In this document: piece by piece, positions 1-41,669 of the stretch
Layout: the number at the start of each line of letters is the position of its first letter
Numbering within the stretch: position 1 is the stretch's first letter
IMG/VR virus record: IMGVR_UViG_3300025119_000002
Source of the DNA: a virus
Strand: one strand, 5' to 3'
Length of the DNA: 41,669 nucleotides
Notes under the pieces: generated by a model
The model's database searches: none
The model's input: the letters and a program-made list of their open reading frames with translations, nothing else
Told to the model about the DNA's origin: nothing
Position numbers and translations under genes: made by a program

Positions 1-99
1 GATTCGCCTTACTGGAATCCCGACTGGACGGACCCGCGCCGCGCACCCGGAGGCGACTGGCGGCTACAGCGGCGACTCAATGAGGGCTTCCGGGCGCTC
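1..99. repeat. Terminal overlap, copy 1 (identical to 41571-41669)
   Basis: Base-by-base comparison of both contig ends. 99 nt is a common assembler k-mer length, which fits a circular-assembly overlap. Confidence 0.9.
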
Positions 100-192
100 G
101 CTTGCGGGGATGATGAGGACCTGTCTGACCGGACCCCGGAGGATAAGATTGCCGGGGGATTGCTGCCTGCGGATTGGGGGGATGAGCCGTGA
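1..192 (+). CDS. 3' part of a 65-aa hypothetical ORF that starts at 41565 and crosses the circular junction
   Basis: Frame 1 is open from base 1 to TGA at 190-192. It continues the ATG at 41565. Its stop overlaps the GTG start of the next gene (GTGA). Confidence 0.5.
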
Positions 193-794
193 AGAGCCTC
201 CGTGTTGAATTGCGCTTCAAAAACGCCGTGCTCTGGCAGGCCCTGTGGGATCGCTTCGGGAAGACGGCAAAGCTACTGCACGAAGGGTGCCCTGGGATGG
301 TATCACCGATCCCGGTTGCCGCGCAAGTCATAGGCATCTCCGCTGGGACTTTGCGCGAGCTGCTTCGCATGAGTATCTCCTCTTACAGGATTGACAATGG
401 GTACCCTACGCCACGCGCTTCCCGTATCGCTGATTTTTTTGATATGCCAGTTGCGGAATTATTCCCACTTGAACTCTACTCGCAGCGCTGGCCGAAACTC
501 TGCGCTTACCATGTCGATGCCGAGATGTTCTTGCCGCTCGAAGCGGCTCGGAATCTGACAGTGCCGCCGCCAGATGAACTGATTGATACCCAGTTGTGTA
601 TCGACAAAGCACTCCTTCGATTGTCCCCACGAGAGGAGAAAGTGATCCGCCAGCGCTTTGGTCTTGATGGTGAGGAGAAAACGCTTGAGGAACTCGGTCG
701 TGATCTAAATGTCACGCGCGAGCGTGTGCGGATGATCGAGGCGCGCGGATTAAGGCACTTGCGGAAACATAAGGCGCTTCTCGCTCTGAGGTGA
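189..794 (+). CDS. XRE-type HTH fused to a sigma-70 region 3.2/4-like domain (no region 2)
   Basis: The C-terminus [50 protein letters not shown] is a near-textbook RpoD region 4.2. The N-terminal [17 protein letters not shown]...[14 protein letters not shown] looks like a Cro/C1 HTH. GTG start preceded by a GGGGGGA run. Confidence 0.75.
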
Positions 795-800
795 GAAAAC

Positions 801-1226
801 ATGACTGCCCTGGAATCCCTCGCCGAGCGTTATCGCTTGAAGATCCGCCGCGACGAATGCGGCGATCCGATCATACCGGGACGCCGGGGCCTCCTGTACT
901 TCGATGCCGGCAGGCTATGCCTGATGATGCTGAATGCCCGGCCCGTGCAACCCCGGCGTTTACGGGAACTGGTAGGCGACGGGACTTTCTGGCAAGGCGA
1001 CATCTCACGGACCCCGGAGGGGCGCAGAGCGCAGGACATTCAGGCTTGGGGGGTGCCTCCAAAGGCCGCGATCAAGTTGGCAGGAGTCAAGCGTCGGCGG
1101 GTGCTGTCCGAGAGCCAGACGGCGGCCAATACCGCCCGCCTGGCGGCGTCCAGGCAGGCTGGTAGAATCGCCGGGGTCTCGTCTAGCGCGCAACGCCACG
1201 CGCTAGAAACGCACGGGGGCGCCTAA
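801..1226 (+). CDS. Hypothetical protein
   Basis: 141-aa ORF with an ATG 6 nt after the previous stop and a protein-like composition. The overlapping 791..1165 frame is R/P/G-rich junk. Confidence 0.6.
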   Translation: MTALESLAERYRLKIRRDECGDPIIPGRRGLLYFDAGRLCLMMLNARPVQPRRLRELVGDGTFWQGDISRTPEGRRAQDIQAWGVPPKAAIKLAGVKRRRVLSESQTAANTARLAASRQAGRIAGVSSSAQRHALETHGGA

Positions 1227-1229
1227 GCT

Positions 1230-1586
1230 ATGCTCCAGCCTGTCTCAGGGTCAGGGAACGCGCCACAGGGCCGAAATGGGCGCACCACGACCGCCAAGGG
1301 CTATGTCCGGCTCAAGGCCGGCCCCTTCCGCGACCACTACGAGCATCGGATCATTATGTGGGTTTCATTACAAATCTACTGCCCTGAATGGCTGGTGCCT
1401 CGACTGAATGGCGACGGTCTCCCCTCGGGGTTTCACGTCCATCACATCGACGGCCGGCGGGCGCACAATTGCCCGCAGAACCTCATGCTGCTCGATGCAA
1501 CGATCCACGACTACCTGACGCTGGAGGGGATCAGGCGGCGACGGCTGGCGCGACAACTGGAGACCCTGAGATGCCTGACGAATTAA
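1230..1586 (+). CDS. HNH endonuclease
   Basis: HVHHIDGRRAHNCPQNLMLLDATIH carries the H-N-H spacing. It is the last gene of the rightward arm. Confidence 0.85.
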   Translation: MLQPVSGSGNAPQGRNGRTTTAKGYVRLKAGPFRDHYEHRIIMWVSLQIYCPEWLVPRLNGDGLPSGFHVHHIDGRRAHNCPQNLMLLDATIHDYLTLEGIRRRRLARQLETLRCLTN

Positions 1587-1694
1587 GCGTTCTCTCGATT
1601 CTCCATATCCGTAGCAACAATTCCCGTTCTCCGTGCTCTGTGCTGTACAGCGCTGTTGGTAGGCGGGCGTAGCTGGCCAGAAGCAGAGAAACCT

Positions 1695-1928
1695 TCAGTA
1701 CGCCGCATCAACACATTTTGCTGGTGGGATGCCGATGGGGGTGATCTTCGGCAAAACGCAGAGCGGTATGGCGTGCTTGTTCGGCAGCAGGGCCTCTCCC
1801 AGCCATGAGGACCATCCACGGGCATATTTTGTATTTGCACCGTCCGTGATGGTGATTCTCTGATTGGGCATAGGCGCGTTGATGTTGTACCAGACAACCC
1901 GCGCCTTCTTCGTTTGCATCCGAGCCAT
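1695..1928 (-). CDS. Small hypothetical protein directly downstream of the distal tail gene
   Basis: 77-aa ORF whose ATG abuts the stop of 1929..3455. Third-position G+C is high. Confidence 0.45.
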   Translation of the reverse strand: MARMQTKKARVVWYNINAPMPNQRITITDGANTKYARGWSSWLGEALLPNKHAIPLCVLPKITPIGIPPAKCVDAAY

Positions 1929-3455
1929 TTATGGCACCGTAAGCAGGATCCCTCCGGCGAGGCCGTTGATTCCTACACTTGTACCAGTGTTGTTGTGAGT
2001 GTAATTCAGCCAATTGCGACCGTCATACATGGGGATGGTCGGCGAAGTCAGATCCATGGTGAGCGTGTCGCTATAAGCTTGTGCCCCGAAAAATTGCCCG
2101 ACGATTTTAGCCATCGCCGCCTCACCCGTCAGACCCCAGCCGAGGAGCGGCTCTGACAGCGTGCCGTCTTCATTGCTAAATAACGCTCGGTCGTGGTCCC
2201 CGCTTGCTCTCACTATCGCTGAAGTCGGAAGATAGATGCGTCCTGCCCCGAATGGGCTGGCAATGCCTGTCTGCCGGAAGTAGTTCTGATTCCAACAGAA
2301 GAATGCGTTGGCGCCGGTGCCATGTAGTCGATTCCGCAAATTCACGGAGCTTGTTGTACCCTCTATACCATCCGCTATCATATAAAAAGCCTGCGCCGTC
2401 TCACCTAGATTGATATTTCCGACGATCGCGCTGCCGTCATAAATTGGATCAGACGTTGAGTTCTTGTCCAGACTGTACCTGTTGTCATCAATCTTTGTGA
2501 TCGTGCTCAAGCCGCGAACACTCGGCATGTTGCCGCCAACAAGATAGACCTGCTGCGCAGTCAGATATCCGTGCGCGGGCTGAGTAACCACGGCGTTGAC
2601 CGCGTTGCTGATGTCCGCAATTGGTTTCGGAGAAGTTGGCGGATTGATGTACAGTGTTCCTGTTTGAAATGCATTCCCACGTTGGCTGACACTATCGTTC
2701 CCGAGAACGAATGGCCACAGCTGATGAGGGTTAGCGATGACCTTCACTTGCTTGCCGCACAGAGTGACAATCCGCGCGCCTATATCCATGAAAATCGTGT
2801 CATCATCGACGGCATAAGGCTGGAAATCAACAGCGCCATTGCCATAGCCGAAATCCCCAGGACCATAGAAGCCCAAGCCATTCCGGCCCGGATCGCTGAC
2901 TAGCAGGCGGTACTGCATGCCTTGACTGGTTTTGACCGACTTGTACATAGTTGCTCCACGCAGCCGGCCAACCGTAGCGGGATTTGATTGAGACCAGACG
3001 ACAGCCAGAGGAGTTGCTGTTCTTGTAACGGTGATCTTGTTGCTCGGGTCCGAAATAACAGCCGTAACCAAGGAGCTGGTGCTATTGATGGCGTTGACCA
3101 GTTGAGTCATATATTGAACTGGTATCCAAGGAGGAGGCACCCCGACGATCACTTCCACAACGTCTGGATCAACAGGGGGAGGCACGCTTGCTGTCTCCTT
3201 GAAAATATAACGTTTGAAAGCTGTGCCCACCGTGTCGCTAAAAGTAGAAGTGCCGCAATCATAAAGCCTATGGTGAATATTGATGGAGTCGTCACTCAGC
3301 ATAGAATTCGGCATTGTCCAAACGGCGCTAGTCGGGAAGTTAGTCTTCGTCCATCCCAGGGAAAGCAGGAGTCCGTCAATAGCGCTTAGGAACTCCTGCA
3401 CCCGATCACAAGCGAGTTCCACATATACCTGCGGGTCCTTATAGACTAACCCCAT
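1929..3455 (-). CDS. Distal tail protein, fibre/receptor-binding-like (function inferred from position only)
   Basis: Large ORF at the end of the tail block. I prefer the ATG at 3455 (AGGTGA SD 4 nt upstream) over the TTG at 3473 used by the ORF track. Confidence 0.55.
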   Translation of the reverse strand: MGLVYKDPQVYVELACDRVQEFLSAIDGLLLSLGWTKTNFPTSAVWTMPNSMLSDDSINIHHRLYDCGTSTFSDTVGTAFKRYIFKETASVPPPVDPDVVEVIVGVPPPWIPVQYMTQLVNAINSTSSLVTAVISDPSNKITVTRTATPLAVVWSQSNPATVGRLRGATMYKSVKTSQGMQYRLLVSDPGRNGLGFYGPGDFGYGNGAVDFQPYAVDDDTIFMDIGARIVTLCGKQVKVIANPHQLWPFVLGNDSVSQRGNAFQTGTLYINPPTSPKPIADISNAVNAVVTQPAHGYLTAQQVYLVGGNMPSVRGLSTITKIDDNRYSLDKNSTSDPIYDGSAIVGNINLGETAQAFYMIADGIEGTTSSVNLRNRLHGTGANAFFCWNQNYFRQTGIASPFGAGRIYLPTSAIVRASGDHDRALFSNEDGTLSEPLLGWGLTGEAAMAKIVGQFFGAQAYSDTLTMDLTSPTIPMYDGRNWLNYTHNNTGTSVGINGLAGGILLTVP

Positions 3456-3459
3456 TGGC

Positions 3460-3996
3460 TCACCTTTCCGCAATCAACCGGAACGTGATAAAGACAGTCA
3501 CGTGCTGCCCGGAGAATACCGATCCGACTTTCAGCACCCGGCCGGTAATGATGTCGCCCTCCACTGCTTGCAATGGAGATTGCGCGAACGTCGAGAACGT
3601 CACCACGCTGCCCGTGCCATTCGGGATGACAAGTTTCTCAGATCCGAAGATGGATGCGCCGTTGAGAAAAAAATCAAACTCCATCTCACTGCCGATGGGC
3701 GGCTCGGTCGCAATTGCGAATACCGCAATGGCTTGGCCTGCGGCTTGCCATGTCCAGATATCCTTGTAATCAAGTTCCTGCGGGACTGTCGGGGGATCGT
3801 CAATGCAGATGTTGAATGCGATGCGAACTTCGCCGGCGGCTGCCTGCTTCTTCGCCAAGCAATTAAAAAACATGATCCAGGGCCAGGTCAACTTGCCGAC
3901 TTCGCCGTTTGCATTCGGTTCGGCTACGGACGCCCCCGTGAGCAAAGGCGTGGTGATGGGCACCACGCACTTGGTAGGCACGTTCACATCAGCCAT
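3460..3996 (-). CDS. Virion/tail-associated hypothetical protein
   Basis: 178-aa ORF packed between tail genes. Its ATG abuts the stop of the upstream gene. Confidence 0.6.
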   Translation of the reverse strand: MADVNVPTKCVVPITTPLLTGASVAEPNANGEVGKLTWPWIMFFNCLAKKQAAAGEVRIAFNICIDDPPTVPQELDYKDIWTWQAAGQAIAVFAIATEPPIGSEMEFDFFLNGASIFGSEKLVIPNGTGSVVTFSTFAQSPLQAVEGDIITGRVLKVGSVFSGQHVTVFITFRLIAER

Positions 3997-5487
3997 CTAC
4001 GGCTCCGTTCCGCCAACCACGTTCAGGTAGGCATTGATAAAGCGCACGGCCCCAGTCTCGATGAGTGTCACACGGTAAACTCGATCCCTTGAGCGTCCAA
4101 GCTGATTCCATTTGTAGCGGCTCGGACTCTCTCCGCTCGGATTGATCGTGTAAGGACCCTGCGTGAAGGTCCGCCCACCGTCATTCGAGTACTCCAAGGT
4201 CATAGGAGCTGTGGTCGGTTCAACCGACAGGGCCAGAGAAGCATGCTTGATCCAGCGGTCGCCGTCTGAAATATGCGGCGCCGTCCGCCGGTACATCCGT
4301 GGGTCAGTATCATCCCGCGTCCACTTGAGACCAAGCTGGTAGATAATGCCGCTGTTCCAGGCCCCGGCGAAAGTAATGGGAGTGGCGCTGCCGCCCCCGA
4401 AGTTAGCCAGGGTCGCCACGCAATGATACAGTGGGCGTTCGAGAGTTACGCCATCGGCTTTCAAGTGATACCGCTCATGCCACATCCCGGTGGTCAGATC
4501 ATAAACGAGCGCCGAACCGTTGGGGTTGCCTGCCGTGGCAGGAAAGGTAAGCATGTAAAACAAATGCCCTTCCTCTTCATAGGTCAGGGCCGTAACCTGT
4601 GTGAGACCCGCTGATCCCAGTTGGTAGCTGGCAATCAAGTCCTCGATTGCCGGCGGGCTGATACGCACCGGGAGCAGGCCATCATTTCGGTACACGGCTC
4701 CGAAACCGCGCTCGCTGGCGGCCAGCCATATGATGATGTTGCCGACCTTCTGGATCGAATACTGCGCGAGCACGCCCATATTCATCGTGGAGCCAGGAAT
4801 GCGTTCAAACGGAAATGGCGAGCCGCCTACATTGTGCCAGACCTCAAGATTCTTTGAAGAGAAGATCCAGAGTTGCCCATTCACCTGCACGATGTTCATG
4901 CCCAGATCAGGAGTACCGCTCCGGTCGGCAAATGCCAGTGCCGGCCACGTCGATAAATCCAGTTGCGCGGAAACGCGCAGACGGTTCTGTTCGGTCCCTG
5001 GCGATCCCAAGGCAACATAAAAGCTGTCCAGAAACTCCAAGGCCCAGGCTTCAAAGAGAACCTGCGTGATTCCAGTCCCGCTAAGTCCAGTCCCGATTTT
5101 GAAAATGGCGGGGACGCTTGAATCCATCAAGCCGAGTTCCGCGTTGGAACTATTTGTGCCTCCAGCAAAAAACTGCACCGGGCTGATTCCGTCACTACCC
5201 GGAATAACGCCGTAATCCGTGATAACCGCGCCGGCAGCACTGACTTCGTAGACGTGTTTACCTCCTACGGCGAATAAGCGACCGACGCCGGGCCAGAGAG
5301 AGCGCACCGGGCTCTCCGGGAGTGTCATCCAGTGGATAACTCCGGGCGCTTGGATCAGGGCAAACTTGCTTTTTGATGTTGGACTGCCAGCCTCGGGATA
5401 GAGATTGATGGCTCTGGAGGCGTCTAGAATCTTGGAGGCCGCCTGGTAGGTCGGTCCACAGAATCCGAACTCCGGAACAGTCGGCAC
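3997..5487 (-). CDS. Putative tail hub/nozzle protein (P22 gp10-like or tail-tubular-B-like)
   Basis: 496 aa with a GTG start and a GGAG 9 nt upstream. The N-terminus (GPTYQAASKILDASRAINLYPE...APGV) resembles podovirus tail-hub proteins from memory. It lies downstream of the adaptor genes. Confidence 0.5.
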   Translation of the reverse strand: MPTVPEFGFCGPTYQAASKILDASRAINLYPEAGSPTSKSKFALIQAPGVIHWMTLPESPVRSLWPGVGRLFAVGGKHVYEVSAAGAVITDYGVIPGSDGISPVQFFAGGTNSSNAELGLMDSSVPAIFKIGTGLSGTGITQVLFEAWALEFLDSFYVALGSPGTEQNRLRVSAQLDLSTWPALAFADRSGTPDLGMNIVQVNGQLWIFSSKNLEVWHNVGGSPFPFERIPGSTMNMGVLAQYSIQKVGNIIIWLAASERGFGAVYRNDGLLPVRISPPAIEDLIASYQLGSAGLTQVTALTYEEEGHLFYMLTFPATAGNPNGSALVYDLTTGMWHERYHLKADGVTLERPLYHCVATLANFGGGSATPITFAGAWNSGIIYQLGLKWTRDDTDPRMYRRTAPHISDGDRWIKHASLALSVEPTTAPMTLEYSNDGGRTFTQGPYTINPSGESPSRYKWNQLGRSRDRVYRVTLIETGAVRFINAYLNVVGGTEP

Positions 5488-5490
5488 ACT

Positions 5491-6219
5491 CTACGACTCC
5501 TCACTAAACTCTACATCAATCGTCAAAACCGTGCCGGCAGGAACGGCTGCCCCGTTCCAGTTAAGAGCCAAGGCCTGAGCGACGCCCCGAAGAACCACAG
5601 CCCGGCTGTTGCGGGTGCCGAAGTCGAAGACAATCTCTCCGGCCGCGCCCGCCGCACCGAGATTGAGAGTCTTGGCTCGCACCAACCCTATGCTTGTCCC
5701 GAGTCCAGTAGGGTTCACGCTGTAGGTGCTGACCACTGCCGTGGCCGCCGCATCGTTGGAATCATGCGGCGCGATCGTTAGGGTAGACGTAGTCCCGCCG
5801 GTGTTCGCACTGCTCCGTTTGATGAGTTGAATGCCGATGCTGGCGGCGGCGGTGGCAATGCCGGTGACAGTCACACGGAGGACACGGACAGTCTTGCTAG
5901 CCGAACCGATAATCGTCCAGAAATCTGTCGGGGTCGCAACAGGCGTGAATCCTATTGTACCTGCCGAAAACGTAGGCTTGGTGCCTTCGGTATTGACGAC
6001 CGGAACTCCGGTGGTACCTGCTGCCGCCCGCGCTAGATCGTAGGTGCCCGCCGGGTTGAGGACAAGGCCAACAGACTGAACCAGCCCGGCATAGAGACCA
6101 GCGAGGGTCCGCGCATCAATCGCAGTCAGCGCACTCGCATAGGCGGCAGCCGATGCCGGGTCCCCCCAAAGAATGATTTGCCGCTCGTTAGCGCCTACTA
6201 GTTTGCTGTCAATGGGCAT
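5491..6219 (-). CDS. Tail-associated structural protein (beta-rich)
   Basis: 242-aa ORF within the tail block with tight spacing to its neighbours. Confidence 0.6.
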   Translation of the reverse strand: MPIDSKLVGANERQIILWGDPASAAAYASALTAIDARTLAGLYAGLVQSVGLVLNPAGTYDLARAAAGTTGVPVVNTEGTKPTFSAGTIGFTPVATPTDFWTIIGSASKTVRVLRVTVTGIATAAASIGIQLIKRSSANTGGTTSTLTIAPHDSNDAAATAVVSTYSVNPTGLGTSIGLVRAKTLNLGAAGAAGEIVFDFGTRNSRAVVLRGVAQALALNWNGAAVPAGTVLTIDVEFSEES

Positions 6220-6221
6220 GT

Positions 6222-6974
6222 CTATCCCGCCATCCTCAGATTTCCGCTCCGATAGTTGAAGTAGCTCGAATCACTGACCGCCCCAAGTCCTCCGGGCGCA
6301 TCCGAGTACAGCTTCTTTGTTGGCGAGTTATGCGCCTTGAGAATTGCTTTCAGTTCCCGTGATCGCGCCACTACCATATCGAGCCGCCCCTGTCGCATCT
6401 TGTCAGGGATCATAGGAGCCAGGGCCACGGCCAGATTGTGACGGATCGCATCATCGTAGCCGTCCGGAAACGTGTAATTCGTCGTAGCGATATCGGCGAA
6501 GCGATCCAGTTGCGCCCAGGAGAACAATTCGAGTTGATAGGCGAGCAACGGCGCCGGCCACAGGTTGATCGTCCCGTTCGGCAGAGTCGGGTCGTAGTAG
6601 AGCTTGAGGGGCAGGCTGTTGGTGATCGCCCGCACGCGGATGGCCGCCCATTCGCTCGAATCGCGCAGAATCTCGAGCGGCAAGCGCACGGCCGGCGTTG
6701 TCTGCTGTAATATCAAGTTTGCATCCTTGATGTAGGTCGGGCGCGGAGCATTGAACGTGGCGCCAGATCCGATTGTATAGGCTTGCACGTTGACGCTGAG
6801 AGTGAAGATATCGGCGCGAATGGCGAACACCAGCAACGATTCATTGCGCCAAGTGCCGATCATGTCGTTCAGAGCGTCCAACCCGTCAGATTCGAGATCC
6901 GCTGGCAGGCTCATGCCTTGACGGGCGTAGCCGAGTAACCGACAGGCGCGGTAAATCACTTGACGGGCCGTCAT
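6222..6974 (-). CDS. Head-to-tail adaptor/tail-tubular-A-like protein, paralog 2
   Basis: Shares a motif series with 6971..7642 (LG...L..ALN.M...W..E; YTIG; RP..I; EW.AI; FAD; LAP). 4-nt overlap with the upstream gene. Confidence 0.6.
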   Translation of the reverse strand: MTARQVIYRACRLLGYARQGMSLPADLESDGLDALNDMIGTWRNESLLVFAIRADIFTLSVNVQAYTIGSGATFNAPRPTYIKDANLILQQTTPAVRLPLEILRDSSEWAAIRVRAITNSLPLKLYYDPTLPNGTINLWPAPLLAYQLELFSWAQLDRFADIATTNYTFPDGYDDAIRHNLAVALAPMIPDKMRQGRLDMVVARSRELKAILKAHNSPTKKLYSDAPGGLGAVSDSSYFNYRSGNLRMAG

Positions 6975-7642
6975 GCCGCCACCGTCGCTGCACGCGATAC
7001 CAGTCCAGAGTGCTCCGAGTTTAGATCGTAGAGAGTTGCCAGCGCCATCGCTAACTGCTCTTTAGATTCCGGAGAGAAGGCAACGCTGTACTCCGGCGCC
7101 AGCATGCGCGCCAGTTCTAATCGCAGGGCCAGTTCATGTCCAGGCAGGAGCGTGAGAGAAGTTGTAGCATCGGCGAACTGCGCTAGAGCGATCCAGTTGG
7201 CAATCTCGATGGTGCCTCCCAGGGGCTTTGGGGCCACGTAGACTTTGCCGGTAGGATTCCCCCGGTCATAAAACAGGAACGCCACTTTGTAGCTGCTGCC
7301 CTCTCGATCCGGAATCGCCTCCCACTCAGCCACGTTTTGAAGCACTTGCACGGGGCTGCTCGGGCCGGCCGCTAGCAACAGTGTCGCCGCGTTGATCCTC
7401 ACTGGTCTGGCTATGTTGATGGTTTGCGCTGGTCCGATGGTGTAGTTATTGGTCCCCGAGACCAAGGGGAAAGTGGTCAGCAGTTCTGAGATCACCATCT
7501 TGCCCTCGCTTGACCAATTGTCCAGAATTTCGTTCGCCGCAATCAAGGCATCGGCGAGTTGGGCTGCCGACAGTGACCCGCCGGAATCCATGATTCCCAA
7601 AGTACGGGCAGCGGCATTGGCGATGGTGGTTAGCGATGGCAT
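6971..7642 (-). CDS. Head-to-tail adaptor/tail-tubular-A-like protein, paralog 1
   Basis: Hand alignment shows it is a paralog of 6222..6974. It lies between the head and tail blocks. Confidence 0.6.
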   Translation of the reverse strand: MPSLTTIANAAARTLGIMDSGGSLSAAQLADALIAANEILDNWSSEGKMVISELLTTFPLVSGTNNYTIGPAQTINIARPVRINAATLLLAAGPSSPVQVLQNVAEWEAIPDREGSSYKVAFLFYDRGNPTGKVYVAPKPLGGTIEIANWIALAQFADATTSLTLLPGHELALRLELARMLAPEYSVAFSPESKEQLAMALATLYDLNSEHSGLVSRAATVAA

Positions 7643-7795
7643 TCAGCGTTTGTCTTTCTTATTGCGCTTCAGCGGCTTCGGTTCTGGCTGTGGCGCCGCT
7701 TTCTTATGCGCCTCCTCCTCCAAGCGGTTCTGGACAATGCGCCTTTGGCCGTTTCGATCCGTGATCCACTTCGGATACTCCTGAAAATCGGCCAT
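7643..7795 (-). CDS. Small basic hypothetical protein (50 aa, below the ORF-track cutoff)
   Basis: ATG at 7795 to TGA at 7643-7645, which abuts the next start codon. Translation: MADFQEYPKWITDRNGQRRIVQNRLEEEAHKKAAPQPEPKPLKRNKKDKR. Confidence 0.35.
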   Translation of the reverse strand: MADFQEYPKWITDRNGQRRIVQNRLEEEAHKKAAPQPEPKPLKRNKKDKR

Positions 7796-7816
7796 GTTAT
7801 CACTTACGGGGCTAGG

Positions 7817-7849
7817 CCGCCGACCCGGTATCCCGACCGGGGCCGGCGG
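7817..7849 (-). terminator. GC-rich interrupted hairpin after the coat-proximal genes (attenuator candidate, no U-tract)
   Basis: CCGCCG-a-CCCGG-8 nt-CCGGG-gc-CGGCGG in the 68-nt gap between 7864..8634 and 7643..7795. Confidence 0.3.
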
Positions 7850-7863
7850 TCCCGCCCCTTCGT

Positions 7864-8634
7864 CTAGTGGACGACGGTACCGAGGCTATAAGCCGTGTAC
7901 GCCTCGTTTCCTGAGTCCACCCGAGTCAAGCGCACCAGGAAGGTCTTGCTGTTGTTCTGGGCGATGGTCATGGTTCCGCTGTCGGTGCCTCCCGTACCAG
8001 ATGCCACCGTGATCGTCTCGGCGGCATCCGCTGTATTCCGAATCGTGAATGTGAAACTCGATCCGACAGTGGCCCCCGGCATAGCTGCTACAAGCAGCGC
8101 CGCCGTGGGCAAGGTATCGGTGCGCGCCCCTCCAGCCGGGTCACGGAGAATCAATCCGCTTAGAATCTGCCCAGCCGTCAGGGTCAGATTACCGGCCGTA
8201 GCCAGCGTAACCGGGAAGGTACTCGGGTAGAAGAGACTGGCGCTGTACTCCGAGCTGTAGCGGAATCCGCATTGGCCGAAACCGACGGCCCCTCCGCACG
8301 CGGCGAAGTTTTCATTAGGAGCCACCACTACAGGCATACCGTTGCCATGATTGGTAGCCCGTGTCCCGAATGCCCCCCGAATGATCCCGATGGTAGTACC
8401 GCTCACCGTGCGTACCCGGAGGAGCTCCCGCCCGATCTGAGCGACGGTCGTATTGGCCGTGAAGCCGGTGGCCGAAGCCACGCTCATCGACGTGTCGTCA
8501 GAATCGATGGCCGCTGACAGCGTGGTGACCGTGAAAGTGGGCTGCCCATAGGCCAAACCAGCCAAGAGCAGCAGGAGAATACCTTGCAATGTTGCCAGTT
8601 TCAGTTTTCTCATGGTCGTTTTCTCTTTCAGCAT
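7864..8634 (-). CDS. Predicted secreted beta-rich protein directly downstream of the coat gene
   Basis: The N-terminus MRKLKLATLQGILLLLLAGLAYG/QP is a classic Sec signal (basic n-region, hydrophobic core, A-x-G cleavage site). The start may be the internal ATG at 8613. Confidence 0.65.
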   Translation of the reverse strand: MLKEKTTMRKLKLATLQGILLLLLAGLAYGQPTFTVTTLSAAIDSDDTSMSVASATGFTANTTVAQIGRELLRVRTVSGTTIGIIRGAFGTRATNHGNGMPVVVAPNENFAACGGAVGFGQCGFRYSSEYSASLFYPSTFPVTLATAGNLTLTAGQILSGLILRDPAGGARTDTLPTAALLVAAMPGATVGSSFTFTIRNTADAAETITVASGTGGTDSGTMTIAQNNSKTFLVRLTRVDSGNEAYTAYSLGTVVH

Positions 8635-8640
8635 CCCCCG

Positions 8641-9867
8641 TTACGCCCCGAGCGCGCGAACCGCACAGTGGTCGGCATACAGATTGCCGAAGCCGATCAG
8701 CACGTCGAAGCGGTTGATCATCTTCGACTGTTGGCCGTCGAACATCCTGACGAACCGGATGGCGATTCCGGTCTGCGGGTCGCGAGTCTGGGATGACAAC
8801 TCCACTGCCTTGGGAGTCTCCAGCTTCACGCCCACGAGCGCAAAGGCATCCCGATGGATAGCCAGCCCATTGGTTCCGGCCTTGCCGTTTGGCGAGCTGG
8901 TGCCGGGGAACAACGTCAAGTCGGCGCCATTCGCGGGCAGTGCGCTCACGTTCTGGTATTGGCTGCCGGGCCCCACGATGGCCGGCTGGAACGTGATGGT
9001 CGCCGCCGAAGCCGCCGCCGTCACATCGGCAGTGATAACGAACTGCTTCAGCACGCCGGTCGAGCGCCGCGTTTTGGGGTTCACGTTGAAGACGCCGGCG
9101 ATGTTGAACACGTCACCCTTCAGGAACGTGTCTCCCGTAGTTGCGGTCAAAGCCAGTGAGCCACCGGATTGTCCGGCGCTGCTGGTCTCAACTGTGCTGG
9201 CCCATGTGCCGGCCGTGTGGCTGTAGAGCGACATCGACTCGGACCAATCAAAACCACGGGCGCGCCCGTAGTAGCCTTCCTTGAAGGCTTTGGAGATCTG
9301 CCCTTGGTCGTTGAACAGCGCGGTGCCGCCATTGACGATGCCGGTCATAGCCGCTGGTGAAATAATCAGGCTAAGCGGACCGGCCGGAACAGCGTTTTCC
9401 TTGAGTCGCTGGCGCGCCGAGCCAGCGAAGTTCGTAGTGGTTGGGTCGGTGCCGAGGATTCCGACGATGTTGTTGGTGTTCAGGTAAGCCCAGAGCGCCG
9501 CGCGAGAGTCGATTTCTTGCGCCAGTTGCGCCATGGCCGGGTCGATGTACTCCCGCTTGATGGCATCCATACCGCGCTCGGCGTGGAGCGCAGCTTCAAC
9601 CGAATCCCACTCGAAGTCAATTCCGAAAACCTGATCCACCGTCACAGTGGTATTCAGCCGGTTAATGGCCTGCGGCGAGTAGCCCAAGCCGTCTCGAACG
9701 GTGAAGCGTTGCGGCAGCTTCACACGCACTTGTTCACCGACCGCAAACTCTCGCGTGAACTCCTTGTTATAGTCGGTGTTGAACATCTCTGCCACTACCA
9801 ACTGGTTCAGCAGGGTCCGCAGGGACTCCATGGTGATCCAGTCTACGACTTTGAAAATGTTGGGCAT
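8641..9867 (-). CDS. Major capsid protein, P22-coat-like family
   Basis: 408 aa. The N-terminal pattern (LRTLLNQLVVAEMFNTDYNKEFTREFAVGEQVRVKLPQRFTVRDG) matches the P22-coat-like family as I remember it. It follows the scaffold gene. Confidence 0.85.
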   Translation of the reverse strand: MPNIFKVVDWITMESLRTLLNQLVVAEMFNTDYNKEFTREFAVGEQVRVKLPQRFTVRDGLGYSPQAINRLNTTVTVDQVFGIDFEWDSVEAALHAERGMDAIKREYIDPAMAQLAQEIDSRAALWAYLNTNNIVGILGTDPTTTNFAGSARQRLKENAVPAGPLSLIISPAAMTGIVNGGTALFNDQGQISKAFKEGYYGRARGFDWSESMSLYSHTAGTWASTVETSSAGQSGGSLALTATTGDTFLKGDVFNIAGVFNVNPKTRRSTGVLKQFVITADVTAAASAATITFQPAIVGPGSQYQNVSALPANGADLTLFPGTSSPNGKAGTNGLAIHRDAFALVGVKLETPKAVELSSQTRDPQTGIAIRFVRMFDGQQSKMINRFDVLIGFGNLYADHCAVRALGA

Positions 9868-9878
9868 CGCTCAGTTCC

Positions 9879-10892
9879 TCATTGTGGTCGCAGCCTCTTG
9901 ATATCCCGAGCGTCCTGCACTCTGCGGTAACGCTCGAAATCTTTGGCTTCCAAGGCCGCATCCGCCTCATCCTCTGGCGCCGTATTCCGCGCCGCAAGGT
10001 CGGTAGGAGGAGGGGGAGCCTTGGAGTGCTGTAGGGTTTTCACGGGAGGAGCTGGAGCGCCATTAACCGGCTGCGCCGCCGCCAGGCTATCTTCGATCTT
10101 TCCCAACTCTCGGATTGCCTTTGCTGGCGTCAGCGCCGCAATGCGGTGGAACTCGGTTGGATTCCTTGCCAGATGGTAAAGCAACTTGCCGGGAATCTCA
10201 GATTCCACGATCGCGGCGAGCATGGCCGGCGTCGGCTTCAGATTATCAGCCTTGCCGGTCACTGCCTCGAAATCCTGGATCTCGGCCGCATCCTTTTCGA
10301 CGCGATTGGTGAACGCTTCGCGCTGTTCGGCGGCGGTCCTTTCTTTCTCAGCCGCTTGTCTTGTCGCTTCATGCTGGTCGATGGCCCATTTCGAGTGTGC
10401 CCGCTGGAACTGCTGCACAGCCTCTTCGTAGGTTTCGGCCTGATCCAGAAAGTGCTTGAAGATCGGTTCGTTCGTTGGCTCAGCGGCGGCGGGCGCAGCC
10501 GAGACCTTCTCGCCCTTTTCGCGCGCCAGTGTCGCTCGAACCTCCTCCAGTTCCCTACGGGCCTCGCGGCGCTCCCGCAGTATTTCCTGGATCTCGACGG
10601 CAAGCTGCTCTTTCCGCGCCTCAGCGCCTTTGTGCTTCTCTGGCTCCTCGCTCTTTTTTCCCGGTTCCGAGTCCGGCGCAGTTCCGCCCGCAGGCGCGGC
10701 AGATTCTTTTGCGGGGGCCGATTCCGCAGGTTTCGGCGTGGCTTCGGGGATTTCCCCGGTTTGTCTCCACTTATCGTACTGCTGTGAACTCAGCGCGGCC
10801 AGATCCACAGGAGTGTTTTGCGCATCTGTGCCGGCCGCTGCCAGTTCGGGCGCTACGGTTGACGAAGCCGTTACTTCTACGTCTGGAAGCAT
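9879..10892 (-). CDS. Scaffolding protein
   Basis: 337 aa, A/E/K/R-rich and coiled-coil-like. It lies between the portal and coat genes. Confidence 0.7.
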   Translation of the reverse strand: MLPDVEVTASSTVAPELAAAGTDAQNTPVDLAALSSQQYDKWRQTGEIPEATPKPAESAPAKESAAPAGGTAPDSEPGKKSEEPEKHKGAEARKEQLAVEIQEILRERREARRELEEVRATLAREKGEKVSAAPAAAEPTNEPIFKHFLDQAETYEEAVQQFQRAHSKWAIDQHEATRQAAEKERTAAEQREAFTNRVEKDAAEIQDFEAVTGKADNLKPTPAMLAAIVESEIPGKLLYHLARNPTEFHRIAALTPAKAIRELGKIEDSLAAAQPVNGAPAPPVKTLQHSKAPPPPTDLAARNTAPEDEADAALEAKDFERYRRVQDARDIKRLRPQ

Positions 10893-10911
10893 TTGCTTTT
10901 CCTCACCATGT

Positions 10912-10940
10912 ACTATACACCATCACAAGAACATTTTCCA
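10912..10940 (-). promoter_or_regulatory. Possible internal promoter ahead of scaffold/coat: TGGAAA-17-TATAGT
   Basis: Minus strand of the 59-nt portal-scaffold gap. The -35 is weak. Confidence 0.3.
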
Positions 10941-10951
10941 CACCTTCTGTT

Positions 10952-13027
10952 TCAGGCCCCGGTCGGCATGGCCGCATTCTGCATGGCCGTACCCTCCAAG
11001 GCGCTGGTTTTGGCGAACAATTCGAGCTGCTGCCGGATTGCCGCTAGTTCCCCTTGTACCATGGTCTGCGCCTTTTCGAGGTCCACTTTCATCTCAGCAA
11101 CCGCCAGTTTCGTAGTCTCCTGAAGGGCAGCGATCCCCTCCCGGCTTTCCAGTTCCAGGATCTTAGCCTTTTTCTCGAACTCAGCTTGCGCAAGCGCCTG
11201 CTTTGCCGCATCCAATTGCGTTTGAAGTCCTTGGAGGGTCGCTTGCAACTCAGCCGGAATCGGCTGCTGGCCAGCCTTTTGAGCCGCGATATCAGGCGGC
11301 GTCAGACGCTCGGCAATCTCATCACCGATCGGGCCGAGATTGCGCAAGCGCACGATCAGGTCTCCGATCCGCGCAAAGACTTCCGGCATACGAGCCAGTG
11401 TATCCGCGAACTCCGCAGCCTCTTCTCGCTGGCTCTGGTAACTTGGGCCGGTCGTGATCGTGACGTCGAACTCTCCCTGATCGGTCATGTAGCAACATTG
11501 CTTGCCCGTCTTGTCCGTATACGCTTCATTGATGCGAATGACCTCATAGGAATCATCAGGCTTGCGGATGGCCTCATCTCGCGGTGTATCATAGTAGTAC
11601 TTCAGCAGGTCGTTCAAGATGCGCCCACAATGCGCAAGCGCACGATCAAAGTTGTCCGTGTAGTGAAAGGACCCATGTTCTTGTATCTGCTGGATACGCT
11701 CGATTGCCACACCGGATTTTTGATTCTGGCGCTGCGCGGAGGTGGGAAGCGCAGCCGTCCCCATCGCAGCTTGGATCGCTCGCCGGGCGGATTCGGCTCC
11801 CATTTCGAGGGATTGAATAGGCGGATCGTACTGCGGCCGGTTCGGTGGCGGCAATAGGGCTCCTGCTGCGCCGTCAACCACCGGCTTGTATTCCAGATAC
11901 CCCAATGGAGCCTTATTGACGTTCTGCCATGCTTCCTCGTAGCCCTCGAATTGGCCGGCAGCTCCCACAAAGGGCACCTTCGGGGTCATCCCCACAAGCT
12001 CTGCCTGACAGGTACGATAGTAACAATAGAGCATGTAGGGATCACGCGCTAGCCGCACCAGCGACATGATGATGCGTTTGGAGCCAGCCCCGGCGTCCAC
12101 GTACATTTCTTTGCCCATTACGGGCACAATCGGAATCCATCGCCCCTTCCATGGGTTGGTCTCCAGGATCTCGATGCCGTTGGTGATGTACTGTATGACG
12201 GTCGGCGTTTCGGTCTTGGCCTGATTCAGAACACGGAACTGAAGGCCATCAGGCAATGTCACCGCCTCACCCTTTAGCTTTGCCCCTGGCAGTTCATCCA
12301 GGAAAATCTTGAGTGGGCCGTCCTGATTATCCAGCAACAGAAGCGTGCGAGCCTTCATCTCCACGCGCCAGTACTCAGCTACTTGAATACGATTGTCCTT
12401 GACCCAGGCCGGCGCCAGTTCCGCGATCTCCCCCGTAAAGGTCTTGATCTCCGCCTCGGGCCATCGACTCTCAAATCTTTTCACTGGTAAGGTATCGATG
12501 ATGAATGCTGCGCGTCCGTCCGAAAAGTCCGCTTCTTTTGCGTCGGGGTCGAGCAACACCGTGTCAGGATTCGGAATCGCCCGAATGACAAGCTCCTGAT
12601 CGAAACTGTCTGGCGCTGTCCGCCGGGCGGTGACCTTAAAGTACCCATAGGAGCGTTCCACCGCGTTCTGGAAGGCCGTGGCATAGGCGGCCTGGGCAGA
12701 TGATCGGTACTCGATCTGGCGAATGATGTCCGCCCGGAAGCGCGCCAGGTCGTCAGTTGCGCCGGCGCCTTTTGGCACAATCTTGATAGCCCGTTTGGAC
12801 ACCCGCACGTCGTTGACCGTGCTATTGACGTACTGGCTCAACTCGTCCAGGCTCAGGCAGGGGCGTCCTGCCGCTTGACGGACGCGTCGTTCGCGGGGCT
12901 CCCAGGGATCACCCGAGATGAACTTCATGTCCGTGCGCGCTTCCTCACGGATCTCGCGCCACTGCGCCATGTAGTAGTCAAAGTTCTGGCGAATCTCCTT
13001 GAGCAGGTCGTTGTTGTTGGGCATCAA
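10952..13027 (-). CDS. Portal protein (P22-like)
   Basis: 691 aa. The N-terminus (LLKEIRQNFDYYMAQWREIREEARTDMKFISGDPW) is typical of P22-like portals. The C-terminal coiled-coil barrel is A/Q/E-rich. Gene order is portal, scaffold, coat. Confidence 0.85.
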   Translation of the reverse strand: MMPNNNDLLKEIRQNFDYYMAQWREIREEARTDMKFISGDPWEPRERRVRQAAGRPCLSLDELSQYVNSTVNDVRVSKRAIKIVPKGAGATDDLARFRADIIRQIEYRSSAQAAYATAFQNAVERSYGYFKVTARRTAPDSFDQELVIRAIPNPDTVLLDPDAKEADFSDGRAAFIIDTLPVKRFESRWPEAEIKTFTGEIAELAPAWVKDNRIQVAEYWRVEMKARTLLLLDNQDGPLKIFLDELPGAKLKGEAVTLPDGLQFRVLNQAKTETPTVIQYITNGIEILETNPWKGRWIPIVPVMGKEMYVDAGAGSKRIIMSLVRLARDPYMLYCYYRTCQAELVGMTPKVPFVGAAGQFEGYEEAWQNVNKAPLGYLEYKPVVDGAAGALLPPPNRPQYDPPIQSLEMGAESARRAIQAAMGTAALPTSAQRQNQKSGVAIERIQQIQEHGSFHYTDNFDRALAHCGRILNDLLKYYYDTPRDEAIRKPDDSYEVIRINEAYTDKTGKQCCYMTDQGEFDVTITTGPSYQSQREEAAEFADTLARMPEVFARIGDLIVRLRNLGPIGDEIAERLTPPDIAAQKAGQQPIPAELQATLQGLQTQLDAAKQALAQAEFEKKAKILELESREGIAALQETTKLAVAEMKVDLEKAQTMVQGELAAIRQQLELFAKTSALEGTAMQNAAMPTGA

Positions 13028-13034
13028 GCGTCCT

Positions 13035-13253
13035 TCATCGCCTACCTTGATGGTTCCGCCAGTTATAACTATGCGATTCGCTGTCGCTCTTGCTTTTCAC
13101 TTTGGCGGGCAGTTTCTTCCGTGGAGTTGTGGCAAACTCCCGCAGTTGCGAATCAGACATCTGCATCAGGCCCTTGTTGCGCTTGTAGAGCTTCCCCGGC
13201 TCATGCAGAGCTATCGCCATCGCCCGTTGCTGAGCCTTTGATTTGGCCGGCAT
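13035..13253 (-). CDS. Small basic protein, DUF3008-like
   Basis: MPAKSKAQQRAMAIALHEPGKLYKRNKG resembles the KSKAQQ..A signature of that family. This is from memory only. Confidence 0.5.
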   Translation of the reverse strand: MPAKSKAQQRAMAIALHEPGKLYKRNKGLMQMSDSQLREFATTPRKKLPAKVKSKSDSESHSYNWRNHQGRR

Positions 13254-13254
13254 T

Positions 13255-13353
13255 TCAGTCGCCTCCCTCTCGCCAACTGCGGTAAAGAATCAGGAGCGCC
13301 GAGCCGATCAGCACTGAACCGAAAAGCCGTATCGCCAAAACGTACTCGTCCAT
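13255..13353 (-). CDS. 32-aa single-pass membrane micro-ORF
   Basis: ATG at 13353 to TGA at 13255-13257. Translation MDEYVLAIRLFGSVLIGSALLILYRSWREGGD has one hydrophobic helix. It is wedged between two genes. Confidence 0.35.
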   Translation of the reverse strand: MDEYVLAIRLFGSVLIGSALLILYRSWREGGD

Positions 13354-13361
13354 AAATCACC

Positions 13362-13754
13362 TCAACCATCGCCCTCGTCTTTTGTGGGAACTACCTTGGT
13401 TTCCTCGACTGTGGTAACAACCTTAGTCTCGGGAGTTGCCTTACTCGCGGCGGTTGAGCGGTGCGCGGGTTCGACCGTTGTTTCTTGAACGGTTGTCCTG
13501 ATCTGTTTGTGATCCGGCACCGGCTTTTGCCGAAGGAACATCATCATGCTCATGATACCGTTCACCACAAACATTGCGCTCATCAGGGACAGGAGTTTTG
13601 GCAGTCCGTCGTTAAGGTTGTAGTCTTTGGGGTCCATCCCTACCACAACAAACCCGCTGGTGACCGCCGAGGCTCCGCCCCCAATAAACGCGCCGGTCAA
13701 ACCATAGACCCATTCACCGAAATCGAGACTGCCGAACCCGAGAGGAAGTTCCAT
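13362..13754 (-). CDS. Holin-like membrane protein
   Basis: Two predicted TM helices (WVYGLTGAFIGGGASAVTSGFVVVG and LLSLMSAMFVVNGIMSMMMFL) and a charged T/E/K-rich tail. Confidence 0.5.
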   Translation of the reverse strand: MELPLGFGSLDFGEWVYGLTGAFIGGGASAVTSGFVVVGMDPKDYNLNDGLPKLLSLMSAMFVVNGIMSMMMFLRQKPVPDHKQIRTTVQETTVEPAHRSTAASKATPETKVVTTVEETKVVPTKDEGDG

Positions 13755-13789
13755 TGTGGCTCACCGAATACAAATGCGCTGGATGATTC

Positions 13790-14077
13790 TCATGTGAAGG
13801 AAGTTCCGTAAACTGTAAACTCTCGATCCGGGGTTGTGACGATCAAGGCGCCGGCGGCTTCCCACCGATACAACCATGTGCCTGCCGTCGCCACGACAAA
13901 GAGCATGGTATAGACGCCCGTGCTCTCCTTCGTCAGTTGACCCCCGGCGTAAGTATATGAGGTCTGCGAACCTCCGGGCGGGCGCACTTTCAAAGTGGTG
14001 GTCGTTGGATCGGTGAGCGCACCTGCGAGATTGCTGAAGGACGCGCGAAAACGAATCTCGGAACCAATGCTCAGCAC
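13790..14077 (-). CDS. Small beta-rich (Ig-like?) virion protein
   Basis: 95-aa ORF overlapping the end of the fibre gene by 7 nt. Confidence 0.55.
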   Translation of the reverse strand: MLSIGSEIRFRASFSNLAGALTDPTTTTLKVRPPGGSQTSYTYAGGQLTKESTGVYTMLFVVATAGTWLYRWEAAGALIVTTPDREFTVYGTSFT

Positions 14078-16410
14078 TTGATTATCTCCGAGACGACCTT
14101 CCCGGTCGGTTCCCAGGAATCTGTAATCGTGGCCGTCGCATAGATTTCATCGGTGATCTTGTTCGATTCGATAATAGCATAGATGCACCCTAGTGGCCCA
14201 GTCGCTAAAACAGAAGGAAATTGACCATTCAGGATCAGCGTGCCTACAGGAACCTGAATGTTGGCGCCCCGACCAACAGTCGGGACATGACCGATCAGCG
14301 TCAGAAGTCCCGTATTGACCGGGATTGCAGTGGGCGCTATTACAGTTGGAACCTGGCCGCTGAGTGAAAGACTTCCTGCCTCGACCAGGATGCTTAGATG
14401 GAGTTGCGGGGTGAATCCATCGAACGACAGCAATCCGGCCGGGACAGCGACCGCGACCGGAATGAGGGGAACCTGCCCCGTGAGCGTCAGGCTGCCGGTA
14501 TCCACGGGTACGGCCAGATTCATTTGCGGGCTGAATCCTGTCAGGTCGAGCGAGCCGACAGGTATAGAGACCACGACTGGTTGTAGAATTGTTGGAACTT
14601 CTCCCGTCAGGGTGAGTTCACCGACCGGAATAGCGATTGTGAAGCTGACGCCGACTATTGGAATCTGCCCGGTAAGAGTCAGTTCCCCGGTCGCGATCGG
14701 CACTGTCAAATTGACAGCGGGACCATAGCCCGTCAGGGTGAGTTCACCGGCGGGGACGGCGACCAGAAAGGTGATAACGGGCGTAGGATCGTGCCCGGTG
14801 AGGCTCAACGTCCCAGTGGCAGGTAAGATGCCGAAGTTCGCTTGGGGCGAATTGCCGGTGAGAGCTAACTCACCAACCGGAGGGATGACCACCACATTCG
14901 CGGCGGCAAGAACCGTGGGGGCCTGCCCGTTGAGGGCCAACGCGCCCGCGTCGGGCAAGACACCTGTGGCGAGGACCGGAGCCTGGCCGTTTAGGGTCAA
15001 CTCCCCGAGCGGGACGGGCACCGCGACCGGATTCAGGATGGTGGGCGCTTGGCCTGTCAGCGTCAGTTCACCAGCCGGGGGAGTGACGAATATGTTGTTT
15101 GCAGCTGTGACAACAGGCGCTTGGCCCGTGAAAACCAAAGCGCCGACTGCGACGGGAACTGCGAGATTGACCTGCGGAGCCTGCCCGGAAAGAACCAACG
15201 CAGCCGCCGGGACCGACACTGTCACTGGGGTAATGATCGTGGGCGCAAAACCCGTCAGCCCCAGCAAGCCAACGCCCACGGCGATAACTGTTCCAGCCGC
15301 CGCGGTAAAAAGCGCCTCTGCTATGACTCCACCGCAGCGCGGGTCAGGCGCAGCATCACTGGAAAAACCGAAGCGGAATAAGAGAGCATCAAAAGCTGCA
15401 TCTGTCCAAGCTCCCCCCGAGGGTTTCGTAGGGTAGCCTTTGGTCCGAAATACGTCAGAAGTTTCAGAAGGATCGCCGGAGTACACGTCGGAATCAGTAG
15501 AGCCATCACGAATCCGATACGTCGCATTGTTCGCGGTTGCCGTATCCGATCGTATCGCAAGAGAAACCTGCACATGCAGGGGCGCGGTGGTCTCGGCGGA
15601 ATCGGCGAGTACTACTTCAACGTAGTCGCCTGTCCCGATCGCACTCTGCGTCACATATTCAGTCTCGGCCGAGAGGGGCACAGCGTCCATCTGATCGTAA
15701 GCAGGATTGGAGCCGCTGATGGCGACGTTCCCGGCGTCCTCGAAATTCGCCGCATTCGAATGCGTGCCGTCCGCGCTCGGCTGATACCCGAGGACGTAGA
15801 TATCGCCAATGGGATAGTCTCCAGCGGTAAAGCTGTACGCACAGTCATCAAGGAAGAAATCAACCGTGGTCGTTCCGGTCGCATGGCCAAATGAAATGGT
15901 TCCTATGTCATCAGCAGCGGTAGCTAAAGTTGCCTGCGTTTCTGCCACCCCGTCGATACGCCAATCAAGAGTCCACGGGTCGGCGCTGGTATCCAGACGA
16001 CACTCAACTCGGTACCATGTTCCAAGCGAAGGTCCGGAAGAACTTACTTGCGCTGTTCCTGAGCCTACTTGCGCGAACCATTTGTTCGTACCTGCTCGGA
16101 TGCCAATTTTTACCACAACGGCGCCCGACTGTACGACTAAGATAAAAGCATCGAAACTCGGGGGAAACGCAGCAAAATTAACGTGCACGACAGCTACGAG
16201 ACGCCTGTTCCCAGCCGGGATATTGCGCGTGAGGCCCTGAAGAAACGCTGCTGGATTTATGCGAAGTGACGCTACGCCGGTGCGTTTTGTAGATGTGCTG
16301 ATTGTCGGGCTGCCGGGAACACTATCCCACAACGCCTCGCCTGTCGCGTGGCTAGCGCCTAATGCGGCAACTTGGTGCTCAAAGCCAGTTCCAAATATCA
16401 GCGTTGGCAT
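14071..16410 (-). CDS. Tail fibre/spike-like protein: N-terminal jelly-roll-like region plus 17 tandem ~21-aa repeats
   Basis: 779 aa. The core repeat P-x-G-x-L-x-L-x-G-x-x-P occurs 17 times (for example VTPPAGELTLTGQAPTIL). Confidence 0.75.
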   Translation of the reverse strand: MPTLIFGTGFEHQVAALGASHATGEALWDSVPGSPTISTSTKRTGVASLRINPAAFLQGLTRNIPAGNRRLVAVVHVNFAAFPPSFDAFILVVQSGAVVVKIGIRAGTNKWFAQVGSGTAQVSSSGPSLGTWYRVECRLDTSADPWTLDWRIDGVAETQATLATAADDIGTISFGHATGTTTVDFFLDDCAYSFTAGDYPIGDIYVLGYQPSADGTHSNAANFEDAGNVAISGSNPAYDQMDAVPLSAETEYVTQSAIGTGDYVEVVLADSAETTAPLHVQVSLAIRSDTATANNATYRIRDGSTDSDVYSGDPSETSDVFRTKGYPTKPSGGAWTDAAFDALLFRFGFSSDAAPDPRCGGVIAEALFTAAAGTVIAVGVGLLGLTGFAPTIITPVTVSVPAAALVLSGQAPQVNLAVPVAVGALVFTGQAPVVTAANNIFVTPPAGELTLTGQAPTILNPVAVPVPLGELTLNGQAPVLATGVLPDAGALALNGQAPTVLAAANVVVIPPVGELALTGNSPQANFGILPATGTLSLTGHDPTPVITFLVAVPAGELTLTGYGPAVNLTVPIATGELTLTGQIPIVGVSFTIAIPVGELTLTGEVPTILQPVVVSIPVGSLDLTGFSPQMNLAVPVDTGSLTLTGQVPLIPVAVAVPAGLLSFDGFTPQLHLSILVEAGSLSLSGQVPTVIAPTAIPVNTGLLTLIGHVPTVGRGANIQVPVGTLILNGQFPSVLATGPLGCIYAIIESNKITDEIYATATITDSWEPTGKVVSEIIKC
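14200..15285 (-). repeat. Coding tandem repeat region of the fibre gene (17 units, about 63-66 nt each)
   Basis: Counted on the translated protein between residues about 376 and 737. Confidence 0.8.
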
Positions 16411-16507
16411 AGCGCATTCGCATTAGGCTCATCGAATCAGAGGCGTTCGGATCGTTCCGAGCGACCCAAAGTTGACAAACAACGAGAGTAGCCAGAGCAC
16501 CACTAGG

Positions 16508-16714
16508 ATGATGGCCACCACATTGATGATGCGCTTGATCGGCAAGCGCGCCGTCCAGCATGGCGACATCGCCACCGACAATCAGTGGAATCCGGTCCAG
16601 CAGGGGGCTGGCGATACGCTGACCGCCCGTGCGGTGTCGATCGATGACGCTTCGCTCAAGGCGATCGGTGCAATGGTCGCCGCAGCGGTGGCCGAGGCAT
16701 TGAGTAAGAAATAG
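16508..16714 (+). CDS. Opposite-strand 68-aa ORF inside the late operon (moron-like)
   Basis: Third-position G+C is 53/68 by hand count. The overlapping minus-strand ORF 16379..16777 is C/H/R-rich. A TTGACA lies at 16472-16477 and hairpins follow the stop codon. Confidence 0.35.
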   Translation: MMATTLMMRLIGKRAVQHGDIATDNQWNPVQQGAGDTLTARAVSIDDASLKAIGAMVAAAVAEALSKK

Positions 16715-16715
16715 A

Positions 16716-16736
16716 CCTTCGGGAAGACGGCGAAGG
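16716..16736 (-). terminator. Hairpin plus T-rich tail on the minus strand (weak intrinsic terminator candidate)
   Basis: CCTTCG-9 nt-CGAAGG, followed on the minus strand by TCTATTTCTT. It also lies 1 nt after the stop of the plus-strand ORF. Confidence 0.35.
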
Positions 16737-16778
16737 ATAAGCGGAAAGGCGTTAGGAGAGTTGCGTTCGCAACTCATC

Positions 16779-17237
16779 TTACGCCGTCATTCCAGTGACG
16801 GTTAATATCCCAGAGGCGTTCAGTTGAATCGTCAAAGTGTTGCCGGTAGTGACGGTAATGTCCGCAGGGGTCGTATCTAGGAGGCTGTAGCAGATCAGCG
16901 GATCTGCCGGGGCTGTTGGCGTGTCGTCCCAGATGACGGCAAAGCGGCAGACAATGGAACCGCCTGAGGCGGTCCACACGGGATCGGTGGAGGAATCCCA
17001 CGTCGTGGTGTCGGTCGTAAACGACCAGACAGGAGTGAGCGTGATCCCGCCGGTAGTGTAGCCGTTGGCGTTGGCGTGCTCATTGGTGAGATCCGCCCTC
17101 ACGGCGTTGCTGACCGTAGCGGCGTTCGAAGTGGACAGATAGAGCGCCATCTTGAACGTATCGGTGTCCATCTCGAACACCTTGTTCCCCAGACGCTCCG
17201 GAAACGACTGATACTTACGCCAAGCAGATGCAGCCAT
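16779..17237 (-). CDS. Virion-associated hypothetical protein
   Basis: I chose the ATG at 17237 (MAASAW...), 1 nt after the upstream stop. Composition is beta-rich and T/S/D-rich. Confidence 0.6.
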   Translation of the reverse strand: MAASAWRKYQSFPERLGNKVFEMDTDTFKMALYLSTSNAATVSNAVRADLTNEHANANGYTTGGITLTPVWSFTTDTTTWDSSTDPVWTASGGSIVCRFAVIWDDTPTAPADPLICYSLLDTTPADITVTTGNTLTIQLNASGILTVTGMTA

Positions 17238-17238
17238 G

Positions 17239-17475
17239 TCAATCCTCCAAGGGTACACCCTCAATCACGACACGTGCTTTTAAGAAAAAGTAGCGACCGC
17301 AACTTACGCAGCAGCGCGGGTCCTTGATGTTCTCAACCTGTACGATATCACCCTCGCGGACCATCAGCACCTCGCAGAAGCCGGCAACACAGTACGGGCA
17401 GGTGATCCGCAGAACATCCGCAGACGGCCCGCCTGAAATACGCGGCAGGTCTGAGAGGCTGGGCGGCATCTGCAT
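17239..17475 (-). CDS. Small zinc-ribbon protein (CPYC...CVSC)
   Basis: The ATG at 17475 overlaps the upstream stop (ATGA). Two CxxC pairs are about 33 residues apart. Confidence 0.5.
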   Translation of the reverse strand: MQMPPSLSDLPRISGGPSADVLRITCPYCVAGFCEVLMVREGDIVQVENIKDPRCCVSCGRYFFLKARVVIEGVPLED

Positions 17476-17975
17476 CAGTTCACCACCAAATAGCTGAAGC
17501 ACGCCGGATTCGTGGTCGGTGCAGTGCCGACCGTGATAGTGAAACTCGTACCTGCGGTTCTGGCGGTGACTCCATACTCATCGACGAGCGTGGTGTTGCA
17601 GGTCACCCCCAACTTGGTGCCAAGGCTCGAATCGAACAGAATCAAAATCTGGCTGTTGGCAGTAACGGCGGTGGTATTGACTACCTTGGTTGTAGCCGCA
17701 GCCGCCACTGTGACCGAGCCGGCCGCCGCCGATGCGCAGACCGCAGGCGAGGCCGAACTGGAGCAATTCGTTGCCGTTTTGTAGATAGTGCCGGTGATCC
17801 CGACTGACCCGCAAGGACCGATCGTGTTGGTCCCGATGTAACAGCCAACGTCTTCGGTAGCGCCAGTCGTGACAGTTCCGAAAGCTCCAAGGCTACTGCC
17901 GAGACGAGGTACTTGGCCGGACAGTAAGACCCCTGCAAGCACCGCAATCAGAACTATCTTTGCTCGTTGAACCAT
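17475..17975 (-). CDS. Predicted secreted or membrane-anchored Thr/Ala/Cys-rich protein
   Basis: The N-terminus MVQRAKIVLIAVLAGVLLSGQ is a signal peptide or signal anchor. There are eight Cys in the mature part. Confidence 0.6.
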   Translation of the reverse strand: MVQRAKIVLIAVLAGVLLSGQVPRLGSSLGAFGTVTTGATEDVGCYIGTNTIGPCGSVGITGTIYKTATNCSSSASPAVCASAAAGSVTVAAAATTKVVNTTAVTANSQILILFDSSLGTKLGVTCNTTLVDEYGVTARTAGTSFTITVGTAPTTNPACFSYLVVN

Positions 17976-18433
17976 AGGAGGACCTTTAGTGTGCTCGTCT
18001 CGTTCGCTGGGCGCAGCGTCACGTTCTCGGTTGAGGCGTTTCCCTGCAAGACAATTCCGGTGAGATCAATGGTAATACCCTGACCGCCAGCGGCAACCTG
18101 GAAGACTCCCACGGTCGATCCGGCGCCGACATTACTCGCGGAGAACGCCTGTGCTGTGCTGCTGGCGCCTGTCAGCGGCACGATGGTCATGGCCGTAGTC
18201 GTGGCCGCTGTGCCGCGCAATTCAAGCGTTACGGTGGTGGCGACCGTGCTGTGAATCCATGCCGCTTGCGGGCGAATCACGCGGTTTGAAGTGGTTGGCT
18301 TCTGAAGGGTGATCGCTTGGCTTGAAGGATTTGAGATAGCGATGTAGGCGGTAAAAGAGTCAGCGACTTCTTGCCCTTGCGCCAGAACCGCCAAAACAAG
18401 CAACCCCAGGAATGTTTTCATCATGGTAAGCAT
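17954..18433 (-). CDS. Predicted secreted beta-rich protein
   Basis: MMKTFLGLLVLAVLAQG/QE is a Sec signal. I chose the first ATG after the TerL stop; the track start at 18451 overlaps TerL. Confidence 0.6.
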   Translation of the reverse strand: MLTMMKTFLGLLVLAVLAQGQEVADSFTAYIAISNPSSQAITLQKPTTSNRVIRPQAAWIHSTVATTVTLELRGTAATTTAMTIVPLTGASSTAQAFSASNVGAGSTVGVFQVAAGGQGITIDLTGIVLQGNASTENVTLRPANETSTLKVLLWFNEQR

Positions 18434-18441
18434 ACCACAGT

Positions 18442-19923
18442 TTACGACCACGGCCCTCCAGAAAAAGGAATGCGGCTAGCTTTTTGCGGGCGCGGCGGAG
18501 CGACCTTACGAGCAAACGTCAGCGCCAAGCCATCCGCATCGTCCGGGCTGCGCTCCCCGCGCTTGGTGAGGTCCTGCTTGGATTCGAGAACCAGCTTGTT
18601 TGATCGGTTCAGATGGTAGCCAGGCAGTCCGAGCTGGTAACTCAGTGGCTCCTCTTCAGGGATGGCGCCGATCAGCAGCCATTCCTTCATCGCATCCCAC
18701 ATATAGGCCCGCATGTTGGCTTGATGCTGGTTAGGAGAGTCGCCGCCAAAGTTGATTTCATGCACTTGCTGAAAGCCGAGCATGTGGAGGCGCTCGATGA
18801 TCGGAGAACCAAAGGCGGAATCGATAAACATGGCCGTGATCTTATGCTCTGGCCTTTGATCGGATAGAAGTTCGGCGAGTCTGCCTACCAGCAAACCTCG
18901 ATCATGTCGGATGGCCTCGCCCGGTATCCGTATGCGCGGGATAGTGCGGGCATCCATGCCACGACGGAAGAACACAACATTCCATGCGGCGCCGCCGCCA
19001 GAGACATCGACTCCGGCAATCAGAGGCTCTTCAGGAAGCACCCGGATCGGTCGGCGCATCGCTTGACGGATGCGTTGATGGTCGATGAACTGGAACTCAG
19101 ACGCAAGAGGAGGCAACCCCAGGACGCGCACGCGGACCCAATCCGAGTCTTCGCCGTAATCATGCAGCCACTCCTCGATCAGTTGCTTATTCGTAAAGCG
19201 CGAACTGCGACTGTCCAGAGTCCGGCGGTTCCAGCGCTCACTGTCTTTACCAAAGCAGATATTGTGGAACTCGCCGGTGTTACGCTCGGGCTGCCCCCAA
19301 GCGAAAAACATCGGCTCGCCGTCGGTCAGTCCCCCATAGGCAACCTGCCAGATCGTATCGGGGACAGCGCTTGCCTCATCAAACATGTACCATGACGTGC
19401 TGGTACGGGCGTGCTGGCCGGCGAAGCTCTGAGCGTTTTCCTCTTTGCACGTCTGCGCCACGATCTTCCAGTCGTTCGGGCTGCTCTTCGCGTAGATACC
19501 CGAGGCCATGACCTCAAACCAATGCGCAGTGATGGACAAGCGCACCCAGTACTGAATCGCCGACCAAGTACGTTCCTCAAGCTGCGTGGCCGTCCCAGCC
19601 GTAACCGTACCTGTCGAATAAGGCCGAGTGCTCAAAATCCAGCAAGCAATCCAGGCGCCCATCGCCGTTTTGCCGGTTCCATGTCCGCTCGAAGCCGCCA
19701 TGCGAATAGGCCGAACAGGATTCACGCCGTCGAATTTTCGCAGCACAACTTCGTGCCCCAATGCCCGCAGAAACTCTCGCTGATTATCGTCCGGACCTGT
19801 CTCGCTCTTGAGCGGACCGGGCTCCCCCCAGGGGAAGGCCATCATGACGAAGCCCAGGGGGTCCTCATAGTAGCGCTGGACCAGATCGGCTAGATCGAGG
19901 TGCGGATTGGTGGCGGCGGCCAT
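18442..19923 (-). CDS. terL: Terminase large subunit
   Basis: P-loop SSGHGTGKTAMGAW, Walker B WYMFDEASAV, and a C-terminal RNase-H-like nuclease region (AGVDVSGGG, MFIDSAFG). 493 aa. Confidence 0.9.
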   Translation of the reverse strand: MAAATNPHLDLADLVQRYYEDPLGFVMMAFPWGEPGPLKSETGPDDNQREFLRALGHEVVLRKFDGVNPVRPIRMAASSGHGTGKTAMGAWIACWILSTRPYSTGTVTAGTATQLEERTWSAIQYWVRLSITAHWFEVMASGIYAKSSPNDWKIVAQTCKEENAQSFAGQHARTSTSWYMFDEASAVPDTIWQVAYGGLTDGEPMFFAWGQPERNTGEFHNICFGKDSERWNRRTLDSRSSRFTNKQLIEEWLHDYGEDSDWVRVRVLGLPPLASEFQFIDHQRIRQAMRRPIRVLPEEPLIAGVDVSGGGAAWNVVFFRRGMDARTIPRIRIPGEAIRHDRGLLVGRLAELLSDQRPEHKITAMFIDSAFGSPIIERLHMLGFQQVHEINFGGDSPNQHQANMRAYMWDAMKEWLLIGAIPEEEPLSYQLGLPGYHLNRSNKLVLESKQDLTKRGERSPDDADGLALTFARKVAPPRPQKASRIPFSGGPWS

Positions 19924-19964
19924 TTCAGGGTTTCTTTCGCTTGATCGCTATCTGCTGCTCCAAC

Positions 19965-22900
19965 TCATCGATGGCCTCGCTCGGGAATCCCCTGATCGCT
20001 TTCACCGAAAGCAGCGCGGTAAGCGGTTTCTGGGGTCATCGGCTTGCTCGTTTCTGGAAAAAGGCCAGGCCCTTCGATGGCGATCCGCCGAGCATGCTCA
20101 GCTTCTTCCACGTACCGCCGAACTGCCGTGACAAGCTCGGAAGTGGGACGGTTCTGAAGCATTTTCGCAAGTTGCACCCCTTCTGCCGTCCATTGTTGTT
20201 GCGAGAATAAGCCAGATTGCTTGAGAAAGGCATCGAGGTCTTTCTGCCCATAGGACCGCGCCGCTTCGATCAAGTCTACGGCTTCCTGAATACGCGGCGT
20301 CAGGCTAAACTCTCCGGTTTCAGCACGAACCAAAGGCGCGGCCATACGTTCCAGTTTCCCTCGAATGGAAGGCGGGATGGTGTCAAGCTGCGCCGGATCG
20401 CGGAAGAAACGTCCAAGAATTAACTTTGAGATTCGTTCCTTTCCTGCTCTGGTCAACAGGTCCGCTTCAGCGAGCCCGGCACGTTCTTGTGGGGCAATGA
20501 CGCCATCATCAATCAGGCGGTTAAGAACTTCCCCGCCGCCCCTGCCCTCCAAGACCTGCGCCAGCGTTGCATCCGGGCCTTGCCGCTCAAGACGGCCAGC
20601 AACATCATCGAGTGTTGAAATCGGCACACGGCGGGAATCTGCGATGGCTTGTTCTGCGGGCCGAAGTGCAGCCGTTCCGGGTCGATTGAAAAGCGTCAGT
20701 GCATCCTGCTTGGAAGAAGGTGTCGTGAGTTCGGAATTATGGATGCGACGAAAAAGCCCAGGCTTTCTCATGCTGGCAACCGTATCAGGGTTCACCCCGA
20801 ATTTGGGCGCTTCGTCTTGAAGCATCTGACGATAGGCCCGTGCACCTTCAGGATTTTGGGCGTAGACCCGATCAAGGATCATCTTGCGGCCGTTGCCGGC
20901 CAAAACATTGCCCGCACCATCAATCACGGTCGGCCCGTTGGTTGCGTCCGGGTTGTCGGTGATAAGCCAAGCCGGTTTGAACTTCTTCGGCAAAGCTCCG
21001 TTTAGAATCTTCGCCCGATTATCTGGCACCGAGTAATCACGGTCATTTTTCAGGTTGTACTTGGGGTTTTCAGCGAACGTCACGCCATTGTGCGAGGCCT
21101 GGATTTCGTCTAGTTCACGTACTTCGTAGGTAACGCGGTAGGTGATTTCGGAGCCTGGTACAAGGAGGGTCGCATCCTTGCCAGGTGCCTGGCTTGCGCC
21201 AAGCGGCTCAGAAATCGCCGTGCTCGCGCTTGCTTCGCGTACTCTTCCCGTTGCTGCTGTTTCTGGCGTTCCACTAGTTCTAACTATACCACGCTCCGCC
21301 GCAGCGGGCAAGTTCCCAAGGGTGCTTTCGACGTTCCTGGCTGCCATCAAAGCGCGCATTTCAGCCGGGATTCGCTTGATGGTCCTGGGTGCCGGCACCG
21401 GGATGCCGATCCGCTCAGCCATCGCCTTCCAATAGTCCGGCGTAATGCGCGCCACATCATCCGGCGAAATATTGCCATCGACAAGCATCTCGGCCAAGCT
21501 TTTTCTCGTGATCCTGGCAACCTGCTTGTGATACTCGGCCTTCGGCTCCGCCAGTGGATCTCTGAGTGGCTTTGGGCCTGGCGGAGGCTCAGTTCGGACC
21601 GCTTCACCGAAAGCAGATCGCATTTGCGCAACGTCGCCCAATGATTCACCCGTGTAGAAAATCGTCGGTTCGCCCGTTATCGGATTGACTCCCATCTGTG
21701 GGCGAGGGTGAGAAACGACCATTGAGGATTTAGGGCTTGGCGGCTCAGTGAGCAGTATCCGTGGCGGCGCCGCCAATTGACGCGAGGGCGGCAAGGGTTC
21801 CACAAGTTCGGCGATAGAGAGCGCGGGAGGAGCAGCGGCTTCGCCAGTTGGAGCTTTAGCTGGCGCTTGCTCTATTGGAGAAGCCGCTGGTCTGGCCGGC
21901 GGGATCGTGGATTCTGCCACAGGAGATTTGATCCGCTCAGCCAGATTTCTGACGCCCTGTTGCTGTTCAGGCGTGAGCTTTGCGAACGGTTTGCCGGCCT
22001 GCGCTACAGAGATTTTTTCTAGCAAAAGTGAAGCGCCGCTCTCTGCCTCAGCCATCGCGATTCTCTGATAATCGGATAGACTGGTTTCGGCGGCGACTTG
22101 CTCCTGGGTTTTCTCAAGCATGGCATCAATACGTTCGCGGGTTTTCACGCGCTCTACGTCGGCTTGAGTAGCACGAGTGTATTCTGCTTCCTGGGCAGCT
22201 TGAACTTCGGCAGCTTGCTTGGCGCTTGCTTTGGCTGCTACTTCTCTATCCCGCAATCTGGATATATCTGATTCTGTGGCTCCAGAAATCTCCGCTTGTC
22301 TGCGAGCATCGGCGGCAGCTTCGGCTCGCGCTTGAGCCTTCGCCGCCTGTTTTGCTTGAGCCTCTCTAATTTGCAAACGCTCCCAGTCAAGGAGGCTTGC
22401 TTCTTTTATGGCAGACTCTTGTATGGGAGAAATTTCTTCCGTCTTCGCCATCTCTGCGGCCTTCTTCTGAATCGCTTCCTTGGCTCTCCTTACGGCAGCG
22501 TGTGCGATCGGGGCCGGCACACCGATCTTTCTCAAGGCCCAGGCCGCCGCGACCTCCGGCGCAGCCATTGCTATGCGCTTTCCACCTGCCACCCCGCGCT
22601 CAATGCTCGCTGCTGCTGCTTTTGGTCGAATCGGACCGCCAGCTCCGGCAGCTACCATGGGACCGCCAAATCCGTAGGCTGTGCCCAATGCGCCGGCCAC
22701 ATCTCCCCTGTTGACTTGCTCAGCAGCTTGCTCTAGGGCTTGCGCCGCTCCGATAGGGATGAAGTTCAGGAACGACGCATAGCCCTTGATGATACCGGTC
22801 TTGTAATCGCCGCGTTTGAATGCCGCCGCAGCCTCTTGCGTCATGCGGTCGGTTTCAGTTCCAGGCAGGCCAAGCGCTTCGGCCGGCGCCCTTTTCAACT

Positions 22901-23150
22901 CCGTCAAGAAACTCTTGGCTGTTTCAAACGGGCTCGCGGCGAGCTCCGCGAGCAGTTTTGTGGGATGACGCGCCCAGACCGACGATACAAAACCCTTCGG
23001 ACTTTTGGGCGCCGCTGCGGTTTCTTCCTCGGCGGTATTAACTTTCCTTTTGCCGCCATACTGCTGCGCAAGGGCATCATAATCGATCTTTCGACCGCCC
23101 CCGAATTGGCGGGCCAGAGCCTCATAATCAGGTTGAGCAGCGCTGGCCAT
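19965..23150 (-). CDS. 1061-aa multidomain virion/ejection-type (polyvalent-like) protein with a ParB/Srx-like segment
   Basis: N-terminal duplicated DYEALARQFGG/DYDALAQQYGG, Ala-rich coiled coils, and residues about 670-800 (EIQASHNG...NDRDYS...GPTVIDGAGNVLAGNGRKMILDRVY...YRQML). That segment resembles the ParB-like domain of phage and conjugative-element polyvalent proteins, from memory. Confidence 0.6.
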   Translation of the reverse strand: MASAAQPDYEALARQFGGGRKIDYDALAQQYGGKRKVNTAEEETAAAPKSPKGFVSSVWARHPTKLLAELAASPFETAKSFLTELKRAPAEALGLPGTETDRMTQEAAAAFKRGDYKTGIIKGYASFLNFIPIGAAQALEQAAEQVNRGDVAGALGTAYGFGGPMVAAGAGGPIRPKAAAASIERGVAGGKRIAMAAPEVAAAWALRKIGVPAPIAHAAVRRAKEAIQKKAAEMAKTEEISPIQESAIKEASLLDWERLQIREAQAKQAAKAQARAEAAADARRQAEISGATESDISRLRDREVAAKASAKQAAEVQAAQEAEYTRATQADVERVKTRERIDAMLEKTQEQVAAETSLSDYQRIAMAEAESGASLLLEKISVAQAGKPFAKLTPEQQQGVRNLAERIKSPVAESTIPPARPAASPIEQAPAKAPTGEAAAPPALSIAELVEPLPPSRQLAAPPRILLTEPPSPKSSMVVSHPRPQMGVNPITGEPTIFYTGESLGDVAQMRSAFGEAVRTEPPPGPKPLRDPLAEPKAEYHKQVARITRKSLAEMLVDGNISPDDVARITPDYWKAMAERIGIPVPAPRTIKRIPAEMRALMAARNVESTLGNLPAAAERGIVRTSGTPETAATGRVREASASTAISEPLGASQAPGKDATLLVPGSEITYRVTYEVRELDEIQASHNGVTFAENPKYNLKNDRDYSVPDNRAKILNGALPKKFKPAWLITDNPDATNGPTVIDGAGNVLAGNGRKMILDRVYAQNPEGARAYRQMLQDEAPKFGVNPDTVASMRKPGLFRRIHNSELTTPSSKQDALTLFNRPGTAALRPAEQAIADSRRVPISTLDDVAGRLERQGPDATLAQVLEGRGGGEVLNRLIDDGVIAPQERAGLAEADLLTRAGKERISKLILGRFFRDPAQLDTIPPSIRGKLERMAAPLVRAETGEFSLTPRIQEAVDLIEAARSYGQKDLDAFLKQSGLFSQQQWTAEGVQLAKMLQNRPTSELVTAVRRYVEEAEHARRIAIEGPGLFPETSKPMTPETAYRAAFGESDQGIPERGHR

Positions 23151-24541
23151 TACTTAATACCGGCTGCTGCCTTAAAGGCGTCCGCCGATTTCTTATCTGG
23201 AAACGTCATCACACCGCCATCGGGCAGCCTTACATCGACAGCTGGCTGTGCGGGCGCGGGTGTAGTGCCTACGCCATGCGCTTGAGCCACAGAGTCAGCA
23301 TAAGCATCAATTTCAACCAAGGCCGCACGTAGGTTCTCGGGGGATTGCTTGCCGGCATCAACCAAATCCTTGAAGTGCTCCATGATTTGCACGCCGCCGC
23401 GAGCACCGACGTGCATCCGCATCAGAAGCGTCTGGAGCAACCCCATGTTGAGACGAAGGCGCGTAAACTCCGGGTTTGGCGCTCCGACCTTGCCGGCCAT
23501 AAACTCAGCCCAGCGGCTCGCGGCCGGTCCGAGCTCTGCTTCTTGAAAGGCGACTTGATTGGTGATCCGTGCAACAAGATCCTTCACTTTGGGCGCCGTC
23601 TCTGCCATCGTGCGGGTGGCCGACGTGGGTACAGTTAAAGAACTCAACCCGCTTGGGCTGACGGTACCTTCTGGTACTGTCTGACCTGGCCGCACTTCTA
23701 CAGCCTGATAACCCCCACCGGCTTTAGGAGCCATCATCAAGGTTGTCTTGCCCTGATCTGGAGCTTGAGAAGCCTTGCGTAACCGGAGTTGCTGCGCTTC
23801 TTCCTCCGGCGTTAAAAGCTTCGGAGTTGCGGGCTTGCGTTGGTCGTAGGCTGTCAGCGCGTCCATGAGTGAAGCACCCGGGTTCACGCGCCGATATTCG
23901 TCAACCCAAATCTGCTGTGCTTCTGGGAGTCGCGCGCCTGCCTTGGCTTTGTCCGCCTCAATCTGCGCCTTGAGCTTTGCCGTTTCCGTCTCAATCTTCA
24001 GGCGTTCTTCTTGTTTCAGTTGCAGTTCCCGTGCGTGCAAATCCTTCCCTAAAGCAGTCACCCCGAGTATTGGCCGCAAGTTCTTTCTGCCGGGGTACTC
24101 GATATTTGCGAACTCCGGGAATGGGGCCATGGCCGCTGCCCATGCCGCTGTACTTTCCTCTTCGTTCGGCAGGCTAATTACCCCGGAGATTGCGCGGGTG
24201 ACCTGATTCCCGTACTCCACGGCTGCCTTATTCTCGTCTTCCTTCGCTTCGCGAGCGGCCTTTTCCTCTTCGATGCGGAGTTTAGTGAATGCCGGATACA
24301 TCCCTGGGGCGGTCCGCAGAATGTGCTGTCTGCCCTTTTCCCAGTCGCCCAGAGCTAAGGCCTCCCCCATCCGCTGCTGGTCTAGTTGAGCGCGTTGGGA
24401 TTCACGACGCTTGCGGGCCGTTTCCTCCATGAGAAAACGCTGCTGCTCGAGGATGGCGGCCTGCTTCTGGCGCTCGGCAACACTCAGAACTTCGGGAACG
24501 TCTGCACCGCCAGAGGCGATCAATTGAGCGATAGAGGCCAT
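23150..24541 (-). CDS. Coiled-coil internal virion/ejection-type protein (hypothetical)
   Basis: 463 aa, E/K/A/Q-rich. ATGA-type single-base overlaps with both neighbours. Confidence 0.6.
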   Translation of the reverse strand: MASIAQLIASGGADVPEVLSVAERQKQAAILEQQRFLMEETARKRRESQRAQLDQQRMGEALALGDWEKGRQHILRTAPGMYPAFTKLRIEEEKAAREAKEDENKAAVEYGNQVTRAISGVISLPNEEESTAAWAAAMAPFPEFANIEYPGRKNLRPILGVTALGKDLHARELQLKQEERLKIETETAKLKAQIEADKAKAGARLPEAQQIWVDEYRRVNPGASLMDALTAYDQRKPATPKLLTPEEEAQQLRLRKASQAPDQGKTTLMMAPKAGGGYQAVEVRPGQTVPEGTVSPSGLSSLTVPTSATRTMAETAPKVKDLVARITNQVAFQEAELGPAASRWAEFMAGKVGAPNPEFTRLRLNMGLLQTLLMRMHVGARGGVQIMEHFKDLVDAGKQSPENLRAALVEIDAYADSVAQAHGVGTTPAPAQPAVDVRLPDGGVMTFPDKKSADAFKAAAGIK

Positions 24542-25356
24542 TACACGTTCAATGGTTGCCGCCGCCGTAACCCGCGAATCGCCTCAATCAAGTCAGGGAG
24601 ACTATTGAGGCCGCCAGCAACAGCCTGACGGGTTCCCACATTGCCTCCCAAGATGCCGGAGGCTTCTGCCTCCCCGATCCCGAGAGTGATAGGCGCCGCT
24701 GACCGGGCCGCTCCCGTGGTTACGTCGGCAATGCTCTCAGCCGTCCGCAATCCGACATCTCCAGCGTAGCGCCCTGCCCCTATGGTGTTCGCTCCGAATA
24801 CCTCAGTCGCCCGCTGGCCGCGCCCGGCGAGGATGTCGTTGATATCTACGTTAGCGCCAAACGTCTTTAGCGCTCGCTGAAATGCCTGGTCGTAGTACGT
24901 ACTGGCAAGCCCCTGCCCGAACTCCGTAAGCCCCTGGAGAACGTTCCCGCTCGATGCCAACCCGCGCGCAGCGGCGCTGTTCGCAATCGCCTGCGTTCCC
25001 TTGTTTAACTGGAACTGAAACGCAGGGTCGTTGGCATAGTCCTCATAGTTGAACTTGAAGCCAGCCCGAGCCAAGTCCGCCAAGGAAGTGATCCCCTGCT
25101 CGCCGGCCGTTCGGTACGGCTGCAAGCCCAAGTTGGCTGCTTCTGTGGCCTCGTATACCGCCTGGGGTGCATTCCGGCCGGCCTCAGCGAGTCCGGTACC
25201 CGCAGTCTCGGCAGCTCGGTAGATATCTCCCTTAGCGACCTCGCCGGCATTGGCAAGACTTGTAGCGGCACGTTTGGACGCGCCGCGACGAGATAAACCA
25301 CTGAATATGCTGCCTACCGCAGGGATCGCCGCAGCAATCAATTGAGGCCATGGCAT
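24541..25356 (-). CDS. Gly/Ala-rich internal virion (DNA-pilot/ejection-like) protein
   Basis: 271 aa. The pattern AIANSAAARGLASSGNVLQGLTEFGQGLASTYYDQAF is typical of podovirus/microvirus pilot-type proteins, from memory. Confidence 0.55.
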   Translation of the reverse strand: MPWPQLIAAAIPAVGSIFSGLSRRGASKRAATSLANAGEVAKGDIYRAAETAGTGLAEAGRNAPQAVYEATEAANLGLQPYRTAGEQGITSLADLARAGFKFNYEDYANDPAFQFQLNKGTQAIANSAAARGLASSGNVLQGLTEFGQGLASTYYDQAFQRALKTFGANVDINDILAGRGQRATEVFGANTIGAGRYAGDVGLRTAESIADVTTGAARSAAPITLGIGEAEASGILGGNVGTRQAVAGGLNSLPDLIEAIRGLRRRQPLNV

Positions 25357-25388
25357 GGCCCCACTATTGCACAGAGACGAAACAAAGT

Positions 25389-25760
25389 CTAGGGGGAATG
25401 TTCGGAGCTTCCATCCAGTTTTTGGAGCCGTTCGCGCGCCGCCTGAAGGCGTTGGACAATCTCAACCTCGATTGCGCCCCCGTCGCGCCCGGTGTGCTCC
25501 ACGAGTTGCTTAACGCTCAGTCCAGCCCGATCCAACACAGCGATTACAGCAGCAACACGTACACTGGCTGGCGTCTTTTTGTTTCTCGCAATTTCTACCA
25601 GGGCGCCGGCGAGTAGATCGGCCGCTTGAAGTAACCGCTGCTGCGCTTTCGCTTTGACTTGCGGCGCGGAGCCTCCGTGAACGCGGCAAACATTACTACC
25701 CTTAATCGCTCGACCTCGGCATGGATCGCCGTTGCTGCTGCGGTGGGCAGAACAGATCAT
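25389..25760 (-). CDS. Small DNA-binding protein, terminase small-subunit candidate
   Basis: First gene of the late block. Cys-rich N-terminus with a CRVHGGSAP motif, then a helical region. The functional call is weak. Confidence 0.4.
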   Translation of the reverse strand: MICSAHRSSNGDPCRGRAIKGSNVCRVHGGSAPQVKAKAQQRLLQAADLLAGALVEIARNKKTPASVRVAAVIAVLDRAGLSVKQLVEHTGRDGGAIEVEIVQRLQAARERLQKLDGSSEHSP

Positions 25761-25782
25761 AGGTCACAATGCCCTATGGGTC

Positions 25783-25788
25783 ATTATA
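25783..25788 (-). promoter_or_regulatory. Perfect TATAAT hexamer without a recognisable -35, about 25 nt upstream of the first late gene
   Basis: Minus strand reads gtggtgTATAATgacccat. The hexamer 17 nt upstream is GGGTAG. Confidence 0.25.
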
Positions 25789-25835
25789 CACCACAATCGC
25801 CCGTCCTACCCTCCGGCTCAGGCCAGCGCCGGGAG

Positions 25836-25860
25836 GCCCCGTCTGACCCGAACACGGGGC
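25836..25860 (-). terminator. 7-bp GC hairpin at the early/late junction (no U-tract)
   Basis: GCCCCGT-11 nt-ACGGGGC, nested inside a second pairing between CCCTCCGG (25809-25816) and CCGGAGGG (25882-25889). Confidence 0.3.
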
Positions 25861-25901
25861 ATAGTGCGGCGGCTTAGGAGGCCGGAGGGCAGGACGCGGG
25901 A

Positions 25902-26183
25902 CTAGTGCGGTAGCAAATCAGGCGCTAACAGGCGCACCAGATTGCGGGCTTCCTGTATTTCATAGCATGTGCACTCACCGTCACCGCCAGTGATATCGCA
26001 CGGCTCACAGTGGCCAGATGCGATCATTAACGTGTAGTTCCAGCAGCCGGTACAGACATACTGCCCATCGGCTGTTACCAATTGTGAATTCTCTAAGTTT
26101 CTTAGTCCTGCCATGTACCGAGCACCGCATTTGCAAGCTCTAATGTCGGTGTCACAAGCCAAGTAAAGTCCTACTGTGTCCAT
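25902..26183 (-). CDS. Cys-rich small hypothetical protein
   Basis: 93-aa ORF with 12 Cys in CxC/CxxC arrangements. Confidence 0.55.
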   Translation of the reverse strand: MDTVGLYLACDTDIRACKCGARYMAGLRNLENSQLVTADGQYVCTGCWNYTLMIASGHCEPCDITGGDGECTCYEIQEARNLVRLLAPDLLPH

Positions 26184-26223
26184 AATCGGGGGTTCTCCTA
26201 TACCCCGTCCTAGGCATCCGCTC

Positions 26224-26493
26224 TTAACCGGGGATGACTAGGGCGCGGGATAGGGTGTTTACCTCGCTGACCTCCCGTAAGAGCCGACAAGCGCGGTCCT
26301 CCGGGGTGTCCTTAGTCAGTTGCAGATACCGTCGCGTTGCCCGGTTTTTGTAGTGGTGAACGCCCGGCGGGTCTTCGTGCATCCACATGTAGTCTACACA
26401 ACGTCTGAGCGGGAGACCCGCCAGCACAACCGCCCGCTCAAGTGGCGACCAGTCGGGCGAGGTAAAGTTGAACGGTCTGTAAGGGGTAGTCAC
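26224..26493 (-). CDS. Hypothetical protein
   Basis: 89-aa ORF with a 4-nt overlap with the upstream gene. Confidence 0.55.
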   Translation of the reverse strand: MTTPYRPFNFTSPDWSPLERAVVLAGLPLRRCVDYMWMHEDPPGVHHYKNRATRRYLQLTKDTPEDRACRLLREVSEVNTLSRALVIPG

Positions 26494-26693
26494 GATTGCA
26501 CCTCCACGTGGCCGAGCAACGCCAGGTCACGGCGCGCGGCGCGAATATGTTGCGCCGCCAACTTTGCCTTGTAGGGTTTGGCGGTGGCAACGATGGTTTC
26601 CTGCTCGCGGATTTTTTCGGTCAAGCGCGCGGCGAATACGGCGGGAGTCAGACCGCAGCGCCAAATGAGATGCTCAAGTTCGCGGCGCGTCAC
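26490..26693 (-). CDS. Hypothetical protein
   Basis: 67-aa ORF with 4-nt overlaps on both sides. Confidence 0.55.
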   Translation of the reverse strand: MTRRELEHLIWRCGLTPAVFAARLTEKIREQETIVATAKPYKAKLAAQHIRAARRDLALLGHVEVQS

Positions 26694-26965
26694 GCGGCGC
26701 CCCCTACGGCCTTCGTACCTTCGGCTTGATGTTCCAGTTCCCGGATGGCTAGGTTAATGATGGTTTGGAAATTGGAGATGTCCGTGGATCGGCAATAAGC
26801 TGGCGCCTGGGACATCATCCGAAGTACGTACAAAGTGGAAAGATAGCCTACACGTGCTGCTTGCATCTCTCTCTTTGTTCGGCCACTCCAATGCCCTGGG
26901 AAATTGGCCGTAAGCCGTTCGAGTAACCCCGAACGGAATCCTGTTACTTCCTGTGTTTCACTCAT
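26690..26965 (-). CDS. Hypothetical protein
   Basis: 91-aa ORF with an AAGGAG SD 10 nt upstream of the ATG. Confidence 0.6.
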   Translation of the reverse strand: MSETQEVTGFRSGLLERLTANFPGHWSGRTKREMQAARVGYLSTLYVLRMMSQAPAYCRSTDISNFQTIINLAIRELEHQAEGTKAVGGAA

Positions 26966-26967
26966 GG

Positions 26968-26988
26968 CTCAAGCGCTCCTTAATCGCT
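26968..26988 (-). repeat. Duplicated 5' leader/RBS cassette, copy 1 (minus strand AGCGATTAAGGAGCGCTTGAG)
   Basis: Matches 27957-27976 apart from one single-base indel. Both copies sit immediately upstream of an ATG-AG(T/C) start. Confidence 0.7.
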
Positions 26989-26990
26989 CT

Positions 26991-27009
26991 GTCACTCCCA
27001 CGGCCCGCT
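26991..27009 (-). repeat. 19-nt exact junction repeat, copy 1 (GTCACTCCCACGGCCCGCT on the plus strand)
   Basis: Identical to 27236-27254. On the minus strand it reads AGCGGGCCGTGGGAGTGAC and supplies the last codons and stop (SGPWE*) of 26992..27222. Confidence 0.8.
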
Positions 27010-27222
27010 GAAATCAGTGGGCGTGCGTAATTCCTGACGTTGGGTAACCATGCGGATTTGCCGCGCATAAGCGGCGCGGTCCCGTAAGTATTGGCGGGCA
27101 TCGTAGAGCAGGTCAGAAGCGGGAAATTCCGCTCGACCCTCACCACTGACTTGCAGATAGGCGGTGTGCAGGATCACGATGGCGTCGTGGTCTGCGGTGT
27201 TGTCCATCTCATGTGTGCTCAT
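26992..27222 (-). CDS. Hypothetical protein
   Basis: I chose the ATG at 27222 (MSTHEMDN...) with a GGAGG 4 nt upstream. Confidence 0.55.
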   Translation of the reverse strand: MSTHEMDNTADHDAIVILHTAYLQVSGEGRAEFPASDLLYDARQYLRDRAAYARQIRMVTQRQELRTPTDFSGPWE

Positions 27223-27235
27223 GCGGCCTCCTCTT

Positions 27236-27254
27236 GTCACTCCCACGGCCCGCT
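27236..27254 (-). repeat. 19-nt exact junction repeat, copy 2 (intergenic)
   Basis: Identical to 26991-27009. It can pair as CGGCCC-11 nt-GGGCCG with flanking bases. Confidence 0.8.
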
Positions 27255-27282
27255 CAGTGAGTGGGCCGCTGGCGGGATAGGT

Positions 27283-27618
27283 TTAGTCCGTGTGCAGCCT
27301 GTCTGGTAGCCTTCGCAAGATCAACTGATACCACTCTGCGCAATCGCCCCGTCGTACAATCAGACGCGGCGTGTTGATGGCCTGCGCCAGGAGCCGCAGA
27401 TGGTTGTAGGTGTCGCCGCTGGCCTTCTTAGGGTAGCGCCCGGCCACCGGCATGGCCGATCCACGCGAATGGCTTGGGTCGTCTGGCCACCCCGCTCGCC
27501 GGTTGATTGCCTGCTCGACCAGCCAAGCTGGGTCACTGGTGTAGCTCACGGAGTAGCCAGCCGTTCGGGTGTCCTGGCAGCGCCGGAGGTAAGCGATGGT
27601 GCGGGCAGTTGGGGTCAT
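27283..27618 (-). CDS. Hypothetical protein
   Basis: The ATG at 27618 overlaps the upstream stop (ATGA). The N-terminal part of the 172-aa track ORF is off-frame overlap. Confidence 0.6.
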   Translation of the reverse strand: MTPTARTIAYLRRCQDTRTAGYSVSYTSDPAWLVEQAINRRAGWPDDPSHSRGSAMPVAGRYPKKASGDTYNHLRLLAQAINTPRLIVRRGDCAEWYQLILRRLPDRLHTD

Positions 27619-27953
27619 GCGGCACCCCCGATCGGATCGGTCTGCGAAAGGTGAAACACGGTGGTAGTCCACGGCCGCGACGCCGTCCGCTCCACTTCCT
27701 GCCCGGTGGCTTCGTCGCGCTCCTTGCGCGTGGTTTTGATAATAGTGGCTACCTTGACGCCGTGCTCGCCCTTGCGCACCTGGCGCCCGAGTGCGCGCCA
27801 TGCGTCGTAAGTGAATACATTTACTCGTGGGTTGATTTCAGCCTCGGGAATCCCCTTGGCTATGAATCCCGTGAAAATCGCGGGATAGTTCCCTACACTC
27901 CGGCCGTTTACCGCATGGCTCAGAGCTTCCTGCTGAATTGCTTGGCTACTCAT
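27615..27953 (-). CDS. ArdC N-terminal-like ssDNA-binding domain protein (no protease domain)
   Basis: NVFTYDAWRALGRQVRKGEHGVKV resembles the ArdC-N/DUF1738 core motif. It is the first gene after the promoter at 28014. Confidence 0.55.
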   Translation of the reverse strand: MSSQAIQQEALSHAVNGRSVGNYPAIFTGFIAKGIPEAEINPRVNVFTYDAWRALGRQVRKGEHGVKVATIIKTTRKERDEATGQEVERTASRPWTTTVFHLSQTDPIGGAA

Positions 27954-27956
27954 AGC

Positions 27957-27976
27957 CTCAAGCGCTCCTAATCGCT
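27957..27976 (-). repeat. Duplicated 5' leader/RBS cassette, copy 2
   Basis: See copy 1. This copy lies between the promoter at 28014 and the ArdC-N-like gene. Confidence 0.7.
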
Positions 27977-27985
27977 TGCAGTGTT

Positions 27986-28014
27986 ACTATACCGCAAGGG
28001 GAATAGAATGTCAA
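27986..28014 (-). promoter_or_regulatory. Sigma70-type promoter: TTGACA-17-TATAGT
   Basis: Minus strand reads tttctcTTGACAttctattccccttgcggTATAGT, with -35 at 28014-28009 and -10 at 27991-27986. It lies upstream of 27615..27953. Confidence 0.7.
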
Positions 28015-28285
28015 GAGAAATCTTCGTCTAAGCGCAAGAATGTGTCTAGTAGTACTGCGAGACCAGGCATACCGTGAGTCATGGTACTAGGGCGCGCAGA
28101 CTGGTGGAAGCAGAGAAGCAGAGGTCCCGCAGGAAAGTCTTGCAATCTCTAAACTACAGGCGTAGTGTAGGTAGGGTCCTGGTAGTTTTGGCCCTGCACA
28201 AGGCGGTCTGTAGTACGCGCGCGCCGTGGGTCTGGGCGATAGCCGCAAGCGGAGATTCCTAAAATGCTCCGGGGTAAGGTGGGGT

Positions 28286-28540
28286 CTATACGGCGATCAT
28301 CCCGGTCGCACGGGCCAGCGGCGGGATTCGCCGCATGGCCATCTGGCAGTAGGGCCAGGAGAGGTCGAGGCCGACGAAGCGCCGGCCAAGGTTGAAGGCG
28401 ACGAGGCCGGTGGTGCCAGAGCCGGCGAAGGGGTCGAGGACGAGGGCAGGGGTTGGCGGGCCAGCATTGCAGGCGCAGGTCGGCCGCCAGCCAATTGTAA
28501 AAGTAGGCTTGCATACAGAATCCTGTTTCTTGTGCGTTTC
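28286..28540 (-). pseudogene. Start-less 3' remnant of a beta-class amino (N6/N4) DNA methyltransferase
   Basis: The frame ending at TAG 28286-28288 reads ...TIGWRPTCACNAGPPTPALVLDPFAGSGTTGLVAFNLGRRFVGLDLSWPYCQMAMRRI... It is closed upstream by TGATGA at 28541-28546 and has no in-frame start and no DPPY motif. Confidence 0.6.
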
Positions 28541-28637
28541 TCATCAGGGGAGGGTCGGGCCTTGGTGCCTTTCCCCTTCCGCAATCTTGATGCCGCAGGC
28601 TTCATTGTGGCACGTGGAACATTCGGGTTGTCATTTG

Positions 28638-28790
28638 TTACCCGTCAACCTTCCAGAACTTCCTCCAGGTCTCCATGTCCTTGACGTACCACTCCCACAT
28701 CTTGGCCTTCAGCTCCGGGGGCTGGCCCTTGACGATCTCGGTAACCATCTCGGCCAGCGCCTTTACTGCTAGGGCAACGGCTTCAACCAT
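28638..28790 (-). CDS. Small hypothetical protein
   Basis: ATG at 28790 with a GGGAGG 4 nt upstream. 50 aa. Confidence 0.45.
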   Translation of the reverse strand: MVEAVALAVKALAEMVTEIVKGQPPELKAKMWEWYVKDMETWRKFWKVDG

Positions 28791-28989
28791 GTAGCCTCCC
28801 CATTCGTTCCAGCCCCGTCTTCTCGATGGTAACATTCCCCGGACGACCCGCCGGCGGCGGTACGTGGAACTGCACCGCGCTCAGGATTCGCTTGTGGCAG
28901 TCCGGGCAGTACTGCCAATCGCGCCCGTCAGGTCGGCGGCGGGGGAACTGGAGATGGGGATGGCGGCAGCGGAAGGGCCAGAAGGTCAT
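28783..28989 (-). CDS. Small Cys/His-containing hypothetical protein
   Basis: 68 aa with a GGAGA SD and a CRHP...CPDCH pattern. Confidence 0.45.
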   Translation of the reverse strand: MTFWPFRCRHPHLQFPRRRPDGRDWQYCPDCHKRILSAVQFHVPPPAGRPGNVTIEKTGLERMGRLHG

Positions 28990-29032
28990 GCTGTCTCCAT
29001 TATCCGCCGCTCCGTCTGCACTGCTGCACGTT

Positions 29033-29251
29033 TCATGGGTTCGTCATGCGCCATGCCATTTCCTTGATCCGCGTCAGGCCCTTCGGCCAGCGCTTCAGAA
29101 TTGCCTGGTTCACTTTGGCCCAGTCGATACTCGCACGCTCCGACGAAAGCATGGCCAGACGATAGGTCATAGCTACATCTCGCTGGTGCATCCGCGGATC
29201 GGCAATTTCCCCCAGTAGCGTTCTTTCGCAACATTCCAATTCCAGAGTCAT
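29033..29251 (-). CDS. Hypothetical protein
   Basis: I chose the ATG at 29251, downstream of the HNH stop. Confidence 0.5.
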   Translation of the reverse strand: MTLELECCERTLLGEIADPRMHQRDVAMTYRLAMLSSERASIDWAKVNQAILKRWPKGLTRIKEMAWRMTNP

Positions 29252-29261
29252 CGTCACCCCA

Positions 29262-29651
29262 TTATCCGCCGCCCGATCCACTCCGCGACTTGCGGGATGC
29301 CGTCATCGCCACCTGTCGTCTTCGGCCAGCAGACCGCATTTCTTTAGCACATCTAGGGGAGCAGCACTTCTGTCTCTTTCTCTTTCGGGGATTTGCAATA
29401 AATGATTGCCCACAGTTCCAACATGTCTTCAAATCAGGGTATTTCTGCTTGTGCAACCTGATGTGTGGACCAGCCCCAAGTACCTGGAGGTTCTCTATCC
29501 GGTTGTCCAGAGGGTTTCCGTTTATGTGATGAACGTGCTCGTATGCGCTGAGCTTCCTGCCAAGATACTGCTCTATAATCCAACGATGGGCACGTACTTT
29601 CCGCCCATCCCGCCAAATTAACCGCGTCCTTGTATGTTTACTACGAGCCAT
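29262..29651 (-). CDS. HNH endonuclease with a C-terminal Cys cluster
   Basis: YEHVHHINGNPLDNRIENLQVLGAGPHIRLH. It overlaps the 3' end of the methyltransferase gene by 11 nt. Confidence 0.85.
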   Translation of the reverse strand: MARSKHTRTRLIWRDGRKVRAHRWIIEQYLGRKLSAYEHVHHINGNPLDNRIENLQVLGAGPHIRLHKQKYPDLKTCWNCGQSFIANPRKRKRQKCCSPRCAKEMRSAGRRRQVAMTASRKSRSGSGGG

Positions 29652-30870
29652 TGGAAACCCTCCACGTTTCCATTATACATTCGCCAATCCATTGCGCGAC
29701 AGCGGGTACCACTGCATTTCCGAGCGCCCGCAGTCGGTGTGTCCGATTGGAAAGCCCATGAGCCATTCCACGAAGACCGGATTCAGCCTCCGCTTGTGAG
29801 ATCGCAGGCCGCAGTTCGGGGTGTTGCACCAGCAGGTCGGGCCATCGTGGGTCTGTTGGACCATGAGCGAAAGCGGGGAGCCGCCCTGTGCGTATGGCCT
29901 CGTTCGGCTCCCGGTATCGTCCGTCGTTGGTGTAGTCCAGAGATGAACCTGCTTCACAAACTCCCCGCCCACTCCTGCCTTGTGTCCCGTCGCATCCACG
30001 CCCATCATCCCGTGTGGTGTTTTCCACCGTTGCGCCTTCTCGTTCAGCGGCCGGGCGTTTCTCTGCAACGTCTCCACGCTCGATTCGCCCGACTTCCAGT
30101 CCCGGCTTGTTGCTGTCGGCCACATCCGCGCCTGACCCGTCAGGCTGTCTTGCGCTCCCGGATGGTTCCCGCAAGATTCGCCGTCCTCCCGGCGGGGCGT
30201 GGCCCAGAATCGTGCCTGCTGGTCCAGCCCCATCTCGTCCTTGCGGTCGAGTCCCCGGCTCCTGAAGCTGTCCGTCGCCGGAGTCTGCCACTGTTCCGCG
30301 TCCCGCTTTAGGTTCCCGTTCTGGGTTGAGGTCGCATCGCTCCCTGGACGCCTCCCGTCGTGGGCATTGGTTGTAGGCCACAATGAACACTCTGGCCCTT
30401 CGATGACTGGCCCCAAAGTCGGACGCTCGAAGCACGAACCATTCCGCATCGTACCCGAGGTTGGCCAAGTCCCCGAGTACTTCGGCCATCGCTCCTCCGT
30501 GGTTGGCGCTAAGCAGCCCTGGGACGTTCTCAACGAGCACGTAGCGGGGTCGTACCATGCGAACGATCCGAGCGAACTCCGGCCAAATCCATCGCTCATC
30601 GGCAGTTCCTTTCCGCTTGCCTGCGACGGAGACTGGCGGACAGGGGAAGCCTCCGCAAATGAGGTCAACCGGCTCAAGTTCGCTTCCGGCGAGTCGCCGA
30701 ATATCCCCGTAGCGGGCCACGGCAGGCCAATGCTTTGTGAGCACGCGATTGCAGAACTCATCGTTTTCCACCTGCCAGCGGCATGTCATTCCGGCCTGTT
30801 CCAGGCCAAGGTCCAAGCCGCCGATCCCTGCGAACAGCGAACCGAAGGTCACAAATGCTTGCGCCTCCAC
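29641..30870 (-). CDS. DNA (cytosine-5) methyltransferase (frame A)
   Basis: Motifs FAGIGG (I), GGFPCPPVS (IV), ENVPGL (VI), RRARVFIVA (VIII) and LGNAVVP (X). About 200 aa of R/G/E/D/P-rich low complexity lies between VIII and X. Confidence 0.9.
   Translation of the reverse strand: MEAQAFVTFGSLFAGIGGLDLGLEQAGMTCRWQVENDEFCNRVLTKHWPAVARYGDIRRLAGSELEPVDLICGGFPCPPVSVAGKRKGTADERWIWPEFARIVRMVRPRYVLVENVPGLLSANHGGAMAEVLGDLANLGYDAEWFVLRASDFGASHRRARVFIVAYNQCPRREASRERCDLNPEREPKAGRGTVADSGDGQLQEPGTRPQGRDGAGPAGTILGHAPPGGRRILREPSGSARQPDGSGADVADSNKPGLEVGRIERGDVAEKRPAAEREGATVENTTRDDGRGCDGTQGRSGRGVCEAGSSLDYTNDGRYREPNEAIRTGRLPAFAHGPTDPRWPDLLVQHPELRPAISQAEAESGLRGMAHGLSNRTHRLRALGNAVVPAVAQWIGECIMETWRVSNGS
29673..30761 (-). 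CDS. 362-aa ORF fully nested in the methyltransferase gene in another frame (frame B): W-x-T-P repeats and an EWLMGFP motif
   Basis: AGGTGG-N6-ATG at 30761. No stop for 1,089 nt. Motifs CSLRTSQ, TWPTSGTMRNG, six WxTP/T repeats and NPVFVEWLMGFPIGHTD. Third-position G+C is higher than in frame A in the central part. Confidence 0.45.
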   Translation of the reverse strand: MSSAIACSQSIGLPWPATGIFGDSPEANLSRLTSFAEASPVRQSPSQASGKELPMSDGFGRSSLGSFAWYDPATCSLRTSQGCLAPTTEERWPKYSGTWPTSGTMRNGSCFERPTLGPVIEGPECSLWPTTNAHDGRRPGSDATSTQNGNLKRDAEQWQTPATDSFRSRGLDRKDEMGLDQQARFWATPRREDGESCGNHPGAQDSLTGQARMWPTATSRDWKSGESSVETLQRNARPLNEKAQRWKTPHGMMGVDATGHKAGVGGEFVKQVHLWTTPTTDDTGSRTRPYAQGGSPLSLMVQQTHDGPTCWCNTPNCGLRSHKRRLNPVFVEWLMGFPIGHTDCGRSEMQWYPLSRNGLANV

Positions 30871-30885
30871 CGTCGCACAAGCGCC

Positions 30886-30981
30886 TCATCCCATCAGCCC
30901 GAGCAGGCCGAAGGCGACGCAGAGAGCGCCCATGCACAGCAGCCACGTGGTCATGCCGTCGATGAATAGGGTTGGGGTCAT
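30886..30981 (-). CDS. 31-aa hydrophobic micro-ORF
   Basis: ATG at 30981 overlaps the upstream stop (ATGA). Translation: MTPTLFIDGMTTWLLCMGALCVAFGLLGLMG. Confidence 0.3.
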   Translation of the reverse strand: MTPTLFIDGMTTWLLCMGALCVAFGLLGLMG

Positions 30982-31295
30982 GATCTTGTCAGGAAAGATC
31001 GACGATCTAAATGAGCCATAAACTGCTCCTCTGTCATGCCCCGCACGTCCCGGTACCACCAAACTTTGAGTCCCGCGACGTGCCAGCGCAAGCGATCGGA
31101 AGCTGCGTGCAATAACAGATGCCAGGCCGTAAGCAAATCTGTTCCATAGATGCTTCGGAGAGCGTATAGCAAGGGGGTTCGCACCATAAAGACTTCTAGC
31201 GTCTGCGGGATGTGGCCTGCTCGGTATAAGCGCATCACGCCATCGAGACGTTCGACAGCCTCCAATAGCCAACCTGGGTGCTTTATTCGTTTCAT
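30978..31295 (-). CDS. Hypothetical protein
   Basis: 105-aa ORF with a 4-nt overlap with the upstream gene. Confidence 0.55.
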   Translation of the reverse strand: MKRIKHPGWLLEAVERLDGVMRLYRAGHIPQTLEVFMVRTPLLYALRSIYGTDLLTAWHLLLHAASDRLRWHVAGLKVWWYRDVRGMTEEQFMAHLDRRSFLTRS

Positions 31296-31672
31296 CCTTT
31301 CCCCCTCACGATCTGGAGCGCCGCCCCACAGACGGCCTTACACTGGGCGGCTTCGGTGTTGCCTTCGACACGGACAAGTACTGTCGGCGCGGGGTCCTCC
31401 CTAAAAGCCTCCCATCCTATTATCTCGTCGCCAAGCAAAAGCGGGCTTATCCCGATCCCCAGCGCCCGTGTCAGCATCCCGGCGTGGCCAAGATCCTCGT
31501 AGGGGTTCCACCAATGACTTCTCAAGCTGGAAAAAGCCGAAATGCGCCCAGAGACAACACGGAAGTCTCCGGGATACATTTGCCTTTGTTGTATGTCCTT
31601 GTCGGGCTGTCTTTTCCACCCCATCGCCTCGGCCAGCAGGATCAGATCGTCGAGGGTGAAGTCAGTCTGCAT
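31292..31672 (-). CDS. Hypothetical protein (possibly phage ABA-sandwich/DUF2591-like)
   Basis: 126 aa. The LAEAMGW...W.P...LGHAGML pattern gives only a weak family recollection. Confidence 0.5.
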   Translation of the reverse strand: MQTDFTLDDLILLAEAMGWKRQPDKDIQQRQMYPGDFRVVSGRISAFSSLRSHWWNPYEDLGHAGMLTRALGIGISPLLLGDEIIGWEAFREDPAPTVLVRVEGNTEAAQCKAVCGAALQIVRGKG

Positions 31673-31690
31673 CGTAGATTCCTCCAGCTT

Positions 31691-32038
31691 TTATAAGCGA
31701 GCACTCTCCTCCAAACTTTCGATTTCGATTCCTAGCTGAGCGTTCTCCTTCCGCAGCCGCTCAACCTCCTCCTCTGACGCAGCCAGTTCCGCGTTGCGCT
31801 TCTGGTGGCTGACGGTGCAATCATGCAAATCTCGTCGCAAGTGCGCGACCTCGGCGATGAGGCGGCGCACTGTCGTCTCCGGCGGCACATCTGGGTCGTA
31901 AGTTTCGCACTCGCGCTTGATCTGCTCTATCCAGCCCGGTTGCTCGCTCACGGCTTCCTTCCTTCGGCTTCGAGGGCGTCGGCGGCTTCGAGGGCGTCTA
32001 TGCTTACCCCTCCCGCCGCACTGCGGACATCGTTGCAT
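31691..32038 (-). CDS. Hypothetical coiled-coil protein with an N-terminal CxxC and an Arg-rich stretch
   Basis: 115-aa ORF. The exact start is uncertain. Confidence 0.5.
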   Translation of the reverse strand: MQRCPQCGGRGKHRRPRSRRRPRSRRKEAVSEQPGWIEQIKRECETYDPDVPPETTVRRLIAEVAHLRRDLHDCTVSHQKRNAELAASEEEVERLRKENAQLGIEIESLEESARL

Positions 32039-32040
32039 TT

Positions 32041-32226
32041 TTATTTGCCCTCCTCCCGCGCCCGCTCCGGCCAGCGAACCTCGACGCGGCGAACGTCGTC
32101 GTACAAATAACTAACCACATCGCCTTTCGATTCTTCAATGGACCTGACATCTAGGCGGTCATTCTGAAACCCGCCCCATGCCTCCACCTTCCGCCAGCGC
32201 CGATCTTTGGGCTTAGGGCGCTTCAC
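32041..32226 (-). CDS. Small hypothetical protein
   Basis: 61-aa ORF, tightly packed. Confidence 0.45.
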   Translation of the reverse strand: MKRPKPKDRRWRKVEAWGGFQNDRLDVRSIEESKGDVVSYLYDDVRRVEVRWPERAREEGK

Positions 32227-32444
32227 GTCTTGCCCCCCCCCCTTGCCGCCCGCTCGTACTCGGCGGCACGGCCTTCTAGCTCCTGCTCCACGGCCGCTGC
32301 GCGATATGGCACAGTGCCATGAGACTTGCGTGCAAGAATGAGGGCTTCCCGCATCTCCTCGGCCTTAGCCCGCAGCACAATCTCCGGTAGCGGTAGATCG
32401 ACCCAGTCACGGGCCTGCGCTACAGCAGTTTCCCAATCGGTCAT
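32223..32444 (-). CDS. Small hypothetical protein
   Basis: 73-aa ORF with 4-nt overlaps on both sides. Confidence 0.5.
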   Translation of the reverse strand: MTDWETAVAQARDWVDLPLPEIVLRAKAEEMREALILARKSHGTVPYRAAAVEQELEGRAAEYERAARGGGKT

Positions 32445-32800
32445 GCTGTTCTCCCTGGGTGCTTATCGTGAATGTGCCGGGCGAGCGCAGTAAACGAACG
32501 CTTGCAGTACGGGCAGATACCATTGCCTACACGCTTTTTCAGCCTGACGAGTTCTTTATCCCTCGCGTCAGCCCGAGCTTTCCACCAATTTTGATCTGCA
32601 CGGGCGCTCTCCAACGCTTTGTGGAGTCGCTCCGTCTCGCTTTCTTTCCACGTTCCAACGTGCCCGTTGGGACAGGTGATCGAACCGCCTACCCTGCGCC
32701 GCTCGTCGCACGTCCGCTTCGGAACGAAGTATACGATGCCGCATTCAGGGCACTCGTGTTGTTCCATCACCTGCGGTATTGGAATTGGCAATGCAGCCAT
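32441..32800 (-). CDS. Zinc-finger/coiled-coil hypothetical protein
   Basis: CPECG...CPNGH...CPYC...H..H pattern. GGAGGTGA SD upstream of the ATG. Confidence 0.6.
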   Translation of the reverse strand: MAALPIPIPQVMEQHECPECGIVYFVPKRTCDERRRVGGSITCPNGHVGTWKESETERLHKALESARADQNWWKARADARDKELVRLKKRVGNGICPYCKRSFTALARHIHDKHPGRTA

Positions 32801-32918
32801 TTATCTCACCTCCGTTTCATGCTCGCTTTCCTCGCCCACCGCCCGCCAGCGACAGGGGGCCGGTGGCTCTGGTACGGGACCTCCTTCCAGGCAAGGCTCG
32901 GGGCCTCGCCGAACTTGG

Positions 32919-33659
32919 CTAGACCTTCACCCACCAACGCGCCCGCTGGACGTTATTTTTCCAGCGGACAACGAGGCGGAACAGCCCTCGTGCATCGCCG
33001 GTGTATTCGACGCCGGCGTTCCAGTCCGGGAAGGACTGGTGGCAGGCGTAGGCGTTGGGGTCGTCCCCGCCGATCGGCCACAGCACGGCAGAGCCAGAGT
33101 ACACAGGCTCCAGCGGTGGGGGCGGCGCCGGCTTCACGTAAGGCACCCACGGCTCCTCGATGACACGAGTGTCGCCGAAGTCCGGCAGCAGGAACTCCAG
33201 CTCGTCCATCGTGTTGTTCGGGTGCGTAAGCGCCCGGTCAAGCTGAATGACCACGCACCGCTCCCGGCCGTCGTCCCTAGGGCGCTCCAAAGCCTGGTTG
33301 ACGGCATGGACACGCACCCATTTCTCACTAGACGTGAAACTGTGATACCCCCCGTGGGTGAATGTGCCAGCGGGGAAGCCGGGTCTGGCGACCACCAGAT
33401 AGGTGATGATCGGTGGCTTCCCTTCCGCACCCGGGATCGTGGGTTCGTCAACGACCTTAACGGCCGCCCAACTCGCTTTGCCGTGCTTGGTGAGCCAGTC
33501 GATGAAGCGCTGGACTTCAGGGTCGGCCAAGTTGACGGAAGGCGGCTCCGGGCCATACTTGCGCGAAACGACGCCGCCTGTAGAAACGTGATAAGGCGAA
33601 GGCGGAACTGGCTCAGAAGCCGGTCCCAAAAAGCCTGTCAAGAAACTGCCTGTAGTCAT
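32919..33659 (-). CDS. Hypothetical protein (246 aa)
   Basis: Protein-like composition. The long plus-strand ORF 32619..33866 is its codon-aligned antisense. Confidence 0.6.
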   Translation of the reverse strand: MTTGSFLTGFLGPASEPVPPSPYHVSTGGVVSRKYGPEPPSVNLADPEVQRFIDWLTKHGKASWAAVKVVDEPTIPGAEGKPPIITYLVVARPGFPAGTFTHGGYHSFTSSEKWVRVHAVNQALERPRDDGRERCVVIQLDRALTHPNNTMDELEFLLPDFGDTRVIEEPWVPYVKPAPPPPLEPVYSGSAVLWPIGGDDPNAYACHQSFPDWNAGVEYTGDARGLFRLVVRWKNNVQRARWWVKV

Positions 33660-33922
33660 GATACTTTGTCCTCATTCTCTGGCGCGGGGCCAGGCTCAAC
33701 CGCCGCAGGGCGGCTCAGCTTGGGTCCGGTCGTTAGTCTCTCCGCCGTCTCCGCCAACACTCGCTCGCATATCTGCACAATCAACCCGGCACCCCAAGCC
33801 GCAGCATCATCCGGCGATTTGTTGTTCGGATCAGCGTCCTCTTCAATCCCGGAGGGAAAATTATAGGCAAGGTGCATTATCTCTTGGACCGCTTCTTGCA
33901 ACCGACGTTCACGGGTCGTCAT
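33656..33922 (-). CDS. Hypothetical protein
   Basis: 88-aa ORF with 4-nt overlaps. Confidence 0.5.
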   Translation of the reverse strand: MTTRERRLQEAVQEIMHLAYNFPSGIEEDADPNNKSPDDAAAWGAGLIVQICERVLAETAERLTTGPKLSRPAAVEPGPAPENEDKVS

Positions 33923-34131
33923 GATTCCTGCCGTTCAGTCGCCAGCTTCACCATTCGCTCTCCCTCCGGAGTGAGAGACCATGCCTTTTCCTTCATTTGA
34001 AGCTCCCACTGTAGCCACCCAACCCCAACAAGCACCTGGTAGGAAATGCCTGGCCCAGACGGTCGCTGCCCCCGGCTAAAGCGCACCAGGGCGCGTAGGA
34101 GCGCAGCTTCGTGCTGTTCGATAGCGTTCAT
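33919..34131 (-). CDS. Hypothetical protein (possible winged-helix)
   Basis: 70-aa ORF with 4-nt overlaps. Confidence 0.5.
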   Translation of the reverse strand: MNAIEQHEAALLRALVRFSRGQRPSGPGISYQVLVGVGWLQWELQMKEKAWSLTPEGERMVKLATERQES

Positions 34132-34376
34132 TTACTCCCATCGGCTTTCTGGAGCAGGCCAGCGATATAGGCGGCGCGAAGGCCACGAGCCAATATACAA
34201 TATATCGCCTCACTCGCCTTCTTATCTTTGCCCAAAGCGTCCCGAGCTTGCATCAGCGTGATTTCGCCGCACATCCAGGCAACGGCCAGTTCTACACGCT
34301 GTTCATCTACCGGCAAATGCCTCCTGGCAGGTGTTTCACGGGCCATCTCCAGCAGTGTCTTCGCTTTGTTTTCCAT
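34128..34376 (-). CDS. First leftward gene: small putative DNA-binding regulator
   Basis: I chose the ATG at 34376 with a GGAGG 4 nt upstream. It lies about 35 nt downstream of the leftward promoter. The helical GEITLMQARDALG segment looks HTH-like. Confidence 0.55.
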   Translation of the reverse strand: MENKAKTLLEMARETPARRHLPVDEQRVELAVAWMCGEITLMQARDALGKDKKASEAIYCILARGLRAAYIAGLLQKADGSK

Positions 34377-34416
34377 CGGCCCTCCAATATCCGCGTCCGT
34401 GGGCGGCACAGCAGAA

Positions 34417-34446
34417 AGTATACCCGCACGGGAAGTAGAATGTCAA
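34417..34446 (-). promoter_or_regulatory. Leftward switch promoter: TTGACA-18-TATACT
   Basis: Minus strand reads gtcTTGACAttctacttcccgtgcgggTATACT, with -35 at 34446-34441 and -10 at 34422-34417. Confidence 0.65.
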
Positions 34447-34460
34447 GACTTTTTTTTCGC

Positions 34461-34490
34461 TTGCATTTTTCCTGCCGCTTCGGGTACACT
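34461..34490 (+). promoter_or_regulatory. Rightward switch promoter: TTGCAT-18-TACACT
   Basis: -35 at 34461-34466 and -10 at 34485-34490. A T8 run separates it from the divergent -35. The ATG at 34499 lies only 8 nt past the -10. Confidence 0.5.
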
Positions 34491-34498
34491 TATTGGCG

Positions 34499-34693
34499 AT
34501 GGAGTTGATCTCGACCAAGGATGCCGCCTTGCGCATGGACCTGTCCCCCCGCCGCATCCGGCAGTTTATCGAAGATGGCCGGTTGCCGGCACAAGCCATC
34601 GGGGGCCGCTTTGCGATCCGCCCAGGGGACCTTCTCCGGCGTCGGATAGCCAAGCGAAAGAACGGTCGTCCGCGTAAGTCTCTGAAAACATAG
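34499..34693 (+). CDS. Excisionase/MerR-family HTH protein (Cro-like position)
   Basis: MELISTKDAALRMDLSPRRIRQFIEDGRLPAQAIGGRFAIRPGDL matches the HTH_17/Xis-type pattern. It is the first rightward gene. Confidence 0.7.
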   Translation: MELISTKDAALRMDLSPRRIRQFIEDGRLPAQAIGGRFAIRPGDLLRRRIAKRKNGRPRKSLKT

Positions 34694-34708
34694 AGAGAAA
34701 GATTTCTC

Positions 34709-34738
34709 TTGACAATTCTATTCCCATTGGGGTATAGT
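34709..34738 (+). promoter_or_regulatory. Sigma70-type promoter: TTGACA-18-TATAGT
   Basis: tttctcTTGACAattctattcccattggggTATAGT, followed by GGAGG and the uORF ATG. Confidence 0.7.
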
Positions 34739-34755
34739 TGTGTCTGGAGGCTGCG

Positions 34756-34809
34756 ATGATGAAGCGACCGACCATCAAGGCGCTCCGCGAGTTTGAGGAG
34801 TATCCATGA
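34756..34809 (+). CDS. 17-codon uORF, a truncated duplicate of the 5' end of 35405..35566
   Basis: MMKRPTIKALREFEEYP. GGAGG lies 5 nt upstream. Its TGA overlaps the ATG of the next gene (ATGA). Confidence 0.35.
   Translation: MMKRPTIKALREFEEYP
34759..34801 (+). repeat. 43-nt direct repeat, copy 1 (39/43 identical to 35405-35447)
   Basis: atgaagcgaccgaccatcaaggcgctccgcgagtttgaggagt versus atgaagcgaccgaccactaaggcactccgcgagttcgaggagt. Confidence 0.85.
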
Positions 34810-35393
34810 CCAACGCTGCCCTGTTGAGCTTGCTAAAGCGAAAAAAGGCCTGTCCTGAGGCCGTCGCGTGGGTTGGTACGCGAGACCTGGTCACAGCTTG
34901 GCGCGAGTGCGAACGAGCTGATTGGATGCTATGGTTTTGTGGAATTATGGCAGGCACGAAGAACTGGCCGACATGGCAACAAGTGGTGCTTGTAATGTGC
35001 ACCTGTGCTCGGCAGGCATTGCGGTTTGTGCCGGCTGGAGAAAACCGTCCACTTGCTGCAATCGAAGCCGCTGAAGTGTGGGCAAAAATGCCTACTACCG
35101 GGGCCGCCGCCAGGGCCGCCGGGGCCGCCGGGGCCGCCGAGGCCGCCGCCGGGGCCGCCTGGGCCGCCGCCGGGGCCGGCAGGGCCGCCTGGGCCGCCGC
35201 CGGGGCCGCCGGGGCCGCCGGGGCCGCCAGGACCGCCAGGGCCGGCTGGGCCGCCTGGGCCGCCGAGGCCGCCGCCAGGGCCGCCTGGGCCGACGGCGTG
35301 GCCGACTGGGCCGCTGGCGAGGCCGCCGGACACAAGATTCTGGCTGATTTGGTGCGAAAATTGATCCCTCGAATTACAGACTGCAAGAAATAA
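34806..35393 (+). CDS. Cys/Trp-containing helical N-domain followed by an Ala/Gly/Trp repeat protein
   Basis: The N-domain (KKACPEAVAWV...CERADWMLWFC...CARQALRFVP...AIEAAEVWAK) continues in frame into AAGAAGAAEAAAGAAWAAAGAG... and a normal C-terminus (ILADLVRKLIPRITDCKK). Confidence 0.65.
   Translation: MTNAALLSLLKRKKACPEAVAWVGTRDLVTAWRECERADWMLWFCGIMAGTKNWPTWQQVVLVMCTCARQALRFVPAGENRPLAAIEAAEVWAKMPTTGAAARAAGAAGAAEAAAGAAWAAAGAGRAAWAAAGAAGAAGAARTARAGWAAWAAEAAARAAWADGVADWAAGEAAGHKILADLVRKLIPRITDCKK
35098..35330 (+). repeat. 9-nt periodic GC-rich tract (GGG/GCC/GCC-type units)
   Basis: Read directly: ggggccgccgccagggccgccggggccgccggggccgccgaggccgcc... Five of the six frames are ORFs in the supplied track. 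Confidence 0.85.
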
Positions 35394-35404
35394 TCGGTGC
35401 GGAC

Positions 35405-35447
35405 ATGAAGCGACCGACCACTAAGGCACTCCGCGAGTTCGAGGAGT
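35405..35447 (+). repeat. 43-nt direct repeat, copy 2
   Basis: See copy 1. This copy is the intact 5' end of the 53-aa gene. Confidence 0.85.
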
Positions 35448-35566
35448 GGCTCGAAAAGCGAGCCTGGAAAGCGGATACCGTAATTGAGCGTCAAGAAGGC
35501 CGCATGATCTTGCGGGAGTTCCGTGACAGGTTCGGATCGCGGCACAAGGAATGGGGGAAAACATGA
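35405..35566 (+). CDS. 53-aa hypothetical protein (below the track cutoff)
   Basis: MKRPTTKALREFEEWLEKRAWKADTVIERQEGRMILREFRDRFGSRHKEWGKT. Its stop overlaps the next ATG (ATGA). Confidence 0.5.
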   Translation: MKRPTTKALREFEEWLEKRAWKADTVIERQEGRMILREFRDRFGSRHKEWGKT

Positions 35567-35874
35567 CGACTATGCGTCCTGGCGGCTTCGCCCCGCATGA
35601 GCACTACTGCCGGATTTGCGGGACGACCTACGAGTGTCGCAAGACCGACTGCAATCTGCCGAACATGGTGAGGTCCTGCCGTGAATGCGACGAACGCCGC
35701 TGCCGTATCTGTCAGAAGATCGGCCCGGATAAACACCATGAAATCCCGAGTGTGCCCTATGACGACGGATGGGCGCACCCGGCATGTGTTGCGGAGGAAC
35801 GATGGGAGCGAGACCGCGAAGGCGATCCTCCCGAGCGAGAGCCGCACCAGCATCGCTTCCCGAGTGGAGTCTAG
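35563..35874 (+). CDS. Cys-rich zinc-binding hypothetical protein
   Basis: CRICG...C...C...CRECD..RCRIC pattern. ATG at 35563 is coupled to the upstream stop. Confidence 0.55.
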   Translation: MTTMRPGGFAPHEHYCRICGTTYECRKTDCNLPNMVRSCRECDERRCRICQKIGPDKHHEIPSVPYDDGWAHPACVAEERWERDREGDPPEREPHQHRFPSGV

Positions 35875-35903
35875 TGATTTTGAAAAAAAGGAGAACGAAA
35901 AAG

Positions 35904-36194
35904 ATGAAGAAGAACACTTACGTTATCGTCCGCACCTATAGTGCGGGTGTATTTGCCGGTATTCTGAAGTCCCGCAAAGGACAAGAAGTCATCCTGCTCA
36001 ATGCCCGCCGACTTTGGTATTGGTCCGGAGCGGCGACTCTATCGGAATTGAGCGTCTCCGGGGTAAAGCATCCAGACAAATGCAAATTCCCCGTGTCTGT
36101 ACCGAATGTGACGCTATTACAAGCCATCGAGATTCTGCCATGTTCGGCAAGCGCCCGTAAGAGTATTGAGGAGGTTCCCATATGGAGAGTGTGA
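35904..36194 (+). CDS. Hypothetical protein (conserved phage family, function unknown)
   Basis: AAGGAG SD and ATG at 35904. The sequence is well-behaved (VIVRTYSAGVFAGIL...ARRLWYWSGA). Confidence 0.65.
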   Translation: MKKNTYVIVRTYSAGVFAGILKSRKGQEVILLNARRLWYWSGAATLSELSVSGVKHPDKCKFPVSVPNVTLLQAIEILPCSASARKSIEEVPIWRV

Positions 36195-36418
36195 TCTGCT
36201 CCGGCTACGGCTCCGGCTACGGCGACGGCTCCGGCTCCGGCTACGGCTCCAGCTACGGCGACGGCGACGGCTCCGGCGACGGCTACGGCCACGGCGACGG
36301 CTCCGGCGACGGCTCCGGCTACGGCCACGGCTCCGGCTCCGGCCACGGCGACGGAGACGGCGACGGCTCCGGCTACGGCTACGGCTACGGCGACGGCGAC
36401 GGCTACGGGCAATCCTGA
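36182..36418 (+). CDS. Gly/Tyr/Asp/Ser low-complexity protein (78 aa)
   Basis: GAGGAGG lies 7 nt upstream of the ATG at 36182. Its TGA overlaps the ATG of the exonuclease gene (TGATG). Confidence 0.5.
   Translation: MESVICSGYGSGYGDGSGSGYGSSYGDGDGSGDGYGHGDGSGDGSGYGHGSGSGHGDGDGDGSGYGYGYGDGDGYGQS
36195..36412 (+). repeat. 6-nt periodic tract (GGC-TAC / GGC-TCC / GGC-GAC units)
   Basis: Read directly: ggctacggctccggctacggcgacggctccggc... Two forward frames and one reverse frame are ORFs in the track. Confidence 0.85.
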
Positions 36419-37065
36419 TGCCAACCCCTAAGCGAGGCTATTTCCTCGCTGACGGCGCTCGCGTGCCGGGAGTGACTACGATCCTGGGGCGATTCAAGGA
36501 TATGGGCGGGTTGCTCCATTGGGCGTGGGAAGAAGGGTGCGCCGGGCGGGACTACCGCGAGACGCGAGATGCGGCGGCTGATGCAGGTACTCTTGCTCAC
36601 GCAATGGTCGAGGCGAAAATTCGCGGTAAGCGCTTCGTCGTCCCCGAGGATACGCCCCCCGAGATTAGAAACAAAGCCTGTCAAGCCTACTCTATGTATA
36701 ATGAGTGGGCCACGCAAACAAGACTTCAACCGCTGGTAACCGAAGTGCAGTTCGTCTCGGAACAACATCGTTTTGGCGGGACTTTGGACGTGGTTCTCGT
36801 AGGCGGCAGGCGGCTACTAGGCGATTGGAAAACTTCCGGCGCGATTTACACCGAGCACCTGCTACAGCTTGCGGCCTACGACATCCTGTGGAAAGAAAAC
36901 CGGCCTGCTGAGCCGATCGAGGGCTATCAGATTGTGCGATTCAGCAAGGAGGAGGCCGATTTCGAGCAGCGATATTTCATGCAACTTGATGTTGCCGAGG
37001 AAATGTTCCTGCTCCTGCGCCGGGCATACGACCTGGATAAGAAAGTCCGAAAGAGAGTGAGGTAA
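36418..37065 (+). CDS. PD-(D/E)XK (RecB/Cas4-like) exonuclease
   Basis: GTLAHAMVE, GGTLDVVLV, LGDWKTSG and LLQLAAY motifs in the canonical order. Confidence 0.8.
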   Translation: MPTPKRGYFLADGARVPGVTTILGRFKDMGGLLHWAWEEGCAGRDYRETRDAAADAGTLAHAMVEAKIRGKRFVVPEDTPPEIRNKACQAYSMYNEWATQTRLQPLVTEVQFVSEQHRFGGTLDVVLVGGRRLLGDWKTSGAIYTEHLLQLAAYDILWKENRPAEPIEGYQIVRFSKEEADFEQRYFMQLDVAEEMFLLLRRAYDLDKKVRKRVR

Positions 37066-37068
37066 CAA

Positions 37069-37905
37069 GTGGAAAACGAAACAAGAGAATTAGCGGTGAT
37101 GCCAGCGGAGGTGGCGACGCCCGGAGGTTCCTTCAGCGGCGCCTTATCGCTGACAAGAACGCCGGAAGCGATACTGGCGGATGCTTCCCGGGCGGCCAAG
37201 GCATTGATGGCCGTCGTGCGTCGTAACGGTTGGGAAATCAAGATCGGCAAGGGCAAGCATCTGAAGGCCGAGGGCTGGCAAATGGTTGGCGGCTTCTACG
37301 GAGTTACTGCGAGAACGCGAACAGTGAGACCGATCAACTTCGGGGAGGTTCACGGCTTCGAGGCTACTGTCGATGCCGTCAGCAATGGTAACGTCATCGG
37401 AAGCGCCACGGCCATTTGCCTGAATGATGAGGAGAACTGGGGCGTGCGTCCGAAGTATGAATGGCAGGGGCCGGATGACGACCGCAAGCGAGTGAAAGTC
37501 GGCGAGGAGAAAGTGCCGATGAACCAGCTTTGTTCAATGGCGCAGACTCGTGCCGGGGCCAAGGCCCTCCGGGCCGTCTTCTCTTGGGTTGTCGCGCTTG
37601 CCGGGTATCAACCCACCCCAGCCGAGGAAATGACTGGCTTCGATCAATCGGCTGCGCAATCTCCTCCTCAGCAGGGCGGCCCGGCCAGGATCATCAGCGA
37701 CCCCCAACGCAAACGTATGTACGCGATCGGCAAAAAGGCTGGCTGGACCGATGACGAGATGAAGAAGTTGCTGGCGCGATACGGCTTCGCTCACAGCACG
37801 GAAGTGACGATCGACAAGTACGAGGAAATCTGCACGAAGCTGGAGCAGGGAACGGAGCGAGAGCCGGGAGAGGATAGACCCTCGCCCATTTCCGGGCTGC
37901 CATAA
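37069..37905 (+). CDS. Putative single-strand annealing protein (recombinase)
   Basis: It sits immediately after the exonuclease. SMAQTRAGAKALRAV-type motif, and an acidic/Pro-rich C-terminus. The family is not assigned. Confidence 0.5.
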   Translation: MENETRELAVMPAEVATPGGSFSGALSLTRTPEAILADASRAAKALMAVVRRNGWEIKIGKGKHLKAEGWQMVGGFYGVTARTRTVRPINFGEVHGFEATVDAVSNGNVIGSATAICLNDEENWGVRPKYEWQGPDDDRKRVKVGEEKVPMNQLCSMAQTRAGAKALRAVFSWVVALAGYQPTPAEEMTGFDQSAAQSPPQQGGPARIISDPQRKRMYAIGKKAGWTDDEMKKLLARYGFAHSTEVTIDKYEEICTKLEQGTEREPGEDRPSPISGLP

Positions 37906-37915
37906 CTGCGGAGGG

Positions 37916-38161
37916 TTGAACTTGTTCCGCGAAAAGAAGTCTCTGACGCACCGCAAGCAGACCCGTAAGCAGATTATCGCTCTGTTGCGGGCGCTGCCGA
38001 ATGATGTAGCGAGAGCTGAGGTGCTGGCGGCAGCGTGTACCGCCCTGCGGATCATGCAGCGGACAAGCCGAATGTTCGACGCGCTCCTCGAAGGCGAACG
38101 AAGGCGGCGTAGGAATTTCGCGTCGAGAGAACAGCAGATCATCTTGACGAGGAAGACATGA
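37916..38161 (+). CDS. Hypothetical protein
   Basis: 81-aa ORF with a TTG start in the track. Confidence 0.4.
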   Translation: MNLFREKKSLTHRKQTRKQIIALLRALPNDVARAEVLAAACTALRIMQRTSRMFDALLEGERRRRRNFASREQQIILTRKT

Positions 38162-38358
38162 CTATCGCGGATCGTGAGAAGAAAATCCGAGCAGCTATTG
38201 AATGGGTTCGGTATACAGAAAAGCGCTGGCATGATTCTTCAGCGGACACGGAAGAGATGGTGTGGAAAGGTCTTTTCATAGACGCGGAGAACAAGTTCGG
38301 CTTGCAGTGGCGAAACGTGGAGGTGGTGCTGAATGCCAAAACGACTACCAAGGATTGA
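38158..38358 (+). CDS. Hypothetical protein
   Basis: 66-aa ORF with an ATGA overlap with the upstream gene. Confidence 0.5.
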   Translation: MTIADREKKIRAAIEWVRYTEKRWHDSSADTEEMVWKGLFIDAENKFGLQWRNVEVVLNAKTTTKD

Positions 38359-38692
38359 CCCGAAGGATAGCCTGCTGATCGAGGCTGACCTGGAGAAGCA
38401 AGTCTTCGCCTTCCTCCGCGAGAAGCAGTGGCGAATTGTTCGCCATCGGCCAACGGGAACACGTGGGCACCATCGGTACCTGGGAGAAAAGAACGCTGCC
38501 GATGCTTTGATTATCCGGCCGACTAGCGTTGGCTATCTTCAAGGCTTCTTCCTGGAACTCAAGAGACCCGGTCAAAGACCGACACTTGGGCAACTGAAGT
38601 GGATGGCGGATCGAGAGCGCGAAGGTTACAGGACAACCTGGGTCGATAACCTCAAACAGTTCCGAATCTGGTACTGGAGGCAGCTCTACTGA
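38333..38692 (+). CDS. VRR-NUC domain nuclease
   Basis: EADLEKQVFAFLREKQW...AADALII...FFLELKRPGQRPTLGQLKW...GY matches the VRR-NUC D...E-x-K layout. Confidence 0.7.
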   Translation: MPKRLPRIDPKDSLLIEADLEKQVFAFLREKQWRIVRHRPTGTRGHHRYLGEKNAADALIIRPTSVGYLQGFFLELKRPGQRPTLGQLKWMADREREGYRTTWVDNLKQFRIWYWRQLY

Positions 38693-38928
38693 TGCCCTTG
38701 CCCATGTCTCGCTCACAACAACGAGTCTTCGCTGAAGTTGTCCGCTACTTCCAGGAGCAGGGGCGTTCGCCGAGCATTGCCGAAATCGCACAGCGATGCG
38801 ATTGGTCCCTGAATTACATCACGCTGGTTTTACGTGCACTCGAAAAGAAAGGCTGGCTCCGGCGCACGGTGGGAGAGTATCGGTCGATTGTGCTGATAGA
38901 GACAACTGAGTTGCGAGCGCGAGATTGA
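38692..38928 (+). CDS. LexA N-terminal DNA-binding-domain-like protein (no peptidase domain)
   Basis: SRSQQRVFAEVVRYFQEQGRSPSIAEIAQRCDWSLNYITLVLRALEKKGWL parallels E. coli LexA residues about 5-60 ([32 protein letters not shown]...HLKALARKGVI). Confidence 0.75.
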   Translation: MPLPMSRSQQRVFAEVVRYFQEQGRSPSIAEIAQRCDWSLNYITLVLRALEKKGWLRRTVGEYRSIVLIETTELRARD

Positions 38929-38977
38929 AGCAGAATTATGCCCCGCCTGTGGGCGAGAGATCGAGGAGAGTTGAGAG

Positions 38978-39232
38978 ATGCAAAACGACAGTGCGTTTTC
39001 CTTTTGCGAGCAAGCCACAGCTACTGGCGGTTCGCCGTGGCACATCCGCAAGCTCAGTTCTGCTGGCCGAAAATTGGGAGGCGGCGCGGATACTCGTTCG
39101 CTGTGCGGACGCGAGGTCTGCTGGGATCTGGAAGTTAGGATTACAGCACACCATCTGATGCACTGTTGTCCTCAGTGCGCGTCAGAATTTGAGCGGACGA
39201 TTTTTGCTCTTGACAGGGGGAGCGGACAATGA
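38978..39232 (+). CDS. Hypothetical protein with Cys pairs
   Basis: 84-aa ORF. Its 3' end contains a CTCTTGACA box. Confidence 0.45.
   Translation: MQNDSAFSFCEQATATGGSPWHIRKLSSAGRKLGGGADTRSLCGREVCWDLEVRITAHHLMHCCPQCASEFERTIFALDRGSGQ
39207..39215 (+). promoter_or_regulatory. Orphan CTCTTGACA box (-35-like) with no convincing -10
   Basis: tttttgCTCTTGACAggggg lies inside the 3' end of 38978..39232. The hexamer 17 nt downstream is GAATTA. Confidence 0.3.
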
Positions 39233-39621
39233 GAATTACAACGAGAATCGCCAGAGAAAGTCCATCGCATAGCCAGCTTTCGTTATTCGTAAATGGAGCG
39301 CTGGCGGGTCAGCCGGGAAGCGTTTGCCTGCGGAATGAGGAGGTGCGGGACTTTTGCGACCGCATTCAAAATGGGATCGTTGTTTACAAGTTCCACGATG
39401 CTCCGGAGTATCTGCGGGTGTTATCGTTACATGGTGGTGATGAGGACTGGGTTCTAGTGCTACCACCGGGCGAGGCCGCCGCGTACAGTGTAATTGTACC
39501 TTTTGATGACAATCGAAGGATTGACATTCCCTGGTTAGCCGAAACAGTTTTCGGATGTGCGGACGTTCAAGAATGTTGGTTGCCAGACGGAACTGCCGTG
39601 TTAATCGGCGCACACGCCTGA
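39229..39621 (+). CDS. Hypothetical protein
   Basis: 130-aa ORF with an ATGA overlap and a GGGGGAG SD. Confidence 0.55.
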   Translation: MRITTRIARESPSHSQLSLFVNGALAGQPGSVCLRNEEVRDFCDRIQNGIVVYKFHDAPEYLRVLSLHGGDEDWVLVLPPGEAAAYSVIVPFDDNRRIDIPWLAETVFGCADVQECWLPDGTAVLIGAHA

Positions 39622-39636
39622 TGCTGAACTTTTCTC

Positions 39637-39665
39637 TTGACACGGGCTGCAAGATGGCGGATAAT
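39637..39665 (+). promoter_or_regulatory. Sigma70-type promoter: TTGACA-17-GATAAT
   Basis: ttttctcTTGACAcgggctgcaagatggcgGATAAT, upstream of the DUF1376 replication gene. Confidence 0.6.
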
Positions 39666-39800
39666 CCTCATGTCTGGCGGCGACGGCCCCCAGGCACCGA
39701 AGAAGGTCACCGGGGGCGGTGGCCTAGCAGCGCCGCTCCCACACCCTTGCTAGGAGGGGCTATTGTTACAATCCGACAAGTCAAAACGCTGGTGGCGGTG

Positions 39801-40586
39801 ATGGCGGTGCTGCCGTTCATGCCGCTATACGTGGATGATTGGCTCACATCCCCGACGCGGTTGACCATGACCGCAACGGCCAGGGCAATTTACCTCGACT
39901 TGCTGATGTACCAGTGGAAAGACGGGTATGTTCCCAACGATCCAGAAAAGCTGGCAAGGATGACCAATTTTTCTGTCGCGGAACTCAGCGCCGCCTGGCC
40001 GATGGTGTTCCCTCATTTCAACCTGAAAAACGGGAGGTACCGCAATCGAAAACTAGCCGTTATGCGGAAGCAGAAACTACGAGAGAAAACAAAATCAATC
40101 GAAGATGGGCGCAGGGGTGGAATGGTTAACGCTAGAAGAATCAAGAACTTAAGTAAGCCCCCCTTAAGCACCGCGTCTGATTCTGACTCTATGTCTGTAT
40201 CTTTCCTGAAAAGAAAACCTGAAGATGAGGAAAGAGTTCCTGTCGGAAAATTCGCGGCGGCGTTTGCGCCGAAAAACGGCTACGATCCACGGGCCGGATG
40301 GGAGCGGCTGGTTGTCGCTTGCCAGCGGAAACCGGTCGCCCCGAGGATCAGGAAACCGGACATGGCCTGTCAAACTTTCCTCTCGCGGTGCGAAGACGCT
40401 CAGACCGAGGCGAAAATTCTTGCCGGCGTCGAGGCGTACAAACTTTCCTCCGAGGTCAGCCGGGGCGTAGTCGTGAGCCTGGAGAACTTCCTACGCGATG
40501 GTATGTGGGAAGGAACATTCGGCGATGCAACGCCGGTGGAAAATCCTGGGCATTACTCCGAGGCGGAAAGACTGAGGCGGCTGTGA
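39801..40586 (+). CDS. DUF1376 (YdaU-like) replication-associated protein
   Basis: FMPLYVDDWLTSPTRLTMTATARAIYLDLLMYQWKDGYVPNDPEKLARM is the DUF1376 signature. I chose the ATG at 39801 because the promoter at 39637-39665 excludes upstream starts. Confidence 0.7.
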   Translation: MAVLPFMPLYVDDWLTSPTRLTMTATARAIYLDLLMYQWKDGYVPNDPEKLARMTNFSVAELSAAWPMVFPHFNLKNGRYRNRKLAVMRKQKLREKTKSIEDGRRGGMVNARRIKNLSKPPLSTASDSDSMSVSFLKRKPEDEERVPVGKFAAAFAPKNGYDPRAGWERLVVACQRKPVAPRIRKPDMACQTFLSRCEDAQTEAKILAGVEAYKLSSEVSRGVVVSLENFLRDGMWEGTFGDATPVENPGHYSEAERLRRL

Positions 40587-41185
40587 ATAGAGCGATATTG
40601 AATCTCTACACGGATGGAGCCTTTTTGGACAAGATCGGATGTGGAGCTTGGGCTTATCATATTCCCGATCTCAGCCTGACGGATTGCGGGGCGATGGATG
40701 GACCGTCTAATGTGTATTTTGAATTGTTAGCGGCAGTGCGGGGCTTGCAAAGAGTGAAATTAGCTGGGCGAGATAGCCGGACCGTAAATGTTCTGATTGA
40801 TTGCTGCTTTTCTAGAAAGTGGATCAAGGAAGTGCGGCTACGATTAGAAGGCAAAACGAACCGCCAGGCGTTACCGGCTGAATCGAATATGCTACTTGTT
40901 TCCGAGTTGATTCCTTTAATTCGCACGATGCCGATCGTCGTCAATCGGGTTGCGAAACCGAATGCTTGTCATAGGATTTGCCACGAGGAGGCAAGTAAGG
41001 CTCTTTTTGCTTACGTTCGTCACAATCCCCGAGCGATCGCAGCGTTGCGTGAATACTGGAATTGTTCAGATCGTCTAAAGAAACTTGAGAAAGAACGTGA
41101 AAAGCAAGCCTATCGGTTAGAACAGATTGATGGAGCCCTAAGACGATACCGTGAAATCCTGGAGGTCAAAGAAGAATTCATATGA
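40583..41185 (+). CDS. RNase H-like protein with a C-terminal coiled coil
   Basis: NLYTDGAF...GCGAWAY...YFELLAAVRGLQ...VLIDC follows RNase HI-like D/E/D spacing. The GTG at 40583 overlaps the upstream stop (GTGA). Confidence 0.6.
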   Translation: MNRAILNLYTDGAFLDKIGCGAWAYHIPDLSLTDCGAMDGPSNVYFELLAAVRGLQRVKLAGRDSRTVNVLIDCCFSRKWIKEVRLRLEGKTNRQALPAESNMLLVSELIPLIRTMPIVVNRVAKPNACHRICHEEASKALFAYVRHNPRAIAALREYWNCSDRLKKLEKEREKQAYRLEQIDGALRRYREILEVKEEFI

Positions 41186-41568
41186 CCGTCCCCGACCGCC
41201 AATTCTGCTCTGAGCAAATGGCCCGGCTCTCGGGACTGCCGGGGTACCCCAAAACGGAGGAGGCGAAGCGCGAATTCATCGACACGCTACAGGGTGCTTT
41301 CAGTTTTGTCGGCGGCGGCGACGTACTCCGGCAGTGGGTTACGGACGTATTACACGAGGTTGAATTTTGCCCATCGCAAGCAGACGCTTGGAGGGCCGGA
41401 CATCGGCTGAGACCGGCAAAGCAGCAACCGCACTGTCGGCAGTGCGACGGCACAGGCTGGCGGCCCGTAATCAAGTACGGAGTCGAGTGCGTAGAGCGGT
41501 GCGTTTGCCAGCCTAGGGCGGCTGTGATGGCTGCGCGGCTTCCCTACCGAGACTCGGAGGCGGAATGA
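41182..41568 (+). CDS. Hypothetical protein with a C-terminal CxxC...C.C cluster
   Basis: 128-aa ORF with an ATGA overlap with the upstream gene. Confidence 0.55.
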   Translation: MTVPDRQFCSEQMARLSGLPGYPKTEEAKREFIDTLQGAFSFVGGGDVLRQWVTDVLHEVEFCPSQADAWRAGHRLRPAKQQPHCRQCDGTGWRPVIKYGVECVERCVCQPRAAVMAARLPYRDSEAE

Positions 41569-41669
41569 GTGATTCGCCTTACTGGAATCCCGACTGGACG
41601 GACCCGCGCCGCGCACCCGGAGGCGACTGGCGGCTACAGCGGCGACTCAATGAGGGCTTCCGGGCGCTC
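41565..41669 (+). CDS. 5' part of the junction-spanning 65-aa ORF (continues at base 100 after removing the overlap)
   Basis: The ATG at 41565 overlaps the previous stop (ATGA). The frame runs to the contig end and resumes in frame 1 at base 1. Confidence 0.5.
   Translation, partial: MSDSPYWNPDWTDPRRAPGGDWRLQRRLNEGFRAL
41571..41669. repeat. Terminal overlap, copy 2 (identical to 1-99)
   Basis: Same comparison as copy 1. Confidence 0.9.

Follow-up and report, generated by a model that had tools for sequence, protein, structure and literature searches.

A phage protein family that joins a predicted XRE-type helix-turn-helix domain to a housekeeping-type σ region 4

We describe a 201-amino-acid (aa) phage protein in which region 4 of a housekeeping-type σ70 factor follows an N-terminal domain that, judged by profile comparison and structure prediction, is of the λ-repressor/XRE type, and in which no σ region 2 is found. 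It belongs to a family of at least 382 clusters (50% identity) of about 200-aa proteins with the same XRE::region-4 architecture, most of them on phage-like metagenomic contigs, and its gene lies at the distal end of the early/replication operons, both here and in five other loci. Conservation within the family leaves the positions of region 4 that do not contact DNA σ70-like, while the base-reading positions vary. The family, which is large and unnamed, probably redirects host transcription. As a working reading, held tentatively, we propose a region-4 mimic that competes with the host σ factor at the β-flap and/or at −35 boxes while being tethered to a second DNA reader.

Results

The fusion gene and its operon. 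The window, that is, the whole stretch of 41,669 nucleotides analyzed here, holds a complete phage genome of 41.57 kb with a 99-bp terminal overlap. In the ORF listing, the fusion gene is the plus-strand ORF 189-794, with a GTG start and a TGA stop, and its product is identical to a 201-aa protein (P0001) called in public metagenomes. The start at GTG 189 is backed both by homologues that open at the same MK[SD]LRVELRFKN and by its overlap (GTGA) with the stop codon of an upstream 65-aa ORF (Table 1). This upstream ORF is called as a gene in L002/L003 and has no family match in PHROG and Pfam scans; the overlap suggests that its translation may be coupled to that of the fusion gene. Five in-frame stops lie 5′ of GTG 189, so that no N-terminal σ portion is hidden in an extension of the gene. 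The idea that a region 2 might be concealed upstream or across the genome ends was discarded on the strength of these stops and of the wrap-around ORF, which runs in another frame. The operon reads replication protein, RNase H-like protein, 128-aa protein, 65-aa protein, fusion gene, 141-aa protein and HNH. The nearest upstream σ70-type promoter probably drives the replication operon, and the fusion gene would belong to the same transcript. A conserved partner gene was also considered and rejected, the downstream neighbors in L001 and L004 not being homologous to ORF 801-1226, the neighbor here. The window has no tRNA or Rfam matches.

Table 1. Positions in the 41,669-nt window of the domains of the fusion protein, the overlapping upstream ORF and the promoters discussed in the text
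Feature	Position	Strand	Details and basis
65-aa ORF, 3′ part	1..192	+	start ATG 41565; wraps the 99-bp terminal overlap; TGA 190-192
N-terminal arm/helix	189..236	+	aa 1-16; alignment
Predicted λ-repressor/XRE-type helix-turn-helix domain	237..479	+	aa 17-97; AF2, Foldseek, hhalign
Linker	480..593	+	aa 98-135; predicted disordered
σ70 region 4 (4.1 + 4.2), housekeeping-σ type	594..773	+	aa 136-195; Pfam, hhalign, residue map
TATAAT without −35 hexamer	25783..25788	−	22 nt before ATG 25760, first virion/packaging gene
Near-copy of the 34694-34738 cassette	27986-28029	−	repeat search
Leftward early promoter, candidate target	34417..34446	−	GTCTTGACA-18-TATACT
Rightward early promoter cassette, candidate target	34694..34738	+	palindrome AGAGAAAGATTTCTCT overlapping TTGACA-18-TATAGT
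Nearest upstream σ70-type promoter	39637..39665	+	CTCTTGACA-17-GATAAT; 11/12 matches in promoter scan

A housekeeping-type σ region 4 at the C terminus. An earlier note on this DNA had described the C-terminal 60 or so residues as a near-consensus housekeeping region 4, and this description holds: the peptide it quoted lies at aa 145-194, and Pfam Sigma70_r4 matches aa 141-193 with 59.3 bits (cut-off 24.1) and an E-value of 2.6e-16. Comparison with primary σ factors by hhalign gave Prob 99.4% and E=8.5e-22. Among C-terminal family models, region 4 matched the RpoD, RpoS and MzaA C termini only, and it also matched crystal structures of σ region 4 (PDB σ4 chains). Regions 4.1 and 4.2, a defining feature of σ factors, are therefore present by homology, as seen by Pfam, hhalign and the residue map alike. 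This part of the protein is 56% identical to residues 548-600 of Escherichia coli σ70 and retains the equivalents of R554, R562, F563, G564, R584, E585, R586, R588, L598, R599 and L607, with Met in place of Q589; by this alignment, the −35-reading and the flap-facing positions are both conserved in this member. The GerE profile matched 2 of 64 family members weakly, as against 64 of 64 for Sigma70_r4 (E down to 4e-20), so that at the level of profiles the C-terminal helix-turn-helix (HTH) is better described by σ region 4 than by a GerE/LuxR-type effector domain.

An XRE-type domain and a conserved arm at the N terminus. The AF2 model of aa 1-100 (pLDDT 86.8) shows the five-helix fold of λ-repressor/XRE-type HTH domains, with helices at 13-30, 41-48, 52-59, 75-84 and 88-91. 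Its top Foldseek matches in the PDB are λ cI, C.BclI, CylR2, SinR, 434 Cro and HigA; all of these are XRE folds, although the E-values are weak (0.1-1), and the model matches no σ domain. In hhalign, the family profile matched six XRE proteins with Prob 92.7% and P=4e-7, and the N terminus gave Prob 3.6% against primary σ factors. Pfam HTH_3 stayed below threshold in the 201-aa protein, which has no N-terminal Pfam match, and the scan of 40 N-terminal domains of the family returned HTH_3 in three (best E=0.015) and Xre-like-HTH and HTH_26 in two each. Taken together, the fold and the profile-profile comparison bear out the Cro/C1-like HTH proposed earlier, albeit one that falls below the HTH_3 threshold. 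With XRE regulators such as λ cI, 434 Cro, CylR2, SinR and the C-proteins, the domain shares the five-helix arrangement and an A..IA..LG....EeLF motif. It departs from them not only in its sub-threshold HTH_3 score but also in its long helix3-helix4 loop with an SPY motif, its additional conserved N-terminal arm and the fused σ region 4. Family motifs in the domain are G[VI]...L..LLNL..SPY and ELFPxxLY, and residues at the start of its helix 3 vary across the family. No other segment is as conserved across the family as the arm (aa 1-16), in which R5, E7, R9, N12 and L15 are invariant or nearly so; mean pairwise identity is 59% over the arm, 44% over σ4 and 32% over the remainder of the XRE domain. 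In the AF2 model of the whole protein, the placement of the domains relative to each other is not confident (pTM 0.43).

No detectable σ region 2 or 3, in the fusion or elsewhere in the genome. The linker has a pLDDT of 43-56 over aa 100-130 and a mean pairwise identity of 23%, the exception being a [FIL]L[PS]L motif (FLPL at aa 114-117). Profile-profile homology to σ begins only at about aa 129-130, and hhalign detects no statistically supported region 3.2 homology in the linker; the “region 3.2” in the title of the earlier note must accordingly be dropped. Pfam Sigma70_r3 does not match the 201-aa protein, and two of the 64 relatives match it weakly (E=0.019). Sigma70_r2 has no match in the 201-aa protein at E≤10 and is not among the 25 most frequent of the 39 Pfam families that the 64 full-length relatives hit, and neither Sigma70_r2 nor Sigma70_r3 appears in the complete match list for the 40 N-terminal domains. 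In a six-frame translation of the genome, a primary-σ profile found no region 2 or 3 elsewhere; its sole additional match, at 38692-38928, is a LexA-type winged HTH (wHTH) and was rejected as a second σ-like gene. The same profile, together with scans of about 30 ORFs against PHROG and Pfam, revealed no phage RNA polymerase and no other σ factor, and none of the scanned ORFs matched PHROG σ, gp55 or gp33. Thus, region 2, whose detection in the N-terminal half would have made this an ordinary small σ factor, was found neither by profile, fold nor whole-genome searches. Lacking a −10-recognition and melting domain, the protein cannot be a σ factor on its own; its C-terminal 60 residues are homologous to 4.1 and 4.2 of the group 1/2 factors RpoD, SigA and RpoS, but an XRE-type HTH takes the place of regions 1.2, 2 and 3, and without these no σ-like binding to the β′ clamp or melting of the −10 would be expected. 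The structural reading as a whole (an XRE HTH plus region 4, with no −10 domain) is upheld and, at the level of the family, strengthened.

An unnamed family with a σ70-like non-DNA surface. Cluster look-ups gave no name and no Pfam or NCBIfam family for any member. No member from a cultured phage was found, tblastn of three members against INPHARED having returned only region-4 matches to true σ factors or bacterial contamination, and none in BFVD, where the structural matches are stand-alone “Sigma70_r4 domain containing” proteins of 71-142 aa from uncultured phages. Full-text literature searches turned up no account of an XRE::region-4 protein, which, with the database searches, is consistent with the earlier statement that no characterized HTH::region-4 fusion is known. 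Relatives do occur in metagenome-assembled genomes (MAGs) assigned to Acidobacteriota, Gammaproteobacteria and CPR lineages, as seen in a second genome scan (the first found none), and in one chromosomal relative (L018) the tail of region 4 is degenerate. The C-terminal extensions of longer members (305-387 aa) contain no Pfam domain.

The region 4 of the family is on average 52% identical to that of E. coli σ70, compared with 44% among the members themselves. The non-base-reading positions are strongly kept, namely F563 (or Y) in 59 of 64 members, G564 in 63, L598 in 58, R599 in 59, H600 in 44, P601 in 51 and L607 in 54, and the σ70-like, non-DNA-contacting RKLRHPSR..L tail persists across the family. 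Base-reading positions vary instead: R584 is Arg in 17 of 64 members and E585 is Glu in 37 of 64. This is the pattern expected if the surface facing RNA polymerase is under selection while −35 specificity drifts, and it leans toward engagement of RNA polymerase by the family. The conserved hydrophobic positions also belong to the region-4 fold, and their conservation is therefore no proof of flap binding.

Early promoters and a candidate late promoter. The sequence CTCTTGACA occurs exactly four times in the genome, compared with an estimated 0.24 or so expected from base composition, and three of the four copies are followed by a good −10. The fourth strong promoter carries GTCTTGACA instead, so that the conserved TTGACA context that the earlier note ascribed to every early promoter applies to three of them. 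About 45 bp, including a perfect TTGACA, are common to the three strongest early promoters. As the note had also observed, the junction ahead of the virion and packaging genes has a TATAAT and no −35 (Table 1); it is the only TATAAT in that gap, it reads GTG-TATAAT and thus lacks the canonical TGn of an extended −10, and on its sequence it is a candidate −35-independent late promoter. The genome therefore sets early promoters with near-consensus −35 and −10 elements beside a virion-gene junction with TATAAT alone. The late genes could also be read through from the same-strand promoters at 34446 and 28014. No relatives of the first late gene were found. A repeat search returned the early promoter cassette alone and no repeated late-promoter motif, and scanning IMG/VR with an exact 16-mer yielded chance matches.

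A distant phage (L009), in which the N-terminal domain of the family member is very unlike the one here, has the same T-rich/CTC context of CTCTTGACA, and this context may therefore be a feature of host promoters; as an operator specific to the 201-aa protein, this flank is correspondingly weakened. The genome moreover encodes two further DNA-binding regulators, an HTH_17 protein and a LexA-N-like protein, either of which could own the operator-like sequences. The argument from promoters is for these reasons weaker than first put forward: the near-consensus early promoters stand, and against them must be set the flank shared with L009, the single late TATAAT and the two other regulators.

Discussion

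Given this architecture, it is tempting to see the protein as a factor for the switch to middle-gene transcription, in which the flexible linker of about 40 aa would let an XRE domain and a housekeeping region 4 act together. The host σA holoenzyme would first transcribe the fusion gene from TTGACA-type early promoters. The region-4 module would then contend with host σ region 4 for the β-flap tip and/or the TTGACA −35 boxes, turning down the −35-dependent promoters of the host and of the early phage genes, and the XRE domain with its conserved arm would tether the complex to a phage-specific DNA site, so that RNA polymerase with host σ region 2 would be favored at −35-less promoters such as the virion TATAAT. 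The net effect would be a “σ appropriation” within one polypeptide, of which we infer the flap binding, the DNA targets, the timing and the direction of regulation. The two modes of action suggested in the earlier note, a −35 decoy or repressor and a β-flap competitor or appropriator, are both still plausible. There is precedent. The σ4/β-flap interface is a favored phage target, and displacement of σ4 shifts RNA polymerase from −10/−35 to −35-independent promoters (PMC3950348); a holoenzyme without σ4 is dead on lacUV5 but keeps part of its activity on an extended −10 promoter (PMC7948647).

Three flap-targeting systems invite comparison, although Pfam, PHROG, PDB and BFVD searches found no sequence or fold homology to AsiA-MotA, gp39 or gp33 and the resemblance would be functional. 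T4 AsiA and MotA carry out σ appropriation at middle promoters (PMC6755090, PMC2988021). The logic may be alike, in that host region 4 is neutralized or replaced at the flap, a new DNA reader is placed near −30/−35, host region 2 still uses the −10, and the function falls in the middle phase; AsiA and MotA have, however, no sequence or fold homology to the fusion, which would use a copy of σ4 on a single chain rather than a protein that remodels σ4. The Thermus phage P23-45 protein gp39, a middle-gene product, binds the β-flap, disables −35 recognition and moves RNA polymerase from −10/−35 promoters to −35-independent ones (PMC3950348), and the promoter dichotomy in the present genome is of the same flavor, but gp39 is not σ-like and has no DNA-binding domain, and the late TATAAT here does not carry the TGn. 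T4 gp33 places a region-4-type HTH on the β-flap, as do the “minimal” σ factors of group-2 jumbo phages, which have a single HTH (PMC7824862). Neither these nor the short BFVD proteins have an XRE domain or the conserved arm, and gp33 itself has no DNA-binding activity and acts jointly with gp55 and the sliding clamp.

The main rival is a plain two-HTH repressor or activator that makes no contact with the β-flap, its region 4 being a mere DNA-binding domain in the manner of GerE/LuxR; the XRE domain and region 4 would read a bipartite operator with a TTGACA-like half-site, repressing by occlusion of the −35 or activating. We regard this as possible, if unlikely. Both domains are DNA-binding folds, and isolated σ4 has been crystallized on −35 DNA (PDB 1ku7 and 1rio are among the matches). 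The −35-reading R584, E585, R586 and R588 are kept in this member, yet across the family such residues are the least conserved of region 4, the non-DNA positions staying σ70-like, and the rarity of GerE matches speaks against the same idea. The 45 bp common to the strongest early promoters would suit an operator, but the flank of TTGACA is unchanged between phages with very different XRE domains, and no composite site is repeated besides the promoters themselves.

Rather unlikely, too, is a hybrid holoenzyme, in which phage region 4 would oust that of the host σ from the β-flap and combine with host regions 2 and 3, the XRE domain and arm would read a phage upstream element, and a new class of promoters would be served while −35-dependent promoters are silenced. 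If true, this would be a natural case of σ region 4 acting in trans, across phages with relatives in MAGs of several phyla, including CPR.

It is improbable that the protein is one half of a split σ factor of the SigO-RsoA or T4 gp55 plus gp33 type, with region-2 function (core binding and −10 melting) supplied by a separate phage protein and the −35/flap function, plus a further DNA reader, by the fusion. The two-subunit σ factor SigO-RsoA of Bacillus subtilis was reportedly described by MacLellan et al. in 2009, SigO being said to need RsoA for a region-2-like function; SigO resembles the fusion in having region 4 and no recognizable region 2, but it lacks an XRE domain, and a primary-σ HMM run on six-frame ORFs detected no RsoA-type partner in the phage genome. 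Besides the presence of region 4 without region 2, the operon of small ORFs without assigned function, one of them apparently translationally coupled to the fusion gene, fits such a split, and most early ORFs could be assigned to no family, which leaves room for a very divergent region-2 protein among them. Against this, the six-frame profile search recovered region 4 and an unrelated LexA-like wHTH only, the scans of about 30 ORFs gave no PHROG σ, gp55 or gp33, and the immediate downstream neighbors are not homologous from locus to locus.

A decoy that titrates region-4-binding factors (anti-σ factors, class II activators, Rsd-like proteins) rather than acting on RNA polymerase or promoters would account for the strong conservation of the activator/anti-σ patch (RKLRHPSR, the equivalents of σ70 K593-R603), but it leaves the fused, well-conserved XRE domain and the invariant arm unexplained and has no candidate partner, and we consider it very improbable. 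Finally, that the protein is a complete, very divergent small σ factor, its N terminus a degenerate region 2/3 still capable of core binding and −10 melting, is hardly credible: BLASTP against a primary σ does span aa 8-192, placing RFKNAVLW opposite FSTYATWW of region 2.3, phmmer alignments to RpoS reach aa 67, and hhalign sets the HTH opposite that of region 3.1, but BLASTP and hhalign disagree on register, the upstream parts of the alignments have no significant score (Prob 3.6%, with region 4 alone aligned in the full-length comparison), the XRE comparison is better by five orders of magnitude, the confident AF2 model resembles XRE folds and no σ domain, and the N-terminal scan is free of Sigma70_r2 and Sigma70_r3, so that an XRE domain is preferred over σ 2.3-3.1.

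Returning to the proposed region-4 mimic, phages attack the σ4/β-flap interface through unrelated small proteins, among them AsiA, gp39, gp33, gp67 and P7, and to our knowledge no characterized flap-targeting phage protein reuses region 4 fused to a second DNA-binding domain. Members of the family now carry the erroneous annotation “RNA polymerase sigma factor,” and this would distort counts of phage-encoded σ factors. Even if its members were two-HTH repressors only, they would constitute a large unannotated family of at least 382 clusters at 50% identity. If instead the family engages RNA polymerase, a σ domain can function in trans, promoter specificity would be modular, composed of a host −10 reader, a phage −35/flap module and an XRE reader, and these proteins would lend themselves to the rewiring of bacterial promoters as a compact, programmable tool.

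Genome ends, operon and start codon

The window begins and ends with the same 99 bp (1-99 and 41571-41669), which makes it a complete phage genome, circular or terminally redundant, of 41,570 bp with 58% G+C. The gene for the XRE-HTH::σ region 4 protein lies at the distal end of an early operon and is probably expressed from promoters of host type. Five stops lie in its reading frame upstream of 189, and its GTG start overlaps (as GTGA) the TGA at 190-192 of the 65-aa ORF, which opens with an ATG at 41565 and runs across the genome-end junction. This start is confirmed by the homologues, which begin MK[SD]LRVELRFKN at the equal position, and public metagenomes, in which the identical protein is called, agree with it. 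The phage has two separate HNH endonuclease genes, at 1230-1586 (+) and 29262-29651 (-), one of which closes the operon of ORF 189..794, facing the last tail gene in convergent orientation.

Features of the phage genome (for promoters, the position is the first base of the -35 element)
Feature	Position	Strand	Remarks
XRE-HTH::σ region 4 protein	189..794	+	201 aa, GTG start
Exonuclease	36166	+	First of plus-strand block
LexA-N-like wHTH	38692	+	Plus-strand block
DUF1376 primosomal-like protein	39555	+	Plus-strand block
RNase H-like protein	40298	+	Plus-strand block
128-aa ORF, 65-aa ORF, ORF 189..794, 141-aa unknown		+	Plus-strand block, in this order
HNH endonuclease	1230-1586	+	End of plus-strand block
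Promoter	34709	+	TTGACA-18-TATAGT, near-consensus, host-type
Promoter	34446	-	TTGACA-18-TATACT, near-consensus, host-type
Promoter	28014	-	TTGACA-17-TATAGT, near-consensus, host-type
Promoter	39637	+	TTGACA-17-GATAAT, near-consensus, host-type
Large terminase subunit	18442-19923	-	Virion/packaging block

Domain composition

The earlier note had described the protein as an XRE-HTH fused to σ70 region 3.2/4 and lacking region 2. Its C-terminal region 4 of housekeeping type is borne out: Sigma70_r4 (Pfam) matches aa 141-193 with E=2.6e-16 (59.3 bits, cut-off 24.1 bits), and the top PDB sequence matches are isolated region 4 structures (1tty, 1ku3/1ku7, 4g6d, 2p7v) and region 4 inside holoenzymes. 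The NCBIfam models RpoD, RpoS, SigA and MzaA match through their C-terminal 55-75 residues only, and the match to PHROG 351 (sigma factor) is likewise confined to its C-terminal part. Mapped onto the C-terminal sequence of E. coli σ70, the protein has R554, E555, R562, F563, G564, T572, L573 and E574 and further retains R584, E585, R586, R588, R596, L598, R599 and L607, while Q589 is replaced by Met. The AF2 model contains the four expected region 4 helices (134-142, 147-156, 166-173 and 177-192).

Sigma70_r2 and Sigma70_r3 gave no match in the protein, even at E≤10 (Pfam). Among its 64 full-length relatives, all carry Sigma70_r4, two match Sigma70_r3 weakly, and Sigma70_r2 is not among the families listed; both are missing from the complete match list of 40 isolated N-terminal domains. 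A profile of 38 primary σ factors aligned with the family profile over aa ~130-201 only (Prob 99.4%, E=8.5e-22) and with the N-terminal profile alone at Prob 3.6% (P=0.012). Pairwise alignments that stretch over aa 8-192 or 67-193, and so would read the N-terminus as σ parts, were rejected, their upstream score being insignificant and their register in conflict with hhalign. Profile searches thus gave no bona fide region 2, and its claimed absence holds. The "region 3.2" of the earlier description is unsupported: the σ alignment starts at about aa 130, and the linker (aa 98-135), predicted to be disordered, shows the lowest conservation of all segments (23% pairwise identity).

The Cro/C1-type HTH call for the N-terminus proved right. 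With hhalign, the family N-terminal profile matched six XRE proteins (434 Cro, 434 cI, P22 C2, lambda cI, SinR and CylR2) over helices 2-5 with Prob 92.7% (P=4e-7). In a Foldseek search of the PDB, an AF2 model from 40 N-terminal domains (pLDDT 86.8) ranked XRE-fold structures highest (lambda cI fragments, C.BclI, EspR, CylR2, SinR, 434 Cro, HigA and ClgR), at weak E-values of 0.1-1 and target-normalised TM up to 0.6, with no σ domain among the top 50 matches. Its divergence keeps the domain below Pfam thresholds. Its special features are a long helix 3-helix 4 loop with a conserved SPY and an N-terminal arm, DLRxELRxKN(A/N)xLW, where conservation is higher than anywhere else in the protein (59% mean pairwise identity).

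Family and region 4 conservation

Searched with the family profile, 1.84 billion representatives yielded at least 382 clusters at E≤1e-30, with nearly all matches full-length (190-230 aa). None of the 10 clusters looked up has an informative name, one being labelled "RNA polymerase primary sigma factor," and no Pfam or NCBIfam model matched the XRE::region 4 architecture. No family member was found among the INPHARED phages, where an apparent full-length match is a bacterial primary σ factor, or in BFVD, which does hold short stand-alone region 4 proteins of uncultured phages. At the loci examined, the genes form phage-like arrays for early functions, replication or nucleotide metabolism, with neighbors that include DNA polymerase A/UDG, MT-A70, SNF2 helicase, ThyX and integrase genes, and relatives also lie on MAG contigs assigned to Vicinamibacterales, Gammaproteobacteria, Parcubacteria, Peribacteria and Magasanikbacteria. 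A 270-aa relative at 7989-8801 of L018, a 513-kb contig of a Gammaproteobacteria-labelled MAG, has cellular neighbors (class II ribonucleotide reductase, purD, pilin-like genes) and no obvious prophage around it; its region 4 tail is degenerate and has lost the RKLRHPSR motif. The profile search also returned two metagenomic proteins of odd architecture, unrelated to this family, with 9-12 tandem copies of σ70 region 4: P0121 (938 aa; Sigma70_r4 in nine stretches, E=1e-75, Pfam) and P0262 (1722 aa).

Family region 4 shares on average 52% identity with E. coli σ70 548-600, compared with 44% between members, a difference that places its variation around the housekeeping consensus. The base-reading R584 is R in 17/64 members and E585 is E in 37/64. 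Retention is strong where no bases are read, with F563 (as F or Y) kept in 59, G564 in 63, L598 in 58, R599 in 59, H600 in 44, P601 in 51 and L607 in 54 of the 64; R586 is kept in 61, Q589 in 56 and R603 in 42. It is established for σ70 that the β-flap-tip helix is the docking site of region 4 (Kuznedelov 2002 and Geszvain 2004, as cited in PMC7948647). From the conservation pattern we infer selection on an RNA-polymerase-facing surface together with drifting -35 specificity, with the caveat that the retained residues also help to build the region 4 fold.

Early promoters and the late-gene junction

ORF 189..794 is 2.1 kb downstream of the promoter at 39637. A 45-bp cassette is common to 34694-34738 and 27986-28029; its copy at 34694 contains the perfect palindrome AGAGAAAGATTTCTCT (34694-34709), which abuts or overlaps the -35 element of the rightward promoter. 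The "T-rich + CTC TTGACA" context recurs at promoters of L009, a distant 103-kb phage with a family member of only 35% N-terminal identity, so that the flank probably belongs to host promoters rather than being an operator of the ORF 189..794 protein. In L009 (10647-12018), the family gene is directly followed by a strong TTGACA-18-TACACT promoter and then by a putative 390-aa IS200/IS605-type TnpB-like ORF, assigned by eye.

Between the divergent early promoters lies a 64-aa HTH_17 (excisionase/MerR-like) gene (34499-34693, +; Pfam E=1.9e-6) with its own promoter-like site, TTGCAT-18-TACACT, at ~34463; its end directly adjoins the palindrome. The two are a candidate pair of early regulator and operator. 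The phage encodes a third DNA-binding regulator, a 78-aa protein (38692-38928, +) that consists of a LexA-type N-terminal winged helix without protease domain. Tandem repeats occur inside early ORFs at 35056-35338, where a 9/12-nt GGGCCGCCG-type unit is repeated ~19 times (coding by strand for collagen-like Gly/Pro-rich or Ala/Gly-rich sequence), and at 36162-36443, where the 5' end of the exonuclease-like ORF repeats a 12/18-nt unit ~14 times. Two 50-nt stretches (34752-34801 and 35398-35447), 86% identical and both coding for MKRPTIKALREFEE-like N-termini, suggest that two paralogous small genes head the rightward operon.

On the minus strand, early genes are followed by a 141-bp gap (25761-25901) and then by the virion and packaging genes. 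The TATAAT without -35 that had been read at this junction is indeed there, as GGTGTATAAT 22 nt before the ATG at 25760. A 111-nt, nearly perfect stem-loop (25794-25904, -; RNA MFE -68 kcal/mol, z=-4.0, 0/200 shuffles as stable) fills the space that separates the first virion gene from the early-left genes and ends just upstream of this TATAAT. It matches no Rfam family and, lacking a U-tract, is no classical terminator; an attenuator, a processing site, a regulator-binding site or a packaging signal are candidate roles. Directly upstream of the junction, a 93-aa Cys-rich ORF (25902-26183, -; CxC...CxxC...CxxC...CxC) is possibly a zinc ribbon and has no Pfam or PHROG match. No repeated late-promoter motif was found in the genome, and neither a phage RNA polymerase nor a second σ factor was detected in it by the primary-σ profile over all six frames or by PHROG and Pfam scans of about 30 ORFs.

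Proposed mechanism and classification

Because it lacks region 2, the ORF 189..794 protein cannot be a σ factor. As read from its sequence, it unites a housekeeping-type region 4 under strong constraint with an XRE DNA reader. The phage depends wholly on host RNA polymerase, and the σ4/β-flap interface is a documented favorite target of phage regulators: σ4 displacement by gp39 moves RNA polymerase from -10/-35 to -35-independent promoters (PMC3950348), AsiA/MotA are cited likewise for σ4 displacement and a promoter-class switch (PMC6755090), and holoenzyme without σ4 is inactive on lacUV5 but keeps part of its activity on a promoter with an extended -10 (PMC7948647). On these grounds, we tentatively favor a region 4 mimic, whose region 4 module would compete with host σ region 4 at the flap and/or the TTGACA boxes, tethered by the XRE domain; early promoters would be shut and RNA polymerase biased toward -35-less phage promoters.

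The main rival, that the protein is simply a DNA-binding repressor or activator with two HTH modules, strikes us as somewhat less likely. A split σ factor with an undetected partner is improbable: searched against all six-frame ORFs of the genome, the primary-σ HMM found region 4 of ORF 189..794, a weak match at 38692-38928 and nothing else, and the latter is ruled out as a second σ-like gene by its LexA_DNA_bind winged helix (E=1.2e-10). That the conserved region 4 serves as a decoy for region-4-binding factors is very doubtful, and a divergent complete σ factor, given the searches for region 2, is hardly credible.

Judged by homology, the protein combines σ70 region 4 with an XRE HTH. It is not a member of the σ factors, since the defining region 2 was searched for and not found, and it belongs to no described flap-targeting family. 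A free region 4 module is not unprecedented, given the "minimal" single-HTH σ factors that Iyer et al. describe, along with gp33 orthologues, in jumbo phages (PMC7824862) and the stand-alone region 4 proteins of phages in BFVD. An XRE::region 4 protein with such a conserved arm at its N-terminus appears to be undescribed, no description having been found in the literature and cluster names searched, consistent with the earlier statement that no HTH::region 4 fusion of this kind is known to have been characterised. We regard the ORF 189..794 protein as a σ-derived phage transcription factor, for which the mechanism is inferential, the observation solid and the family large.

Follow-up and report, generated by a model that had tools for sequence, protein, structure and literature searches.

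The locus and its two nested reading frames

The window, meaning the whole stretch of 41,669 nucleotides of viral DNA that was analysed (IMG/VR record IMGVR_UViG_3300025119_000002), carries on its minus strand two long open reading frames, here ORF A and ORF B, and the coordinates given to them in the original prediction match the ORF listing exactly. ORF B is nested entirely within ORF A, is offset by +1 relative to it and overlaps it for 1,089 nt. The two frames and their candidate translation signals are as follows.

29641–30870, minus strand: ORF A, GTG start, 409 aa (403 aa from GTG 30852), alpha-like catalytic subunit (putative)
29673–30761, minus strand: ORF B, ATG start, 362 aa, +1 to A, beta-like recognition subunit (putative)
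30864–30868, minus strand: GGAGG, Shine-Dalgarno-like, 11 nt 5' of GTG 30852 of ORF A
30759–30773, minus strand: candidate start 1 of ORF B, AGGTGG (30768–30773), 6 nt and ATG 30761 (30759–30761), from the sequence
30597–30611, minus strand: candidate start 2 of ORF B, AAGGA, 7 nt and ATG 30599 (Met55 of B)

Judged from the sequence, the true start of ORF A is most likely GTG 30852, giving a product of 403 aa. A 403-aa product that is 100% identical (P0121) has been called from this same GTG, and the relative L171 has an ATG in its place. For ORF B the AGGTGG-N6-ATG arrangement noticed earlier is indeed present, and L171 has an ATG also at the place of ATG 30761. The second candidate, ATG 30599, directly precedes the first predicted structured segment of B, and many loci of the family have an ATG 43–46 nt 3' of the motif IV ‘PC’, comparable with this second start. 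Across the family a Shine-Dalgarno sequence with a start codon in frame B lies 5' of motif VIII in 41 of 97 loci where 9.4 would be expected, an enrichment that becomes some 1.6–2-fold once conditioned on openness. No start codon or Shine-Dalgarno site of ORF B common to all family loci was found. The candidate ATGs and Shine-Dalgarno-like strings of ORF B are partly imposed by conserved frame-A residues. The signals suggest that ORF B would be translated from a start of its own.

The lack of a universal B start or Shine-Dalgarno site, together with the B ORF opening only a few nt from the A start in L007, L008, L011 and L035, would suit a mixed scheme in which alpha and beta are accompanied by a minor fusion made by +1 slippage, or in which beta translation is coupled to that of alpha. 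Slippery sites are however absent, and the scheme seems unlikely; it is in any case a refinement of a two-polypeptide model.

Frame A carries the catalytic domain and motif X

All the catalytic C5-cytosine methyltransferase (C5-MTase) motifs that had been ascribed to frame A were located.

30817–30834, minus strand: motif I FAGIGG, AdoMet binding
30628–30654, minus strand: motif IV GGFPCPPVS, catalytic Cys77, with PCP instead of PCQ
30514–30531, minus strand: motif VI ENVPGL, read as CSLRTSQ in frame B
30376–30405, minus strand: motif VIII HRRARVFIVA
29872–30366, minus strand: alpha linker, A residues 169–333, the B module array as read in frame A
29842–29871, minus strand: A segment FAHGPTDPRW, between the B array and the B motif IX
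29704–29724, minus strand: motif X LGNAVVP, starting 62 nt past the motif IX Asn codon

Motifs I, IV, VI and VIII lie in one domain, as a C5-MTase (PF00145 / TIGR00675) requires, and the PCP form of motif IV is seen also in L008, L041 and L171. Residues 8–169 match Pfam PF00145 (E 6.6e-52), the frame matches TIGR00675 dcm with 151.5 bits, above the cutoff of 100.65, and residues 8–167 align with M.HhaI 13–172 (E 2e-23). An AlphaFold model gives residues 1–170 a pLDDT near 90 and fits onto M.HhaI and M.HaeIII with an rmsd of 1.3–1.5 Å over 162–164 aligned columns. The C5-MTase similarity of frame A is limited to residues 8–169 and motif X.

Beyond the catalytic domain frame A changes character. 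The low complexity remarked upon earlier between motifs VIII and X is borne out, residues 169–333 being 67% R/G/E/D/P/A, and in the AlphaFold model this stretch of approximately 165 residues has a pLDDT mostly below 50 and lacks secondary structure, residues 171–335 being predicted to be disordered. The sole constraint detected in it is the lack of stop codons. Neither a motif IX nor a folded recognition region was found in frame A between VIII and X, the segment being disordered and unconserved. Conservation returns at the C-terminal part: at least 90% of 76 A-type sequences retain Trp343 (29842–29844), the codon of which overlaps that for Gly307 of B, invariant in B alignments; G384, N385 and P389 of motif X are invariant in the A alignment, and the C-terminal helix (residues 376–409) has a pLDDT of 75–95. 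FAHGPTDPRW forms the beginning of this conserved C-terminal part. When the C-terminal 80 aa of A were compared with the PDB, only chance matches appeared.

Frame B carries a module array and motif IX

The features of frame B, several of which share nucleotides with the motifs of frame A, are these.

30384–30761, minus strand: B leader, residues 1–126, S/P/T/G-rich, on the nucleotides of A motifs II–VIII
30438–30470, minus strand: TWPTSGTMRNG within the B leader
29835–30383, minus strand: putative B recognition array, residues 127–309, six W-x-T-P modules of 28–32 aa
30369–30383, minus strand: first B module LWPTT, overlapped by the 3' part of A motif VIII
29736–29834, minus strand: B C-terminal element, CWCNTPNCGLRSH then motif IX
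29736–29792, minus strand: motif IX RRLNPVFVEWLMGFPIGHT

The six W-x-T-P/T repeats first seen by eye are present, the W-x-T-[PTA] modules beginning at residues 128, 158, 186, 214, 246 and 275 with a spacing of 28–32 aa. Module types such as WQTPATDSFRSRGGDRKDEMGLDQQAR are found repeatedly across the family. The C-terminal element, which the original prediction had likened to the one that precedes motif X, proves to be a canonical motif IX at 29736–29792, one that we take to resemble the ‘RKLHPRECARVMGYPDSY’ element of M.HhaI, and the CWCNTPNCGLRSH just before it is possibly a metal site. In the leader, CSLRTSQGC and TWPTSGTMRNG share nucleotides with A motif VI and the LGDLANLGY segment.

Modelled alone, the B chain is mostly of low confidence (mean pLDDT 61, pTM 0.30), with residues 1–63 predicted disordered, predicted hairpins in the leader at residues 61–80 and 100–120 (pLDDT up to 92), and a C-terminal element at pLDDT 79–93. 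Neither the B profile among PDB sequences nor the B model among PDB folds found a match, and no sequence or fold similarity was detected between the repeat array and the recognition domains of M.HhaI and M.HaeIII. ORF B has no match in NCBIfam and only a weak chance match in Pfam. It does have 1,156 homologues at E<=1e-3, of which almost none bears a Pfam domain, and a profile search in frame B retrieves 42,468 matching cluster representatives (50% identity clusters); ORF B also matches phrog_1008, ‘DNA methyltransferase’, with E 6.5e-34. B-type ORFs are widely labelled as hypothetical proteins. The W-x-T-P array would be the part that reads DNA sequence.

These features bear on a reading in which the methylase consists of the A product only, its recognition region degenerate or very short, and B is an overprinted gene with a function unrelated to methylation. 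Such a reading draws on A being a complete ORF with catalytic motifs and the frame most annotators call, and on the hypothetical-protein label commonly given to B-type ORFs. It has to contend with an A chain without motif IX or a folded recognition region, a canonical motif IX in B at the expected spot just before X, a B-type array lying within a C5-MTase gene in all loci whose translation was examined, and the PHROGs label of the B family as a DNA methyltransferase. An unrelated overprinted gene had been among the options raised at the outset and is disfavoured because B carries the canonical motif IX that is missing from A; we consider the reading improbable.

The constrained frame changes along the gene

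For a clade of four loci (L058/76/83/88) together with the pair L065/L066, substitutions at positions 1/2/3 of the A codons number 32/17/97 over motifs I–IV, 22/10/39 over IV–VIII, 224/108/65 over the modules, 15/5/6 at motif IX and 36/20/53 from X to the end. The window compared with L171 gives 10/5/22, 16/7/35 and then 31/14/12 in the modules, so counted by the same positions. In both the L171 pair and the L058 clade the substitutions of the module region concentrate at the third codon position of B. Amino acid identity between the window and L171 goes from 0.82–0.90 in A and about 0.6 in B to 0.47 in A and 0.76 in B, the latter two values being computed over A residues 169–236. The GC3 is 0.67 in both frames over motifs I–VIII, 0.56 in A and 0.76 in B over the module region, and 0.53 in A and 0.78 in B at motif IX, in the same direction as the earlier hand counts of third-position G+C. 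Substitution periodicity and GC3 both show that the constrained frame changes from A to B and back to A along the gene.

Both frames are also held open by selection across the family. Against synonymous permutation, frame A is without stops over the module region in 54 of 55 viral loci where 4.0 are expected, and frame B is without stops between motifs IV and VIII in 53 of 55 viral loci where 14 are expected; the third frame has 3–25 stops in the loci examined. The original prediction had held chance to be an unlikely cause of openness, and for the module region of the window this stands, since permuting the synonymous codons of B yields 4.8 expected frame-A stops and none of 300 permutations is stop-free. 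It does not stand for the upstream part of B in the window alone, where 1.0 stop is expected, P(0)=0.30 is not significant, and significance is reached only family-wide.

The family profile places B conservation above the synonymous-permutation null from motif IV onwards, with z up to 15. Extra synonymous constraint over IV–VIII is seen in one clade and in this family profile, and none was seen over IV–VIII in the pair of window and L171, and because of that absence the function of the B leader is uncertain. Further downstream, NPxFVEWLMG is near-invariant in frame B in 43 diverse loci, with frame A variable on the same nucleotides.

The same layout in other phages and prophages

Over 100 independent loci of phages and prophages share the dual-frame layout. 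Cultured phages with it include Synechococcus Sc-Yong805-2, Microcystis Mae-JY24, Mycobacterium ShroomBoi, Gordonia Baddon, Streptomyces Darolandstone and Klebsiella SAKp11. In IMG/VR, motifs I, IV, VI, VIII and X were scored where found, relative to motif IX, in about 70 loci having a motif IX, and the A-frame motifs detected sit at −1 to IX in nearly all of them. In bacterial genomes both frames are open in 26/26 dual-frame loci, so that the persistence of both frames in relatives, proposed earlier as a check, is indeed what is found. Exceptions to the pattern are stops in A at L012 and L079, and a motif I in the B frame at L009, L041 and L061. Module number and module type differ between relatives.

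Frame-B matches to methylases of Gordonia and Mycobacterium phages are +1 readings, the kind of off-frame hit about which the original prediction had been wary, but the two that were checked share the dual-frame layout: the translations of ShroomBoi and Baddon show it, and these matches were accordingly dismissed as a refutation. A second candidate was also dropped, namely that the long ‘MWLxxP...’ B-type proteins P0004, P0013, P0022 and P0029 make up a methylase-free family, as their DNA has a full frame-A methylase at −1.

Closer relatives of the window are few. A metagenome scan gave one that is usable, L171, a partial contig with 62% B identity. A scan of viral contigs with the single B protein gave 17 pattern matches and no relatives, although an alignment-based scan did find some, and megablast of half of the window against a phage collection gave no match. 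A full-text literature search using the motif strings and overlapping or alternative-frame phage methyltransferases returned no description of the family.

That the two frames come from a sequencing or assembly artefact, or from a decaying pseudogene, with two compensating indels in one ordinary ORF, has to face an identical +1 offset that over 100 independent assemblies share with isolate phages of several laboratories, purifying selection on each frame in its own region, and a 100% identical product from a JGI contig, perhaps of the same source as the window. Indel variants that fuse the frames differently (P0001, P0077, P0099 and P0100) speak in its favour, and overall an artefact seems highly improbable.

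Junctions between the frames

Where constraint passes from one frame to the other, conserved residues of both are written on the same nucleotides. At the first junction these are the ‘RVFIVA’ of A (‘RVFIlA’ in the family) and the ‘SLWPT’ of B (‘SSSWPT’), and at the second the ‘GWT’ of B and the ‘RVDRL’ of A. In the IX–X interval A conservation climbs where B conservation drops, within 2–3 codons. No one or two shift points could include every conserved junction residue of A and B. Of 68 loci, only 3 have a −1 slippery heptamer in that interval, and no frame A stop able to stimulate a +1 shift was found at the first junction.

One canonical methyltransferase made through two recodings, one of +1 past motif VIII into B and one of −1 past IX back into A, has the attraction that the canonical order of I–VIII, recognition, IX and X is regained only by an A–B–A reading, and it would account for a B-to-A crossover as sharp as 2–3 codons between IX and X. 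What tells against it is that frame A is selected to be open for 500–1,000 nt past the shift site (54/55 vs 4), and that frame B is open for 280–670 nt 5' of it. The rarity of the slippery heptamer and the missing stop at the first junction likewise give little purchase for recoding, and any shift point loses residues, since conserved A and B residues overlap at the junctions. The return point moreover varies by lineage, lying before motif IX in actinobacterial phages, and Trp343 of A falls within the supposed frame-B stretch. The A->B->A frameshifts listed among the original options are for these reasons (both frames kept open, junction overlaps, no conserved slippery sites) disfavoured, and a doubly recoded product is, like a methylase of frame A alone, improbable. 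Recoding in dnaX, prfB and the phage tail chaperones G/GT resembles the locus in that function needs information from two frames; those systems have a defined slippery site and their zero frame ends soon after it, whereas here both frames are open throughout the overlap and the slippery site is not conserved.

A probable two-chain methyltransferase and its precedents

The evidence favours what had been the second of the original options, a two-polypeptide methyltransferase with its recognition part out of frame, and the locus probably encodes a catalytic chain comparable to alpha and, nested in it in another frame, a recognition chain comparable to beta. As proposed, the locus would yield out of two nested frames an orphan C5-cytosine DNA methyltransferase of the phage, built as a heterodimer. 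Alpha would come from translation of frame A over its full length and would comprise the catalytic large domain (I–VIII), a disordered tether of about 165 residues, simply the B coding sequence read at −1, and a helix with motif X to complete the AdoMet-binding domain. Beta would be translated separately, starting internally at ATG 30761 or ATG 30599, and its S/P/T-rich leader, six W-x-T-P modules and motif IX would form the small DNA-recognition domain, the module array occupying the place expected for the target-recognition domain. By analogy, alpha and beta would assemble, joining non-covalently into an active enzyme as reported for M.EcoHK31I.

The original description of M.EcoHK31I is reportedly that of Lee, Kam and Shaw (1995). 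This C5-MTase, a heterodimer belonging to a type II restriction-modification (R-M) system of E. coli, recognises YGGCCR and has an alpha chain with I–VIII and X and a beta chain with IX, both of which are needed (PMC2836561; PMC3404938). Its beta is coded within the alpha gene in a different reading frame (PMC2836561), and the N-terminal 42 aa of beta are dispensable in vitro, with another internal Met able to act as start (PMC2836561; PMC3404938). The likeness in layout is close: ORF A carries I–VIII and X, ORF B is nested out of frame with IX, and B likewise has a leader, predicted disordered, and more than one candidate start. In M.EcoHK31I, however, the recognition domain has been put in alpha and beta has 176 aa, whereas here a beta of 362 aa contains the conserved module array, about 200 aa long, the overlap is 1,089 nt, the ‘variable region’ of alpha is a predicted disordered read-through and the enzyme is an orphan of a phage. 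The two are likened by layout and not by sequence homology.

M.AquI had been offered as the precedent, and it is said to have been described as a two-subunit C5-MTase by Karreman and de Waard (1990). Its alpha has I–VIII and its beta the distal variable region, IX and X, in a sequential split, the recognition sequence being CYCGRG (PMC3404938). As a natural C5-MTase of two polypeptides split in the variable region it holds as a precedent, but here X stays with I–VIII in one ORF and B is nested and not sequential, so M.EcoHK31I fits instead. The monomeric M.HhaI and M.HaeIII, of solved structure, have the same catalytic large domain as A and differ in being single chains. The multispecific orphan C5-MTases of the Bacillus phages SPR, phi3T and rho11s have tandem recognition modules in their variable region. 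They share with the locus a phage orphan enzyme with a module array, as in B, and differ in being single polypeptides with larger recognition domains.

Implications

It seems an even bet that there exists a very large clade of phage and prophage C5-MTases that is obligatorily dual-coding, with the recognition subunit always at +1 inside the catalytic gene and the array an undescribed modular recognition domain. On that same footing, same-strand overlaps would run up to 1–1.5 kb with the catalytic chain crossing them as an unconstrained stop-free tether, the W/L-x-T-P array would be joined by motif IX in most lineages and multiple specificities would be possible, and M.EcoHK31I would be the one member studied, its recognition domain having been wrongly given to alpha. 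The modular array may explain changes of specificity. The known precedent is this one bacterial enzyme, and what is new against it is an entire recognition array in beta, an overlap of more than 1 kb and a very large family.

If the two-chain reading is true, tens of thousands of ‘hypothetical proteins’ (such as phrog_1008) are methylase recognition subunits, and in annotated methylase ORFs the ‘variable region’ is a read-through tether with no recognition domain. Genome annotators retain one ORF of the pair, and the choice differs between genomes; forecasting what a phage methylase protects against depends on the correct frame. Few same-strand gene overlaps in prokaryotic viruses would match these pairs in length and breadth of conservation, and the overlap would have a clear functional rationale and a natural internal control in the A-only, B-only and both-coded regions. 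Naturally split C5-MTases serve as platforms for targeted methylation, and for such engineering the family would supply thousands of natural alpha/beta pairs. At the locus itself an HNH endonuclease gene adjoins the methyltransferase, which is an orphan phage enzyme and not part of an R-M pair.

Locus and genome setting

Both minus-strand frames of the C5 methyltransferase gene lie, by the ORF listing of the window, exactly where the original prediction placed them, and the features of the locus are as follows:

29641-30870, minus strand: ORF A, 409 aa
29673-30761, minus strand: ORF B, 362 aa, inside A at offset +1, overlap 1,089 nt
29262-29651, minus strand: HNH endonuclease ORF, 129 aa, matched by several PHROG HNH families, the next gene after the methylase

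Every motif string quoted in that prediction is found in the window sequence, as are the AGGTGG-N6-ATG of frame B and the six W-x-T-P modules, which are spaced 28-32 aa apart. The start of A is probably GTG 30852, which is preceded 11 nt upstream by GGAGG, yields a 403-aa product (P0121) and has an ATG as its counterpart in L171, the closest DNA relative of the window. At the other end the HNH gene opens with an ATG 11 nt before the stop codon of alpha, the product of A, and so the HNH and methylase genes overlap. The window, a tailed-phage genome, carries genes for major head, portal, large terminase and exonuclease, and since no restriction enzyme partner was found in it the methylase looks to be an orphan. 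Two antisense ORFs, 29634-30311 (plus strand, 225 aa) and 30199-30969 (plus strand, 256 aa), are open across the methylase gene, and their openness may follow from the double no-stop constraint and the G+C content.

Predicted products of the two frames

Similarity of A to C5 methyltransferases is limited to residues 8-169 plus motif X at the extreme end, with matches to Pfam PF00145 (E 6.6e-52), TIGR00675 and M.HhaI residues 13-172 (E 2e-23). An AlphaFold model using 75 homologues gives pLDDT ~90 for residues 1-170, which superpose on M.HhaI and M.HaeIII at 1.3-1.5 Å, pLDDT <50 without secondary structure for residues 171-335, and a confident C-terminal helix for residues 376-409. Motif IV of the window (30628-30654, minus strand) reads GGFPCPPVS, with PCP for the usual PCQ, as it does in L171 and two other related loci, L008 and L041.

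Frame B has no match in Pfam, NCBIfam or PDB, and matches phrog_1008, labelled "DNA methyltransferase". A word-indexed search gave 1,156 homologues, nearly all of them domain-less "hypothetical proteins", and an exhaustive profile search gave 42,468 cluster representatives. B closes with RRLNPVFVEWLMGFPIGHT, a string of the C5-MTase motif IX form. When modelled alone B is mostly of low confidence (pLDDT 61) and disordered over residues 1-63, with two hairpins (residues 61-80 and 100-120) and the motif IX helix predicted confidently. Directly before motif IX, at 29796-29834 (minus strand), frame B reads CWCNTPNCGLRSH, a C-x-C...C...H pattern common to the sub-clade of related products P0002, P0013 and P0088, and frame A reads LLVQHPELRPAIS on the same nucleotides; the pattern could be a metal-binding site.

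Constraint along the overlap

Which frame is constrained changes along the gene, as substitution counts by A codon position show for a clade that includes close pairs.

Substitutions at A codon positions 1/2/3, by region (few, partly non-independent pairs)
motif I to IV: 32/17/97
IV to VIII: 22/10/39 (per-site rate falls from 0.139 to 0.054)
modules: 224/108/65
motif IX: 15/5/6
X to end: 36/20/53

The module counts make the third position of B the most variable. Comparing the window with L171 gives 10/5/22, 16/7/35 and 31/14/12, and amino acid identity passes from 0.82-0.90 in A and ~0.6 in B to 0.47 in A and 0.76 in B past motif VIII; the third-position G+C of the window modules (B 0.76 versus A 0.56) agrees with such a frame switch. 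No extra constraint on the B leader was detected in this pair. In the family as a whole, B is more conserved than a synonymous-permutation null predicts from motif IV on (z up to 15), with no excess over motifs I-III (z ~0).

Across 43 diverse loci B is near-invariant through NPxFVEWLMG.P.GWT and falls after it, A climbs from RVDRL..LGNAVVP, and over 2-3 codons both frames are conserved. At the motif VIII junction one set of nucleotides encodes two conserved strings, "RVFIVA" in A and "S(L/S)WPT" in B, and a double programmed frameshift yielding one product would lose conserved residues at each junction. Further, Trp343 of A is near-invariant, overlaps the invariant Gly307 of B and sits between the B array and the B motif IX, so that the constraints interleave as A-B-A-B-A.

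Conservation among relatives

The layout, with motifs I, IV, VI, VIII and X in one frame and W/L-x-T-P modules in +1, is found in six cultured phages, and loci having it are:

Synechococcus phage Sc-Yong805-2
Microcystis phage Mae-JY24
Manatee Spring podovirus
Mycobacterium phage ShroomBoi gp71
Gordonia phage Baddon gp4
Streptomyces phage Darolandstone gp38
Klebsiella phage SAKp11

In 80 IMG/VR loci fetched by B alignment motif IX is +1 to all other motifs almost without exception, and motifs IX and X are separated by a distance that is 2 mod 3 in every case, most commonly 62 nt. A bacterial sample of 80 loci (Acidobacteriota, Streptomyces, Rhodobacterales, Planctomycetota and others) has both frames open in 26/26 full-pattern loci. 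In the Streptomyces type, which likewise has both frames open, IX and X are in frame A and LLPTP modules in +1, and among the loci examined no relative had its modules in the catalytic frame. A lineage variant of actinobacterial phages and Streptomyces prophages (L002, L006, L072, L097-L135) has LLPTP modules in +1, and motif IX (WGxY...RLNPxFVEWMMGLPxGHVT) together with motif X in the catalytic frame; the beta chain, that is the B product, of these loci would consist of modules only.

The null for openness comes from permuting synonymous codons in whichever frame codes locally. Over the module region A is stop-free in 54/55 viral loci against 4.0 expected, and in the window itself 4.8 frame A stops are expected and 0/300 permutations are open. 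From motif IV to past VIII B is stop-free in 53/55 against 14 expected, in loci gathered by similarity to B and hence biased toward intact B frames, a bias shared neither by the frame A tests nor by the third-frame and motif I-III controls. The third frame has 3-25 stops across the same span. Both frames stay open in homologous genes, a point that the original prediction had proposed to check.

Annotation of these genes is inconsistent: Sc-Yong805-2 (OR075997.1) has the B ORF only, as a hypothetical protein, ShroomBoi (OR159667.1) has A only, as a 252-aa DNA methyltransferase, and PHROGs splits the two frames into separate families (phrog_363 and phrog_116 versus phrog_1008).

A probable two-chain enzyme and its comparison with known enzymes

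The observations fit a pair of polypeptides, each translated on its own. Alpha would be translated through the overlap and link motifs I-VIII to motif X, imposing a no-stop constraint on a linker otherwise free to vary, and translation of beta would begin upstream of its conserved region, giving the long open B leader. The double frameshift explains neither of these features, and is disfavoured also since only 3/68 loci have a slippery site and its return points would have to differ between lineages. For the two-chain reading, we infer that B is translated, that alpha and beta assemble and that the modules recognise DNA. Frame B start signals are enriched among relatives, not universal, and the window has two candidates:

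ATG 30761, minus strand: candidate B start, AGGTGG, N6
ATG 30599, minus strand: candidate B start, AAGGA, N7, directly ahead of the first B segment with predicted structure

For M.EcoHK31I the published accounts describe an alpha chain with motifs I-VIII and X, a beta chain with motif IX encoded inside the alpha gene in another frame, an activity needing association of both chains, a beta with a dispensable N-terminus, and alternative internal Met codons able to serve as its start (PMC2836561; PMC3404938, citing pmid 7870574, 16740121). On the two-chain reading the window methylase would have the same architecture. It differs in placing the putative recognition array in beta, with a disordered read-through as the alpha "variable region", in an overlap about twice as long, in being an orphan phage methylase, and in belonging to a very large family. 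M.AquI, named as precedent in the original prediction, fits more poorly because its split is sequential, with IX-X on the second subunit. Our literature search found no published description of the dual-frame layout in phage methylases.

Variant loci and modules

The pattern is broken in rare loci (L012, L079, L009, L041, L061), and fused variants are P0001, P0077, P0099 and P0100. Among viral loci frame A stops inside the module region occur only in L012 and L079 (11 in L079), which have either decayed or adopted a three-piece arrangement. In P0001, an 89% identical relative of 29673-30761, B residues 1-302 run directly into A ~351-409, implying an out-of-frame deletion of ~35 nt that removed motif IX; the sequence comes either from a defective allele or from a misassembly. 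In L009 (2826-4271, P0077) motif I, the module array, IX and X share one frame with IV-VIII in -1, and a short duplication-like insert puts LTDRTKRLSRLGNAVVP in frame after "GFPITWTEL".

Frame B module types, for example WQTPATDSFRSRGGDRKDEMGLDQQAR, WPTAR.EDGESCGNHPGA.DSLTGA, W.TPHGM...D..GK.G.GGEF and AHDGRRPGSDATSTQGANLKRDAE, repeat in varying number and order among the relatives aligned in A1 and A2. A relative may have a single module or many (as in P0022 and P0029), a pattern which suggests module shuffling.

Follow-up and report, generated by a model that had tools for sequence, protein, structure and literature searches.

The window analysed here, a stretch of 41,669 nucleotides (IMG/VR record IMGVR_UViG_3300025119_000002), is a complete tailed-phage genome whose first and last 99 bases are identical, giving a unit length of 41,570 bp. 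It encodes a portal, a major head protein, a large terminase and a head-closure protein, and no DNA match to it was found among the deposited phages of the INPHARED collection. The locus studied adjoins a divergent control region, in which the leftward genes lie behind a minus-strand promoter (34446-34417). An HTH_17 regulator gene occupies 34493-34693 on the plus strand, and this choice of coding strand is backed by protein-level conservation in the relative L016. It is followed by a sigma-70-type early rightward promoter (34709-34738, plus strand; TTGACA, an 18-nt spacer and TATAGT; 11/12 match), two more copies of which, spacer included, lie on the minus strand at ~34446-34417 and ~28021-27986. 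A resident Shine-Dalgarno (SD) sequence, GGAGG (34746-34750, plus strand), stands 5 nt before an ATG at 34756 and scores -9.3 kcal/mol, SD energies being given throughout for the duplex with the canonical 16S tail.

The first full-length gene behind this promoter (34806-35393, plus strand) encodes a 195-aa protein with a helical N-terminal domain of ~100 aa, an Ala/Gly/Trp repeat array and a short C-terminal helix. The array is encoded by in-frame 9/12-nt tandem repeats (35098-35338, plus strand) and is length-polymorphic. An 11-nt spacer, TCGGTGCGGAC (35394-35404, plus strand), separates the 195-aa gene from a 53-aa gene, here called g53 (35405-35566, plus strand), which is an ORFan of this phage group. 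A 107-aa ORF, a DUF6948 gene and a PD-(D/E)XK exonuclease gene (36418-37065) complete the neighbourhood. The exonuclease gene adjoins a 278-aa gene that is likely to encode an annealase; the relative L038 has an ERF and YqaJ pair at this place. The site at 34709 is the only plus-strand promoter-like site for the 195-aa gene, and no plus-strand terminator-like site was found in 33800-36600. Two minus-strand ORFs (34775-35545 and 34929-35333) were discarded as by-products of the GC-rich repeat.

The first 43 nt of g53 (35405-35447) recur with 39/43 identity at 34759-34801 (plus strand), directly behind the promoter and the GGAGG, as a sequence-only reading of this DNA had reported. The mismatches fall at g53 positions 17, 18, 24 and 36. 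A repeat search returned the pair as 50 nt (34752-34801 and 35398-35447; 86% identity), with an upstream TGCG included, and the longest perfect identity between the two copies is 16 nt. The chance expectation for such a 43-nt pair is ~3e-10 per window; the third-best match of the 43-mer in the window scores 24/43 and the best over 200 shuffles 28/43. Terminal overlap aside, this is the only sizeable dispersed direct repeat of the genome. The upstream copy encodes only a 17-codon remnant ORF (MMKRPTIKALREFEEYP and TGA; 34756-34809, plus strand) made up of the resident ATG, g53 codons 1-14, the first base of codon 15 and then junction bases. Its TGA (34807-34809) overlaps the ATG of the 195-aa ORF in an ATGA (34806-34809). 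Inspection of the reading frames thus bore out the earlier description of a truncated duplicate running into the 195-aa gene, and of that gene lying between two copies of the g53 start.

Since the window is a metagenomic assembly with repeat arrays close by, we considered whether the arrangement could be a chimeric join at the repeat. However, the identical structure is present in 13 contigs, which are nearly identical genomes assembled independently from different JGI and ENA samples with different assemblers. Moreover, the ENA contigs were assembled with k=141, which exceeds the length of the 43-nt repeat, and the two copies of the repeat can be told apart. We regard the probability of an assembly artefact as negligible.

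Four lineages were recovered, all from a few related sample series. The window type comprises L003-L015 and L017, and the L001 type comprises L001/L002, L018-L020, L025, L028-L031 and L033-L037. In the latter, the resident ATGAT runs on as ATGATAGCCGATAAAGCC into a 242-aa ORF with Methyltransf_25/mad2-like similarity, which is followed by a 34-codon ORF and then g53. In the third type, L016/L021, ATGATAGCCGATAAAGCC (MIADKA, the first six codons of the methyltransferase-like gene) runs in frame into the start codon of a 195-aa gene homologue; L016 is a more distant phage whose switch region is 77% identical to that of the window. The fourth type, L038/L039, has in this order a 195-aa-type gene, an 11-nt spacer, g53, the ERF/YqaJ pair and then the N-terminal part of the 195-aa gene once more. 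This spacer is the same as that of the window except for its last base (TCGGTGCGGAT; GAT versus GAC). The 2748-bp contig L039 looks circular (80-nt end overlap), with both ends inside the 195-aa gene.

The promoter at 34709-34738 is common to the window, L001 and L016, and promoter, SD sequence and ATGAT are the same ahead of the window, L001-type and L016/L021 arrangements. The proposal that the 195-aa gene is a newcomer behind a resident promoter, ribosome-binding site and start codon is therefore well founded, as the same three elements precede other first genes in the relatives. Phages of different types also share samples: a window-type contig was found together with an L016-type contig in sample 3300025174 (L012 and L021), with an L001-type contig in ERZ27254818 (L004 and L029), and with a contig of the fourth type in ERZ27254793 (L003 and L039).

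Comparison of these arrangements located two junctions. At junction J1 (34760/34761, plus strand), the homology to L001 and L016, which covers the leader through ATGAT, stops and the g53 remnant begins. The window is 97.8% identical to L001 up to 34760 (L001 3824-4179 aligning with window 34405-34760 in a BLAST block), unrelated to it over 34761-35403, and 94.6% identical from 35404 onwards, so that homology returns one base ahead of the g53 ATG. J1 could be derived from an L001-like genome by deletion of the methyltransferase-like gene and the 34-codon ORF between ATGAT^ and CCAT^, a route that might have used AT microhomology. Junction J2 is the ATCC at 34802-34805 (plus strand), placed by alignment with L016; it reads GAGGAGT, AT, CCATGACC, and its CC opens the block shared with that phage. 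This block (window 34804-35168, L016 1016-1383) is 96.2% identical, compared to 77% in its left flank, the switch and promoter region, and to the right of it the two phages show no homology until 37762. A high-identity block bordered by low-identity or non-homologous flanks, as expected at phage mosaic junctions, is thus seen against both L016 and L001.

The 96.2% block lies between otherwise diverged phages, which indicates that the 195-aa gene was recently exchanged. It starts 2 nt before the ATG of the gene and ends inside the repeat array, and the C-termini of the two proteins differ; judged from this alignment, the exchanged unit is the N-terminal domain with part of the repeats rather than the whole gene. 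As for the idea that the 195-aa gene might travel as a cassette with similar junctions in other genomes, in L016 the family does stand behind the remnant of a different gene, but the shared block is not the whole gene.

The two repeat copies correspond to different alleles of g53. The upstream stump matches the L001 g53 at 42/43 positions, whereas the intact g53 of the window is a different allele, which differs from that of L001 at positions 17, 18, 24, 30, 36, 48, 96 and 120. Of the seven codons changed, six are changed synonymously, which indicates that g53 is a real gene. Wherever g53 is linked to a 195-aa gene, in the window, L017, L038 and L039, it has 24A, 30C, 36C, 48C and 96C, unlike the L001 type. 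The two repeat copies thus go back to separate circulating alleles, which favours the joining of two genomes over duplication in situ. No homologue of g53 was detected outside its own cluster, either by a word-index search or by a full HMMER search over 1.8 billion representatives, and none was found in GTDB genomes.

The same allele comparison bears on a mobile element that inserted with a 43-50 nt target-site duplication, and on an in-situ tandem duplication that later diverged. A single gene between direct repeats is what either would leave. However, copies that differ by 9%, each matching another circulating allele, are not expected from one event. Moreover, the interval that separates the copies contains no transposase or homing endonuclease gene and no terminal inverted repeat (the region's sole inverted repeat lies elsewhere), and Pfam, PHROG, PADLOC and NCBIfam scans were negative for such functions. 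A transposable element would be marked by a mobility gene, inverted repeats and an identical short duplication; here the copies extend over 43-50 nt and differ at 9-14% of positions. Both origins are highly improbable.

Exchange within g53 itself was seen in L017. Over 8 kb, L017 differs from the window in three places only: the array within the 195-aa gene, a second array with a 30-nt indel (36261-36290) and a patch at the 5' end of g53. This patch consists of five substitutions, at positions -1, 12, 15, 17 and 18, and the same allele is present in L038/L039. It is best read as a very short patch imported by recombination. We rejected the possibility that the cluster arose as new mutations selected to break the homology of the repeat, given that the allele recurs in L038 and L039, and no source for templated mutation was found within the genome.

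The sequence-only reading had taken the locus for the footprint of a cassette inserted by recombination. A recombination footprint is supported, whereas insertion of a cassette into g53 is not distinguishable from an unequal crossover of two genomes. An empty site, in which the promoter is followed directly by intact g53, had been proposed as the thing to look for in related genomes. Searches of IMG/VR, JGI metagenome contigs, GTDB genomes and an exact-protein index revealed none, an exact-pattern scan of the JGI metagenome contigs gave 0 hits, and promoter-leader scans returned L001-type and L016-type loci only. Insertion into an empty site is thus not supported. Likewise, no donor carrying ATCC ahead of the 195-aa gene was found.

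A more specific form of insertion would be of the Campbell type, in which a small circular or ends-in linear intermediate, carrying the 195-aa gene and a 5' fragment of g53, recombined with the resident g53 through one crossover at a short homology. Catalysed by the exonuclease and annealase that the phage encodes, the reaction would yield the flanking duplication as its direct product, and the cassette could be excised again. Single-crossover integration duplicates exactly the homology segment on each side, as is seen here, and the exonuclease of the phage adjoins the likely annealase. In addition, 5/8 of the differences between the window and L001 g53 alleles fall inside the duplicated 43 nt (Fisher p=0.03), the circular-looking L039 begins and ends in the 195-aa gene, and mini-circles formed between short repeats are documented for the PeSLs of T4-type phages (PMC2839356). 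On the other hand, an earlier illegitimate event would still be needed to form the circle, and the linked g53 allele differs from that of L001 beyond the duplicated segment as well (48 and 96), which fits a whole-gene donor allele. Furthermore, the 16 nt of perfect identity fall short of the 23-27 nt minimal pairing segment of Red-beta (PMC3945230), and neither an empty site nor an excision product was found in JGI metagenome contigs. We consider such an insertion unlikely. That the 43-50 nt repeats make the 195-aa gene a reversible cassette, excised as a circle of ~646 bp by the phage exonuclease and annealase, is more doubtful still. If it were so, the same enzymes would insert the circle into whichever co-infecting phage has the 5' end of g53, and a gene start would act as a movable attachment homology for accessory genes that occupy the first early-operon slot.

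To characterise the gene that was moved, we compared the 195-aa protein with sequence and structure collections. It has more than 200 homologues in environmental phages and bacteria, which have in common a ~95-aa helical domain with conserved Cys, Trp and Arg residues, a variable Ala-rich array and a short C-terminal helix. Among 53 aligned homologues, 17 match the Pfam family Imm5_like (PF21805) and 11 match DUF6931 (PF22011), while neither the window protein nor its N-terminal 100 aa matched any Pfam family, even at E<=1. The protein is thus a relative of Imm5_like/DUF6931 members and not a scored member. In an AF2 model, residues 1-100 are predicted with pLDDT above 90, whereas confidence over the repeats is low. 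No fold match was found in the PDB, where a sequence profile search gave only noise, and the sole match in BFVD is an uncharacterised phage protein. PHROGs, PADLOC and NCBIfam returned no match for the protein, and its N-terminal domain was not found in GTDB genomes or IMG/VR. The neighbouring genes contain no toxin domain, and neither an adjacent cognate toxin nor a polyimmunity locus, by which an immunity locus would be recognised, is present. On another contig, of 43 kb, the small early genes include a homologue, close to an Apyc1-like anti-Pycsar gene and an ArdC-N gene. From the alternation of the slot with a methyltransferase-like gene, a role for the 195-aa protein in counter-defence or immunity can be guessed at.

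The translation signals of the locus were examined in the same way. The resident SD sequence and ATG serve as the start both of the L001 gene for the 242-aa methyltransferase-like protein and, in L016, of the MIADKA fusion. No SD sequence precedes the internal ATG of the L016 homologue of the 195-aa gene (-0.1 kcal/mol), and the leader ATG is the sole plausible start there. These comparisons suggest that the stump ORF of the window is translated, with an efficiency that is uncertain because the leader SD sequence lies only ~1-6 nt from the predicted 5' end of the transcript. Within the stump, g53 codons 13-14 supply a GAGGAG (34795-34800, plus strand), a predicted SD sequence 5 nt before the ATG at 34806. 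It scores -8.8 kcal/mol, and a value of -8 or below is reached by ~5% of the genome's ATG contexts. The SD sequence of g53 itself is weak (-3.2 kcal/mol in the window and -3.5 kcal/mol in L001), and its translation may depend on translation from upstream.

Expression of the newcomer by termination-reinitiation, as had been proposed from the ATGA overlap, is possible and not required, given that the GAGGAG of the remnant (-8.8 kcal/mol) compares with -9.3 kcal/mol for the leader. Of the marks of translational coupling, an upstream stop overlapping the downstream start is present in the ATGA at 34806-34809. In contrast, the downstream start does not lack an accessible SD sequence of its own: GAGGAG is there, with no significant occluding structure, as the RNA fold of 34740-34860 is no better than that of shuffled sequences (z=+0.9). 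Direct initiation would in principle be enough for the 195-aa gene, and coupling through the ATGA may add to it. The overlap itself is readily formed, since the family often begins ATGAC, at which any upstream frame has a one-in-three chance of ending.

The strong SD sequence and start of the upstream copy, together with its ATGA overlap, could also mean that it was kept for a function, as a leader peptide with a regulatory role or as a coupler of translation required by the 195-aa gene. It is unchanged in the 13 contigs, and ATGA overlaps are common in this genome (~8/22 adjacent gene pairs). However, invariance among the 13 is uninformative because their genomes are nearly identical, and the 17-codon ORF is absent from the relatives L001 and L016. 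In addition, the 195-aa gene has a strong SD sequence of its own, the leader region shows neither a significant fold nor an Rfam match, and family members elsewhere start behind unrelated sequences. Retention for such a function is, in our estimate, improbable.

Collectively, these results make it likely that 34752-35447 is a recombination scar between related temperate phages that share samples. One parent would have carried the conserved early promoter, SD sequence and ATG, closely followed by an L001-type g53; no relative with g53 behind the promoter was found, and this parent is therefore hypothetical. The other would have carried the 195-aa Imm5-like gene directly upstream of g53, in a different allele. 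The join would have been non-homologous, using little microhomology or none, between nt 43 of the first parent's g53 and a site ~4 nt upstream of where the 195-aa gene starts in the second; the simplest such event is one out-of-register crossover. The product would read promoter, 43-nt g53 stump, 195-aa gene and intact g53, and the 195-aa gene would become the first full-length gene of the early rightward operon, a slot held by the methyltransferase-like gene in sister phages. The stump would be read from the resident start of the operon as the 17-codon ORF that ends in the ATGA overlap, and the 195-aa gene would probably be initiated directly through the GAGGAG of the stump, reinforced by ribosomes terminating at the overlap.

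The reading of the locus as a recombination scar is well supported, and it is strengthened by the second, independent capture of the same gene in L016, behind the stump of a different gene. The window offers a clear natural case in which an accessory gene was moved to the most promoter-proximal slot of an early operon with both parental alleles still legible, and it suggests that stump codons can turn into the ribosome-binding site of a newcomer. The alternation of methyltransferase-like and Imm5-like genes in this slot makes the 195-aa protein a reasonable and testable candidate for counter-defence or immunity.

Several known systems resemble parts of this arrangement. Polymorphic toxin systems have putative immunity proteins, to which Imm5_like and DUF6931 are assigned (for Imm5, Zhang et al. 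2012, PMC3482391). The 195-aa protein resembles the Imm5_like and DUF6931 families in being all-helical and through its matching homologues (17/53 and 11/53). Unlike them, it has no Pfam match and no adjacent toxin gene, is encoded in a phage early operon and carries a variable Ala/Gly/Trp array that lies outside the confident part of the model. Translational coupling via ATGA stop-start overlaps occurs in bacterial and phage operons. As in such pairs, a 4-nt overlap ties an upstream ORF with a strong SD sequence to the 195-aa gene; unlike in typical pairs, the latter has a strong SD sequence of its own, so that dependence is not implied, and the upstream ORF is the stump of a gene.

The PeSLs of T4-type phages are units of a promoter and a stem-loop that each genome contains in many copies (Arbiol et al. 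2010, PMC2839356). The locus shares with them short direct repeats around non-essential genes in a plastic early region, which could mediate gain, loss and the formation of mini-circles. In contrast to PeSLs, the flanking repeat is here a coding 5' end present in exactly two copies, its downstream copy has no promoter or terminator match, and the three-copy promoter of this phage does not stand on both sides of the 195-aa gene. Classical morons, the extra genes of lambdoid phages, carry their own promoter and terminator. The 195-aa gene is moron-like in being extra at a position where close relatives lack it, the L001 type having the methyltransferase-like gene and the 34-codon ORF there, and it may well have a host-interaction or counter-defence function. 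Unlike a moron, it uses a resident early promoter and start region and has no terminator after it.

The closest parallel is with the mosaic genomes of tailed phages, whose junctions are attributed to illegitimate or relaxed homologous recombination followed by selection (Hendrix model; De Paepe et al. 2014, PMC3945230). Relaxed recombination over short homologies has been described for phages that encode their own annealases, and the short g53 patch of L017 matches it (PMC3945230). The window has in common with such mosaics near-identical blocks beside diverged or unrelated ones, junctions at gene boundaries, short patches and recombination genes of its own. It differs from the usual case in that the scar is unusually explicit, with a 43-nt stump upstream and an intact, different allele downstream, and in that the same accessory gene was captured again behind the stump of another gene. 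Together, these comparisons identify the locus as a new and well-resolved instance of known phage mosaicism rather than a new kind of element or mechanism.

Outside the repeat arrays and a 19-nt stretch at the start of g53, the intact 53-aa gene, the window is identical over 8 kb to L017, a contig of the same phage type. The 19-nt stretch (L017:5557-5575, equivalent to window 35404-35422) carries five substitutions, and this g53-start allele is also present in L038 and L039, two contigs of another lineage; the difference is therefore a very short recombination patch. Comparison with two more contigs of the window type, L003 and L013, revealed about 110 mismatches within 440 nt at window 38014-38457 in an otherwise identical 7 kb. 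This cluster is a further mosaic block boundary. In the more distant phage L016, which has a homologue of the 195-aa Ala/Gly/Trp-repeat gene, the whole stretch from g53 up to the final 47 codons of the 278-aa gene of the window is missing. Downstream of its homologue lies a 51-aa ORF (L016:1454-1609, aligned to window 37762-37905) in which four new codons are fused in frame to those 47 codons. This ORF is a further stump of a gene left at a mosaic junction.

The 278-aa gene (37069-37905, +) adjoins the PD-(D/E)XK exonuclease gene and had no match in Pfam. Its position in the window is that of the ERF annealase in the L038 lineage, and a candidate role for its product is that of a novel single-strand annealing protein. 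Both ends of the L038 (2841 bp) and L039 (2828 bp) contigs fall within a 195-aa-type gene. The ends of L039 overlap exactly over 80 nt, an overlap that would close the contig into a 2748-bp circle. The overlap could reflect two copies of the gene on either side of g53-g103-ERF-YqaJ, but it could also come from a tandem unit or from a mini-circle. The ends of the window (1-99 and 41571-41669) are 100% identical over 99 nt, so that the genome is complete and circularly closed; its unit length is 41,570 bp.

The Ala/Gly/Trp array of the 195-aa gene (35098-35338) differs in length among otherwise near-identical genomes (proteins P0003-P0008 and L017), giving products of 146 to 195 aa that are in frame every time. 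A second low-complexity repeat ORF (36182-36418, +), built of GYGDGS-type 12/18-nt units and only putatively protein-coding, separates the DUF6948 gene from the exonuclease gene. L017 has a version shorter by 30 nt, and the ORF is nearly missing from the related contig L001, where the DUF6948 gene is lacking too.

The same promoter, including its spacer, is found three times in the window, at 34709-34738 (+), 34446-34417 (-) and about 28021-27986 (-), with the common sequence TCTTGACA(A)TTCTAyyCCCnTTGnGGTATAGT. The spacer contains the partly palindromic CTATnCC...GGnATAG, which resembles an operator. An ArdC-N-like 112-aa gene (27615-27953) lies downstream of the third copy. The plus-strand HTH_17 gene at 34493-34693 is supported by Pfam, and L016 shows conservation of its protein; it is absent from the publicly available gene calls of the phage, which place two minus-strand ORFs (66 and 69 aa) at 34336-34775.

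A homologue of the 195-aa gene was also observed amid a run of small early genes in L022, a 42,965-bp NCBI contig (GCA_964544405.1; positions 4001-5703). There, an ArdC-N gene is close to the homologue, and a gene of the metallo-beta-lactamase fold, Apyc1-like (anti-Pycsar), lies two genes downstream of the homologue.
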